A stretch of DNA of 64,000 bases from NCBI GenBank assembly GCA_964187785.1, contig OZ076409.1, positions 6,078,001-6,142,000 of the forward strand, in the 5' to 3' direction. The notes under the pieces were generated by a model. That model was given only the letters and a program-made list of their open reading frames with translations, was not told the origin of the DNA and did no database searches. Source of the DNA: Amphiscolops sp. MND2022 (taxonomy: Eukaryota). Positions within the stretch are counted from its first letter, which is position 1, and each line of letters starts with the position of its first letter. The position numbers were made by a program, and so were the translations under genes. This document shows positions 1 through 64,000 of the stretch, piece after piece.

Positions 1-1589
1 AGATGTGCACCAGCACCTTGCCAACATCGTTCTTCCGGGTGGTTCTTTTTGCCACAAGTGCCACACTCCGGGTATGTTTTCTTCTGCGTTGACTTGCCTT
101 GTTGGGCATCTTTCTCTTTTTTCTTTTTCAGTTTTTCGCAGTCTTTGACCATGTGGCCTTTTTCCTTGCAATAATTGCAAGTAATGTCTGACATTTGCCC
201 AGTGGACAGAGGAGTTTTAGATTTTGTAGTCGAGGAGGTCATTGTGGCCATTGGTAGGTCATCTGATTCCTCAAGGGCGTTGAGTTCCAACTCTCTCTCC
301 AAATGAGCAACAATTTCATCATATGAGCCATTTTCTAGTCTGGCCATGTTGACAGACCGCTTCAACTTAGGTGGCAATTTTGCATAGAGCAAGCTGTCAA
401 TCATTCTCTGTGCATGATCACCAAACGCCTTCTCGGCTCCCTGGTTTAATTCTTCGAGAAAATCAGGCAGCTTCATCGTATTGGGATCGAAGACTAGGCG
501 GTGCCATTTATGTTTGGCAGTCGCCTGTGACTCGGGTTTGACGTATTTCCGTCTAAAGATGACTAGTACGTCCTCTAGAGTTTGTCGGTTGTTTGAGCTG
601 ATATTTCTGAACGTCTGAAGAGCATTCTTCCTCAATAAAGAGTGGAAGTGATTGATCTTCATTTGCTCAGTCATTTCTGGCTGCATCTTGATCATAGTGT
701 GAAATAGGTCTTCGAACAGCTCGAATTTCTCACTTTTGCCGTCGAATGTCATGGTATTTGAGTTGACTGGGCGTATGGTGAGTTGTTGGGCTGTTGGTCT
801 ATTTTGCATCGTAGTCAAGACGTCTGCCAGTCGAGTGATGGGGTCGGAGTCAGCAGCCGTAGCGATTCTTTCTTGTGCTGGGAACGTCGTGTCGAGCAGG
901 GGAAGGTCATCATTTGATCTGTTGAGATGACTGGTGGATGGTATTCGTCCCGTGAGAAACTCAGGAACTTCGATTGGAGATTCGTTTTCTCCTGTCACCA
1001 TGTCGTAAGCACGAGGGATCGTGCTCGTGAATCCGTCTTTGGGGCGGTCATTGGCCTGCTTACTCTTAGAATTATTCTAGGTTCTAAGTTTTGCAGCACT
1101 TCGGAATATCCTTCTGGTCTCTCGGCCGGAACATTCCATCTCCCTTTGGTCAACTGTCCAGACCCGGCCATAACTGCGTTTTGGGTTTGAGGCAAAATTT
1201 GACTACTGATCGCTTCATTTATTGCCCTGTTCGTCATTTCTGACGCTGTTCATCATTTCGTCCATTTCTCGAGACATACGGGAATTTAACTCGCTCGACA
1301 GTCTATTGATCTCAACACTTGAACTCTCCCTGATTGAATTTTGGCCTAATTCGGTATTTGGGCTAGGTCCATTATTTCCTGGGTTTGGGAACTCATTCTC
1401 ATTCTCATTTTCAAGTTCGTCTTCAAATAAGCTTTCTGGTCTACCGGCCTGATTACTATACATACTTTCACTTCTCTCATTTCTATCAAAGTGGTTTCCT
1501 CCGAGCATAATATCCAAATTCTCAATGTCTGATAGCATCTCTGCTTCTCTAGATTTCCTTGCTTTCTTCTGTTTCCTAGTAGTAGGCAT
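1..1589 (-). pseudogene. gag: Gypsy gag with frameshifts near 1230 and 1010; two CCHC-type zinc knuckles; truncated by the window edge
   Basis: Starts MPTTRKQKKARKSR. The frame from ~1001 to 1 reads ...FELFEDLFHTMIKMQPEM...CNYCKEKGHMVKDC...CGTCGKKNHPEERC. Confidence 0.88.
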
Positions 1590-1677
1590 TTAGAAAGAAA
1601 GTCCGAGGTTAATATTGAATTAGTTCGGAAAACTGGTAATATCAATGAACTGAACGTTATGGAAAGAAAGCAAATTG

Positions 1678-2737
1678 TGTCCCCTCAGAAGGGGGGTATA
1701 TGTATATATACCTCCTGAGGTGTGACACTCACATTTTCCACATATTATTGAAATGTTTACATACTCTAAAGGATCGTGAGATTTTACGAGGATTGGAAAA
1801 TAGCTATTGCATCAAAGCGATTCAGGAATTTAGGGTCGGAAGAATTCCTGAGGAATGCACTCAATTACATACTCATGATGGCTTCAAAGTACGGGGGACG
1901 GTTTAGCCCGCATTCCCGTAACAATTAACATCAAGGCAAATACATGTTCAGACACTTCAAAGTAATATTTGTGTCAACAGGTATGTGAGATATTTAAGGC
2001 ACGTGCCTGCACACGCAGGCTAATTCATCAGGTAGCAACTCTAATTATATGCACTAATAAAAGGTGAGCGCGGCCCAATTCGGTCATTTGACAAAGGTAC
2101 CATCCAATTAAAGTGACCGGTTTAGTCCGCCGGACTAGTATTTAGAGTTTTATGACTGGTGGTCACAACTACATCAATTGGGTTTAAATAGCCTCATTAG
2201 CGCCTTCTAAATACAAATATAATCCTACATGACTTTGAATAACACGCATACTCAAATTAAACAATTACAAAAGCTAATAGTTGGAATGGCCTAATCCGGC
2301 CATTTGCCTTTGGTTCGCTTACAAAATAAAGTATAGCGTCAAGTGGCCGTATACGGCCAAACAAATATGACAGTATAATGCACAGCAGGATAGAGCGTTC
2401 TGATTGGCTAATGAAATGAGCTCAAGTGACGTCTCCGGAATTGGAGTTTCGTTCACTTGAACTCGTTTCCTTTAAGCTTTACACTTGCCTTTATTACATT
2501 ACGTCACTGCTAAACAATTCATCATATAAACATAATCATCACCGTTTGAATTCTAACACGGGTATTAATCAGACTAATATTCAATCCGAATACATAATGA
2601 ATGTAATAAAACAACAGTGAGTTTTACTGAAAGTTTTGAATAATTCTCCTAAAATGTGGGTAGAGTGCCCGGTACGGCTTCTTGTTCGTTAGTAGTCGTT
2701 GTGATTCGTGTCCCATCGCAAGCGGCAGCCTGCGACA
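1678..2737 (-). repeat. Putative 5' LTR/promoter region of the Gypsy element (inner boundary uncertain)
   Basis: TGTC start. Shares blocks with 54445-55572: GGAAACGA.TTCAAG, CGTCACTTGAGCTC, GCCAATCA (CCAAT box), and TATATATA followed by CTGAG.GGGACA. No partner LTR in the window. Confidence 0.55.
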
Positions 2738-2953
2738 ATAATATTTTCACTAATTCTCCAAAAGAAATTTGGTGGTGGGGGGGACAGAAAAGAGCCCTGA
2801 TTTGTATTTCAATTATTTATATTTAATTCAGTTTCTTGGAACCTACTCTTTTCAGTTGAAGTTACAGTTAGTACGGTAGTTTTCATGTTTCAGTTACAGT
2901 TATGATTCAGTTACAGTTGCTAACACTAGTAAGAGGACAAGACAGCGGATGTT

Positions 2954-3163
<210 letters not shown>

Positions 3164-6100
3164 TCAATTCACACTATCTGAAAAAGCGAAACTAACTCAA
3201 AAACGTTTCTCCGTCATCAAAATTCGATACATACAAATTGTGCACTGAGCAGCCATCATATCCGGAGAAGCACGGCAAAAAGATTTGGTACACACGCTCC
3301 GGAACTTCAAAACTATGAAAAGTATTTTGAAAATAGGCTCAAACATTGTTTTCAAACAAAAAACTTCCAAAACTGGTCTTCAATATCTAAAGCGAAGTTG
3401 TATCCAAACAAGTACTCCTTCAATTATTTTCTGATGTCATTGATATTTTTAGGATAAAACCTTTCAGAGACGCTCGCTGAAACACATTCATTAAAACACA
3501 TGTTTGAAGAGCATGTGGGGTACCATATTTGAACTAGTTTAGATTTGAACTAGTTTAGCTTAGTTGATTGAAAGCTAGAGCACACTTTTACTTCTGAATG
3601 TAACTAGAAACACGTGACAAAACTCAAGTTTTAACTTTTTCACAGTCTTGCCAAACCGCTCGAGTCGTCACATTACCCGTCAAACCTGATTCGAACTCTA
3701 ATTCACTGATTCATTCAGTTTCTGGTCTACTAAAGTTGGTAAACCATTTTCGCAATTCATATTAATTCACGTCACATTCGTTTCAATAAATCAATGCTTC
3801 TAAATTACTGTTCATCAGAAAGTTTTGGAATCCATCAAAACTAGTTTTGTAATCCATACGGAATGCTACCGACAAAACTTAAGCACCGTGTGAAAGAAAA
3901 ATCATCATGATTCGACATAATTGCACCATTAAAAGTAGAGTAATTGCACCAAACCAAATATGGAACCGAAAAATACATGGTCATTTGATATGTAATTTTC
4001 GAATCAATCCAAGAGTTCAATATGTTTCAATAATCAAGATTATCAAAGACTAATAAAAACACTCATTTCAAGATGTCACCATTCGCTCGAGCATTAGAAA
4101 CCATCATTTGCACATTTTCCGACTCGACAATCCACTCGTCAATTAAGCCACGAATTTTGAGCAAGAAAGACCGAAACTCAACAAGATTGTTCAGAATTGT
4201 GCCAAAAGCGAAAGACTTCAAATCAGGGTCATCGAATGAGCTGTTCAGCAAAAGACTCAAAGTTAGGTATCTCATTTTAGTGCAATGCAAATTCTTCTTC
4301 GCCGTGGATAATCCCTTGCGCAACTCGCAGAGCTAAAATGTACTTCACACTATTTGAGGAAAACTAATAAGCGAAAAACACAGTAGTAGTTCTCAGCTAT
4401 GACACTGAATTTCGGCTATTTACAAGGAGATCGTCTAAAAGGAAGGGAACCAAAACAAATAACTACTTTGCAGATTTTTGTTCAAATTGAAAACTAATCA
4501 GACTTTCCTTCAAAAAATGTGTGAAATGAGGCAGCAAGTTGTAAATTTCAGTTTGCGAGATCATAGCAAGGTGGTTAGACCAGTTTGCTAGGTATGGGCG
4601 GAATCACTGTTCGAATCCTTCTAAACTTACCACTGATGGATTTTGAGTCAATTATTATTCCTAGTTCAGTTGAAGAGCCATGAATACAAACACATTTGGC
4701 GGGGAAAAAGCAAAATAAAAGGAGCAACGGCTACCACTCAGACCTTTCGGACTTTGAGCAATGTTCAACAACAGAGCAATGAGCATACTCTGGTTTAAGA
4801 AAAATGCAGTTTTTCTTCAAAAAAGGGATAAGATGAAACTAGCTTTCGAAATCAAACCAATTTTTTAATTCTTCTAGTCTAAAAATAAACAATCATCCGC
4901 ATCGAAAGTTGAAATGATACATTTTGAAAATGTACATGTTACACAAAAATCGAGTAACTCAATCTCTAATGAATTATTTATAAAGAGCATTATATCTATG
5001 GGTTACCAAGAGAATACATTGGTAAAGTTTTCTGCCAGGTTTACATTCAGCACAATTAGAACACTAAATAAAATTTGTAGCTCAAGGATTTTGAGGTGCT
5101 TTATCGTCCAGTTCTTCAAAAGTTGTTTATAATAACCCAAAACATTCATTGTATTCGTTCTTTTAATCTAATATTACTCGCGAGAAAGTTTAGATCAAAT
5201 TGATAATCAATTAAAAAGCCAATCCTACTAACATTTAATTGACTGCATAAATGGAATACGCTAAAATTGCCTAGCCCTGTTTCCAATAGAATATATCAGA
5301 ACATATACCGCCTTATTTTTTCGAATAAAAGCCGCGACATAATAATTTCTGGAGTGACTTTGCGGCTGATATTCAAGGACTGCTTCTATTCAGGAGCTTA
5401 GTTATAATTTGTCTTGGACAAGAATAAGATCTCAAACATTGCTTCCTGTGATCACTTTCAAGTTTTTTTGTTTCAATTAACCAATTAGGAACATTTTTTT
5501 TACCGTGTCGAGCTTTATCAGTGTTACAAAGGAACTTAAAAAACGCTGCGGATTTTAGGTCTGATAAGCTGTATGTAGCAACTTTCCCGTGCAATGTCAT
5601 TGAATGTTCATGTATTACAAGAAAAATTAATAGAATATTTGAAATTTACCTCACGTTCAGAAAATAAACCAGCGGAATGCTTGAATATGAAAAACGAGAA
5701 ATCCACCTTATAAAAAACCAAAGAATATATTCATCCAAAAAAACAACCAATCCCACTGGGATGGTCAAAACTCAAAACTCAATTTGGAATGGATACTTCC
5801 TCCGTAAAATGTGCCTTTTAAATTTTTGATTTTTAGTGAAGACGAATTAATCTAACTCTCAGAGCGAGTTTTTTATTCTCACTGACAAGTTCGTCACACT
5901 TTTCACGTCTCGTTTGTGATAGAAATGTTCCATGGGCAAGGTAAGCACGTAATCTCATGATGCTACTTCTACCCATTGCCTTTCGACCAGCTCTTCTATT
6001 CCTCATTCTCTGAAAAGATTTACTCAGGCTACATTTGAAACGGTGAGCGACTTGTTCCTTCAATCTGATCTAGCTCAATCAGGACATACAGAACTTGAAC

Positions 6101-6619
6101 ACTAGACGCAAGCAGAAGACAATTTTTTCCACTATCCGATATCATGGATCTTCGTCATCGATCAAGTGCCATGTCTATCATCATGTTGGGGGGAGAAGAC
6201 ACACACCCGTGGTCTGCAACGACAGTAGGGAACCCCATACCAGCCACTATCCCAGTAACAAAAAAACAACCACCAAACTACTCATACCGGTCACTATCTT
6301 TTTAAAGAGCTGCATTGATATACATGTTTGAAAAAAAACTGTAATAAATTTCTTCGAATGGGGTGGGCGGAAGTAGGTCCGAATGTATCTCTCACAGTTC
6401 TTAGAACACAAGCCACACTGCCAATCTGAGAAGCCATTGAAATCCGTTGATTCAAAAAGCTGCCAGCTCGTTGATGGTCGTGCGAACGACAGGGTGGGCG
6501 AAAATAGGTCGAAGGAACGGGATCGAAAATCAGAGTTAGTCCTCAGGTCGACATATCAAATTTTTGAATGGGATCGAAACAACTCGGATCGAAATTTTTA
6601 TAACGTAGTCAGATATGTT

Positions 6620-6984
6620 CACATGGCCTGCTGCTGAAGCTATGGACAGCAGGAATACGAGGATCACTCTTTAATCTCCTTCGGAATTTCCTCAAATGCC
6701 GACTGATACGAACAAAACTGGATGGAGTCTTAAGCTCGCCCATTAAGCCAGAACAGGGAGTTCCGCAAGGAAGCGTACCCTCACCATTGCTTTTCATATT
6801 TTTCATCGCAGAAATGTTGAAGAACACTGATGGGACTAAATTCAAATATGCGGACGACTCTCAGATCCTTATGTCTGCAGAAACACAAGCCTCCCTCTGC
6901 GAAAAAATTCAGAAAAACCTGAATTCGGTGAAAACATGGTGCAACACATGAAAATTCAAATAACGGATTGAAAACAGAGATAAT
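6620..6984 (+). pseudogene. Non-LTR retrotransposon (LINE) reverse transcriptase, fragment 1 (5'-truncated)
   Basis: Reads HGLLLKLWTAGIRG...GVPQGSVPSPLLFIFFI...KYADDSQI, containing the GVPQGS and YADD RT motifs. Missing from the ORF track. Confidence 0.9.
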
Positions 6985-7191
6985 GGGGACCAGGAACAGT
7001 ATCTAAGGAATAATATCTAAAACAATGTCGAGATTAATATCTAAAGGAATAGTATCTAAAATGCAAATTGGAGGAATTGTATCTAAAAAAACAGGAATAA
7101 GATCTAAAACTGAGAATTGTATCTAAAAACGGAAAATATGCCGGAATGTTCAATTGAAATTCAAGGAAATATGTCAAAATCGAGCAAACCA

Positions 7192-7404
7192 TCAACACTC
7201 AAAGAAAATAGCAAATTTTGACGAGATTCTTTGCTTGCATTTTGGGCAGTTATCATCTTCAATACAAAAAGTACACAACATGTGGCCACAAGGTTTAGCA
7301 AAAAAACTTATTTTCCCTAGTTCGCAAGCTGAGCACTTGGTATAATCTTCGAGTTCACTTTCTTCGCACTCTAGGCCAATATCATAGAATTCGATGGGGT
7401 CATT
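7192..7404 (-). pseudogene. C3HC4 RING-finger C-terminal fragment inside the MULE-like element
   Basis: Manual translation: NDPIEFYDIGLECEESELEDYTKCSACELGKISFFAKPCGHMLCTFCIEDDNCPKCKQRISSKFAIFFEC* (C-x2-C...PCGH-x2-C-x2-C...CP-x-C). Confidence 0.8.
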
Positions 7405-8017
7405 GCCAATGACCCCATCGAATTATATGATATTGGCCTAGAGTGCGAAGAAAGTGAACTCGATTATACCAAGTGCTCAGCTTAAGAACTAGGGAAAATA
7501 AGTTTGACTCATTGGGTTCCGGTTAACTCAGTATCAGTAGATCATTTCAATGCAACTTCGATGCAACTCCTGAGATGCTGATTTCGTGCTTTCGATAGCA
7601 CAGTATTCTGCACTTTAATTATTTGAAAAACACTGTCATAGGTCAAATAGTAGCTTTCGACTGTTGGTGGTTTTATCATTCCGAGAATTCGTGCAAAATG
7701 GACACTTCAACGTGAGAAAATGTCAAATTTGGCCTTTTGAAGCGAAGAAAACCTTCAACTGTGTCTTTCAGCAACTACGGCAGCCAAAAACCAATTTGAA
7801 AAATGAAACGAAAAAGAATGCAAAATATTGAGAGTCACGTCGGCAAACTACCTTGAAACATCTTACATTGTGGGGCATCACTAGTCAAGCCCATTCATTC
7901 AGTGTTTTTAGGGAGAGAAGCTCTTAAGATGATTGTTTTCTGAACATGAGATGATACATGTCCCAACATCCTTCTGTAACGTAACACAACGTAATATAGA
8001 TTTTGATCTTTTGGATT

Positions 8018-8221
8018 TCATCTGGATTTTTGGGATGTGTGGGGTTGATTTTCGAAAAAATTTCCATTTTCAACAGCGGCTGTGCCACAACAACCATTTT
8101 TGTAAGAATGGCATCGCAAGTTGATTTTGCCTTTATACTCGTTGTTTTTCGTGTAAATGTATCCATTCGCACAAAAGATGAAAGAACCCTTGCGGCTACC
8201 TTCAATTTTTTCGAATTCCAT
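8018..8221 (-). pseudogene. FLYWCH-like zinc-finger N-terminus of a MULE transposase
   Basis: MEFEKIEGSRKGSFIFCANGYIYTKNNEYKGKINLRCHSYKNGCCGTAAVENGNFFENQPH fits the S.KG...GY.Y...RC...C...H pattern of FLYWCH domains. Confidence 0.7.
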
Positions 8222-8407
8222 TTTGACCTGAAGTACTCAAAAAAACTATTGAAATTTGAATACGTCCATTTTCGAACCGGGAATAGTATCTAAAACTTTA
8301 GAAATTATTCCCGAAAAATGATTTCAGCCATGTCAGTTTTAGATATTATTCCCGAAATCGTTTTAGATATTATTCCTTAGATATTATTCCGCTCCCCTAG
8401 AGATGAT

Positions 8408-8510
8408 GCCCATTCACCCACTGGATATCTGGGACCACAAGTTTCATCTGGGAACAGAGAAATCTGAAGTCAAATACCAAACGAAAATTCTCAGCTTGAT
8501 CGTAGACAAC
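8408..8510 (+). pseudogene. LINE RT fragment 2 (continues at 10511-10535)
   Basis: After removing the insertions the frame reads KTEIMPIHPLDIWDHKFHLGTEKSEVKYQTKILSLIVDN|ECSFKQDT. Confidence 0.8.
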
Positions 8511-10502
8511 CAGGGAGTACGATACCACCCTATTTCTGGTATCGGTATCGGTCCGTTTTTTTGAAGTATCGGTATCGGAATCGTTTCAATCTGAAATTCG
8601 GTATCGGTATCGAAAAAAAGTATCGTTTTATCAAAAAACGGAGAAAAAGTATCGGAAACATTTAAATTAACATCACGTCTTACATCATATCAAGTGTTGG
8701 CATTTATTCAAAAACACGTTTCGTGAGTAGTTATCAGGGCTCATTTGGCATTGCAAATAGTTCTTGGAGAGCCGTCCCCAAGAAAAAAGACGCTCTGCGT
8801 CGACATTTGCAGGAATAAACCCATCGAGCGCGTCTATTATATCAAATTCACTGGAATTTTGACATTGGTCCTTAAAAGTTTTATAACTTGAACTGGCATC
8901 AGCTCCATATGAGTGCTCTGTGTCCTCAACAACTGGCATTTTCTTACGTCTTATGTAGTCGTAGAAGGTGCCATCACCGTGTAACAGCGCATCAGCCACT
9001 TGATTTGGGCGGATCCTTTTGTCCCAAACTGTCTTAATCGCTTTTCCCAGCAAATCATTACTCAAAGATTTCTGTCTTAGGAATTTAAGGATACTAACTG
9101 CTGTTTTTACATTAGCCTTCGAATCTTGTAGATCCATGGTACATTCCTTAAGAGGCTTTAACAGATTGATCAACTCAGAGACCTTGGCCCAATCAAAATC
9201 ATGCAAGTCAACAATGAGCTCGACTGAATTTCTCAAAGACACGAAACGTTCAAGCATGTCAAAGAGACTGTTCCATCTTGTTGCATTCTCAGCAACTAAC
9301 TTCAGTGGCGTATTACCCTGTATATTTTGTGCGGCTTTGAGTCGATCGCACAAAGTTGGCTTAGACAAAATATCCTTTACGGTACTGCGAACTTTCAAAA
9401 TGATATCAGAGTAGTTGAGTCGATACCTTGAGTCGGTGATGAATTCAAAGTCATCTTCATCAGCAAAATCATCAAAGTTTTCGATTAGTAGACGCTTTAC
9501 AATCAGATTTATGATGTGACACAGGCAAGGAAAATTGAATATATCAGCATCTTGTGCCACTTTTTGCACGTCGGAGCCACAGTCTGTCACCATGTAATCC
9601 ATATCGGACAACTCTAACCCGAAAATCTTTAGCCGCTCACCGAGATGGTTGATTATATCGGACGATCTACAAACGCCTTCATAATGGATAAGACCAAGAC
9701 AGTATTTAGTGACTTTATGGTACACGTAAACGCCAATAAACTTGTTATCGCCTATCGCAGTCCATTTATCGAAGGTGATTGACATCAGATCAGCTTTACT
9801 CCGTTGAGCCAGAATTGATTTCATTTTAGACACCGCACGGTGATATAGTTCTTCAAGATAGCAGTTCAACGACTGATACGTAACCTTATCATAGTTTAAT
9901 TTTTCAAACATAGTCTTCAGCTGGGCAGAGTTTGCAACCTTTGTGATCGGGAAATTGTCCACATATACAAGCTTTGCAATGATAGAATATCCTTTCTTCT
10001 CCGGTGCACCGACCTTGAATGGCAGTATACCTTGGTTTGAAACCATCCGCTTCTTACAAGATCGGATGTGCTTGCGCATGTTGGTTGTGTTTCCAGAACT
10101 CTCAATAACGCATCCACAGTCTCGGCATTTGCGTCGGGTTGTTTCCTGCCATCTATAAATTCAATAAAAAACCTCCTGTTAACATCGGTTTCTTTTATCG
10201 GTAGCCGCCAATCACCGCCAGAGTTTATTTGTTCCACATCTGAATCACCTGCACCGATTGTTGTTACCTCATCATCAGAGCTCAAATCTGATTCCATTCG
10301 GTTATCTGAAATAGATGACAAATGTTTAGGTGTATTTGAATAGTTGAATATTATTATGAATTAATCATTATTATCAGGAAAAATTTTGGGAAATTGGTAT
10401 CGGTATCGGTATCGAAGTATCGTCGCTCTCAAAAGTATCGGTATCGAGTATCGATATATCGATACTATCGTTCGATACTATCGATATGTATCGCAGTCCC
10501 TG
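8511..10502 (-). mobile_element. hAT-superfamily DNA transposon, 1992 bp
   Basis: TIR CAGGGAGTACGATAC / rc CAGGGACTGCGATAC. Perfect 8-bp TSD TAGACAAC (8503-8510 and 10503-10510). Subterminal GTATCG repeats at both ends. Confidence 0.96.
8685..10321 (-). CDS. hAT transposase (BED finger + DDE core + dimerisation region). A 464-aa open frame (8685-10079) plus an N-terminal part offset by one frameshift near 10150.
   Basis: Motifs SITFDKWT (D), VTDCGSDV (D), PCLCHIINL (CxxH), TRWNSLFDMLERF and PANVDAERLFS (E). BED finger KCRDC...SGNTTNMRKHIRSC lies in the long frame. The upstream MSSISDNRM... frame is shifted. Confidence 0.9.
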
Positions 10503-10535
10503 TAGACAACGAATGTTCATTTAAACAAGACACAG

Positions 10536-11820
10536 TGTAACGGCACCCTCTCAGACAGCAAAATCAGTCGATTTTGGAATTTCGGAATTGTGAGATGTTC
10601 AGAAATTTTGTCAAAAATTCTAATTAGATGTTTGACGTGGCACTGAGCATGTGATTGCTCTTTTCGCTGTTTCAACGAAATTGGCAGGTACTTCGACAAC
10701 AAGAACGAAGATCGAGAAAAAACCTAAGGCCAGCCGCCCGAACAGACGCCAGAGACTGCAAAAAACCTCTGAAATTAGACTCTCTTGAAGGTGCTAACCT
10801 TGATTTCAGCAGTATGCTAGGCTTCGGGCAATAAGTTCGATTTACTAAGTTCGAATGTGAACTAGTGGAATAAGTTCGAATAGGAATAGTTTCGAGACAC
10901 CAAGTTCAAATTTTCATATCGGGCATATCCGGTATGTCAAGAAAAAAACATTCCTTTCGTAAATGTCTCAGAAAATATTCAATACTTTTCCATTCTAATG
11001 TAGGGCAAATCCGATGTATGCACGCTCGCCCTCACCGTCACAAAGACCAGCTCCCACTACGATCGCTTCGCGATCTCCGTTCCTGCTAGGTCTTTGCTCC
11101 TGTTCGACCTCGCTTAGCAAGATGGGAACATAAGCGGCCCCAAGGGGCCGCGGGGCACTAGATGAATTGGGGAAATATCAGAGGTACGTTTTATACTTAC
11201 GGCGGTTTGTTCAAAATTCGAACACAGTGATTCGAACTTGTTCTGGTTTTTGGAAAATTCGAACTTAGTCCATTCGAAATTAAAATTCGAACTTATGCGT
11301 TCGAACTTATTACAGTGCCCTGTATGCTACTTTAAGTAGCGAAAACCGTAAAAATGAGACTTTTCGTCTAATTCACAAATCTGTGCCTGTGGTGCCCCAG
11401 CTTGCGAGCTGAATGTGGATGTTGCCAAATCGCCGTTGTGGACGAGATTGCTGTACATTGTTGTAAGTTTATGGCTACTTTGACAATTTTAGATCTTATT
11501 TCGTAATTTTAGATATTATTCCCCGAGTCACCCTGAATAACGAAAATTTAACATAATTTCCTTTCGGAACGTTTTTAAAGGCTGTCTAAGTGATGGTTTC
11601 GGAGAAAAAGCGTAATTCGCGCTACTGACAGCAATTAAAGACTGGATCAGGCCGGCGAGCACTTCACAAGAAGCGGAATCCTCCTCTGACGGGACAGTTT
11701 TTACCCGAAAGAGGCAAAATGAGCTCACGGTCATGGGCGCCTGTCCCGGGCAAATACCCATATCATGTGTTCCTCTAGCTCTTATGGTTACGGCGACAAT
11801 CGTGAGAGCTTGTCGTTACA
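10536..11820 (+). repeat. 5' LTR of element A (~775 bp plus the MITE insertion)
   Basis: Colinear with 21227-21988 apart from the insertion at 10820-11321 and scattered substitutions and indels. Confidence 0.9.
10820..11321. mobile_element. MITE (~500 bp) with GG start and 8-bp TSD, Merlin-like; second copy at 53710-54203
   Basis: TSD GTATGCTA (10812-10819 and 11322-11329), absent from the 3' LTR. Ends GGCTTCGGGCAATAAGTTCGA / rc AGGGCACTGTAATAAGTTCGA. Internal TTCGAA repeats. Confidence 0.85.
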
Positions 11821-11836
11821 TAGAGACATCATTTTT

Positions 11837-11854
11837 TGGCGACCACAGAGGGAT
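11837..11854 (+). promoter_or_regulatory. Primer-binding site, tRNA-Arg-like (element A)
   Basis: TGGCGACCACAGAGGGAT resembles the complement of a tRNA-Arg 3' end (...GUGGUCGCCA). Identical in element B at 42456. Confidence 0.7.
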
Positions 11855-13394
11855 CGCTTCGAAGTGCTTCCCTTAATGGTTTTAAAAAAGCCGACCCTCT
11901 GGTGATTGACGCCAAGTACGACCTGGCTCTGGTTGGAGATGTTAACGCAGACTTTTCCTTCATTTTTTAAAGTTTGATGTATTGACAGGTTTACTGGCAG
12001 GTTTTCTGTCCGTTTTTCAGGTGACTTCCCCAAATACCGATGGTATATTAGTAAACGGTATTTGTTGACAGGTATCGTCTAAAATTGCAAGGTTCCCATC
12101 AGCGGGTCTTCTTTTTAGAAACGTAGTGGACAGTAGCACGTCACTACTGGTGTTTAACAGGTTTTTCTAGCTGTTTTCAGTGATTTGCGCTTATGTACGA
12201 GAGGTGAAATTGATGGTTGAACCATATTCCATCCGACTGATAGATGAGCTGAAACGAGTTTTCCCGACTCTCCTTCCCCATTTCTCGTGGAGAAGTCCTA
12301 GAGGGATGGTTTTTGGTGGAAAAGTAGAACAAGTGCTGACGTTGCCGACGATTTAAACCGTTTCTCTCTAGCTGGTCTAGGTGTTGAGAAGAAAGACGAC
12401 GAAGGTACCACCCCTCTTTCCAGAAGTATCAGTTTTTCGGAGTATGGTATAAAAAAATTTTTCGATTGTGCACTTTTGATGGGGAGTCGTTTTTTCATGC
12501 TAATTTTTCCCTGTTTCAACTTAGTGTGTGCTTTTGCAGCCGTTTTCAGTGAGAAAAGTCCGATTTTGGGTGCAAAAGTAGCGAAAACGTCATTTTTGGC
12601 ATTTTTGAGTGTTTTTCTTGGTACGAGCGCGAGCGCTCTAGGTGTTAGTCACAACAGTTGCAAAAGTGTATGGAAAATAGCCCAAAACATCTAGGGTGCT
12701 GCTACATAAGTTCTTGTCCACCAAAAAAGGCGTTGGAGTCCTTTTTTGGACTCATTTTGTATGAAAAATCCCGATTTTTGGCAAAATTGACAAAAAACCA
12801 CTATGAAATGCTACCGGAAGAATGCTGGATTGCACTGCAATCGCCTCTTCCGTGCTACTAAAAACTTGGGGCACCTTTCACGGCACAGAAATTAACGTTT
12901 GAGTAGTTTGTTTACGTTTTCGTAACAGGAAAACTTTGAAAAACCTTGATTTTTAGTCAGTTTCAGGAGTGTCTGAGTACACAATTAAAACCCCCTGGGC
13001 ACTCTGTCTTTTTGTTAGCTAGGAGCTTCCGAGCTCTCATTTTCTGTTTATATGGTAAAACTAACGTGTGAGGGTAGAAACCGCGTCAAAATTCCTTTTC
13101 AGTGCTGAGAAATGTGGAAAAACGCACTGACTTTGACCAAATTTCCACAAATCCGGACTGTCCAAATGTTAGGGTCGGGTCATAGATTCTCAAACCCTAG
13201 CTAAAAACTGGTTGCATTTTTGTAACCACCACAAAAAATAATACTAGTGCCGAAATTTTGGTGAGCCTATCGCTAACCAAAGTTGAGAAAAGTTCTCTGC
13301 CGTTTTGACATCAGAACGAGCTAAAGTAGCCGAAAAATTCAAAAACTGTAGGACCGACAGTGCCTCATACCTAACAGGTACGGCTGATTGAGGC

Positions 13395-16300
13395 CTTTTG
13401 GCAGTGCTGTGAGTAGTGGGGCAACACGTTGACCCTATTTTGCCTGCCGTAACATTTGTAGTGTCGACCCTCTTAGCGAATTTGTGAAAAAAGTGTAAAA
13501 AAAAAGTGTAAAAAAGTGTTTTTTGCTGAAACAGTGTCTGTACTCAGTCGAAACCCTAGGAAAGCTCGCGAGCTTTCATCGAACCATTGAACCAGGATTT
13601 TGAGTGCCCACTGGCAGCGTCTGCTAAGTTTCAAGCCGATTGGTGCAATATTCGTTAAGAAATTGGCAAAAACGTACTGCACAAAAAGAGGTGCAAAAAG
13701 GCAATTTTTTTGAATTTTTTTTGAAAAGCCTGAACACCTTAATCGAAAAGTGGAGACAGATTGTAGCCCACCGTCGTATTTTGTGCTACTTGGTGCATTG
13801 TTAGAGAGAATACCGAACCGCTAACTCATACCAGTGCTTAGAAATTGTATAATGAGCGTGCATTTTGACTCCTACTAAGACATAGGTGTACCGCACTTCT
13901 GTACAAAGGCGAAACAGTGTACAAGCCTCGGAACCCAAATACGTGCTCAATTCCGTGTACCTACGTGTGTGTAGGATCTTCTGGTCAATTTTGAGCCAGA
14001 TTCGACTCTTCAGTGACGAATTCGAGCTACTTGTTTTTTTTGTGCTCTCCGAAAAAGTTCAAAATTTGTTGTAAACGTCGCGTGATTGTCTTAGCGAAAG
14101 TTTAGCTGCAAACCAAACTCATCTTCTAAACTTGTCGATTGGTAACAACTGCTTGAGTGAATTTGAACTCGCTACGACCCCTAGATGTGATTTCGACCCG
14201 TTTGAGACGTGCATACCCTTATTCTGGCCTAAGTCCTCACCGAGACGAAAACTTGGAAAGTGGGACAAAATCCAGTTTTACGTGTTGGGAGCTTTTGAAA
14301 ACCCCCTGGTCTGAACTCCTATTTGTGAATTCATTGCTGTACGTGCAATTTGTGGTCAATATCGAATGTGCTGCTTTGCTGGAACATAGCATTTTGTTAC
14401 TTACAGTTGTGATGTCCTGTGTATTGTAACGAGTTGGACCATTTTTGGGAGTTGTCGCCGCACCTCATTGGAACGTTGTGACTACATTGCTCTGGACTAT
14501 TGTTGTCAGTGTTGTTTGGTGCACTGTTGCTGAAAAAGTGAGCTTGCGAGCTCATCACTGTGGACAAGAGTCTCTGGTTGCACGTGAAAAATCGTATCCC
14601 CATAAGATACGGTGATACGGAAAGCCTGTACAGCATCTGCAACTCATTCAATGATCTGAGCCCCAATTCGTGCTTGTCACAGTGTAGCTGGCTATAAATG
14701 GGGCCGCGTGGTTAATTTTGAGCCCGATCTTACGTTTCCAGTCTTGGTACGAGCCACTTGAGTAATTTTCTAAACTTTTTAAAAGTTTCAAAAATCCTTT
14801 AAAAACTCTCTAGCTTGTAGCTGGAGGTAATTATCAGCCTCGGGAAGTCATTTTTCAATTTTGTGTAACTGAACAATCGTGCTGTTCAATTTTCTACCCA
14901 GTACGCCTGATAAAACTGGTTTTGACCCTGCCCAGACACGCATTTTGGCCAAAATTCCGAAAAACCGTCAAAAAAAATGAAAACATAAATTCTCGGTACT
15001 CCCACTATACGGAAGGCAGAGACCTAACGCTTTCAATTTCCAAACGAAGAGACCCAGAAGGCGTTCCTGGGTGCAAACAATGCAAATCCCACGGTTCAAA
15101 AAAATTGCCGGCAGGGGTCATAAATTTTGGACTCCTCTGAGTCTTTGAAATTTGATCCTAAAAAGCCCAATTCAGCTGTTTCGAGTGCCTGCTACGCACT
15201 CTGGACTACATTTTTCCCAAAAAAAATCTCTAGGCGTTACGCTGTGAGCCTGAGCAGCGTTTTCGATATCCAAAAGAGACCCTGAGGGTTCCGACTTAGC
15301 CAAAATCACGAGATTTTGAGAGGAGCAACCTCCTAGTGACAATATTTTCACCGGATTGCCCGAGTGTGAAACCTTTGTGAACACTCTGGTGCCTCTATTT
15401 GGTGTTATTCAGTAGTATAAAGCAGCACAAGCACCAAATATTACGTCAAATTTGCATAGAACGCTTTTGGGTAATCACAACATACCCAAATCCATTGAGG
15501 TTGAGAGGTCAATAAACCGCTTGACTGTCTGTTTGGTGCGCACTATCCAACTTGACTGCAGCTATTTGCTCGAGAACAACATTTTAGCCCTCTGAGCAGC
15601 TTGTAAAGCGTTGAACAGTTTTCAGCACGCGGTGATTGCTAGCACTTCTCTTGACTTTGACCCTGACACTAAATTTGGATACACTGGTGGTTCTAGTCAA
15701 GCAGTTGGAAGCCTGTAAAGCTGAAATGAAACGTTGGAAAGTCTTTCACCGCCTCCGTTCCTTTTTAATGGGAAAGAGGGTGTCAGTGCAGCACAGCCAA
15801 TGGATGTTCATGATGTTCAACCTCAAAATGAATCCCAAATGGTAGATGAACATGACCGATCGACGAAGTTAGACGATTTGAACTTGGAAGATTGGCCTTT
15901 GGAGGATAGTTTCAAAATTGTCTCCGATTTTCTAAACTCAATGCCATCTAACACTCAGGATACCGAGCCGGAGAGGAGCATCAGGACTCCCAGTCCTAGT
16001 TCAGTATCGTCGTCGGACAGATCTTCTCGCCAAAAAACCACTATTCAGATTTATCAGAAACAGGATCAACAATTAGAGGACCAGGAGCAGCAGATGGATG
16101 AGATATCAGTCTTGTTGGCACAAAGCGGACTTCGCAGGGAGAAATTGTTAGCACGAGTGCTAGCACAAATGCAGTCGATAAATGCAGATGTGCAAATACA
16201 CCTCAGAAGTGCCACTATCAACATTTCAAACGACGCCGAAGCAAAACCAATGACAAAGCCAACAAGAGACAAGGGTTTGGACCCAAAATCTTTGAACACT

Positions 16301-19300
16301 TCAACCATGATTATTGCTGAAACTTTGCCAAAAAATCACCCCGGTGACAATAGATTGCGCGAGCGCAACCTCTACTCAAGTGATACGAAAAACGAACGAA
16401 TATCAATCTCATCCTCCATTTCCTTATCGCAGGATTCTGTAAGCAACTCTCGCTTCCCTGGAACAAAGTCCCTAGTATTCACTTTTGGCAGTGCTGTGAG
16501 TAGTGGGGCAACACGTTGACCCTATTTTGCCTGCCGTAACATTTGTAGTGTCGACCCTCTTAGCCAATTTGTGAAAAAAGTGTAAAAAAAAAGTGTAAAA
16601 AAGTGTTTTTTGCTGAAACAGTGTCTGTACTCAGTCGAAACCCTAGGAAAGCTCGCGAGCTTTCATCGAACCATTGAACCAGGATTTTGAGTGCCCACTG
16701 GCAGCGTCTGCTAAGTTTCAAGCCGATTGGTGCAATATTCGTTAAGAAATTGGCAAAAACGTACTGCACAAAAAGAGGTGCAAAAAGGCAATTTTTTTGA
16801 ATTTTTTTTGAAAAGCCTGAACACCTTAATCGAAAAGTGGAGACAGATTGTAGCCCACCGTCGTATTTTGTGCTACTTGGTGCATTGTTAGAGAGAATAC
16901 CGAAGCGCTAACTCATACCAGTGCTTAGAAATTGTATAATGAGCGTGCATTTTGACTCCTACTAAGACATAGGTGTACCGCACTTCTGTACAAAGGCGAA
17001 ACAGTGTACAAGCCTCGGAACCCAAATACGTGCTCAATTCCGTGTACCTACGTGTGTGTAGGATCTTCTGGTCAATTTTGAGCCAGATTCGACTCTTCAG
17101 TGACGAATTCGAGCCACTTGTTTTTTTGTACTCTCCGAAAAAGTTCAAAATTTGTTGTAAACGTCGCGTGATTGTCTTAGCGAAAGTTTAGCTGCAAACC
17201 AAACTCATCTTCTAAACTTGTCGATTGGTAACAACTGCTTGAGTGAATTTGAACTCGCTACGACCCCTAGATGTGATTTCGACCCGTTTGAGACGTGCAT
17301 ACCCTTATTCTGGCCTAAGTCCTCACCGAGACGAAAACTTGGAAAGTGGGACAAAATCCAGTTTTACGTGTTGGGAACTTTTGAAAACCCCCTGGTCTGA
17401 ACTCCTATTTGTGAATTCATTGCTGTACGTGCAATTTGTGGTCAATATCGAATGTGCTGCTTTGCTGGAACATAGCATTTTGTTACTTACAGTTGTGATG
17501 TCCTGTGTATTGTAACGAGTTGGACCATTTTTGGGAGTTGTCGCCGCACCTCATTGGAACGTTGTGACTACATTGCTCTGGACTATTGTTGTCAGTGTTG
17601 TTTGGTGCACTGTTGCTGAAAAAGTGAGCTTGCGAGCTCATCACTGTGGACAAGAGTCTCTGGTTGCACGTGAAAAATCGTATCCCCATAAGATACGGTG
17701 ATACGGAAAGCCTGTACAGCATCTGCAACTCATTCAATGATCTGAGCCCCAATTCGTGCTTGTCACAGTGTAGCTGGCTATAAATGGGGCCGCGTGGTTA
17801 ATTTTGAGCCCGATCTTACGTTTCCAGTCTTGGTACGAGCCACTTGAGTAATTTTCTAAACTTTTTAAAAGTTTCAAAAATCCTTTAAAAACTCTCTAGC
17901 TTGTAGCTGGAGGTAATTATCAGCCTCGGGAAGTCATTTTTCAAATTTGTGTAACTGAACAATCGTGCTGTTCAATTTTCTACCCAGTACGCCTGATAAA
18001 ACTGGTTTTGACCCTGCCCAGACACGCATTTTGGCCAAAATTCCGAAAAACCGTCAAAAAAAAAATGAAAACATAAATTCTCGGTACTCCCACTATACGG
18101 AAGGCAGAGACCTAACGCTTTCAATTTCCAAACGAAGAGACCCAGAAGGCGTTCCTGGGTGCAAACAATGCAAATCCCACGGTTCAAAAAAATTGCCGGC
18201 AGGGGTCATAAATTTTGGACTCCTCTGAGTCTTTGAAATTTGATCCTAAAAAGCCCAATTCAGCTGTTTCGAGTGCCTGCTACGCACTCTGGACTACATT
18301 TTTCCCAAAAAAAATCTCTAGGCGTTACGCTGTGAGCCTGAGCAGCGTTTTCGATATCCAAAAGAGACCCTGAGGGTTCCGACTTAGCCAAAATCACGAG
18401 ATTTTGAGAGGAGCAACCTCCTAGTGACAATATTTTCACCGGATTGCCCGAGTGTGAAACCTTTGTGAACACTCTGGTGCCTCTATTTGGTGTTATTCAG
18501 CAGTATAAAGCAGCACAAGCACCAAATATTACGTCAAATTTGCATAGAACGCTTTTGGGTAATCACAACATACCCAAATCCATTGAGGTTGAGAGGTCAA
18601 TAAACCGCTTGACTGTCTGTTTGGTGCGCACTATCCAACTTGACTGCAGCTATTTGCTCGAGAACAACATTTTAGCCCTCTGAGCAGCTTGTAAAGCGTT
18701 GAACAGTTTTCAGCACGCGGTGATTGCTAGCACTTCTCTTGACTTTGACCCTGACACTAAATTTGGATACACTGGTGGTTCTAGTCAAGCAGTTGGAAGC
18801 CTGTAAAGCTGAAATGAAACGTTGGAAAGTCTTTCACCGCCTCCGTTCCTTTTTTAATGGGAAAGAGGGTGTCAGTGCAGCACAGCCAATGGATGTTCAT
18901 GATGTTCAACCTCAAAATGAATCCCAAATGGTAGATGAACATGACCGATCGACGAAGTTAGACGATTTGAACTTGGAAGATTGGCCTTTGGAGGATAGTT
19001 TCAAAATTGTCTCCGATTTTCTAAACTCAATGCCATCTAACACTCAGGATACCGAGCCGGAGAGGAGCATCAGGACTCCCAGTCCTAGTTCAGTATCGTC
19101 GTCGGACAGATCTTCTCGCCAAAAAACCACTATTCAGATTTATCAGAAACAGGATCAACAATTAGAGGACCAGGAGCAGCAGATGGATGAGATATCAGTT
19201 TTGTTGGCACAAAGCGGACTTCGCAGGGAGAAATTGTTAGCACGAGTGCTAGCACAAATGCAGTCGATAAATGCAGATGTGCAAATACACCTCAGAAGTG

Positions 19301-19570
19301 CCACTATCAACATTTCAAACGACGCCGAAGCAAAACCAATGACAAAGCCAACAAGAGACAAGGGTTTGGACCCAAAATCTTTGAACACTTCAACCATGAT
19401 TATTGCTGAAACTTTGCCAAAAAATCACCCCGGTGACAATAGATTGCGCGAGCGCAACCTCTACTCAAGTGATACGAAAAACGAACGAATATCAATCTCA
19501 TCCTCCATTTCCTTATCGCAGGATTCTGTAAGCAACTCTCGCTTCCCTGGAACAAAGTCCCTAGTATTCA
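13395..19570 (+). repeat. Near-identical tandem duplication, ~3.09-kb unit (13395-16481 and 16482-19570)
   Basis: The ORF track repeats at an offset of ~3087 (e.g. 13473/16560, 14157/17243, 15172/18260). The junction at 16482 has CTT microhomology. Confidence 0.93.
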
Positions 19571-20106
19571 CTTCGCAGTTCCTGCCGAGTTTGCTGAAAT
19601 AATCTTTCGAGCCAACTTCTGCCGAACGTGGTCTACATGATTATATTCAGGTGGACCAGCCATTGATTATCAAATGGTTGCATAGTGGTTCTACCAAATC
19701 TCGACCGACTGGACATAGACGTGGTCGACCACTGCGGACTTCTGGTGAACTCTCGTGGCATAAAGTTCTGCTTTCGCTTCATCGCAGACGTCGCCGTGGG
19801 CGTCCACCACGCTCAGTCCTTTTACTACCATGGTCGCGACAACCGAAGGGACCTAGTCGTGGCCGTCCTCCGAACAATTATCACAGTCTTGAGACAGACC
19901 CAGCCTCAGTTTTCTTCTTTATTGGATGTCCTGATATTTCATGCTTTTTGTATGTCCTGCTGCTATCGAATAAGGATGCCCATCCACAGCCCAAGCTACA
20001 CTCCATTTCTTTTCAAGGGGGGAGGAGGTGTCGTCAAAGCTCAACCTATTCTGCAATTTTCGTGTCGGACATTCAAGTTTGTCTATTCCTCGCTATCTTC
20101 ATATGA
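18814..20106 (+). pseudogene. Element A ORF (coiled coil + three RRGRP motifs), broken by one in-frame TAA at 19600-19602; frameshifted, truncated duplicate at ~15726-16519
   Basis: ORFs 18724-19602 and 19651-20106 share a frame and align end to end with the intact ORF of element B. Confidence 0.8.
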
Positions 20107-21226
20107 AAAAGAACGCTCAACGATTAAGGTCCGGGGAGTCTTCTAAGGTCCGGGGAATCCCATGGAGAGACAACACTCTATTGTCTACATTCCACGCTGA
20201 CCACTCACGGAATTGGCCACAATCTAAAGTAACGAAATCCAGACCGCACATTACTCTCAATCGATTCCGATGTATACAACCACAGTTTGATAATAAAACT
20301 TTGCTTTTTGTTTCTCGTAAAACTTATTTGCTATGACATTTTCAAGGCTATCAGTGAGGCCTGACAAAAAAAACAAAAAAGTCCCCGTTAGTGCAACTTT
20401 GGCCAGATGCTTTTTTTATGGTTTCTTCTTTAGTTTCGTTATCTCTATAGTTATATTCATTGAAGTTTCAATGTCAATTTTCCTTTGATTCAGTGGCTTT
20501 TCTACGGAACAACTTGTTTAATGGAGCTCATTTGCCCCAGACTTTTCAATTACAGAATCTTGTCTAATTTTGTCTCAGTGCTAAATCTCACATGCAGTCA
20601 ATTGGTAAATCGCCTTTCACTGATTTTTGTTTTGATATGGAGCTGCACATCAGTGCGTGCTGCCCAAACCTGGCCAAACTTTAAAAAAAAACATCAGAAA
20701 CGACATGTTTTCCTTTTAAACAGTGGTCTTTCCGCTGAAAAGAAGTTTTACTGAAAACAAGTTTTAACTGTTCTGCAAACTGAATTTTACCGGCGTGGAA
20801 AAGAAGTTTCTGAGCGAAACCGCGCCAGAGAGCCCCAGGGCTCCAAAAAATTTCTCAAACAACATAAACATCAGTGCTATCAAGATCCTATCCAAACATA
20901 GTGCAGAAAACTTTTGCCAAACCAATGATGCTCTCAGATTGGAATATAGAATAAAGCTTTTGATTTGTTTGCAGGTGCATTTTTGAGTGCTCGTTTTATA
21001 GCCCCAGGGCTTGATCCAGTAACAGCAGTCAGTGGATGATGCAGGCTCGATAGATTGCAAGAAGCAAGACCTCAAGGTTGCCCAATCAGCGAAAGATGAC
21101 AGTGCCACTGGACCCTTGCAACATCACCAGTTTGAGATCCCAGTGGATTGCAAAGATTATGTGGAGATGTTTTCATTGCCAGCTTCTCCGCATGACAGGG
21201 ACGTCATGCATAAGGTCCGGGGAGTA

Positions 21227-21988
21227 TGTAACGGCACCCTCTCAGACAGCAAAATCAGTCGATTTTGGAATTTTGGAATTGTGACATGTCAAAAATTCTA
21301 ATTGGATGTTTGACGTGGCACTGAGCATGTGATTGCTCTTTTCGCTGTTTCAACGAAATTGGCAGGTACTTCGACAACAAGAACGAAGGTCGAGAAAACA
21401 CCTAAGGCCAGCCGCCCGAACAGACGCCAGAGACTGCAAAAAACCTCTGAAATTAGACTCTCTTGAAGGTGCTAACCTTGATTTCAGCAGTATGCTACTT
21501 TAAGTAGCGAAAACCGTAAAAATGAGTCCTTTCGTCTAATTCACAAATCTGTGTCGGTGGTGCCCCAGCTTGCGAGCTGAATGTGGATATTGCCAAATCG
21601 CCGTTGTGGACGAGATTGCTGTACATTGTTCTAAGTTTATGGCTAATTTGAAAATTTTAGATCTTATTTCGTAATTTTAGATATTATTCTCCAAGTCACA
21701 CCTGAATAACGAAAATTTAACATAATTTCCTTTCGGAACGTTTTTAAAGGCTGTCTAAGTGATGGTTTCGAAGAAAAAGCGTAATTCGCGCTACTGACAG
21801 CAATTAAAGACTGGATCAGGCCGGCGAGCACTTCACAAGAAGCGGAATCCTCCTCTGACGGACAGTTTTTACCCGAAAGAGGCAAAATGAGCTCATGGTC
21901 ATGGGCGCCTTTCCCGGGCAAATACCCATATCATGTGTTCCTCTAGCTCTTATGGTTACGGTGACAATGGTGAGAGCTTGTCGTTACA
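21227..21988 (+). repeat. 3' LTR of element A (762 bp)
   Basis: TGTAACGGCACCC...GCTTGTCGTTACA; direct repeat of 10536-11820. Confidence 0.9.
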
Positions 21989-21991
21989 CAG

Positions 21992-22417
21992 ACTCAACAT
22001 CAGCACGTTGCCTGAACAGGTGGAGAGAACTGAGTTATCATTGCACAGGCAAATGGGGTCTATCGAGACACACCCTCACAGTTATGTACTAAACATTGAT
22101 TCTACCGGCCTTACTAAACTGCACACCTGTATGGGCGAGTCAAAACATCACTAAATAAACTAAATTTTAACATACGATTACCCGCAGCATAATGGAAACC
22201 AGATACAATGCAAACTCGGCAGCAGCTGAAGTTCTTTTGGGTATTCCACCCATAGACATACTGTGTCAAAGCATATCATCGGAATTTTTAACAAAAGTTC
22301 TACAAAGTAATGATCATGTGACAAATCAAATAATAGAAAATGAATCAGACTTAGCGTTTCTTATGGGCCATAGAAATACGTTGAGACAATTTTACGGCAG
22401 AAAGACATTAAACCTAC
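21992..22417 (+). pseudogene. LINE fragment (post-RT region), with stop codons, ending at the assembly gap
   Basis: DSTSARCLNRWRELSYHCTGKWGLSRHTLTVMY*TLILPALLNCTPVW...AEVLLGIPPIDI, in frame with fragment 2. The WG..LY..I.P...VW and E...GIPP patterns are typical of LINE ORF2 downstream of RT. Confidence 0.8.
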
Positions 22418-22617
22418 NNNNNNNNNNNNNNNNNNNNNNNNNNNNNNNNNNNNNNNNNNNNNNNNNNNNNNNNNNNNNNNNNNNNNNNNNNNNNNNNNNN
22501 NNNNNNNNNNNNNNNNNNNNNNNNNNNNNNNNNNNNNNNNNNNNNNNNNNNNNNNNNNNNNNNNNNNNNNNNNNNNNNNNNNNNNNNNNNNNNNNNNNNN
22601 NNNNNNNNNNNNNNNNN
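22418..22617. other. Assembly gap (200 N; true size unknown)
   Basis: Run of N. Confidence 1.
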
Positions 22618-23214
22618 AAAGAAGTGGAAAGAGCTGGTTATGGTTTATTTGTCCAGCGAGCTTTCAAGAAAGGGGAATTTATCGTTAATTATCGAGGAAA
22701 AGTAGAAACGGCAAGCGAAGCCCAGGACAATGTCTACAGCATTGAATCAGGTCCACCTGAGAACCTCGTAGTTGACGCCTCCAATAGAACCGAACGCATC
22801 GCCAGGTTCATAAATGACGTAGATCCATTCCACGTTCAAAACTGCAGACCTGTGAAAGTGTTTGATAAGGAGAAAAGCACCTGGGCCATTGCTATTTTTG
22901 CGAAGAACATTGAGGAAGAAGAAGAGCTGAGATATAGTTATGGATCAGAGGAAGCTCCCTGGCGAGAATTGAAGTTCTGGCCAGGAGGTCATAAACGTGG
23001 TCCACAGCTCCAACAAGATGTTCAGCTGGAGTCAAAAGTCAATGTCGAAGTCAAAAATAAAAGTCAATGTCGAAGTCAAGAATAAAAGTCAATATCGAAG
23101 AAAAAATGCACGTTCCAAGAACAAAATTGCTGCTGCAAGTGCTGAAGATGAAGCTGCAAAGAAAAAGAGCAAAGGAAGCGGAAGCGAAATAGCCGACCCG
23201 GAAACTGCCAAAAT

Positions 23215-23725
23215 TGAACTTGTCAATAAAGAACCTGAAACTGAACTTGTCAATAAAGAACCTGAAACCGAACTTGTCAATAAAGAATCCGAAACCGAAC
23301 TTGTCAATAAAGAACCTGAAACCGAACTTGCCAGTAAAAGTGCTGAAACAACTGAACTTGTCAATGATAATGTCCAAACCGAAGTTGCCAATGAAAATGT
23401 GGAAAGTGAAGTTATATTAGAAAATGTGGAAAGTGAAGAAGTTAGTGAAAATGGCGAAACTGAAGATGTCGAAGAAAATGTGGAAAGTGAAGATATATTA
23501 GAAAATGTGGAAAATTAAGATGTCAGTGAAAATGGCGAAACTGAAGATGTCGAAGAAAAAGTGGGAAGTGAAGTTATATTAGAAAATGTGGAAAATGAAG
23601 ACGTCAGTGAAAATGGCGAAACTACAGATGTCGAAGAAATTGTGGAAAGTGAAGTTATATAAGAAAATGTGGAAAGTGAAGATGTCAGTGAAAATGGCGA
23701 AACTGAAGATGTCGAAGAAAATGTT
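23215..23725 (+). repeat. Coding minisatellites: 27-bp (ELVNKEPET) x~5 and ~81-bp (ENVESEVILENVESEDVSENGETEDVE) x~4
   Basis: Directly visible tandem repeats giving a Glu-rich linker. Confidence 0.85.
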
Positions 23726-25444
23726 CAACTTGAACTTGTCGGTGAAAATGTCGAAGCTGCTGCTGATGCTGAAACTGAATATGAAACAATTCAACCTACT
23801 CAAAGTGAGTCGAACCCCGCTCCCAGCAATCGGGATTTCCAGGATACCCAACGTGATTTACAACAAGGAAATCTGGATGTAAATGAAACAACCCTTTTAA
23901 CCTTTGGCAATTCTCTGTAGTTCATCGAATGCGTCCGAACACCAATGGAAGAGCACGGGCAGTCCAGTTCAGATAACAGTGGAGATTCAGAATTTCAATT
24001 CAGAGAATTGCCGCCGAGCAGAAACAACAAACCAAGAAGACCAGAAGTAGAAAAATGTATGCTTTGCGACAAAGAAGTTCGTAAGATGAGAGATCACTTA
24101 TCAAACAAACACCGACTCACAAACGATGACAAACTCCGGAAATTTATCAGCACATATCACACTACGTTCGGTACAGTACGTTGTTATCAGTGCGAAGTTT
24201 GTTCGGTCCGTTTTGCCGATCGTGCAAAACATGCAAAAGATCACGTGATAGAGCGAATACACGAGAGAAAGAACATTACTCATTCCCCAACAAACATCCT
24301 TGTTGCAGTCACCCAGTTCAGAAACCAATTGCTGCTGCCCTATAGGGAGATCGTGGATTTCTGGGTAAACCACGAGAGGGGGCTATTCGACGATGGTGAC
24401 ACCTCTGGTACCTGGAATGTTTCCTCAACACAGTTTGCATTCCTTTGTCGTGCTATTGAAGCAACTCTCTACTTTGAAGAACCATCAATTTTCAAGTTTA
24501 TGTTCGCCAGTACATGAATAAACGATAAATTACCAGAAACACGATGGTCAATTATATACTGATGTTTCAAAAAATGGTCGAATTCATTAGAGCTTATAAA
24601 CGATCGAGCATTCCCACTATAATGGACAACGACTGGCACAAGATAATAAAAGACGTTAAAAGAAAATACCAAAAAGGGTCTTTGAAGGAGAAGAAAAAGA
24701 TGAAACGTGATTTGTTTTCAAAAGTTCCGGATATGGAGGGTGTAGCTCTGGTTGTTAACAAAATTGAAGAACTAAGCAAAGAAGATTCAGAAGAAAACAA
24801 ACTGACTCTCGAAGACCTGACAGTGTTCAATTTCGTGTTTCTGAGTAGCAATATGAAAGGGCGTGTCGGACCATTAGCTGACCTAACGTGGGATGATGTG
24901 AAAAGAATAAAAAAACACGGTAAACTGACATCGGATAATCACAAAACCGGGCACTACTATGACCAAGAAATCAAAATCCATAGTGAGCAATTTCCACGGC
25001 TAAAACGACTCAGGGAAGAGTCTAGAAAGAAATATGGGTACCGACCAAGACTTGCTTTTGGAACTGCTATGGATGCCAAAGACCATTCACTCTCATCGAC
25101 AATTCGCAAAATTCTCGCAAAGTTCTTCGACGAAGAAATCCTTGAAAAAGACTACAATGATACGTCCATCAAGAAAATGTGGGACACTTACGTCCACAAT
25201 AATTCGGATTCAATACTCACTGAAGCGCGGGCCTTTCATACCATGCAGTCATCGCATCGAGAGGAGACAGCCGAAAAACACTATGTAGTTCCCAGTACCT
25301 CAGGAACTGACTTTTATCATAACACGTTGAAGAACGTTGGTACTTCGTCGTCATCAAAGTCGATAACGTCAACTCCTTCAGCACAAGGTGTCAGTCAAAC
25401 TACAACAACAACGCTATCAAAAGTAACACCAATTTGGAAGTCGT

Positions 25445-25640
25445 CAACTGCAACAAAATCTCCCGCAACTAAGTCTTGCGCAACAAAGTCTCCCGCAACT
25501 AAGTCTCCCGCAACTAAGTCTCCCGCAACTAAGTCTTCCGCAACAAAGTACCCCGCAACTAAGTCTTCCGCAACAAAGTCTCCTGCAACTAAGTCTTCCG
25601 CAACAAAAACTTTCGCAACGAAGTCTTCCGCAACAAAAAG
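25445..25640 (+). repeat. 15-bp coding repeat (GCAACTAAGTCTCCC-like; ATKSP/ATKSS) x~12
   Basis: Tandem repeats in the YR ORF tail. Confidence 0.9.
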
Positions 25641-26087
25641 GCTTCCGAAACATGAAGATTCAGAATCAGAAACTTCATTTTTGTCATGCTCGTCTGAGGC
25701 AGATGAATCAGAAGTTTCCTCTTCAAAAACAGGAAGAAGATCAACGAAATATCTGATAAACGTTGAATACATGGAGAGATGGCAGCCCCTCCCCAGACGT
25801 TCTCAAAGCTGTTGCTCTCTTCGAGAACCTTTTGTGTCGATTGTAAAAGAAAGATGTAGTGAGGACTATCGATAAAGCCAAAATCAAGCTAACCCGTGAG
25901 GAGTTAGCAAGAGATATAAACAAAGTTAAATGGGCTGGGAACCAGCACTTGCCCAAGCACAAGTTTTCGTAGCTTTAGAAGTGCCCCTTCCAAGAAAACT
26001 TCGTACACCGCATTTCAAAGAAGGAAATTGAGAGAGATGTAAGAAGAAGAAACTTTATAGAATTTCATATCTTTGTCATATTTACAG

Positions 26088-26340
26088 CACTGAACCACTG
26101 TAACCAAGCAACTGATGTAACCAAGAAACTGAACCACTGTAACCAAGCAACTGATGTAACCAAGAAACTGAACCACTGTAACAAAGCAACTGATGTTACC
26201 AAGAAACTGAACCACTGTAACCAAGCAACTGATGTAACCAGGAAACTGAACCACTGTAACCAAGCAACTGATGTAACCAAGAAACTGAACCACTGTAACC
26301 AAGCTACTGATTTAACGAAGACACTGAACTACTGTAACCA
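26088..26340. repeat. 39-bp tandem array (~6.5 copies) ACTGAACCACTGTAACCAAGCAACTGATGTAACCAAGAA
   Basis: 13-aa periodicity in the spurious minus-strand ORFs; the unit consists of two related subunits (22+17 bp). Confidence 0.92.
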
Positions 26341-26564
26341 CGTTACCTAAAAGGTCCCACTAAAGAACTTGTAACCAAGCATTTAAGTAACTTGAATCGG
26401 CTGTTGACCTCCTGTTGGCATGGGACCAGAGGGGAATGGATGGAGGTGCCCCTCATTATTAATCTTTCTTCTTGTGTCTTGCAAAACTTGGTTGGAAACT
26501 TCCCAGAGAGAGCAAAATTCTATATTCAAAGAATTCACCAAAAATATGTCTCAAGTTCTGGAAC

Positions 26565-26725
26565 AGTCGACGTGTATACGCTAAAGATTACTACCGAATG
26601 AACAGCAAGTCGTTGCTACCCGTCAGATGGATGCCACCTGAAGCTATTACATACACGACTTTCACGGCTGCAAGTGATGTCTACTTTTTTGGAGTAGTGT
26701 TATGTTAAGTTTTCTCTTTTGGCAC
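26565..26725 (+). pseudogene. Isolated receptor tyrosine kinase fragment (activation loop to subdomain IX), ROR/Trk/MuSK-like, with a nonsense codon
   Basis: SRRVYAKDYYRMNSKSLLPVRWMPPEAITYTTFTAASDVYFFGVVLC*VFSFG; the expected WE is replaced by C*. Confidence 0.8.
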
Positions 26726-26944
26726 GAAGCGAACAATTGTAGCTTTTTTAACCCAGGCAGTAGGTCTATGAAGAGACCGAACATGTTGGTGAACAGCAAT
26801 GTCACGCCTTCAATGGGAGTAGCCATGGACATGAACAAATTCTCAGCTTGTTAGATGTTCTTTATAAAACTTGAAACACCGCCCCCGATTCAATAATGTG
26901 ATACCCATCCTTAGCATAGTATTGGACTTTTTTTTCGATTTGTG

Positions 26945-27190
26945 AAGTAAATGTATGCCTCTATTTTTTTCGGAATTCATTTGGAGTCATGATTTTTGTT
27001 TTGTTTATTTGATGATAATTGATTGAAGTAGATGTATGCCTTTATTTTTGCTTCTTGGGATCTCATTTGGGGTCATTATTTTTGTTTAGTTTATTTGATG
27101 ATGATTAAAGCAAATGTATACCTTTATCTTTGTTTCTTTTTCGGGATGTCATTTGGGGTCATGATTTTTGTTTTGTTTATTTGATGATGT
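26945..27190. repeat. ~80-bp degenerate tandem repeat x3
   Basis: Recurring ATGTATGCCT...CATTTGGGGTCATGATTTTTGTTTTGTTTATTTGATGAT. Confidence 0.75.
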
Positions 27191-27509
27191 CCGCAACTGT
27201 TCTATTCATTTATCACGCTCGCAACTCAAACACCGGACCGTCTTGAGGTTATCACCTTTACCTGATACTAATTCAGTGATTTTGCGCTCACAAAAATTGT
27301 AAAAAAACCGAATCAAAAGGTACGTAGTTTTGTCTCTTAAAATAAGCCATTGTCATTTACTCATTTTGAAGTCCGGTTCGTTCCATGAAATTTAGACATC
27401 AAATGAAATATGAACGGATAAACGAAAATAATTATGAAAATCACCCTGAATTTTTTCGCATGTCCTTTTTTTGTCATTGCAGCTTTTGAAATGAATCTCG
27501 TTTAAAAAC

Positions 27510-29599
27510 ATAGTATAGTATAGTATAGTATAGTATAGGATAGTATAGTATAGTATAGTATAGTATAGTATAGTATAGTATAGTATAGTATAGTATAGTA
27601 TAGTATAGTATAGTATAGTATAGTATAGTATAGTATAGTATAGTATAGTATAGTATAGTATAGTATAGTATAGTATAGTATAGTATAGTATAGTATAGTA
27701 TAGTATAGTATAGTATAGTATAGTATAGTATAGTATAGTATAGTATAGTATAGTATAGTATAGTATAGTATAGTATAGTATAGTATAGTATAGTATAGTA
27801 TAGTATAGTATAGTATAGTATAGTATAGTATAGTATAGTATAGTATAGTATAGTATAGTATAGTATAGTATAGTATAGTATAGTATAGTATAGTATAGTA
27901 TAGTATAGTATAGTATAGTATAGTATAGTATAGTATAGTATAGTATAGTATAGTATAGTATAGTATAGTATAGTATAGTATAGTATAGTATAGTATAGTA
28001 TAGTATAGTATAGTATAGTATAGTATAGTATAGTATAGTATAGTATAGTATAGTATAGTATAGTATAGTATAGTATAGTATAGTATAGTATAGTATAGTA
28101 TAGTATAGTATAGTATAGTATAGTATAGTATAGTATAGTATAGTATAGTATAGTATAGTATAGTATAGTATAGTATAGTATAGTATAGTATAGTATAGTA
28201 TAGTATAGTATAGTATAGTATAGTATAGTATAGTATAGTATAGTATAGTATAGTATAGTATAGTATAGTATAGTATAGTGAAGTATAGTATAGTATAGTA
28301 TAGTATAGTATAGTATAGTATAGTATAGTATAGTATAGTATAGTATAGTATAGTATAGTATAGTATAGTATAGTATAGTATAGTATAGTATAGTATAGTA
28401 TAGTATAGTATAGTATAGTATAGTATAGTATAGTATAGCATAGTATAGCATAGTATAGTATAGTATAGTATAGTATAGTATAGTATAGTATAGTATAGTA
28501 TAGTATAGTATAGTATAGTATAGTATAGTATAGTATAGTATAGTATAGTATAGTCTAGTATAGTATAGTATAGTATAGTATAGTATAGTATAGTATAGTA
28601 TAGTATAGTATAGTATAGTATAGTATAGTATAGTATAGTATAGTATAGTATAGTATAGTATAGTATAGTATATTATAGTATAGTATAGTATAGTATAGTA
28701 TAGTATAGTATAGTATAGTATAGTATAGTATAGTATAGTATAGTATAGTATAGTATAGTATAGTATAGTATAGTATAGTATAGTATAGTATAGTATAGTA
28801 TAGTATAGTATAGTATAGTATAGTATAGTATAGTATAGTATAGTATAGTATAGTATAGTATAGTATAGTATAGTATAGTATAGTATAGTATAGTATAGTA
28901 TAGTATAGTATAGTATAGTATAGTATAGTATAGTATAGTATAGTATAGTATAGTATAGTATAGTATAGTATAGTATAGTATAGTATAGTATAGTATAGTA
29001 TAGTATAGTATAGTATAGTATAGTATAGTATAGTATAGTATAGTATAGTATAGTATAGTATAGTATAGTATAGTATAGTATAGTATAGTATAGTATAGTA
29101 TAGTATAGTATAGTATAGTATAGTATAGTATAGTATAGTATAGTATAGTATAGTATAGTATAGTATAGTATAGTATAGTATAGTATAGTATAGTATAGTA
29201 TAGTATAGTATAGTATAGTATAGTATAGTATAGTATAGTATAGTATAGTATAGTATAGTATAGTATAGTATAGTATAGTATAGTATAGTATAGTATAGTA
29301 TAGTATAGTATAGTATAGTATAGTATAGTATAGTATAGTATAGTATAGTATAGTATAGTATAGTATAGTATAGTATAGTATAGTATAGTATAGTATAGTA
29401 TAGTATAGTATAGTATAGTATAGTATAGTATAGTATAGTATAGTATAGTATAGTATAGTATAGTATAGTATAGTATAGTATAGTATAGTATAGTATAGTA
29501 TAGTATAGTATAGTATAGTATAGTATAGTATAGTATAGTATAGTATAGTATAGTATAGTATAGTATAGTATAGTATAGTATAGTATAGTATAGTATAGT
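27510..29599. repeat. (TAGTA)n pentanucleotide satellite, left arm (~2.1 kb)
   Basis: Near-perfect 5-bp repeat with only a handful of variant units. Confidence 0.99.
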
Positions 29600-30552
29600 T
29601 GTAACGGCTGCTTGCCCTTATCCTGCGCTGAGGCTTGACAAGCTTTACGCCGCCCTGATCCGTTGCTTAGTGCTGTGGACCGTCACTAAACAATTCCTGG
29701 TTTCTTGTTTTAAAGGACTGTATCTTTTGGCTTGATGGGTCCGATGTGACCCGTGGAATCTCCTGCGATCCCTCTTTTCACTGAATTGGATCCGATGTGA
29801 TCCTGCACACACTTCCCTCACAGTATCTTCACGCGCTCCGGCTCTCCAACTATGAGAGTAGCTACTTAGTCGCTCTGACTCTAGCGAAAAGTTGTGAAGA
29901 TTGAGAAGTAGATTAATTAGTCTCGCGGTCCTGAGACCCAACTTGACTATAGCTATTCAGTGGAGAAAATCTCTATCTAATAATGGTATAAATGTGGTTT
30001 ACAATTCTACAGTAAATATAGAGCAAATATCAGTTGAAATATGTTGTATAAATAAATGACATTTAAGTGAATTATTAAAGTTATTGGCTATGTAAACAAA
30101 GAATGTGGTGGTTTTGGCATGTTGGTCAGGTGGGTTAGAAAGTATGTTTACACAATGTAAACATCATTAATTGCAACAGAGTTACATTTCCTTCAAGGTC
30201 ATATGAGAAAATCACATAATAATTAATACATCAAATTTGGGTAATTCATGGGGTCCGACCTAGGTCACTTTGGGTGTTAATTGCTCTGAACCCAGGGGCG
30301 ATACGGGGTAGGTTGGTTCGAGTGAAAAGTTAGTGTATCACCACCACTATATATGTGCCAAGTTTCGAGGTTGTTGAACAAGTGGTTCGTCGGGACGGGG
30401 TGGGTGGTGTTTTTTTGGGATGCACCATTTCTGATGAGACTTGTAATTTTCCAACTAAAATCTTGACAAAATTTCTAAGAGATTTGAGTTATAAGTTTCA
30501 TAAGTCACGTTCGAATTTGAATTTCTGATCTCGCAATTGACTGGCGCCAACA
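29600..30552 (-). repeat. 3' LTR of the BEL-derived element (953 bp)
   Basis: Direct repeat of 33996-34947; adjacent purine tract on the minus strand. Confidence 0.95.
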
Positions 30553-33281
30553 TTGCCGGCCCTGTTTTTCTCCTGAAAAACACTTTCGTAGAACTTGGGT
30601 GCCAGTTTCACTACTTGTCTTTTGAGTTTTCCATCTTCAGTTCTCACCAGTGCTGATCTCACTCGCCCATCGCTTCCATGATAGACTTCTAACACTCTAG
30701 CTATCTTGTAGCGAGCTCTTTTCACATTTTCATCTACTTTCCAAACCAAATCATTGACTTCTAGTTGTCTAACTTCTTCTTTATTCCATTTTCCAAATAA
30801 TTCAAGTTGCATCATCATTTCTTCCCATGATACAGCCGGCCCTATGAAAGGCCCATTTTCCGAACTTGTTGTTGTTTGTGCTTTTGAAGAACCCAATTGC
30901 GTTTCCATTAGCGATATTTCATCTGCGAATTCATCTATCACAATCTTTGCATATAGGATGCCAGTTGTCAATTGAACACTTTCAACCATTCCATGTAATA
31001 GGTTTGAGGTGTGTTCAAACTTCCAAGCTTGTTTCTTCGGTCGCTTGCGGTGGCCTTTGCTCAACTGAGTTTTATCCATGCCGTTAGCCTGTGCCACCGC
31101 GTCCATCCCAGAGTTTCCATTACCAATCCGAGGGTTCCACTCATTGTTATTACTCGGGATAGTTTCTTCTACAAGGCTTACTTTGAAGTCAACATCAAAT
31201 TTCTCTCCAAAGGTTGCAATCACGGTACGTGTTTCACATTTAGCATTGCATTCAACGGGTTTGTCATGTTTTGCTGCAACATGGTATAGTTTTCGATACA
31301 TTGCTTCTTCATTACAATCATCAAGCAGTGCAAATTGTTGCTCATGCACAAATCCATAACTTTTGTCGAATTCAAAACATTTGTTTCCTTCTTCAAGAAG
31401 TAGAGTACTGTCATGAAGCATCGTCACTTCGAATATTTTCCCTTGCTGTACATCCTGTTGAACGGTGAAAACTTCTGCACTCTCTTGCAGCAGTTCACGT
31501 TGGACACTCGATTCTCCCAAAGTTTGCTAGCTAGATGCGAATGATAAGAATCTATGCTCCTTCCTTGTTTCCGTCATTGTGTGATTCAATATCTCCTTTG
31601 TTTGACTTATCGAATGCTCACTCATGCCCAAGTGAATATCTTCTTCCAAAACCTGTTTGGTATCCACGAGGAGGGTTTCTGAACGGACGTCTTGCCGACC
31701 GTTGTCTACAATGAATGTTTCTGACAATTTCTGTATACATTCCGTTGTGATGAGCTGCGAGGTTCCTTGGTTTGCAAGTTTCACGTCTGGTTGTGATATT
31801 GCTTCTTTTCTGCACGTTTCGTTATCAGCTTGCTCATCGGCTTCTTTTGGAGGTTTTGAGTCTCTCCTATGCGCGGAGAACTTTCCTTCGTGAACTAATT
31901 TCACTGCATTCTCTGATTTCAAACGAACTGATACTGCAATATTGGACTTAGCCCCGTCTTCGACTGTTTCTGTCTCAGCCATGCATCTTGAGTCTTCCGT
32001 GAAACTGTCGGTTGATGAGACACTTGGGAAGCTAGTCCCCTGACTGCTCGACACTTCCGCTATTTCTCTTTCTTTTTCAGCTATTCTGGCTTTGCGGGCA
32101 AGCTATTCATGCAAGTCAGCTATTTCCATTTGTAATGCTTCACGCTTCAGTTTCTCGAGTCAGGTTTGCAGTTCTTCTTGCTCTTTCTGAGCTTTTACTT
32201 TCAAATAAAGAACTCGTCTAGCAATTGAAGTTTTCGAAATCACTGAGCTTCTGTTGCTTCTGGTTTCAACCAGTTTTGGATGTTTGCCCAGTTCCTCTAT
32301 TTCCAATTGTCCAGTCTCGCTTCTTTGGCCTTGGACTTCATCCGATTTCTGATCTTCCGCTTTCTCTAATGCTAGAGGAAACAGTCGATCTCCATTAGAC
32401 CACTTCGTGCTAACTGTTGGTCTGATGTCCATCAGGATTGTTACGTCAGACACCTTACTGTTTTCTTCGAGTAGTGATGTCACATCGTTGATAGAGTTTT
32501 CCACTTCAGATACGCTGTCTCTCATACCCCAGCAACTTTCTTGGTCCTTGGTCCTTCTTGACCGTTTCAGTGATTCCTTTTTACTAGCTGTTTTCTTTAC
32601 ACAATTTGGTTTTGCCTGATGGACACGTCTTTGCTTCAACTTTCTTGTGCGAGGGCATCTCATAGCTGCGTCTGCAGATGTTCCATTTGTCATCTGACTC
32701 AGTTTCAACTCTTTTTTTGTCCCATCAATTGGACACTTCAACGTTTGATGCACATCGGGGAACCAATATCCCCAACTCGATTCCAGTTTCGCAAAGCATT
32801 CGTCCCATTCAGTCACACTTCGACTGAGCTGTCTTTGCGTTTTTTCATTTGTAAGACTCAACATAAAGTCTACACAGAACAGCAATGCCTGTCTTCTCTC
32901 GCGGTATTCAATTACCCGATCAATCAAGTTGCTTTTGGATACAACAGCTCCTTCCTCATCGAGCTTGTCATCCAAGTCTTTTGCCAATGTATGGAGCTTT
33001 TTCACATGTAGGGGTACAATATCCCAATAGAGGCACCACGCGTACCAATCTGACGCATTTTCCAAATCTTTCGGTCTGAGCTCCATCAGTTGTTGGCTCT
33101 GCTTTGTGTTTCTTCCTTCAAACACATTTGTCATTCGAGGGTGCTGCATCACTTGCCGTTCTTTCTTTTTGGCTTTCATTTGTTCATATGACTCTTTTGT
33201 TTCACTGAGGGCTTTCGAACTTCGCAATTGTTTCTTGAAGGCTTTGTTACCTATCCCAACTTTGCAATTTCTCAGATACAA
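30498..33281 (-). pseudogene. Single reading frame (~900 codons) broken by three stops: gag-like Ser-rich/coiled-coil N-terminus, unrecognised middle, DUF5641-like C-terminus
   Basis: ORFs 32160-33281, 31527-32054 and 30498-31520 all lie in the same frame. Confidence 0.75.
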
Positions 33282-33559
33282 AATGTCAACTGCTCAATCC
33301 GGTAATCAATCGCCAATTCTTGAAGAATCAACCCAATACTGTCGATTATACTTGCCTTCGTTGACGAACTTGATTGTTTCAGTGGATCATGTCCCTCTGA
33401 CTTGATCCCTTTGCTTTACTTGGTGGATTTACTTGCAATGACGTCTTAGACCAGATCTTTGCTTCAATCAGGAATACGATCCCAAAGAATACAATTCGTC
33501 TCAAAAATAGAATTGATGCACAAACACCTCCAGAGTGCCGCTAAAGCCCAACTCCCAGA

Positions 33560-33812
33560 GTACACAGTAGTCCCAACTCCAGAGTCACTAAAGTCCAAAC
33601 ACCCAGAGTCACAATAGCCCAAGCTCACAGAGTCACAGTAGCCCAATCTCCCACAGAGACACAGTAACCCAATCTCCCAGAGACACAGTAGCCCAATCTC
33701 TCAGAGACACAGTAGCCCAATCTCCCAGAGACACAATAGCCCACTCTCCCAGAGACACAGTAGCCCAATCTCCCAGAGACACAGTAGCCCAATCTCCCAG
33801 AGACACAGTAGC
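33560..33812. repeat. 24-bp tandem repeats (CAGAGACACAGTAGCCCAATCTCC) x~10 in the BEL leader
   Basis: Directly visible; they produce the spurious 8-aa periodic ORFs. Confidence 0.9.
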
Positions 33813-33995
33813 AGCGACTCCAAGATCCAGACACTTGTTCTTCTTGGGCAATCTTCTCAGTTGTCCACCAACGAGTCGTCTTCGTCCTCGTCTTCTTCTG
33901 CTAGTCCGGGTCGTCCACCAACGAGTTGTCCGGGTCGTCCACCAACGAGTTGTCCGGGTCGTCCACCAACGAGTTGTCCGGGTCGGCGGACCAAA

Positions 33996-34947
33996 TGTAA
34001 CGGCTGCTTGCCCTTATCCTGCGCTGAGGCTTGACAAGCTTTACGCCGCCCTGATCCGTTGCTTAGTGCTGTGGACCGTCACTAAACAATTCCTGGTTTC
34101 TTGTTTTAAAGGACTGTATCTTTTGGCTTGATGGGTCCGATGTGACCCGTGGAATCTCTTGCGATCCCTCTTTTCACTGAATTGGATCCGATGTGATCCT
34201 GCACACACTTCCCTCACAGTATCTTCACGCGCTCCGGCTCTCCAACTATGAGAGTAGCTACTTAGTCGCTCTGACTCTAGCGAAAAGTTGTGAAGATTGA
34301 GAAGTAGATTAATTAGTCTCGCGGTCCTGAGACCCAACTTGACTATAGCTATTCAGTGGAGAAAATCTCTATCTAATAATGGTATAAATGTGGTTTACAA
34401 TTCTACAGTAAATATAGAGCAAATATCAGTTGAAATATGTTGTATAAATAAATGACATTTAAGTGAATTATTAAAGTTATTGGCTATGTAAACAAAGAAT
34501 GTGGTGGTTTTGGCATGTTGGTCAGGTGGGTTAGAAAGTATGTTTACACAATGTAAACATCATTAATTGCAACAGAGTTACATTTCCTTCAAGGTCATAT
34601 GAGAAAATCACATAATAATTAATACATCAAATTTGGGTAATTCATGGGGTCCGACCTAGGTCACTTTGGGTGTTAATTGCTCTGAACCCAGGGGCGATAC
34701 GGGGTAGGTTGGTTCGAGTGAAAAGTTAGTGTATCACCACCACTATATATGTGCCAAGATTCGAGGTTGTTGAACGAGTGGTTCGTCGGGACGGGGGGGG
34801 TGGTGTTTTTTGGGATGCACCATTTCTGATGAGACTTGTAATTTTCCAACTAAAATCTTGACAAAATTTCTAAGAGATTTGAGTTATAAGTTTCATTAGT
34901 CACGTTCGAATTTGAATTTCTGATCTCGCAATTGACTGGCGCCAACA
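33996..34947 (-). repeat. 5' LTR of the BEL-derived element (952 bp), followed on the minus strand by a tRNA-Tyr-like PBS
   Basis: Minus strand reads ...GTTACA-TT-TGGTCCGCCGACCCGGAC. Confidence 0.93.
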
Positions 34948-35400
34948 ATAGTATAGTATAGTATAGTATAGTATAGTATAGTATAGTATAGTATAGTATA
35001 GTATAGTATAGTATAGTATAGTATAGTATAGTATAGTATAGTATAGTATAGTATAGTATAGTATAGTATAGTATAGTATAGTATAGTATAGTATAGTATA
35101 GTATAGTATAGTATAGTATAGTATAGTATAGTATAGTATAGTATAGTATAGTATAGTATAGTATAGTATAGTATAGTATAGTATAGTATAGTATAGTATA
35201 GTATAGTATAGTATAGTATAGTATAGTATAGTATAGTATAGTATAGTATAGTATAGTATAGTATAGTATAGTATAGTATAGTATAGTATAGTATAGTATA
35301 GTATAGTATAGTATAGTATAGTATAGTATAGTATAGTATAGTATAGTATAGTATAGTATAGTATAGTATAGTATAGTATAGTATAGTATAGTATAGTATA
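34948..35400. repeat. (TAGTA)n satellite, right arm (~450 bp)
   Basis: In phase with the left arm across the insertion. Confidence 0.99.
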
Positions 35401-35787
35401 AATTGTTTACAGTTTGCTTCCTGATAATCAGTTCATTCATTTTCAGATCATTTGTTTGATGGTGATTTTCGAATGTCTTCCTCTGATGCTGTCGCGATGA
35501 GATACGCCGGTTGGGTTCGTTGAAATAATTGTTACTGTCCCCTAATAAAAAAACGCTGGTTGATGACGACGATCCAATTCTGAAGGGTTCCCCTATTAAC
35601 TATGCACATGGAAAGTCGAATCTCCGAAATGTACGTGCGGATACAACGAAGAAACTGTCGAACATTACCTCTGCAAATGTATACAGTTGGCTAAATCGCG
35701 AAAACAAGCATGTTATAAGCGCGTTGGCTGTCTTCATTGCAAGCATCGATTAATTCTATAGCAACCCAAGTTCGACATGATTATCGG

Positions 35788-36150
35788 CATCAGGATGGCC
35801 GGCTTACATCAAGATGGTATCGAAAATCGACTGACACAGGTGTTTTATTGAATTTTCATTCTTTGGGTCCTGATTTATACAAAAGATTTTTGATCGCAGG
35901 TATGATTCACCGCATATTTATGACGACCAGTAATTGGACTCTCTTCAGTGATTCCCTCCTAGAGGCTCATGGCATTTTACAGAACAATCAATGTCCTAAG
36001 CACTTCATTCAACGGGTGACCAATTTCACACTCAGCAATATTGTTTCTGGGAAGAATTCAGTGAATAAATCGAAAGATGAGACAGTAAAACCAAATTTCT
36101 CCACCATGATGGCCATTGAGTATGGAGAAAAAGTGAGCGAAGAATTTCGT
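35788..36150 (+). pseudogene. Penelope-like element RT C-terminal/linker fragment
   Basis: LTSRWYRKSTDTGVLLNFHS...YKRFLIAGMIHRIF...LQNNQCPKHFI fits the PLE YRK.T.T..YL.F.S...K.......R....NGYP pattern. Confidence 0.75.
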
Positions 36151-38128
36151 TCAAATCGAAATTATCGAAGTTCTATTATAGTATTTGCTTTGTTCTGGAA
36201 TCAATGATAGAAAGTCATTTGTACTGCCACACCCCAAAGGTTAATTGATTTCTTCTTCTACATTACTCCGAGCAACGGAAAAAGTGGATATTGGAAGGCT
36301 CCCTCCAAAACGCTCTGCAATCCGCAGTTCTGGAACAGTATATCATTGAAAATTATTGCATCACATTGGCCCCAATGATATTTTACCATTCAGACGCTTC
36401 ATTTTTTTAAAGAAGTGCTTTGGGTCTTTTGGCTTCTGGATTGCAAGGACAACAACGAGCATATCCATTTTTTTATGTTGGCAGGGGAATCACCTGGCAT
36501 TCTGTGGAAGATGTTCCCTGCCTATAAGAACTCAATCACACGTTTTATCGACATCAACGATGACAAATCCCTCCAAGCATATATAAAATCCAAAGTTAGA
36601 CGGCCCCAATCTCTTCAGGTTCGTTATGTTATCGCCAGATCATCTACAGTGAGAGCAAAAGAGAAATTTTCAAAGGATTTTTTGGGAACAAAAGCTTGGA
36701 TATAAATGACACTACCTGGGATGATGATGCGATCTTGGAATTTTGCGATTATAGTATTATTGGTTGGAAATGTTCAAAGTGCTTCCATTATTATTTAACT
36801 TTGACTGGACGCCACCCCACTATGTTTGCACAGCTAGTATCAGGTACCGAATTGTTGCCACGTAAAATGCGCGTTTCAAACATATTTTGAAGGTGATTGT
36901 TTAGCATCCAGATACAAACAGATATCAAATTTTGAATATGAGGGAAACAGATAGCTGCTTCTTATTTGCTTTGAACTTCTAATATACTTGCAGTATGTTT
37001 TGCTTATGATTCTTTCCAACTTGTTGAATGAAACATTGTGTAATCCGCCATTTTATATAACAGCGCCAGAATGTGTATACAGCCAGTATTAGTACGTTGT
37101 TCACCGCCAGTATTATCAAAACCCTGATTCCAAGGCAGTTTGCCAGAACGACGTTGATTTTTTCAAAGATCTTTTCAAAAACTTCGCTTAATTTTGCTAC
37201 TCGCCTTCTACGATGTTCTCAAACAAGCCAAACGCCATTAGGGCATGCAGAAGGTTGTGCAAAACGCCATTTGTGCATACTGCCCAGGCAAAACGCCATT
37301 TTGCTGCTGAACAAGTTTTTGATATCTTACTTTGACTTCAAGTTAACTTGAATTGTTCCTTTTTGTTTCCAACCATCTAGTTAAAAATTGATTAGGAGGC
37401 ACCGTTTTTTCATTTTGGCTTCAAAATGGACTTTTGACACGGTTCATGTAAAAAGTGCAGTAAAACGCCAGATTCGGTAAAACGCCAGTGAAGCAAACCC
37501 CGCAAAACGCCAGTAAGCAGAAGTACTACATGCCTCGCCTCATGACTTGAAGGCCGTGACTGGGAACCTGAGCAAATACTTGATATGCTTGTTGAAAGAT
37601 ACTGTTGAAGACCTAAGAAAAGCAATGCTCTCTTTTACAATGTTCGAATGAAATAACACAAAATTGAATACAAGAAGTATGTTTTTGTTGACCAACTTGA
37701 CTGTTTGTACAACCTGGATTATCCATTATCAAATCCCCTACTTTGAATTTGGGGGAGGACTCATTGTTTAGGAAGTCCCTTGCTTGGAGTACGAGATCAC
37801 GGCACCATTGCTACATCAATTGTCTGCTACGATGTCAGAAGTCAAAGGTGAAAACAAAGCATTTTCTGAGTTGCTGAGTAACTTGATGATTCCACAGAAC
37901 CGCGTGAAACGTTCAACCAGACTCGGATGAAAAAGCTCACTTCCCAATACTACTGCCCGACTTCGACAAATGGAAGTACTATTTGACCACTATTGACAAA
38001 CACTATAAGGGGAGCCTCATGGTATTTGTCTACCTGTTGAAAACAGTGATGTCTTTGTTAAACCCAATCTGGATTGGTCCAAACGTCAGCAAAAAAACAT
38101 CAATGAAATTGGGCAATGACCTTATTGA

Positions 38129-38930
38129 CCCGGGCTTCCCTCCCATACAAAAACAGGCCAATCATACTCTGCCATCATACTCACAGTATGATTCCAGGCT
38201 AATCCTACTCTGGACCATGAAGGTTTATGGTTCCAGGCTGACCATACTCTGGACATATATGGTCCAGTCTATGATACGCCATGTTCCATAAAAAAAGCAA
38301 AGTTTATGGTTCCAGCCTGACCATATTCTGGTCCAAATATGGTTCAGTCTATGATCAGCCTGGAACCATAAACCTTTATGGCCCAGCGTATGGTCAACCT
38401 GGAGCCATAAAAAGAAAATTAGGATATTGTAGTCAATTAACGCATACACTGATGAAATTACAAGATATTCCTCAATCAAAGGTCCAATACAATCACCAAA
38501 TTGAAAACAAGGTAGCAATCATCAATTTTCGGCAGCTTTTGCTGAATTATTGGTAATTTTTCTCGAAATAATCAAAAATCACACTGCTATAACAAAAGAG
38601 TTAGTCATTAATTAAGAAGTGGCTGAGAACAAATTGAGTGACTATAGTTTGTTTTTAATTCCGCTAAGAGTTTAAAGGAGTTCTGAGCTGCAATGTATCG
38701 TTCGCAGATACAAAAGGTCGAATGTGGTTCTATTGCCCTCAGCCTATAAAGTTGGCTGTTCTCAATATTTGAAAAGTTTTGTTTGGGTGGCATGTCACGT
38801 CAACCCGCGTTTGGAACAAAAAATTATGATTCCAGGCTGATCATGGCAAGATCAAAGTAAGGAAATCTGTATGATTTGTATGGTGCCATAATATGGTCAG
38901 ATTATGATCGGCCTGGTCGGGAAACCCGGG
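38129..38930. mobile_element. Putative MITE with CCC...GGG termini and ~40-bp internal repeats (CMC/EnSpm-like)
   Basis: Left CCCGGGCTTCCC...CAGGCCAATCATACTCTG vs rc right CCCGGGTTTCCC..CAGGCCGATCATAATCTG. Repeated TATGGTTCCAGGCTGACCAT. The 2-bp TSD is imperfect (GA/AA). Confidence 0.55.
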
Positions 38931-40239
38931 AAGCCTAAATGTTGTGATATTTTTGTTGAATATCTTCGACGACGTTGGGTTGAAGTGATTGCACTGTGTC
39001 CACTGACTCATTGTTTCAACTGTCTCATTGCTCGTTCTATATTATTTTTCATTAAACAGGAATCTTATGGTCAATTACATTGGATCTCGTTCATTGTTGA
39101 AAATTGGTAGTTCTATATATCTGGGCTTATCTTCTGTTATAACAGAAAAACGTGAACTACTTACTCACCAAGAACCTTGAAAGATAAAACAGGGCTTTTC
39201 ATGTGGCACGACATCGTGAACAATACAAACTCTCCGCACTCCAGTTACAACTACAAACTGTGTGTGGACTGCTGATCAGCTGATTGCTGCTGTTCTCGAA
39301 GTCAGGCTTGGAAGAGCGAACAAAAGCAATCATCTACTGCAAACGTTTTCATACATCTGACAATTTGCAGAGAGCTTCTACCTGGCATCCTGACCTGATA
39401 GCGTGAGAAAACATCAAACATCACACAGGCAAAACAGTAGCGTCTGGTTTCAAAGTCAACTACAAAAGTTGGAACGAAACTCAAGTGATATTTTTCTTCT
39501 AGGCATTACTTTGAAGCATTGTAGAAATCTGAAAGCTCTGGTCATGCAGAAACGGTCGAAGACAAGCACCAGAAAAGCGATGAAAAGAACAAAGGAAGCT
39601 CGACGAAGAAGCAAACAGGCCGACTGTGAAAAGCAACGGAAGAAGTGTATTCCCGGACTGCTACCTGGGCCTCAACTGGTTTGGAGCGGCTCGATTGATA
39701 CACTTCTCATCATGTATTTACTTTTATTATCACATGAAAAATGACGCGTACTAGGAGCAGAAGTCGGCCAGTGTCTGATGACAAAAGCCCTCAAGGTAAA
39801 AACAAAGTAAGTGAAAATTAAAAAACAAACTCCCTCGCGTGAAATAGTTGTCTCAAAAGGTGGCACAGAAATTATGGTTGTCTTGAATTTAAAGACCCCC
39901 TCATTTTGTCGAAGTACACTGCAGTAAACTGGCACTGCCCGAAATATGGCACGAATATTGTACTAAGTCATGGACAAGCATTTTGAAGATGCCAAAATCC
40001 TTCAGTCAACATCAAACAACAGAAATATAACTGAAAAAAAAAACAAGAGACCGAATTCCTAACATCAATGAAGCAAGAACTTCAATGCATAAGGAACAAA
40101 AATGGAGTGCATGAGGTCACCGGATTTACCGTTTACCGAATGAATCAAAAATAGTACCACGACGTCAAACCGACCACAAGTGAAGAACCACAATGGAAGT
40201 TAGAATCTACAACTGATGTAAACTGCATCCTCATATTGA

Positions 40240-40720
40240 GTGGAAATTACAAATTAACAGCTAGTGGAGCCATCAAGAGGGCCATTTCGAAATTGTTTTC
40301 TCTGAACAAAATGCACGGTCGTTTTCAACACAGCAAGAGGAAACGTCCGCTTGAAGTTTGTTCCTGCACAAGAATCGGATGAAGTGTACCAGGGATGGAA
40401 ACCTGATGAATTTGGCGACTGGGCAAGTTTTAGAAAAGATGGAGAAAATAGCGTCCTGAAAAACGCTATCATCAAAGTAGTTCCCGGTTAAAAAACGTTT
40501 CAAAACTTTTCAAACAGAAAAACAATTCATCACAGTTCAGCCACAGTATACCTTCATTGATTTTCTATATTATCAGCCAACCGAGTTCATACAAAGAGGA
40601 ATCAAAATTATTCGGCGTTCAAACTGACAGAAGTTTGGACATCTCAGTAGAAAACAGTCAGTCAAAAGGTACCTGCAAATACTGTGCAGGAGACCATAGT
40701 TTCTTTGATTGTAAAACCAA
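40240..40720 (+). pseudogene. Possible degenerate LINE ORF1 remnant ending in a CxxCxxxHxxxxC knuckle
   Basis: CKYCAGDHSFFDC at ~40674-40712; upstream frames are broken. Confidence 0.3.
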
Positions 40721-40786
40721 GGCTGGAAAAGGAACTGTCCAAACTGTGATGGAAAACACGACGCCGATGCAATCAGTTGAACTAGC

Positions 40787-41122
40787 GGTACTACTGACTA
40801 AGTGTGGTCCCAAGCGATTTCTCCTGACTAAGTGTGGTCCCTATTATATAAGTGTGGTCCGTGCATATTTTGTCGGCATTATTTTATAACGTCATCAGCT
40901 ATGTTCACATACCCCTTGTGCCCTAAATGCAGGAGCGAAGCGAAGCGGAGCGACGTGCCATATGACCATGCCTCAATGTTGCTACTTGGGAAGCGAAGCG
41001 ACCGAGCGAAGCGACCGAGCCATACAACAAATATGCTAACCTCTTCTAGGGACCACACTTAGTCAGGAGTTTTCAGTCCGGCTGCATACATTTTGTAGGG
41101 ACCACACTTAGTCAGGAGTACC
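40787..41122. mobile_element. MITE, 336 bp, GGTAC termini, perfect 8-bp TSD (Merlin-like)
   Basis: TSD GAACTAGC (40779-40786 and 41123-41130). TIR GGTACT(A/C)CTGACTAAGTGTGGTCCC with internal copies of CTGACTAAGTGTGGTCC. Confidence 0.9.
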
Positions 41123-41667
41123 GAACTAGCTACATAAAACAAGTGTAGCTTGTAAATGAAGCTAGAGGCATACAGATACTCATACTCAGCAAAAATGCAT
41201 TACAGAAACAGGATTAAAATCTTACAAATCAACGAAATCAACCTTGCAGTGACCATAGTTAAATTGTGTTGAATGATGACTTTCTGAGACTACGCGTGAC
41301 GCAATTGTTTCGAATGAAGCCAAAACAGAGGCTGATCAGCATCTATTTCTAATTATCTCGCCCTCAGTTGCTTTACAGGCATTCTTGGTCGTGTTGCACC
41401 CCTGGTTGGAACTGCTTGAACTTTTTATATGGTTTTGTAGGTTACCAAGCTAATTTTCCATGATTTTATAAAAATTCACAAAGAAATGTCCATGCATTAA
41501 ATCTTCACTGATTCGATTTAATTTTATCAAGCTGCCTATAAAATGCATGTTAAATTTGGCAAGCAGCTGAGACCGTCATCAATTTTAGCGCGGTTTCAAT
41601 GCAAATAATTTTCAGTCACGTTTTAAGTTTCAAAGTAGCGTCATATTTAGCGTGCTATTTGACTAAT

Positions 41668-42440
41668 TGTAACGGCAAGCTCTGGTACAGCAATATCAAC
41701 CGATTTTGCAACTTTGACATGTTCAGAAATTTTGTCAAAAATTCTAATCCGATGTGTGACGTGGCACTGAGCATGTGATTGCTCTTTTCGCTGTTTCCAC
41801 GAAATTGGCAGGTACTTCGACAACAAAGAGCAAGAACGAGCAAAAACACGGGCGCGCCGCCATGACAGAAGCCAGAGACGGCAAGAACATCCGAAAATAG
41901 ACTCTTTTTGAGGTGCTAACACCGGTTTTATCGATTTTCAGCATTATGCTACCCTATGTAGCGGAAACCGTAAAAATGAGTCTTTTCGCCTAAAGATCCT
42001 TGTTTGGTGCTTGGAGCCCCTGCGCCCCAGCTTTTTAGCTGTGTGGTTTGCCATATTCGTGCCTGTTTTCATGTATTTTCAGTGATTTTGGCTGTATTCA
42101 GTAGCGTTAGCGCTAGTTTAGATCTTATTCCCCAATTTTAGATCTTATTCACATGTCACCCTGGAACTGGAAATTTACCTTATTCTTGGCATTGTTTTTA
42201 TATGCTAGTTAAGCGGTGGTCTTTAGAGAGCCAGAAAGATGCCCGTTACTATTAGCGATCAAAGACTAGGACCGGTTGGACAGTATTCGTCGAAGCACCC
42301 GCGGCCCCGGGACGTATTTCACCCCTGGAGGCAAAATGGATCTGTGGCGATGGGCGCCTGTCCCAAGCGATTCACCCATTCGTGCAGGTTCCTCCACCTC
42401 CGTTAACGTGTTAAGCGACCGATAACAGCTTGCCGTTACA
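41668..42440 (+). repeat. 5' LTR of element B
   Basis: TGTAACGGCAAGCT...AGCTTGCCGTTACA (perfect 14-bp inverted ends). Confidence 0.95.
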
Positions 42441-45400
42441 TGAGACCTCATTTTTTGGCGACCACAGAGGGATCGCTTCCGATTACTGCCCTATTATATG
42501 GTTTTAAAATTTCCGACCCCCTGGTATTGGACGCCAAGAACGATTGGACTCTGGAAGGAGACGTTTACCCAGAGTTTTTCCGAATTTTTTAGATGATATG
42601 ACATTATATTTTGGTAATTTTCCTGTATTTCGGGGGATTTTCCCGAGTACCTTTGGTATATTTCGATAACAGGTACTTGTTGACAGATATCGTCTAAAAT
42701 TGTAAGGTTCCCATCAGCAGGTCCTCTTTTTAGAAGCGTAGTGGACAGTAGCACGTCGCTACTGGTGTTTAACAGGTTTTTCTAGCTGTTTTCAGTGATT
42801 TGCGCTTATGTACGAGAGGTGAAGTTGATGGTTGAACCATATTCCATCCGACTGATAGATGAGCTGAAACGAGTGTTCCCGACTCTCTTTTCCCATTTCT
42901 CGTGGAGACGTGCTAGAGGAATGGTTTTTGGTGGAAAGGTAGAACAAGTGCTGACGTTGCCGACGGTTCAAACTGTTTCTCTCTAGCTGGTCTGGGTGTT
43001 GAGAAAAAAGACGACGAAGGTACCACCCCTCATTCCAGAAGTATCAGTTTTTCGGAGTATGGTATGAAAAAATTTTTAGATTGTGTATTTTTTGACGGGG
43101 AATCATTTGTGCATGCTAGTTTTACCCTGTTGCAACTAAGTGTGTGCTTTTGCACCCGTTTTCAGTGAAAAAAGTGCGATTTTTAGTGCAAAAGTCGCAA
43201 AAACGTGATTTTTGGCATTTTTGAGTACTTTTCTTGGTACGAGCGCGAGCGCTCGAAGTATTAGCCACAGCAGTTGCAAAAATGAATAGAAAAAGCCCAA
43301 AACCTTGAGGGTTATGCTACATAATAAAACGATAACCAGAAAGGCCGTTGGAGTCCTTTTTGAAACACATTTTGCATGAAAAAACCCGGTTTTTGGCGAA
43401 ATTGGCAAAAAACTACTACGAAATGCCACTGGGAGAGTGCTGGATTGTGATGTAATTGCCTCTTCCGTGCTGCTATTAGTTTGGGGCACACTCCACAGTA
43501 CCAAAAAAAAGAATTTAAGTGAGTTTGTAACGTTTTCTTGGTGAGAACAGGTCGAAAAACCTTGATTTTTGGCCAGTTTCAGGAGTGCCATAGTGCATCA
43601 TTAAAACCTCTGGGGCACTCAGTGTTTTCGAGACCTGGGAGCCCGCGCGCTCTCATTTTCTGTTTTTGTAGTAAAAATAACGCATTGTGGTGAAAACCGC
43701 GTGCAAAAATTTCTTTTCAGTGCTGAGAAAAGTGGAAAAACGCACTGAATTTGATCAATTTTCCACTAAACCGGACTGTCTCTGAGCTAGGGTCGGGTCA
43801 TCGATTCCTGAACCCTAGCTAAAAAGTGTTTGCGTTTCCGTAACCACCACAAAAATTAACGTTAGTGCCGAAAATTTAGTGGGCGTATCGATCACCAAAG
43901 TCGAGAAAAGCTCTCTGACGTTTCGACCTCAGAGAAGCGTAAAAGGACCGAAAAAATTCAAAACTGCAGGACTGTCAGTGCCTTATACCTAACGGGCACA
44001 ACCAATTGAGGGCTTATCCCAGTGCTACGGGTAGTGGGGCGACACGTTGGTCCCATTTTGCCCGCCGTATCACTTTCTGAGGTGATCCTCTTGGTCAATT
44101 TGTGAAAAAAGTCGTCAAAAACAGTGTTTTTTCGTGTACAACGTACATAGTGGGTCGAAACCTCAAATAAGCGCTCGCGCTTCAATTCGACCATATCAGT
44201 GGCATTGTAGGTGCCCACTGGCATAAACTACCAAGTTTGGTGCCGATTTGTGTGATACTTGTCGAGAAAATAGGAAAAACGCGGTGCCCAAAAAAGTGCG
44301 CAAAAAGGCAGTTTTTTCTTAATTTTTCCAAGTAACCCGGGTACCTTAGCCGACGGGTGGGTCTATATTGCAGCCCACCATCGTAACCTGTGCTAGTTCC
44401 TACGTTGCTGCAGAGAATTTGAGCTTGCTAGCTCCGTCCAGTGGACCGCAATCTTGAAAAAGACGTGAAAAACCGTGTATTTCGGTACATAGTGGTACCA
44501 CACGTCTGTACCTAGGTGAAACTGTGTAGAAGGGGTGCAGCTCAATTCTGTGTTCAATTTCGTAAACCTACGTGTACCTAAGATCTGCTGGTCAATTTTG
44601 GGCTTGATACAGCGCTTCCAGCGCACACACGAGCCTCTTGAGTGTTGTGGTGCGATTTTTGGAAATTTCAAAAATTGTTCGAATTTCTTCCTGTGGGTGA
44701 CTGGAGACTTTTTGCCCTAAACCAGGTTGATTTTCTGGCCCATTGTGCTTGTGGGAAAGCGCGGTGCAAATTTGATTAGCCTACGAGCCTTAGAACGTGT
44801 TTTGAAAAATCTTGGACGTTGAAAAAACATCAATTTTCTTAAGTCCTCACCGAGACGAACAGAGGGCCAAATCCTTGAGGAGACCCCCTGAAGCCTACCA
44901 GCGTCTATTTCACTACTCTAACAGCGTGGTTGGTGCCTACTGACAGCGTCTGCCAAGTTTGGTGTCAATCGCTACTATATCTGTTGAGAAATTGACTAAA
45001 ACAAACTGCACAAGAAGGTGCGCAAGAAGGCGAATTCTACGAAGTCTTGTGGGATTGCCTGAACATCTTATTCAAAGAGTGGGGCCAAATTGCTGCCCAC
45101 CATCGTAACCAGTGCAAGTTTATCGTATTGTTGTCGAAAAAACGAGCTTGAGAGCTTTTCGCAGTTTGCCGGAATCTGAGTTGACACGTGAAGAACACTG
45201 CATATTGGAACACGGTGATACCGAACGTCTGTACTGTGTTGAAACTTCACCTAGTTATCTCAGCACAAATCAGCTATTATTCCCTTGTACCTCAACTTAC
45301 GTGGGACTGTGTGGTTGATTTTGAAGCCGATCCTGCGTTTCTAGCGTTAGCGCTAGCCTCTGGAGTTTTTTCAAGTGAAGCTGAAAAACCCAAAAAACAT

Positions 45401-47050
45401 CTGAAAAACCTCTGACCTGTGACTGGATCCTAATACCCCAATTCTGGACTCACTTGTTGGGTCAGTGCATCAATCCGGAAGTGCTGTATACCTTCCAGCA
45501 CGCTACAACCCTTGGAACTAATTTCGACTCTTCTTGGACGTGCATGGTCATTGTATCAGTTTAAGGTTTCATCGAGACGAAAACTGGAGAAGTGGGAAAA
45601 AAGCCAGTTCTACGTGTTGGAAAGCTGTTGAAACCCCTATTTTGAACTCCCAGCAGTTAGTTCATTGCTGTGCGTGTGATATTTGATCAGTATCGAGTGG
45701 GCTGCCTTGCTGGATCATAGCATTTTGTTACTTGAAGTCGTGCTATCCTGTGTATCGTAACGAATTGGATCATTTTTTCGGAACTATCGGCGCACCTTAT
45801 TGAAAATTTGGGACTACATTGCCCTGGACTATTCTCATTAGTGTCATTTGGTGCACCGTTGCTGAAAAAGTGAGCTCGAGAGCTCAGCACTGTGGACGAG
45901 AGTCTTTGATTGCATGTGAAAAATCGTGTCAATCGAGACACGGTGATACGGAACGTCAGTATCAGATCTAAATCTTGCCCAGTGGTCTGAATTCTCATTG
46001 GTTGTTACTGTAGTGTAGCTGGCTATACGTGTGATCGCGTGACCAATTTTGAGCCCGATACCACGTTTCCAGCACTTGTAAAAGCCATTTGAGTGATTTT
46101 CGAAAACAGTTGAAAAATCCAAAAATCGTTGAAAAAGGCTCTAGCTCGAAGCTGGAGGCAATCATCAGCTACGGAAGGTTATTTTTCTGACTTGTGTGGC
46201 TGACAAATTGTGCTGTGTCATTTTGTACCCAGTACGATTGATAAAACTGAATTTGACTTTGTTCAGACACACGTTTTGAACGAAAATCCCGAAAACGCCA
46301 GAAAAACTATCAGTGTAAATCCTCAATACTTCCGCTGTACAGGAGGCAGACCCAAAAAGCCTTCATTTTCCAACGGAACGGACCCAATAGACCTTCCTGG
46401 GTGTAAACGAGGCAAATCCCACGGTTCAAAAAAATTGCCGGCAGGGGTCATAAATTTTGGACTCCTCTGGAACTTTGAAATTTGATCCTGAACAGTTCAA
46501 GGCAGCAGTTTTAAGTGCCTGCGAGGCGCTCTGGACTACATTTTTCCAAACGAAAATCTCTAGGAGTTACCTTGAGCAGGGTTTTCGATATCCAAAAGAG
46601 ACCCTGAGTGTTCCGACTTAGCCAAAATCACAAGATTTTGGGAGGAGCAACTTCCTAGTGACGAAAAATTTGACCGGATTGCCCGAGTGTGTCACCTTTT
46701 TGAACGCTCTGGTGCCTCATTTTGGTGTTATTTTGCTGTATCGAGTAGCATCAACGCCGAATATTACGCCAAATTTGCAGAGAACTCTTTTGGGCAATTG
46801 CAAAATACCCAAATCTCTTGAGGTTGAGAGGTCGACAAACCGCTCGACTGTCTGTTTGGTGCGCACTATCCAACTTGGCTGCAGCAATTTGCTCTAGAGC
46901 AAAATTTTCTAGTCCACTGAGCAGTCTGCAAAGTGTTGAGCAGTTTTCAGCACGCTGTGATTGCCAGAAATTCTCTTGACTTTGACCCTGACACTGAACT
47001 TGGGTACATTGGTGGTTCTAGTCAAGCAGTTGGAAGCCTGTAAAGCTGAA

Positions 47051-48331
47051 ATGAAACGTTGGAAAATCTTCCACCGCCTCCGTTCCTTTTTTAAAGGGAA
47101 AAAGAGTGTCAGTGGAGCACAACCAATGGATGTTCATGATGTTCAAAATGAAACCCAAATGGTAGATGAACATGACCGATCGACGAAGTTAGAGGATTTG
47201 AACTTGAAAGATTGGCCTTTGGAGGATAGTTTCAAACCTGTCTCCAATTTTCTAGACTCAATGCCATCTAACTCTCAGGATACCGAGCCGGAGAGGAGCA
47301 TAAGGACTCCCAGTCCTAGTTTAGTATCGTCGTCTAAAAGATCTTCTCTCCATGAAGCCAGTATTCAGTTTTGTCAGAAACAGGATCAACAATTAGAGGC
47401 CCTGGAGCAACAGATGGGTGAAATATCAATCTCGTTGGTACAAAGTGAGATACGTATGGAGAAATTGTTAGCACGAGTGCTAGCACAAATGCAGTCGATA
47501 AATGCAGAAGTGCAGGCACACCTCAGAAATGCCGAGATCAATGTTTCAAACGACGTCAAATCAGAACCATTGACACCGCTAACAAAAGACATGGGGGTGG
47601 ACCCAATATCTTTGGACACTACAACTATAGGTATTACTGACACTTTGCCTGAATATCACGCCGGTGATAATGGGTTGCGCGAGCGCAACCTCTACTCAAG
47701 TGATACGAAGAATGAACGAATATCAATCTCATCCTCCATTTCCTTATCGCAGGATTCTTTAAGCAACTCTCACTTCCCTGGAACAAAGTCCCTAACATCA
47801 ACTACGAAGTTGCTACCGAATTTGCGGAAAGACTCCCTTGAGCCACATTCTGCTAAACGTGGGCTACGGGATTTTATTCAGGTAGACCCGCCAGTCTTTA
47901 TCAATTGGTTGCCTGGTGGTTCAGCTAAAACTCGACCAACTGGTCATAGACGTGGTCGACCACCGCGCACAGACTTTGAGCACTCATGGCAAAAAGTTCT
48001 GTTGTCCCTTTATGATGGACGTCGCCGTGGCCGTCCACCACGCCAAGTTCTACCATGGTCACATCGACCGAAGGGACATAGGCGTGGCCGTCCTCCGAAC
48101 AACTATTCCAGTCTTGAGACAGACCCAGTCTCCACAGTTTTCTCTATCGGATTTCCTGATGCTTCATGCTTGTTGCACGTCATGCTGCTATTGGATGGTG
48201 ATGTCTATCCAGTCCAAACCACACTCCACTTCTTTTCAAAGGGGGAGGAGGTGTCGTCAACGCTTAATCTTTCCTGCTGCATTTTTATGTCAGGCATTCA
48301 ATTTTGGCCATTCCTCACTATCCTCATGTGA
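47051..48331 (+). CDS. Element B ORF, 426 aa from the first ATG (MKRWKIFHRL...); predicted coiled coil, three AT-hook-like RRGRPP motifs, hydrophobic C-terminus; function unknown
   Basis: Open frame (the track's 456-aa version starts at a TTG) with a colinear homolog in element A. Confidence 0.7.
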   Translation: MKRWKIFHRLRSFFKGKKSVSGAQPMDVHDVQNETQMVDEHDRSTKLEDLNLKDWPLEDSFKPVSNFLDSMPSNSQDTEPERSIRTPSPSLVSSSKRSSLHEASIQFCQKQDQQLEALEQQMGEISISLVQSEIRMEKLLARVLAQMQSINAEVQAHLRNAEINVSNDVKSEPLTPLTKDMGVDPISLDTTTIGITDTLPEYHAGDNGLRERNLYSSDTKNERISISSSISLSQDSLSNSHFPGTKSLTSTTKLLPNLRKDSLEPHSAKRGLRDFIQVDPPVFINWLPGGSAKTRPTGHRRGRPPRTDFEHSWQKVLLSLYDGRRRGRPPRQVLPWSHRPKGHRRGRPPNNYSSLETDPVSTVFSIGFPDASCLLHVMLLLDGDVYPVQTTLHFFSKGEEVSSTLNLSCCIFMSGIQFWPFLTILM

Positions 48332-49456
48332 AAGAGGGTGCTCAACGACTAAGACCCGGGGAGTCAACTAAGGCCCGGGGAGCCTCAGTTGAAGACAAAC
48401 ACCCCTACACTCAACTCAATTGGATAACGCCTGGAGGATATCACTACGTTTGGTATTGGATACCTTGCAGCGTGATGTTCTTGTTGGAGCAGTTTTTTCT
48501 GCAACTTTGTTTCGTAATTTTAGTAGTCATGTAAACGTACGTCGCGACATTTTTGTTCTAGTTTTATTTGAGATGTTTGAAATCAAATACTTCTGTTAAT
48601 TCAATAAAAAACCCAAAAACTCTACATGTATTGCTACGCCCGAAAGGTGCTATTTTTGTTTTTCCAAGATTTCCAGAAGTTTCCTCCAGATTCCAATGTG
48701 ATATCCGGAAAAATAAGGAGCGCGCGCGCTCCTGATCTGCAAATAGCAAGATTTGATCTACCTTTGTCTGCTTTACTCCAGCGCTTATGCTTATGAGCAG
48801 TTCGTAGTTTGCTTCTGATGCGCTCCTTGACAGATGCTACTATACAGGTGTGGAGCTGCATATCAGTGCGTGTTGCCCAAACCAAGCCGAACTGTACAAA
48901 AAAAGTATCAAAGAAACAGCTTGTCTTCCTTTTAAACAGTGGTTTTACTGCTGAAAAGAAGTTTTAGCGAAAAGAAATTTTAACTGTGCTGCAAACTGAA
49001 CTTTTATTGCCGTGGAAAAGATGTTTTGCTGAAAACCACGTGCGCTTTGGAGCGTGAGCGCTCCGCAAAGGAAAATTTAGACGTCCAAAAACCAAAGTGC
49101 TAGCAGTATCCTATTCAGACTTTTGCAGAAAACTGAAAACTCGTGCTAAAAAAGTGGTACTTTTTTGATTGATGTATGGAATCTTGGATTTGATTAATCT
49201 CAAGGTGCATTTTTGAGTACTGGTTTTCTAGCTCTCGAGCTAGCTCTGTTTCAACAGTTTATGGACGATGCAGGTTCTCTGGATGGCAAGAAGCAAGACC
49301 TCATGGTTGCCCAATCAGCAAAAGATGACAGTGCCACTGGACCATTGCAACATCACCAGTTTGAGACCCCCGTGGATTGCACTCGTGATGTGGCGATGTA
49401 TTCAAGGCCAGCCTCTCCGCATGACAGGGACGTCATGCATAAAGCCCGGGGAGTGA

Positions 49457-50229
49457 TGTAACGGCAAGCTCTGGTACAGCAATATCAACCGATTTTGCAA
49501 CTTTGACATGTTCAAAAATTTTGTCAAAAATTCTAATCCGTTGTGTGACGTGGCACTGAGCATGTGATTGCTCTTTTCGCTGTTTCCACCAAATTGGCAG
49601 GTACTTCGACAACAAAGAGCAAGAACGAGCAAAAACACGGGCGCGCCGCCATGACAGAAGCCAAAGACGGCAAGAACATCCGAAAATAGACTCTTTTTGA
49701 GGTGCTAACACCGGTTTTATCGATTTTCAGCATTATGCTACCCTATGTAGCGGAAACCGTAAAAATGAGTCTTTTCGCCTAAAGATCCTTGTTTGGTGCT
49801 TGGAGCCCCTGCGCCCCAGCTTTTTAGCTGTGTGGTTTGCCATATTCGTGCCTGTTTTCATGTATTTTCAGTGATTTTGGCTGTATTCAGTAGCGTTAGC
49901 GCTAGTTTAGATCTTATTCCCCAATTTTAGATCTTATTCACATGTCACCCTGGAACTGGAAATTTACCTTATTCTTGGCATTGTTTTTGTATGCTAGTTA
50001 AGCGGTGGTCTTTAGAGAGCCAGAAAGATGCCCGTTACTATTAGCAATCAAAGACTAGGACCGGTTGGACAGTATTCGTCGAAGCACCCGCGGCCCCGGG
50101 ACGTATTTCACCCCTGGAGGCAAAATGGATCTGTGGCGATGGGCGCCTGTCCCGAGCGATTCACCCATTCCTGCAGGTTCCTCCACCTCTGTTAACGCGT
50201 TAAGCGACCGATAACAGCTTGCCGTTACA
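49457..50229 (+). repeat. 3' LTR of element B
   Basis: Direct repeat of 41668-42440; preceded by AAAGCCCGGGGAGTGA. Confidence 0.95.
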
Positions 50230-50516
50230 AATGGTGTTTACATAAGGTAGTTGCTTGAGAAACTTTCGCGTGAAAACAAAGTGATCGCGCTGGTGAAGAA
50301 GTGGAATTGTTTTCAGTTTTAATTCAAATAGTGAAGGCTGCATTGTAATCCTACAAAATGTTTCCATGCACGGTCCCGGAATTTTCCATGTTTTATAAAT
50401 AGCCTGCATGTTTCCATGCAGCATGTAAAAAGTTCAGGCAATCGCGGCTAGGGACCCCTTGTTTATTACATCTCTGTTTATCAGATGTTCATCATAATTT
50501 GTTTATCATCTCTTTG

Positions 50517-50908
50517 GGCATAGCGACAACTCATATCAAACGATAACTCATATCAATTCGGAAAAAAACGACAGGTCATATCAAGTTTGCCAATAGGTCA
50601 CAAATACCTAATTTATACTTCAAGAACAACTCATAATTAAAATGCAATGAGAAATTCCAAATATACACTGATATTTACCATGAAATCTTGTTACTATTTT
50701 ATAATTTCCATTAATTACTTATCAATTATCTAACTTTCTCTAATTATCGAAAGAATTATTTGCAATAAATTTTCTTACATAGATTTTATTTTTCTGATGA
50801 GTTTTGATTGATATAAGTTATCGCTTGATATGAGTTGTCGCTTTTTTGAAATTGATATGAGTTGTCGCCTGATATGAGTTGTCGCTTGATACGAGTTGTC
50901 GTCGTACG
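50517..50908. mobile_element. MITE, ~390 bp, with 8-bp TSD TCTCTTTG and CGACAACTCATATCAA subterminal repeats
   Basis: TSD at 50509-50516 and 50909-50916; inverted arrays of CGACAACTCATATCAA / TTGATATGAGTTGTCG. Confidence 0.8.
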
Positions 50909-51798
50909 TCTCTTTGCGTGTATTCATGAACTTGAATCGAAAAAAATTGACAACAAAAAAGGAATTAAGTCACACTACATTGAAAGTCTCTCTACTTTGA
51001 AAGTATCCCTACAGGTACCTAACACAGAAAGGTAAAGGCAGCTAATCACAACCGCATTGTTCCTTATTCAAGGCGATGGATTTAAAACTAGAATAAACTT
51101 TCATTGAAAGTTTTGCCAAAATGATAATGGTAATTTTGGTTAGAATTTCAATTTAAATTGGAGTTCATCATTTTTCAAATTCATAAGTTTTAAATATTTT
51201 TTCTCAGATGTCTGATTGAAGTTGCAAAACCATTTGTCTTCTTATAAAACTACCACGGAAACTTCCATGAATTAATTGAATCCTTTTAAGCTGTATGAAA
51301 CTTGTTTGGTGATAATTCGGAACCATGAGGTTTTGTTTTGCCTCAGAGCTGTTTTTTTAAACTTAAAAAAGTAAAAACCGTTTTTTAAAATCACTTTTTT
51401 GAAAAATCACGCGTCAAAAACAAATACCTCACAGTTCATTCATTCTGTACCAATTTGGCTTTATGATTTTCTCGTTGAACTCAAACCATTTGGAAAGTTT
51501 TTTCAGGTGTAGTTATCCATGACCAATGTTTTCCAAGATATTGCAAGTGATGATGCATTTCCAACTAAGCTGTTCTTAGCTTTTTGGTACTGTTTCACTT
51601 AAACCGAAACTCAAAGTTTGTAGGCTGCATGTGTATGCAGTTTGTAAGTCTCGGAAAGCTGTTTAATTTGCTGTTTCATCGAGATCCGAACACTATCCAG
51701 TCGTTCTACTTCTTGGCCAATTTGCTTGATAGCTTCTACTGCCGCACTGTTTGAGTTGAGTAGCGTACCGTGTTCCTGAAACGAACGAGTTACCTCTC

Positions 51799-51997
51799 CA
51801 GAGTCGAATTATGTAGAATCGAACATTGCAAACCGAATTTCCAGGATTGAATGATTCAGGATCGAATTTTACAGGGCACTATAGCAATGGTATAAAATGA
51901 ATAAAATTTTCACCTCTTTCGATCCTAGATAAAATCAAGTCGCGATTCGATCTTAGATAACTTTGCACATTTTTCGATACTACGTAATTCAACTTTG
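51799..51997. mobile_element. Small (~200 bp) TIR element remnant
   Basis: CAGAGTCGAATTATGTAGAATCGAA vs rc CAAAGTTGAATTACGTAGTATCGAA; no TSD recognised. Confidence 0.5.
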
Positions 51998-52487
51998 CAC
52001 AGCAATCCCAAACGGACAAGACAATTTTTGTTTGTTGAAGTTGAAGTACTCATTAAAAGACACTTCCAAAAAACACTTATTTTGACTGAAAGCATACGAC
52101 ACTATCCCAATATCAATAACTTTTCAATAGCAACTGATAACAAATTCGAATGACGTCATTGCATCTACACTTTTGTCACTATTTTTTGTCAAAATAATCA
52201 TGTCCCGAAAAGAAGAAATGAAGCCAGGAAACAAGTTTACTGAAAATATAAGACATGTCTTATATTAAGCAGGAAACTGTATATCATTCATCGTCCACCA
52301 TGTTCATCTGAAGAGACTTTTAGGAGTGCTTTTTTTGATTTTTTTGCTGCTTTCAAAAGGAGAGGAAGGCAACCTAAAACGGTAGTTGCCGATTGCCCAG
52401 CGGTTTTATTAAATTTTTCAACTAGCATTCATACGCCAACAAACAAATTGTCCAAAAGATTTTTGTACCAATGATAGTTGAACGCTG

Positions 52488-53036
52488 CCCTGGTTGGAAC
52501 TGCTTGAACTTTTTACATGTTTTTGTAGGTTACCAAGCTTATTATCCATGATTTTATGAAGTTCTCAAAGAAACGTCTATGCAATAAAACTTCACTGATT
52601 CGATTTAATTTTATCAAGATGCCTATAAGATGCATCCTTGATTTAGCTGCAAGTTTGCGCGGCAAAGTTTTGCAGGTTTCATTAAGATGCCGGTCTAATT
52701 TTGAAAGCAGCTGAGACCGTCATCAATTTTATCGCGGTTTCAAGGCAAATAATTTTCAGTCACGTTATAAGTTTCAAAGTAGCGTCATATTTAGCGTGCT
52801 TTTTGACTAATGGTGTTTACATAAGGTAGTTGCTTGAGAAACTTACGCGTGAAAACAAAGTGATCGCGCTGGTGAAGAAGTGGAATTGTTTTCAGTTTTA
52901 TTTTTAAAAGTGGAGGCAGCATTGTAATCCTACAAAATGTTTCCATGCAGGCTCCCGGATCTTTCCATGTTTTGCAAAAAGCTAGCCTGCATGTTTCCAT
53001 GCAGCATGTAAAAAATTCAAGCAATCTTGACAAGGG
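52488..53036. mobile_element. Uninterrupted copy of the CCC-terminated MITE (CMC/EnSpm-like)
   Basis: Colinear with 41400-41667 + 50233-50453; TIRs CCCTGG.../...CAAGGG; flanks TG/CG. Confidence 0.8.
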
Positions 53037-53239
53037 CGGTTTCACATTTTCGACAATTTCAATCTCGTAAATTGTCGTCTCTCTTTTTTGCTTGTCTCAC
53101 AAAAAACTTGGCTCAAGTCTCTAAAAAATTGCACCAAAGTCTCTACAAAATATTATTGCACCAAATTGCACTATTTGGTCTAGCGAACTGAACCAAAATG
53201 GTTTTTCCTGTTTACCGCGGAACATATCATGCCGGGCGA

Positions 53240-54382
53240 GACCAAAGGGTCCCCTTTCAATTTTTTCGGCACTTCGAACCTTTTTTTTCGAAAAAAATTC
53301 CCCAAATAGTCCCCCTTCAATTTTTTTGCTGTTTTGCGACAGAATGGATGTTGGAAAAACCCAAATGGTCCCCCTTTCATCTTTTCGGCACTGTAAGATT
53401 TTTTTTTCGAAAATGAAAATTTTCCCCTCTTCAATTTTTTGATGTTTTGCGACAGAATCAATGCTGAAAAAACCCCAAAGTGTCCTCCCTTTCAGTTTTT
53501 TTAGCATTGTGAGACTTTTTTCTAATTTTTTTTCTCTCCAAAGGGTCCACCTTCAATTTCTTTGATATTTTTCCACACATTGGGTGTTTAAAAATCCCAA
53601 AGGGCTCCCCTTTCAGTTTTTTGTCATTGTGAGACTTTTTTTCGAAAATTTGTTTTTTCTCCAAAGGGTCCCCCCTTCAACTGCGACAAAAATGTTGACA
53701 ATTTCGGAAGGCTTCGGTCAATAAGTTCGATTTACCAAGTTCGAATTTGAACTAGTGCAATTAGTTCGAATGGAATAGTTTCGAGACACCAAGTTCGAAT
53801 TTTCATATCGGGCATATCCGTTGTAAACTGGACATCCTTCACACAAGATCCTGAGAGCTCCACCGCCTACTAGGATCTAAAGGAATCTAAAAACTGAAAT
53901 GTGGGGCATACCCGGTGTATGCACGCTCGCCCTCACCGTCGCAAAGACCAGCTTCCACTACGATTGCTTCGCGATCTCCGTTCCCATTAGGTCTTTGCTC
54001 CTTTTCGACCTCGCTTAGCAAGACGGGAATATAAGCGGCCCCAAGGGGCCGCAGGGCACTAGAGGAAATGGGGTAATATCAGTGGCACGTTTTATACTTA
54101 GTTCAAAAGTCGAACACAGTGATTCCGGTTTTTGGAAAAGTCGAACTTAGTCCATTCGAAATTAAAATTCGAACTCATGGGTTCGAACTTATTACCGTGT
54201 CCCTTTCGGAAGTGTCCCCCTTCTAGCGCGCCAGGGGCTCGCGCTAGCGTGCCCCGGCGCGCCACACGGTTCATATTTTTTGCTTTTTCGATTTTCGAGT
54301 ACTGTAAATTGACACTTGGAAGTCCTTTCGTTATTTTTGAGCCTCGGATATGACGCTGACTTGGGCCGGTCCCGGCTTGTTT
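53240..54382. repeat. Non-coding repeat element with degenerate CCCCTTTCA(A/G)TTTTT subrepeats and a GC-rich end (GGGCCGGTCCCGGCTTGTT); interrupted by a MITE
   Basis: Recurring AAAGGGTCCCCCTTTCAATTTTTT units at 53240-53680; family assignment not possible by eye. Confidence 0.45.
53710..54203. mobile_element. Second copy of the ~500-bp GG/8-bp-TSD MITE
   Basis: TSD TTTCGGAA (53702-53709 and 54204-54211); colinear with 10820-11321. Confidence 0.88.
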
Positions 54383-55671
54383 TATGTTCTAATTTATCTT
54401 TGTCTTGATTTTTACAAATCTGATTCATATTATCAATTAAGTATTGTCACAGGCTGCCGCCTGTGACGGAAATAGTTACACCACAACGGCGTCCGGACAG
54501 GACATAACACCGGGAACACTGCCAATATAATAAAACGCAAACAACAAACTTTAGAAACTTGGTTTAATCACGTTTTTCCTTTTGTTCATTTATCCATGTA
54601 GTGTTTATGTATTTTGATAAAGCCAGTATTAGTCTGTTAAAGTTGTACAACTTGGAAATATCCAAAGCAAGCTATAATGCAATGAGTGCAAATAAAATGC
54701 AAAAATACTTGATTGTAAGCTGGAGCAACTGTAAAGCAGTATAGGAAACGAATTCAAGAGATGTACAGTGCTAATCTAAAAGCGTCACTTGAGCTCGTTG
54801 TCCTGGCCAATCATATCGCTTCAATTTGTGAGATTAAAACAACTTTAATATAATGGCGGCCGAATAAAGCCAATTGACTCAACATGTACGCTTTGTTCCA
54901 CACATTGGTCAAAAGGCCGGTTTCGGCCTTCTCGTTAAAATATGATGTTGCTCAATATATTTGTACTGGTATTTAACCGTATTAGTCAGAAACTACTCTA
55001 AACGTGTTCCTAGTGTTAAATGAACACTCCCGTGCTGTTTAACGAACTAAACAAGCATAGTGCTAACTTGAAGGCCGGACAAGGTTTTTTCCCCCTTTCC
55101 CTTCAGTACTGGATTAATAAATCGGATTTGGCCGTTTTCGGCCTTGTTAGGAAAGTACTTTGTTTTAATAGTGCAGTATTATTTTAAACAAATTAAGCTT
55201 GTATTATTTAATTTTGTTCTACCCAGTGCTAAATAATACACGCGTGGCGACGTACGCTGCATTTACATTCCCCTGGGATGCTTTTCACATTCCGTCAACG
55301 AGTATTGGTATTTGTTGACAAAATGATGATGATGTTTTCATAAATATGCTACTTGAAGTTGCAGCTTGTATACCCGCTAGAATGTTATTCGTTTGATGTT
55401 GAGTTCTCAGAAATTATCTGAATGTTAGAAATTTTCCCAATCGGGACTTCACCAACCTATGTGCTTTGAATTCATGTATCTTGTAAACCTATTTCTTAAC
55501 TAGAAGTATAGGAGAAATGTGAATGTCACCCACTCATGAGTATATATACTTGAATTTAGCCTGAGTGGGACACAATTCATATTGAATGCATCTAGTGAAG
55601 ATTGTTATACAGACGGTTCCACTGTTATTTTCCGAGTTAAAAATTTCATTGTTCAATTCGGATTATTTTCG

Positions 55672-57390
55672 ATGCCTACCACGAGGAAGCAGAAAAAAGC
55701 TAGAAAGTCAAGAGGAATTGAGATGCTCTCAGATATAGAGAAGTTAGACATCATGCTTGGTGAAAATCACTTTGACAGAAATGAGAGATGAAAGTATTAG
55801 TAGTAACCGAGCTAGGAGGACTGGAAGTGCTTCAGGGGATGAATTCGAAAACAATGATGAAAATAACCATTTGAATATAGGAGATTTTGGTCCTGGTACT
55901 AGTGCCAATCATGGCCGAAACTCAACAGGAGGTAATTCGAGTGCCGAGATCAATAAGTTATCAAGTGAGTTGAACTCAAGATTGTCTAGAGTACTAGATG
56001 AAATGATGAGTAGTGTCAACACCCAAATCCAAAGAGCAATTAGTGATGCGATTAGTGATCAGATCTTACCGCAAATTCAATCCGTCCTAAATGCCGGATT
56101 GGGACAACCGACACTAAACAGTTGGAAAGCTCCGTCCGAGAGACCGGGGATGAATTCCGAGGAAACTTACGGTGAGAAAACTAAGAAAAACAATAGAAGT
56201 GAGCAGCGCTGTGATTATCAATTTGGTAGTCAACCTAATTTACGCGCTTACGACATGGTGACAGGAGACAACGAATCTCCAATCGAAGCTCGTGAGTTTC
56301 TCACGGGACGAATGCCATCTCGAAACCATCTACAGAGTTCCCATGATGACCTCAACCCACTACTAGACACGACAATCCAGCACAAGAAAGAGCCGTTCAG
56401 ACCCCTGAAATAGACCCTATCACCCGATTGGCCGATGTCCTGACAAGCATGCAGAATCGTCCTTCAGCCCAACAGCTCACTATCCGCCCAGTCAATTCAA
56501 ACACAATGACTTTCGATGATAAAAGTGAGGAATTTGAGCTGTTTGAGGATCTGTTCCACACGATGATCAAGATGCAGCCTGAAATGTCGGAACAAATGAA
56601 AATTAACCACTTCCACTCGCTCCTGCGGAAGAATGCCTTACAAACATTCCGAAACATCAGCACAGCTAATAGACAGACCCTTGAAGACGTATTAGTCATA
56701 TTCCGACGTGAATATGTCAAACCCGAGTCCCAAGCAACCGCCAAACATAAATGGCACCGTCTGGTATTTGACCCAAACACAACAAAACTACCCGATTTTC
56801 TTGAAGAACTAAACCAAGGCGCAGAGAAAGCGTTTGAAGACAACGCCCAAAAGAAGATTGACAGCCTCCTATACGCAAAACTGCCGCCGAAACTGAAAAG
56901 ATCAGTTAACATGGCTAGACTGGAAAATGGCTCCTATGACGAAATCGTCGCTCATCTCGAGAGAGAGTTGGACTTAAATGCACTTGAAGAATCTGATGAC
57001 CTTCCGATGGCATCAATGATATCTTCAACCTCGAAAACAAAAACTGTTCCCTCCAAGGCGCAGATGAGCGACATCACATGCAACTATTGCAAAGAAAAGG
57101 GCCATATGGTCAAAGACTGCGAGAAACTCAAAGAGAAAAGGAGATAGATGCCCAGCAAGGCAAACCAACCCAGAAAAAGCTTGACTTACCCCAAATGCAG
57201 TACTTGTGGCAAGACCAACCATCCCGAAGGGAGATGTTGGCAGGGAGCAGGTGCGCACCTTAAACCCAAGCGCACCAGGCCAGAAGACTCGTCAGACAAT
57301 AATCCTGACTCTAAGGCCCCCAAACCCCACTACAAGCCAATATCATCCACCTCTCAATCTTCATCCAGCAAAGAGGATTCGAAAAACTAG
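55672..57390 (+). pseudogene. gag: Gypsy gag (frameshifts near 55785, 56380 and 57140)
   Basis: MPTTRKQKKARKSR...; CNYCKEKGHMVKDC and CSTCGKTNHPEGRC knuckles. Confidence 0.9.
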
Positions 57391-57399
57391 CTTCGCCAC

Positions 57400-60300
57400 G
57401 ACTCCAATATAATCAATTAGTCTCTGTCCGACAGTACATTAAATCGGACCCTCCAACTAAAAACTTTCACAGTTACCAACAACAATTGATGGGCTATCCT
57501 TCTATTGTATGGCAGCAACAGATGGACAAAGCTATCATCACCACCTACAACAATACCCATTTATTCCAAAAACCAATTCCTGTTTGGTACCCTGACAACA
57601 CGACCACCTTCACTACCCGGTTCAGACCCATTCCCCTGATCGATGAATACAATCCAACATACATCAACCCAGACTATGGCAGAGATCCCTTTTGGGACAC
57701 AGAGATTTATAATCAAGACCCATTGCAATTTCAGTATGTTCTAGACGACATTGAACACTACAACAAAACAGTCAACGAGAACCCTCCAATTACCCGCAAC
57801 AAGAAAACACGAGCACTAATTGAAAACTGGCAAATGAACAATGGTCCAAACCACCCAGTGTTCCCAAACCCCTTCGGACCGAGAATCTTGAAAATAGTGC
57901 TGAAACAATACCACAATCGCTATTAGACGAGAAACAGTTCCAAACTGTACTCATCATCAAAGATGGTGAATCAGACTGTATACCCCTGTCAACCATCATT
58001 AACCTCAAAAGCAAGAAACGCATGCTTTATTTCCCAATGGATTTTGGGGAACTGACCATTGATGGACTCAGACACTGGGACTCTCTCCAGTGCAATTCCT
58101 GAAATGAACCTTCGGAAAATCCGCCTTCTATCTCCACAATCTGTCATCCGGGATGGTCCGCCTCCGAACATCCAAATCATGGTCGCTAATGGGCAACTGG
58201 AAACTCCCAAGAGTACCATAGAGCTCAAATTCGAAATTGGTGACATTGGGTTCCATGAAATCTTCATAGTAATGGAACATTTGACAGGACCGATTATTGG
58301 ACTGATGTTCCTTCAACGAAATCATACAGTCCTGGACATGAGAGACAAGGAATCTTTAACTTCCCGTTCTTTTCAATGAAGCTCAAAACAGCCGATCAAA
58401 AATATTCGAATGTGCAGGAACCGATTCTCAACCCCACTGAAATCACCATTCCACCAAATGAGAGAGTTCTAATTAGAACCAATTCCTTGATGTACCCCGA
58501 GAATGCCGTCACTGGGATTCTACAACCAAGCGACCTTCTACATGAAGAAGGCGACAACACATTTTGCCCAGCTTTGGTCACTCTGAACGATGGCAGTATA
58601 TCGATACCTGTGAACAATTTCACAGACCACCCTTACAAGCTCAAAAAAGGACTTCACATTGCCAATTTCTCAGTCATGACGCCAGAACAGATGAAGTATG
58701 TCAAACCGGTAGACCCGGCAACAACCTGGCACCTTTTGCAAAATGACTGAGAGCAGGCAGCCCATTACGTCAGCAGCCTCATCAAGACAAATAAAAATCC
58801 TCAAAATTCGAAAAATACTGGTTCCCAACTCCAGAAAACCCTGGAAATCCCGAGGAACACACGCTTATCCAGAAACGAATTCTACGTGAATTACAGGCCT
58901 TACAGGACCTGGAGACACTCGACCCCACCCAAGATGAGGAATCTTGTGCAAAATTCCTAGAAAACTTTGATTGGAAATATTCCACTCTTACTTCTGAAGA
59001 AGAGGAGAAAATTGAACAATTACTAGTGGAATTCCACGATATATTTGCACGACACAGATTTGATATAGGCATGAATGAGGAATTCAAGGTGAAATTAACA
59101 CCTAAGGACGATTCCCCAGCCTATATCCAGAGCTTTCCAGCCAACCTATTAACCTATCGACATGTTACACAAATATGGCATAATTCTACCCTACCATTCT
59201 CGAAATATGCGAGTCCAATATTCGCACAAAAGAAACCGAATGGAAAACTCAGACTCTTGGTTGACTTGAGAAAAATCAACAACCTCATATCGGATGATTA
59301 CATAAACAATAATCGTCCCGTCAGTACCCTAGTCGACGCCGCCCAACACTTGGCAGGCAAAAATTGTTCTGTTAATTAGACTGCTCACAGGCATACCACT
59401 GCCTGCCGATGGCTGATCAACAATTGATTGAAATGTTGGGCTTTAATTTCGCCAGTCGCACATTTGCATACAGAAGTTTGGCACAAGGCCTTAGCCGGGC
59501 TCTATCTGCATTTTCCTGCTTTATGAGGGAATACCTCGACAAAGTCATCAAAGCGGATCAGTGTGCCCAGTATGTGGACGATATTGGCATTGCAGCCAAT
59601 GATGCTGACCACCTCATAGCTAACCTGAGAGCAACGTTCAAATGCATTCAGGAAGCAGGCTTTAAGTTGACAATGCACAAAAGTCACTTCGGTGCAAAAG
59701 AAATTGATTTTCTCGGAAAAACTATTAACCCACAAGGCGTCAAACCCCAGAAACAAATTGTACAAAACTTTCTGGAAAAAACCAAACTCCCAAAGTCGAA
59801 AAAAGCTCTACAACGCTACTTGGGATTCCTGAACTACTACATAAATTATGTCCCAAGACTTTCAGTACGCCTTGCTCCATTCTACAAGATGCTGAAAAGG
59901 GACAAAAAAGTCCTAGTATCGAAGAATTAGTCCAACAGTTCGAAGAAATCAATAAAGCACTCGACAAAAGTTGCGATTTGGCCCTACAACAACATTTACC
60001 GAACAAGCAATTTGCACTAATGACAGATGCAAGTTTTAGTGCAGCTGGGTACGCGGTCTTAATTGAAGACGACCCAAGCCAGAAACTTACATCACTCAGA
60101 AAATCGTATGCACCGGTAGCATATGGATCAAAAACCTTCTCCCCAGCACAGATCAAAATGTCAATTTATGCCAAGGAATTCCTTGCAATTTACTTCGCAA
60201 TTAAAAAATTCGGACAAATCTTCTGGGGTGCGCCGAAACCGGTCATTATACTTACAGATAACAAAGCTGTTACGCGATTTTTTCAAACGAAAATAATACC

Positions 60301-62430
60301 CCCAGCCCTGTGGAATGCGTGTGATTATGTGATTCAGTTCAGATTTGTCATAGCGCACATCCCGGGGGCACAAAATACAGCTGCCGACTATTTGTCCCGT
60401 TTGGAAGCAGACCCGAAGGACAAATTAGTCGTGAAAATCCAAGAAGATGTACAAACGCTACCAATTGAAATAAATGTCCAATCCGCAGGGGTATCACAAG
60501 GAGAACAAATCTTCTACACCAATGATGACCATGAGACAGAAGAACAAAATTGGGCAAGGAAAGAAGCAATCAGGAAAAATCCAGCTATTGATGAGGCCAC
60601 GGTTACAATACAAACTCTGTCAACAAACCTAGTCAAACAACAACCTGATATACAAGTCCGATTAAGGAAAGCGAACCAAATCATAATCGAGCAATCCAAA
60701 GATGCAGTACTACAACAATTGAAGGCAAAACTCCTTCATGAAGAGTATTCAGAGAACCTACTGCCGCAGGATGCTCGATACAGACACTATGCAAACACTC
60801 TAGAACGAATTGTACTCAAGGACAAAATCCTGACGAGGCAATACTTTGATGAAACAGGGAACATTAAATACCATCAAATTCTGCTCCCGCAGCACTTACT
60901 CCAGGAATTGCTTCAGTCTCTTCATGGGACAGCGCATAAACATCCCGGCATCTCAAAAATGCTGCAGGAAATCCGGCAGAGGTATTACTACCCTAGCATG
61001 GCTAAACACGTCAAAAAGTGGGTAGACGGGTGCGAACAATGTGCCAGAGACAAGAGAGTCCCTAACGCCACAATTACACCCGAACTGCTCAACTTGCCCG
61101 AATGGGACCTTGGACCTGAAGACGCCATGCAGATTGACCTATTGCCGAATCTACCCCCAAGTGGCGGGTATGAAAACGTCCTAACAGCAATTGATGTCTT
61201 ATTATTGCAGAGATAACACAAATTTTGGGCATAACACTCAAATGTGCCACAACAAAAGATCCGCAAACACTTGGGACATTAGAGCGGACCCAAGCCTCAT
61301 TGAAAACAAACCTCAAAATGGCATGTGGAGAATACCGTCGACAATGGCACAGATACTTGCCATTAGCAGTACTAAACCATAACACTAGTTATCATGCCAG
61401 CATCGGTTGTGAGCCGACGAGAGTATTCCATGGAAGAATTCCATAAAGTATATTGGATCACAAGCTTGGAAATAATCCAAACGAACAGATCAATCCAACA
61501 ACCGAATTTGCGGAAGAAATACAAAACCGGACAAAAATCTTGATTGAAAAAACAAAGCAGAATTTTATGCAGTCGTATATCAAATACAAAGAATATTACG
61601 ACCGCAAAGCAAAAGCCGCTCCATTAAAGGAGAATGATTACTGCTTTGTCTTACAGCCGAAAGCGGATCATCAAGAATCAAAATTTCCATTCCGTGATTA
61701 TCGTTGGGTTGGACCATTTATAGTTCAAAAAGTTTTGCCCAATGAAAATTATATTCTACGACGAATTAATTCAAACAAGACTCAAATATTGCATCAGATT
61801 CCCCTTAAAAAGTTTGTCCCCAATCAACCGCTTGAGGACAATTTCCGAGAACAGCGGTTACAGCCTAATGAAAAAATTGTTATTCCGCAAGATGACTTAT
61901 ACACCATAACGTGGGAGACAGACTCTGGCACGCAACTAGTTACACGAGGACACGATCCTATTCCGACTAGCTTGCCGAATGGCGAACGGCCGAGTGCGGC
62001 AGAAACGAATTCAAGTGACGCGAACGAGAATAAAGCAGACTACATAATCACCAGAGACGAAACAAATTACGCTGACCACGCGACGCACAGTCGAAATGAA
62101 AGATTAAATGATTACGTCACTATGAGAAATGAAACTAGTGAAGTGACTAGAACTGAAAAAACTGATTGGCCGAATCCGGCCGTTTCCCCAAAAACTCACA
62201 AAAAATCTTCGCCGAATCCGGATGAAGGACTGAAAAACGACAAAAATTTTCCAGAAAGAAACTCAATGAATGAAAATGACGCACAAAATTCTCCAAACAG
62301 GGGGGATGATATTGTCGTGCCCGAAATATCAGAAAATGAGGCTAGAAATGAACGTCTGAGCCCTGGAGAAGGGAAATATAAGCTCAGGCCTAATCCTAAC
62401 CCAAACTACTCAGAAGACTTCAGATACTAA
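57400..62430 (+). pseudogene. pol: Gypsy pol: aspartic protease, RT, RNase H, integrase; multiple frameshifts/stops and a deletion in the integrase core near 61200
   Basis: PR DTG (~58070). RT ASPIF..KKPNGKLRLLVDLRKIN and QYVDD. RH LMTDAS...KEFLAI...TDNKA...ADYLSR. IN H..HPG...CEQC and MQIDL, then a jump to LERT. Confidence 0.93.
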
Positions 62431-62666
62431 GAATTGAATTCTTCCCGAAAAAGGGACTTCTCTTCTTTTATCTTTTTGATTTTTCTGGCCCCTCTAGTAT
62501 CTTCTGAATAAATAATGGGACAATACAAAGGATCCCTTGCAAAAGGATAAATACGGGACCAAATAGATACAAACAACAAAAAAACAGAAATCAAAGACAA
62601 ATGAAAGAATTAATACAACAAAGTCTGTGAATTAGCGTACATAAATACATATGTACAAGTTACTTT

Positions 62667-64000
62667 TCAGAAGTTGAGGGCGAGAATCACTGGCGACAGA
62701 TGAACCAGATGACAAGGATCTTGCACTGCCCATTCGCCTTCTCTCGAAATTTGTTGAGCAGACTTTTCAGGTACAGGAGAAGTTTCCCTAGGATCCAAAC
62801 TGACAACGTTCCCTTGAGGGCCTGCAACTGCTACTTTGTGAGAAGACAATAGAGCCTTATAGACTTTCGAACATCCAAATGTATCCACATAATCCCAAGG
62901 ATCATATGTAGGGGCAAATGCTGTCCTTCCGAAATCTGATGCAAGCGGAGAGAACTTCGACAAATTTGAATCCTGACTGCAGAACGGGACCGAATCAGAA
63001 ACTCCAGACAAATAACTTTCACCCGGCAACACGACATCGGTAAATCTTCCATGGAGGCCCATAAGACCAATATTACCAAAAGTAACAGAAGGGAATTCCT
63101 CTGCGGGCTGTAATGCACAGGCAACACAATTTGAAGAGGTGGAGGAGGAAGTCAACCCTCATAAGGAACTCGATCAAATCAGCAGATAAATCAGTGAAAT
63201 TGAAGTCAGCTGGATAAGTAATCCGCAAAGGATCTACCAGACCAAAGTATTTTTCACGATAAGAGATTCATCAGCGTCCATGACCCATGACCGTAGAAGG
63301 AAGGTATTATAGAGCATCTCAAAATCCCGCAAGGCAACATCAATTGGACGGCTGAATAGAAAGTAAGGATTGAAAGCTGCCAAACCTTGGACCAAGTGAG
63401 AGTTCAGACACACCTGGCGTAGCACCCCTTCTATCATGTGCTTGATGAAACTGAGTGCCTCCTGAACAAACTCGTTCTCCACTTCACTGATCGTCTTCTG
63501 GACTGTGGCCTTATCAGGATTTTTGCCAACCAGGAGTCCCTCAGCTTTGATTTTACTGGCTGCTGCTACCTTTGAAGAGAGTTCAGTCGGATCAAGAAGT
63601 CCTCAGCTTCCTTGAACTTCCCCTCTGCTGTCTTGAATCCCATGAGGAGGAACCAAGAATTCTCCAAAGGGACAGTGTCAGGGGTGAAACAACGGGAACA
63701 GAGTCGGTATACGAATTGATTAGCTTCACCGAATAGATAGAAGGACGCATCTCGTCGCTGGAGGAGGTTAATTACGAAGCTGGACAAATCTGCAAACACA
63801 ACAGGAAAATGTTCGAAACAGGCAAGAGTGAATCTAAGGATTACAAGAAGTTACTGACAGTCATTGACGATTCGCTGGAAGAACTCAAGCTTGACGGTAA
63901 TAAACTCATCGCAAATGAGTGACCACTCAAAACTCTGCACCTGTAAAACATGAAGGCTTCGTTAATACTCACTAGAAGACCATGGAGTTGGGCAGTCCAA
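62667..64000 (-). pseudogene. Degenerate antisense protein-coding region downstream of pol, unknown function
   Basis: Consecutive protein-like minus-strand segments (63566-63799, 63234-63482, 62667-63155) separated by frameshifts and stops. Confidence 0.5.

Follow-up and report, generated by a model that had tools for sequence, protein, structure and literature searches.

A decayed reading frame beside an assembly gap

The window (the whole stretch of 64,000 nucleotides from Amphiscolops sp. MND2022 analysed here) contains, at positions 22618–25972, the decayed remainder of one long open reading frame (ORF). The features of this copy and its surroundings are as follows.

22418–22617, no strand: assembly gap of 200 N, concealing the 5′ end of the copy (start codon, ~59 codons and 5′ region)
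22618–23082, plus strand: SET domain remnant, KMT5A/SETD8-like, with N-D replacing N-H in the cofactor motif and the tyrosines of ELRYSYG retained (Pfam PF00856)
23033–23098, plus strand: 25-bp tandem unit in ~2.6 copies; the paralogue L024 has one unit and one A fewer
23102–23920, plus strand: acidic coding tandem-repeat linker with in-frame stops at 23516–18, 23660–62 and 23918–20 (translation, paralogue comparison)
24056–24244, plus strand: two C2H2-type zinc fingers, C-x2-C-x9-H-x4-H and C-x2-C-x9-H-x3-H (conserved columns, model)
24334–25336, plus strand: tyrosine-recombinase region (core-binding and catalytic), broken at ~24487 and 24526–28 (fold model, conserved residues)
25440–25640, plus strand: Ser/Thr/Lys/Pro-rich coding repeat of ATKSP-like units, separating the recombinase from the C-terminal domain (translation)
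25760–25972, plus strand: conserved C-terminal four-helix domain, past a second frame change, with TAA at 25844–46 and its stop at 25970–72 (paralogue identity)
25973–26487, plus strand: remnant of the 3′ untranslated region, including a 39-bp tandem repeat at ~26090–26345 (comparison with L024)

The start codon and first ~59 codons are missing because they fall in the unassembled gap; in L024, the closest paralogue of the window copy, N-terminal coding sequence is present upstream of the point at which the window copy meets the gap. Similarity to L024 ends at 26487, so the window copy is truncated on its 3′ side. A first-pass annotation, made from the letters alone, had pieced together here an ancestral ORF exceeding 1,000 codons, and intact paralogues of 1067, 1082 and 1384 amino acids with the same domain order bear this out. 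It had also held a 25-bp duplication responsible for splitting the SET frame from the acidic frame that follows, and the comparison with L024 agrees: the two frames differ by +1 because of one extra unit. Further downstream, ORFs 22973–23518, 23519–23662, 23663–23920 and 23921–24517 all lie in one frame, with three stops between them (TAA, TAA and TAG in order), just as a single frame interrupted by point stops had been proposed. With an intact paralogue as the query, tblastn placed the frameshift suspected near 24500 at ~24487 and added a TAA at 24526–28 and a second frame change between ~25684 and ~25760. The TAA at 25844–46, within the conserved C-terminal domain, is a further lesion.

The SET part and its nearest relatives

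The SET remnant matches Pfam PF00856 with an E-value of 4.3e-09 and 37.2 bits; across the window copy and the intact paralogues, scores range from 37.2 to 45.7 bits, with a cut-off of 22.4. The motifs GYGLF, ARFIND and ELRYSYG are all found in it, and it is 60% identical to residues 60–181 of the intact paralogue P0001. When the paralogue SET domain was compared with PDB sequences, the best 14 rows were all KMT5A/SETD8 (E 9e-08 to 1e-06), and the PR-Set7/SETD8-type character first read from the motifs holds for the nearest solved relatives. The family SET domain and KMT5A (SETD8, PR-Set7; the H4K20 mono-methyltransferase) have the G-x-G and ELxYxYG motifs in common. The domain is C-terminal in KMT5A, whereas in the transposon protein it is N-terminal and fused to a recombinase. 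In place of the N-H-S of KMT5A, the family has N-D together with a three-residue insertion. The KMT5A-type N-H-(S/C) cofactor motif is not typical of the family SET domain, eight of the nine aligned domains having N-D and the ninth, P0055, N-H. With Asp in the position of the cofactor-motif His, the family SET domain may be inactive. We suggest with low confidence that it may methylate or merely bind a histone tail (H4K20-like), which would tie the element's recombination or expression to local chromatin; the first-pass idea that it marks chromatin at the element's own locus is likewise conjecture.

The remaining accessory parts are conserved to different degrees. The linker evolves fast: at the position of the acidic linker, intact relatives have repeat units of unrelated sequence. 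The Cys and His columns of the two zinc fingers are kept in 24/25 to 31/31 family members, the finger region of the predicted model forms a β-hairpin and a helix, and Pfam ROS_MUCR matches 6 of 71 members weakly. The Ser/Thr/Lys/Pro-rich repeat gave low-complexity Pfam matches only, all under the cut-off. The C-terminal domain is 75% identical to residues 999–1067 of P0001, and its fold in the paralogue is predicted at pLDDT 94–98. Foldseek returned nothing for it from the PDB at E ≤ 0.001; the best match, a Fur-family regulator (E 0.45, probability 0.90), is a lead for a possible helix-turn-helix and nothing more.

A divergent tyrosine-recombinase fold

Tyrosine recombinases carry the catalytic residues R, K, H-x-x-R, H/W and Y, in that order. 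All of the motifs that had been read in this order at first pass can be placed at 24862–25284 of the window: the R of GRVG at 24862–64, the K of HKTG at 24943–45, a Lys in place of the second catalytic Arg (TSIKK) at 25171–73, and H and Y at 25255–57 and 25282–84, with eight residues in between. The copy had been called dead on account of that Lys and several stops, and the stops are confirmed, with the lesions above added to them. Across 71 family sequences the residues are conserved (R275 in 54/59, K302 in 52/55, R378 in 47/52, H406 in 50/54 and Y415 in 44/49), and the family recombinases likewise have eight residues between the conserved H and Y. Although members share only ~20–60% identity, at least 90% of them keep R, K, R, H and Y. 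The canonical His of HxxR is replaced family-wide, by Asn (29/52) or Thr (21/52), and not in the window copy alone.

The fold was predicted for P0001 (64% identity with the window copy). The model of its fingers and recombinase, with a mean pLDDT of 92.3 and a pTM of 0.80, has the two-domain architecture of tyrosine recombinases, a helical core-binding domain and a catalytic domain, and the recombinase fold looked for in the region 24544–25300 is accordingly predicted. The best matches listed by Foldseek against the PDB are all tyrosine recombinases apart from one protelomerase, TelA; among the recombinases are XerA, Cre, lambda Int, XerH and Tn1549 Int, and the probabilities are 0.92–1.00. 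The best VIA-align match is XerH (5jjv_A; Z 13.8, 291 residues, rmsd 4.6), and the best 34 entries are tyrosine recombinases throughout (Z 10.9–13.8, 235–301 residues aligned), Z-scores of 11–14 being values that may arise by chance for helical proteins. These matches span model residues 99–433, covering both recombinase domains, and the bounds 24334 and 25336 were converted from those residues. The Atlas feature search also gave a tyrosine-type recombinase cluster, at 0.94.

No sequence-based method (Pfam, PDB profile search or hhalign) returned a significant match to a recombinase. Pfam Phage_int_SAM_1 matches 8 of 71 members weakly (best 4.1e-05), and Phage_integrase (PF00589) matches 4 of 71 at E ≤ 0.1 (best 4.3e-05); the best family member reaches 23.8 bits, below the curated cut-off of 27.1 for PF00589, and neither the window copy nor P0001 gives a match to it. 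A phmmer search of the PDB with a piece of the window found nothing relevant, and the family profile retrieved no recombinase from PDB sequences, its sole return being eIF3j at E 0.48. Aligned with lambda Int by hhalign, the family profile scores a probability of 0.33% (E 0.18). In the only stretch aligned, the family R and K fall on lambda Int positions 212 and 235, which we take to be catalytic residues.

Intact, intronless relatives in the same genome

At least 145 recombinase matches are present in the same 1.07 Gb genome. Among them are intact intronless ORFs of 1067, 1082 and 1384–1386 amino acids, the last of these uninterrupted in at least nine copies. Each intact ORF encodes, in a single frame and in this order, the SET domain, coding tandem repeats, two C2H2 fingers, the recombinase and the C-terminal helical domain; in the intact proteins, Pfam finds SET alone. 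Whether SET and recombinase occur together beyond the window had been posed as a check, and in addition to this shared frame, 52 of the best 60 recombinase loci are preceded, at a distance of up to 6 kb on the same strand, by a SET match.

Two families, A and B, are young, with elements of ~9.4 kb and ~14.2 kb. In family A, the 3′ 2.2 kb recurs at 13 places with 97–100% identity, two copies are 99.98% identical across 8427 bp, and copies on different chromosomes have multi-kb non-coding sequence in common at 99–100% identity. No reverse transcriptase (RT), RNase H ORF or second long sense ORF was found inside the 9.4 kb and 14.2 kb elements, so that each has one recombinase ORF and no RT, as a Crypton does. 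The first-pass reading of an RT-less tyrosine-recombinase DNA element carrying a SET domain is supported by these observations.

One arrangement in family B invites comparison with retrotransposons. There, 202 bp of the 5′ region, spanning the start codon, are repeated inside ~900-bp tandem units of the 3′ part, an arrangement with a loose resemblance to the split direct repeats that PMC13465315 describes for Ngaro elements. A DIRS/Ngaro-type retrotransposon, or a non-autonomous derivative relying on RT encoded elsewhere, is nevertheless very improbable: family A is without 5′-region copies of this kind, the elements of both lengths lack RT and RNase H ORFs, and they end in a microsatellite and not in terminal repeats.

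Element ends and the (TAG)n target

In families A and B, (TAG)n borders the element on both sides and the ends are sharp. The 5′ junction of family A, at which (TAG)n passes directly into CTTGGCTG, was found in five copies, and its 3′ junction, a G followed by (TAG)n, in six; beyond the microsatellite, the flanks are unrelated among copies. Family B shows its 5′ junction in 3/3 copies and its 3′ junction in 2/2. The junction phase is constant in every examined copy of the two families, and joining the flanks without the element yields an in-phase (TAG)n. Repeated AACGCCAG-like motifs adjoin both element ends. The collection of copies, proposed at first pass as a way to define ends and empty sites, also yielded one empty site (n = 1), which is paralogous, not allelic: repeat R has an unbroken (TAG)n at locus L039, and the C9 copy of family A lies within the (TAG)n of R. 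The elements thus have no terminal inverted or long repeats, and the short direct repeat at both ends is the target, (TAG)n, a preference seen in two families, A and B. We conclude with good confidence that this transposon family is Crypton-like and targets (TAG)n. A circle, a footprint of excision or a polymorphic insertion was not observed for it.

The constant phase also bears on a different account of the protein, according to which it has a genuine recombinase fold but is not the mover. It would then be a topoisomerase-like, resolvase-like or DNA-binding factor, and the element would have spread via (TAG)n recombination or the machinery of another element. Consistent with such a role, the family as a whole lacks the first His of the catalytic motif, and the VIA-align fold list also includes human topoisomerase I (Z 10.3) and the protelomerase TelA (Z 7.1). 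In addition, the contigs of four DNA sequencing runs, which hold pieces of the 5′ region and ORF, gave no direct sign of excision. No RNA run is listed among those with family A words. The DNA contigs contain 10–14% of these words and, at 90% likeness, diverged pieces of the family A 5′ region and ORF, mostly 90–99% alike; the 3′-to-5′ end joint of family A is absent from them, which has no bearing on circles or expression. We regard this account as improbable, since unequal exchange between microsatellites would not yield an identical junction phase in all examined copies of two families. The catalytic residues are moreover kept across strongly diverged members, and the structural matches cover both recombinase domains, not the catalytic one alone.

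Neither the window nor L024 contains a (TAG)n or (CTA)n run of five or more units; neither a terminus nor (TAG)n is visible in the window copy. By itself this copy is ordinary debris. Taken with its relatives, window 22618–26487 probably belongs to a DNA transposon family of Crypton-like type, whose elements have a single ORF and no RT and are mobilised by a divergent tyrosine recombinase; the copy seen here is dead and truncated. We envisage that the intact protein would bind the subterminal motifs through its fingers, its C-terminal domain or both, and that the recombinase would exchange strands inside a TAG repeat. The excised circle would carry one (TAG)n joint and could re-enter another (TAG)n tract conservatively, without target-site duplication.

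Comparison with Cryptons and other recombinase elements

Cryptons in general (CryptonF, CryptonS, CryptonA and CryptonI) are reportedly the subject of a 2003 paper by Goodwin. A model in which a short terminal sequence recombines with a matching target has been published for them (PMC3212892, PMC9977147). As described in PMC3212892, Cryptons have no RT and no terminal inverted or long direct repeats, move by way of a circle in the model given there, and use the short direct repeats at both ends as the recombination substrate; the absence of RT and of inverted or long repeats and the short direct end repeats are shared with the present family. Live site-specific insertion with a terminal motif matching the target is described from Chlamydomonas (PMC9977147). 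The accessory domains named by Kojima & Jurka 2011 are GCR1_C and a C48 peptidase, and the main text of that paper contains no occurrence of either a SET domain or microsatellites (PMC3212892).

DUF3504 (PF12012), the CryptonA marker, occurs at 24 places in the genome. None of these is at the fetched family A, family B or window-subfamily loci or among the best 60 recombinase places, and PF12012 is absent from the best 25 of the 47 Pfam families matched by family members. At the loci compared, the family therefore lacks the mark of CryptonA. CryptonV, a Crypton subgroup in Repbase (PMC4455052, PMC5753468), appears to be the closest named group, on a comparison by description and not by sequence. 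Some CryptonV families are stated to insert specifically in microsatellites (PMC8869645, citing Kapitonov & Jurka, Repbase Reports 2012), as families A and B do, whereas the window copy shows no (TAG)n. A description of the CryptonV protein was not found in the literature searched, which excluded Repbase Reports.

Insertion into a simple repeat is also described for endogenous nimaviruses, whose telomere-repeat-specific tyrosine recombinases target (TAACC)n (PMC10871703). Compared by description alone, the two systems are alike in having a simple repeat as the target. The nimaviral enzymes are genes of giant crustacean viral genomes, whereas the present family consists of single-ORF elements of 9–14 kb, and the nimaviral account makes no mention of a SET domain (PMC10871703). 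No paper on a SET–recombinase transposon was found in the literature searched, which excluded Repbase Reports and subscription journals.

Relation to expanded KMT5A-like genes

Dozens of dispersed, divergent 'expanded KMT5A-like genes' are described from Hydractinia, Hydra and sea urchin (PMC10368294). Their proteins, of 1,026–1,459 amino acids, have an N-terminal SETD8-type SET domain at ~residues 20–200 and conserved C-terminal ends, and in three Hydractinia models a DNA_BRE_C match lies far downstream of SET (table S8 of PMC10368294). That paper reads the expansions as host genes, and the words 'recombinase' and 'integrase' are absent from its main text. Compared by description, these proteins resemble the present family in their N-terminal SET domain, length and dispersed copies, and by this analogy they look like the same thing.

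The host-gene reading can be applied to Amphiscolops as well: the family would be an expanded, non-mobile set of host genes acting in chromatin, each encoding a KMT5A-like methyltransferase to which further domains are attached, and the window copy a pseudogene. It accords with the conservation of the SET part between subfamilies and with the treatment of many 1,000–1,450-residue KMT5A-like genes in Hydractinia embryos as host genes that are turned on at genome activation (PMC10368294). We consider it highly unlikely. Multi-kb non-coding sequence is 99–100% identical between chromosomes, copies end abruptly within (TAG)n and their flanks are unrelated, one copy lies inside another repeat that is uninterrupted elsewhere, and every copy is intronless; the three Hydractinia models themselves have the DNA_BRE_C (recombinase/topoisomerase) match (PMC10368294). 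A single-copy, intron-containing, syntenic host gene, which would have told against the first-pass reading, is not what we find: the sequences are multi-copy, intronless and mobile.

Returning to the transposon reading, we tentatively extend it to a widespread animal superfamily of (TAG)n-homing recombinase transposons with a KMT5A-like SET domain, of which the cnidarian and urchin genes might be copies and in which SET might write or read a histone mark during recombination or expression; this extension is possible, but we hold it to be somewhat doubtful. If it is true, the transposase would carry its own chromatin enzyme, a kind of protein that the literature searched does not describe in those terms.

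Implications

Chromodomains, which read chromatin, and DNA methyltransferases are known to have been taken up by transposons. A histone-methyltransferase-type domain on a transposase would be a different route for coupling mobility to chromatin. In this genome the family is young and intact, with at least nine copies of the 1384–1386-residue ORF, and its simple target and sharp ends make it well suited to the study of site-specific recombination by a eukaryotic enzyme. For annotation, transposon ORFs may account for the dispersed KMT5A-like 'gene expansions' of cnidarians and echinoderms; if they do, the reading of their activation in the early embryo would change.

Structure and decay of the window copy

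The stretch from 22100 to 26400 of the window was inspected directly, and its damage was mapped further by tblastn with an intact paralogue.

Features of the window copy
22418-22617, assembly gap of 200 N
from 22618 (+), SET domain in an open frame (Pfam PF00856, E 4.3e-09)
23033-23098, 25-bp unit in about 2.6 tandem copies
after the 25-bp repeat to ~24487, frame with in-frame stops at 23516-18, 23660-62 and 23918-20
~24487, frame change 1 (tblastn)
24526-28, TAA (tblastn)
between ~25684 and 25760, frame change 2 (tblastn)
25844-46, TAA (tblastn)
25970-72, natural stop of the ORF

The frames flanking the 25-bp repeat are offset by +1, which is the shift produced by one unit, and the closest paralogue (L024) has one unit and one A fewer than the window copy. 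The first-pass annotation had described this duplication between the SET frame and the next, a shared frame broken by point stops and a frameshift near 24500, and we recover all three. Its view of the copy as dead holds for the stops and for the Lys that replaces the Arg of the second motif (HxxR) at codon 25171-73, where L024 retains Arg, but it understated the damage: beyond the three in-frame stops lie four lesions, of which it had only the first frame change.

The window copy and L024, which lies on another chromosome, share 91-92% DNA identity. L024 is also broken, at sites other than those of the window copy, which indicates independent decay from a once-active subfamily. Their similarity extends from the gap to 26487, beyond which L024 continues into sequence resembling the 5′ end region of family B (one of two young families, A and B, of related elements with intact ORFs) and the window continues into a protein-kinase exon fragment. 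Given these limits and the absence of a (TAG)n run at either locus, the window copy is a fragment of ~3.9 kb; the full-length element behind it was probably 9 kb or more. An 82-codon open frame without a Pfam match (22171-22417, +) enters the gap from upstream, and because it is unrelated to the element, the junction between element and flank must lie inside the N gap.

The kinase catalytic fragment (protein tyrosine/Ser-Thr; 26565-26702, +, within an ORF at 26463-26708; Pfam PF07714, E 1e-12) begins ~80 bp past the loss of similarity and represents a host exon or else part of a pseudogene that adjoins the truncated element. Farther along, a 15-bp tandem repeat fills ~2.3 kb (27392-29666; GC 0.255, strong GC skew), and its minus strand reads as endless TILYY. 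The window is also rich in transposons (55748-62427, +; 30501-33293, -; 3-1076, -; 6604-6948, +), comprising an LTR retrotransposon (RVT_1, RNase H, Integrase_H2C2), DUF1759/DUF5641 pieces and a second RVT_1 fragment.

Intact paralogues and domain architecture

With the window recombinase piece as query, a search of the genome in six frames (1.07 Gb, 1929 contigs) returned at least 145 matches, and a SET-domain query at least 151, both being lower bounds. At 52 of the 60 best recombinase places a same-strand SET match lies upstream within 6 kb; most of the other eight are fragments or partial copies in clusters. No SET accompanies the more distant recombinase matches (~23-31% identity) among the SET matches listed.

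Uninterrupted, intronless ORFs related to the window copy
Family A, 1384-1386 aa, at least nine copies, 53% identical to the window copy
Family B, 1067 and 1082 aa, 64% identical to the window copy

The SET-recombinase fusion is real: what the first-pass annotation had reassembled as SET, zinc fingers and recombinase is read in these ORFs as one frame. The SET domain comes first (Pfam E 9e-12 and 2e-08), followed by coding tandem repeats with a unit that varies from family to family, a pair of zinc fingers and the recombinase-like region; a stretch rich in Ser, Thr and Lys and a conserved C-terminal domain complete the protein. The solved structures nearest to the SET domain are those of KMT5A/SETD8 (E 9e-08), which fill the top 14 rows, consistent with the PR-Set7/SETD8 resemblance noted earlier. 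The domain retains the G-x-G and ELRYSYG motifs, while N-D, followed by a three-residue insertion, replaces the N-H of SET enzymes in 8 of 9 aligned members; the conservation of this change argues that the domain is under selection. The fingers (C-x2-C-x9-H-x4-H and C-x2-C-x9-H-x3-H) are kept in 24/25 to 31/31 members, and 6 of 71 members give weak matches to ROS_MUCR. The C-terminal ~75 residues are modeled as four helices (pLDDT 94-98), for which structural comparison gave no significant match.

Predicted fold of the recombinase region

Although the recombinase-like motifs named in the first-pass annotation are all found in the window copy, sequence methods alone do not settle whether the region is a tyrosine recombinase. 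Pfam gave no recombinase match on the window piece or on the intact proteins, PDB sequences searched with a single sequence and a 71-sequence profile yielded no recombinase, and hhalign against lambda Int fell below significance. A search of 1.84 billion proteins gave 145 matches at E <= 0.001, from which 71 members were gathered into an alignment (A1). Sub-threshold matches to Phage_int_SAM_1 (8/71 members, best E 4.1e-05) and Phage_integrase (4/71, best E 4.3e-05) occur among them.

The AlphaFold2 model of the fingers and recombinase built on A1 is confident (mean pLDDT 92.3, pTM 0.80). Foldseek against the PDB returned XerA, Cre, lambda Int, XerH, Tn1549 integrase and protelomerase TelA with probabilities of 0.92-1.00 and modest E-values (6e-04 to 7e-02), the Cre/lambda Int-type fold that the earlier annotation had anticipated. 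VIA-align placed the model on XerH with a Z of 13.8 (291 aligned, rmsd 4.6), a size that helical proteins can reach by chance. Its top 34 entries are tyrosine recombinases throughout, with both domains covered, and this uniformity together with the residue pattern argues against a chance helical match. Conserved residues stand in canonical order, namely R275 (54/59), K302 (52/55), R378 (47/52), H406 (50/54) and Y415 (44/49), with eight residues separating H406 and Y415; the first His of HxxR is replaced by Asn or Thr across the whole family. The modeled structure thus shows a tyrosine-recombinase fold, and recombinase catalysis is predicted as likely.

Element ends and target site

Two family A copies share 99.98% identity along 8427 bp, and the final 2.2 kb of the family is present at 13 places with 97-100% identity. 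Both limits of the shared sequence fall within a (TAG)n microsatellite. With a slash marking the junction, the 5′ side reads (TAG)nTA/CTTGGCTG in the five copies with an anchor in the fetched DNA and the 3′ side ...GATG/(TAG)n in six; flanks past the microsatellite are unrelated from copy to copy, and the element measures 9349-9454 bp. Family B (14.2 kb) has the same 5′ phase in 3/3 copies and a 3′ junction of ...GAAG/(TAG)n in 2/2. When the flanks of either family are joined, they form in-phase (TAG)n, counting the last G with the repeat, so neither duplication nor loss can be detected. One copy of family A is nested in an abundant repeat, R, other copies of which carry unbroken (TAG)n at exactly that spot, so that a filled site can be compared with an empty one that is paralogous.

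Several AACGCCAG-like motifs occur at both ends of family B and, in degenerate form, in family A. Neither element holds a reverse transcriptase (RT) or a further sense ORF, as expected of the RT-less element proposed earlier. The (TAG)n ends and target match the Crypton model (PMC3212892, PMC9977147), in which a short sequence at the joint of the element recombines with an identical one in the target.

Several AACGCCAG-like motifs also lie just outside the (TAG)n tract in the 5′ flank (L037) of the family A copy on C4, which suggests that this copy inserted beside the remains of a related element, the (TAG)n flanks of which provide new targets. Repeat R (L023 1-2840, L027 2189-3000; L039) is very abundant and young, with ~25 places ~100% identical over 812 bp and ~26 matching its left part, and includes a 737-bp inverted repeat as well as a long (TAG)n in its interior. 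In family B, the 3′ half (L021+L028+L040, ~5.7-11.3 kb into the element) is an array of ~886-913 bp units, each with a copy of the 202 bp that span the start codon, 123 bp of SET and 3′ UTR pieces; the units resemble tandem mini-copies with internal deletions and may reflect circles integrating into resident copies.

Relation to known elements

The first-pass interpretation was largely correct: the window copy is a dead piece of a member of a Crypton-like DNA transposon family that is specific for (TAG)n and has a KMT5A-like SET domain on its transposase. CryptonV is a lineage of DNA transposons that encode a recombinase, and Kojima 2022 (PMC8869645), referring to a 2012 Repbase report that deals with cnidarians, states that microsatellites are the specific insertion sites of some of its families, so microsatellite-specific Cryptons are, as a kind, already named in Repbase. 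CryptonV appears as a name in the literature searched, and the main text of the 2011 Crypton survey (PMC3212892) mentions neither SET nor microsatellites. Nimaviral recombinases with C2H2 and SAM-like domains are reported to target (TAACC)n (PMC10871703). The DUF3504 model (CryptonA) matches 24 other loci in this genome, and by list comparison none of the 24 coincides with the fetched family A, family B or window-subfamily loci or with the top 60 recombinase places. Three of the DUF3504 matches (G000:C3:2082695-2085130; L044-L046) lie 993 bp apart, each in a 1055-aa open frame, and may represent a tandemly repeated DUF3504 protein.

A transposon that joins SET to a recombinase is described in none of the papers found in the literature searched. 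KMT5A-like genes number 65 in Hydractinia, 24 in Hydra and 61 in sea urchin, many being turned on at genome activation (PMC10368294); table S8 of that study gives DNA_BRE_C matches in three long Hydractinia models, and its main text does not mention a recombinase. The lengths and layout of these proteins agree with those of the SET-recombinase family, and we think that the genes may well be the same elements. It is quite possible that earlier work has not described the SET fusion and its spread across animals as such. The SET domain may serve to mark or read H4-tail chromatin at the donor or target, or to modulate the element's own expression.
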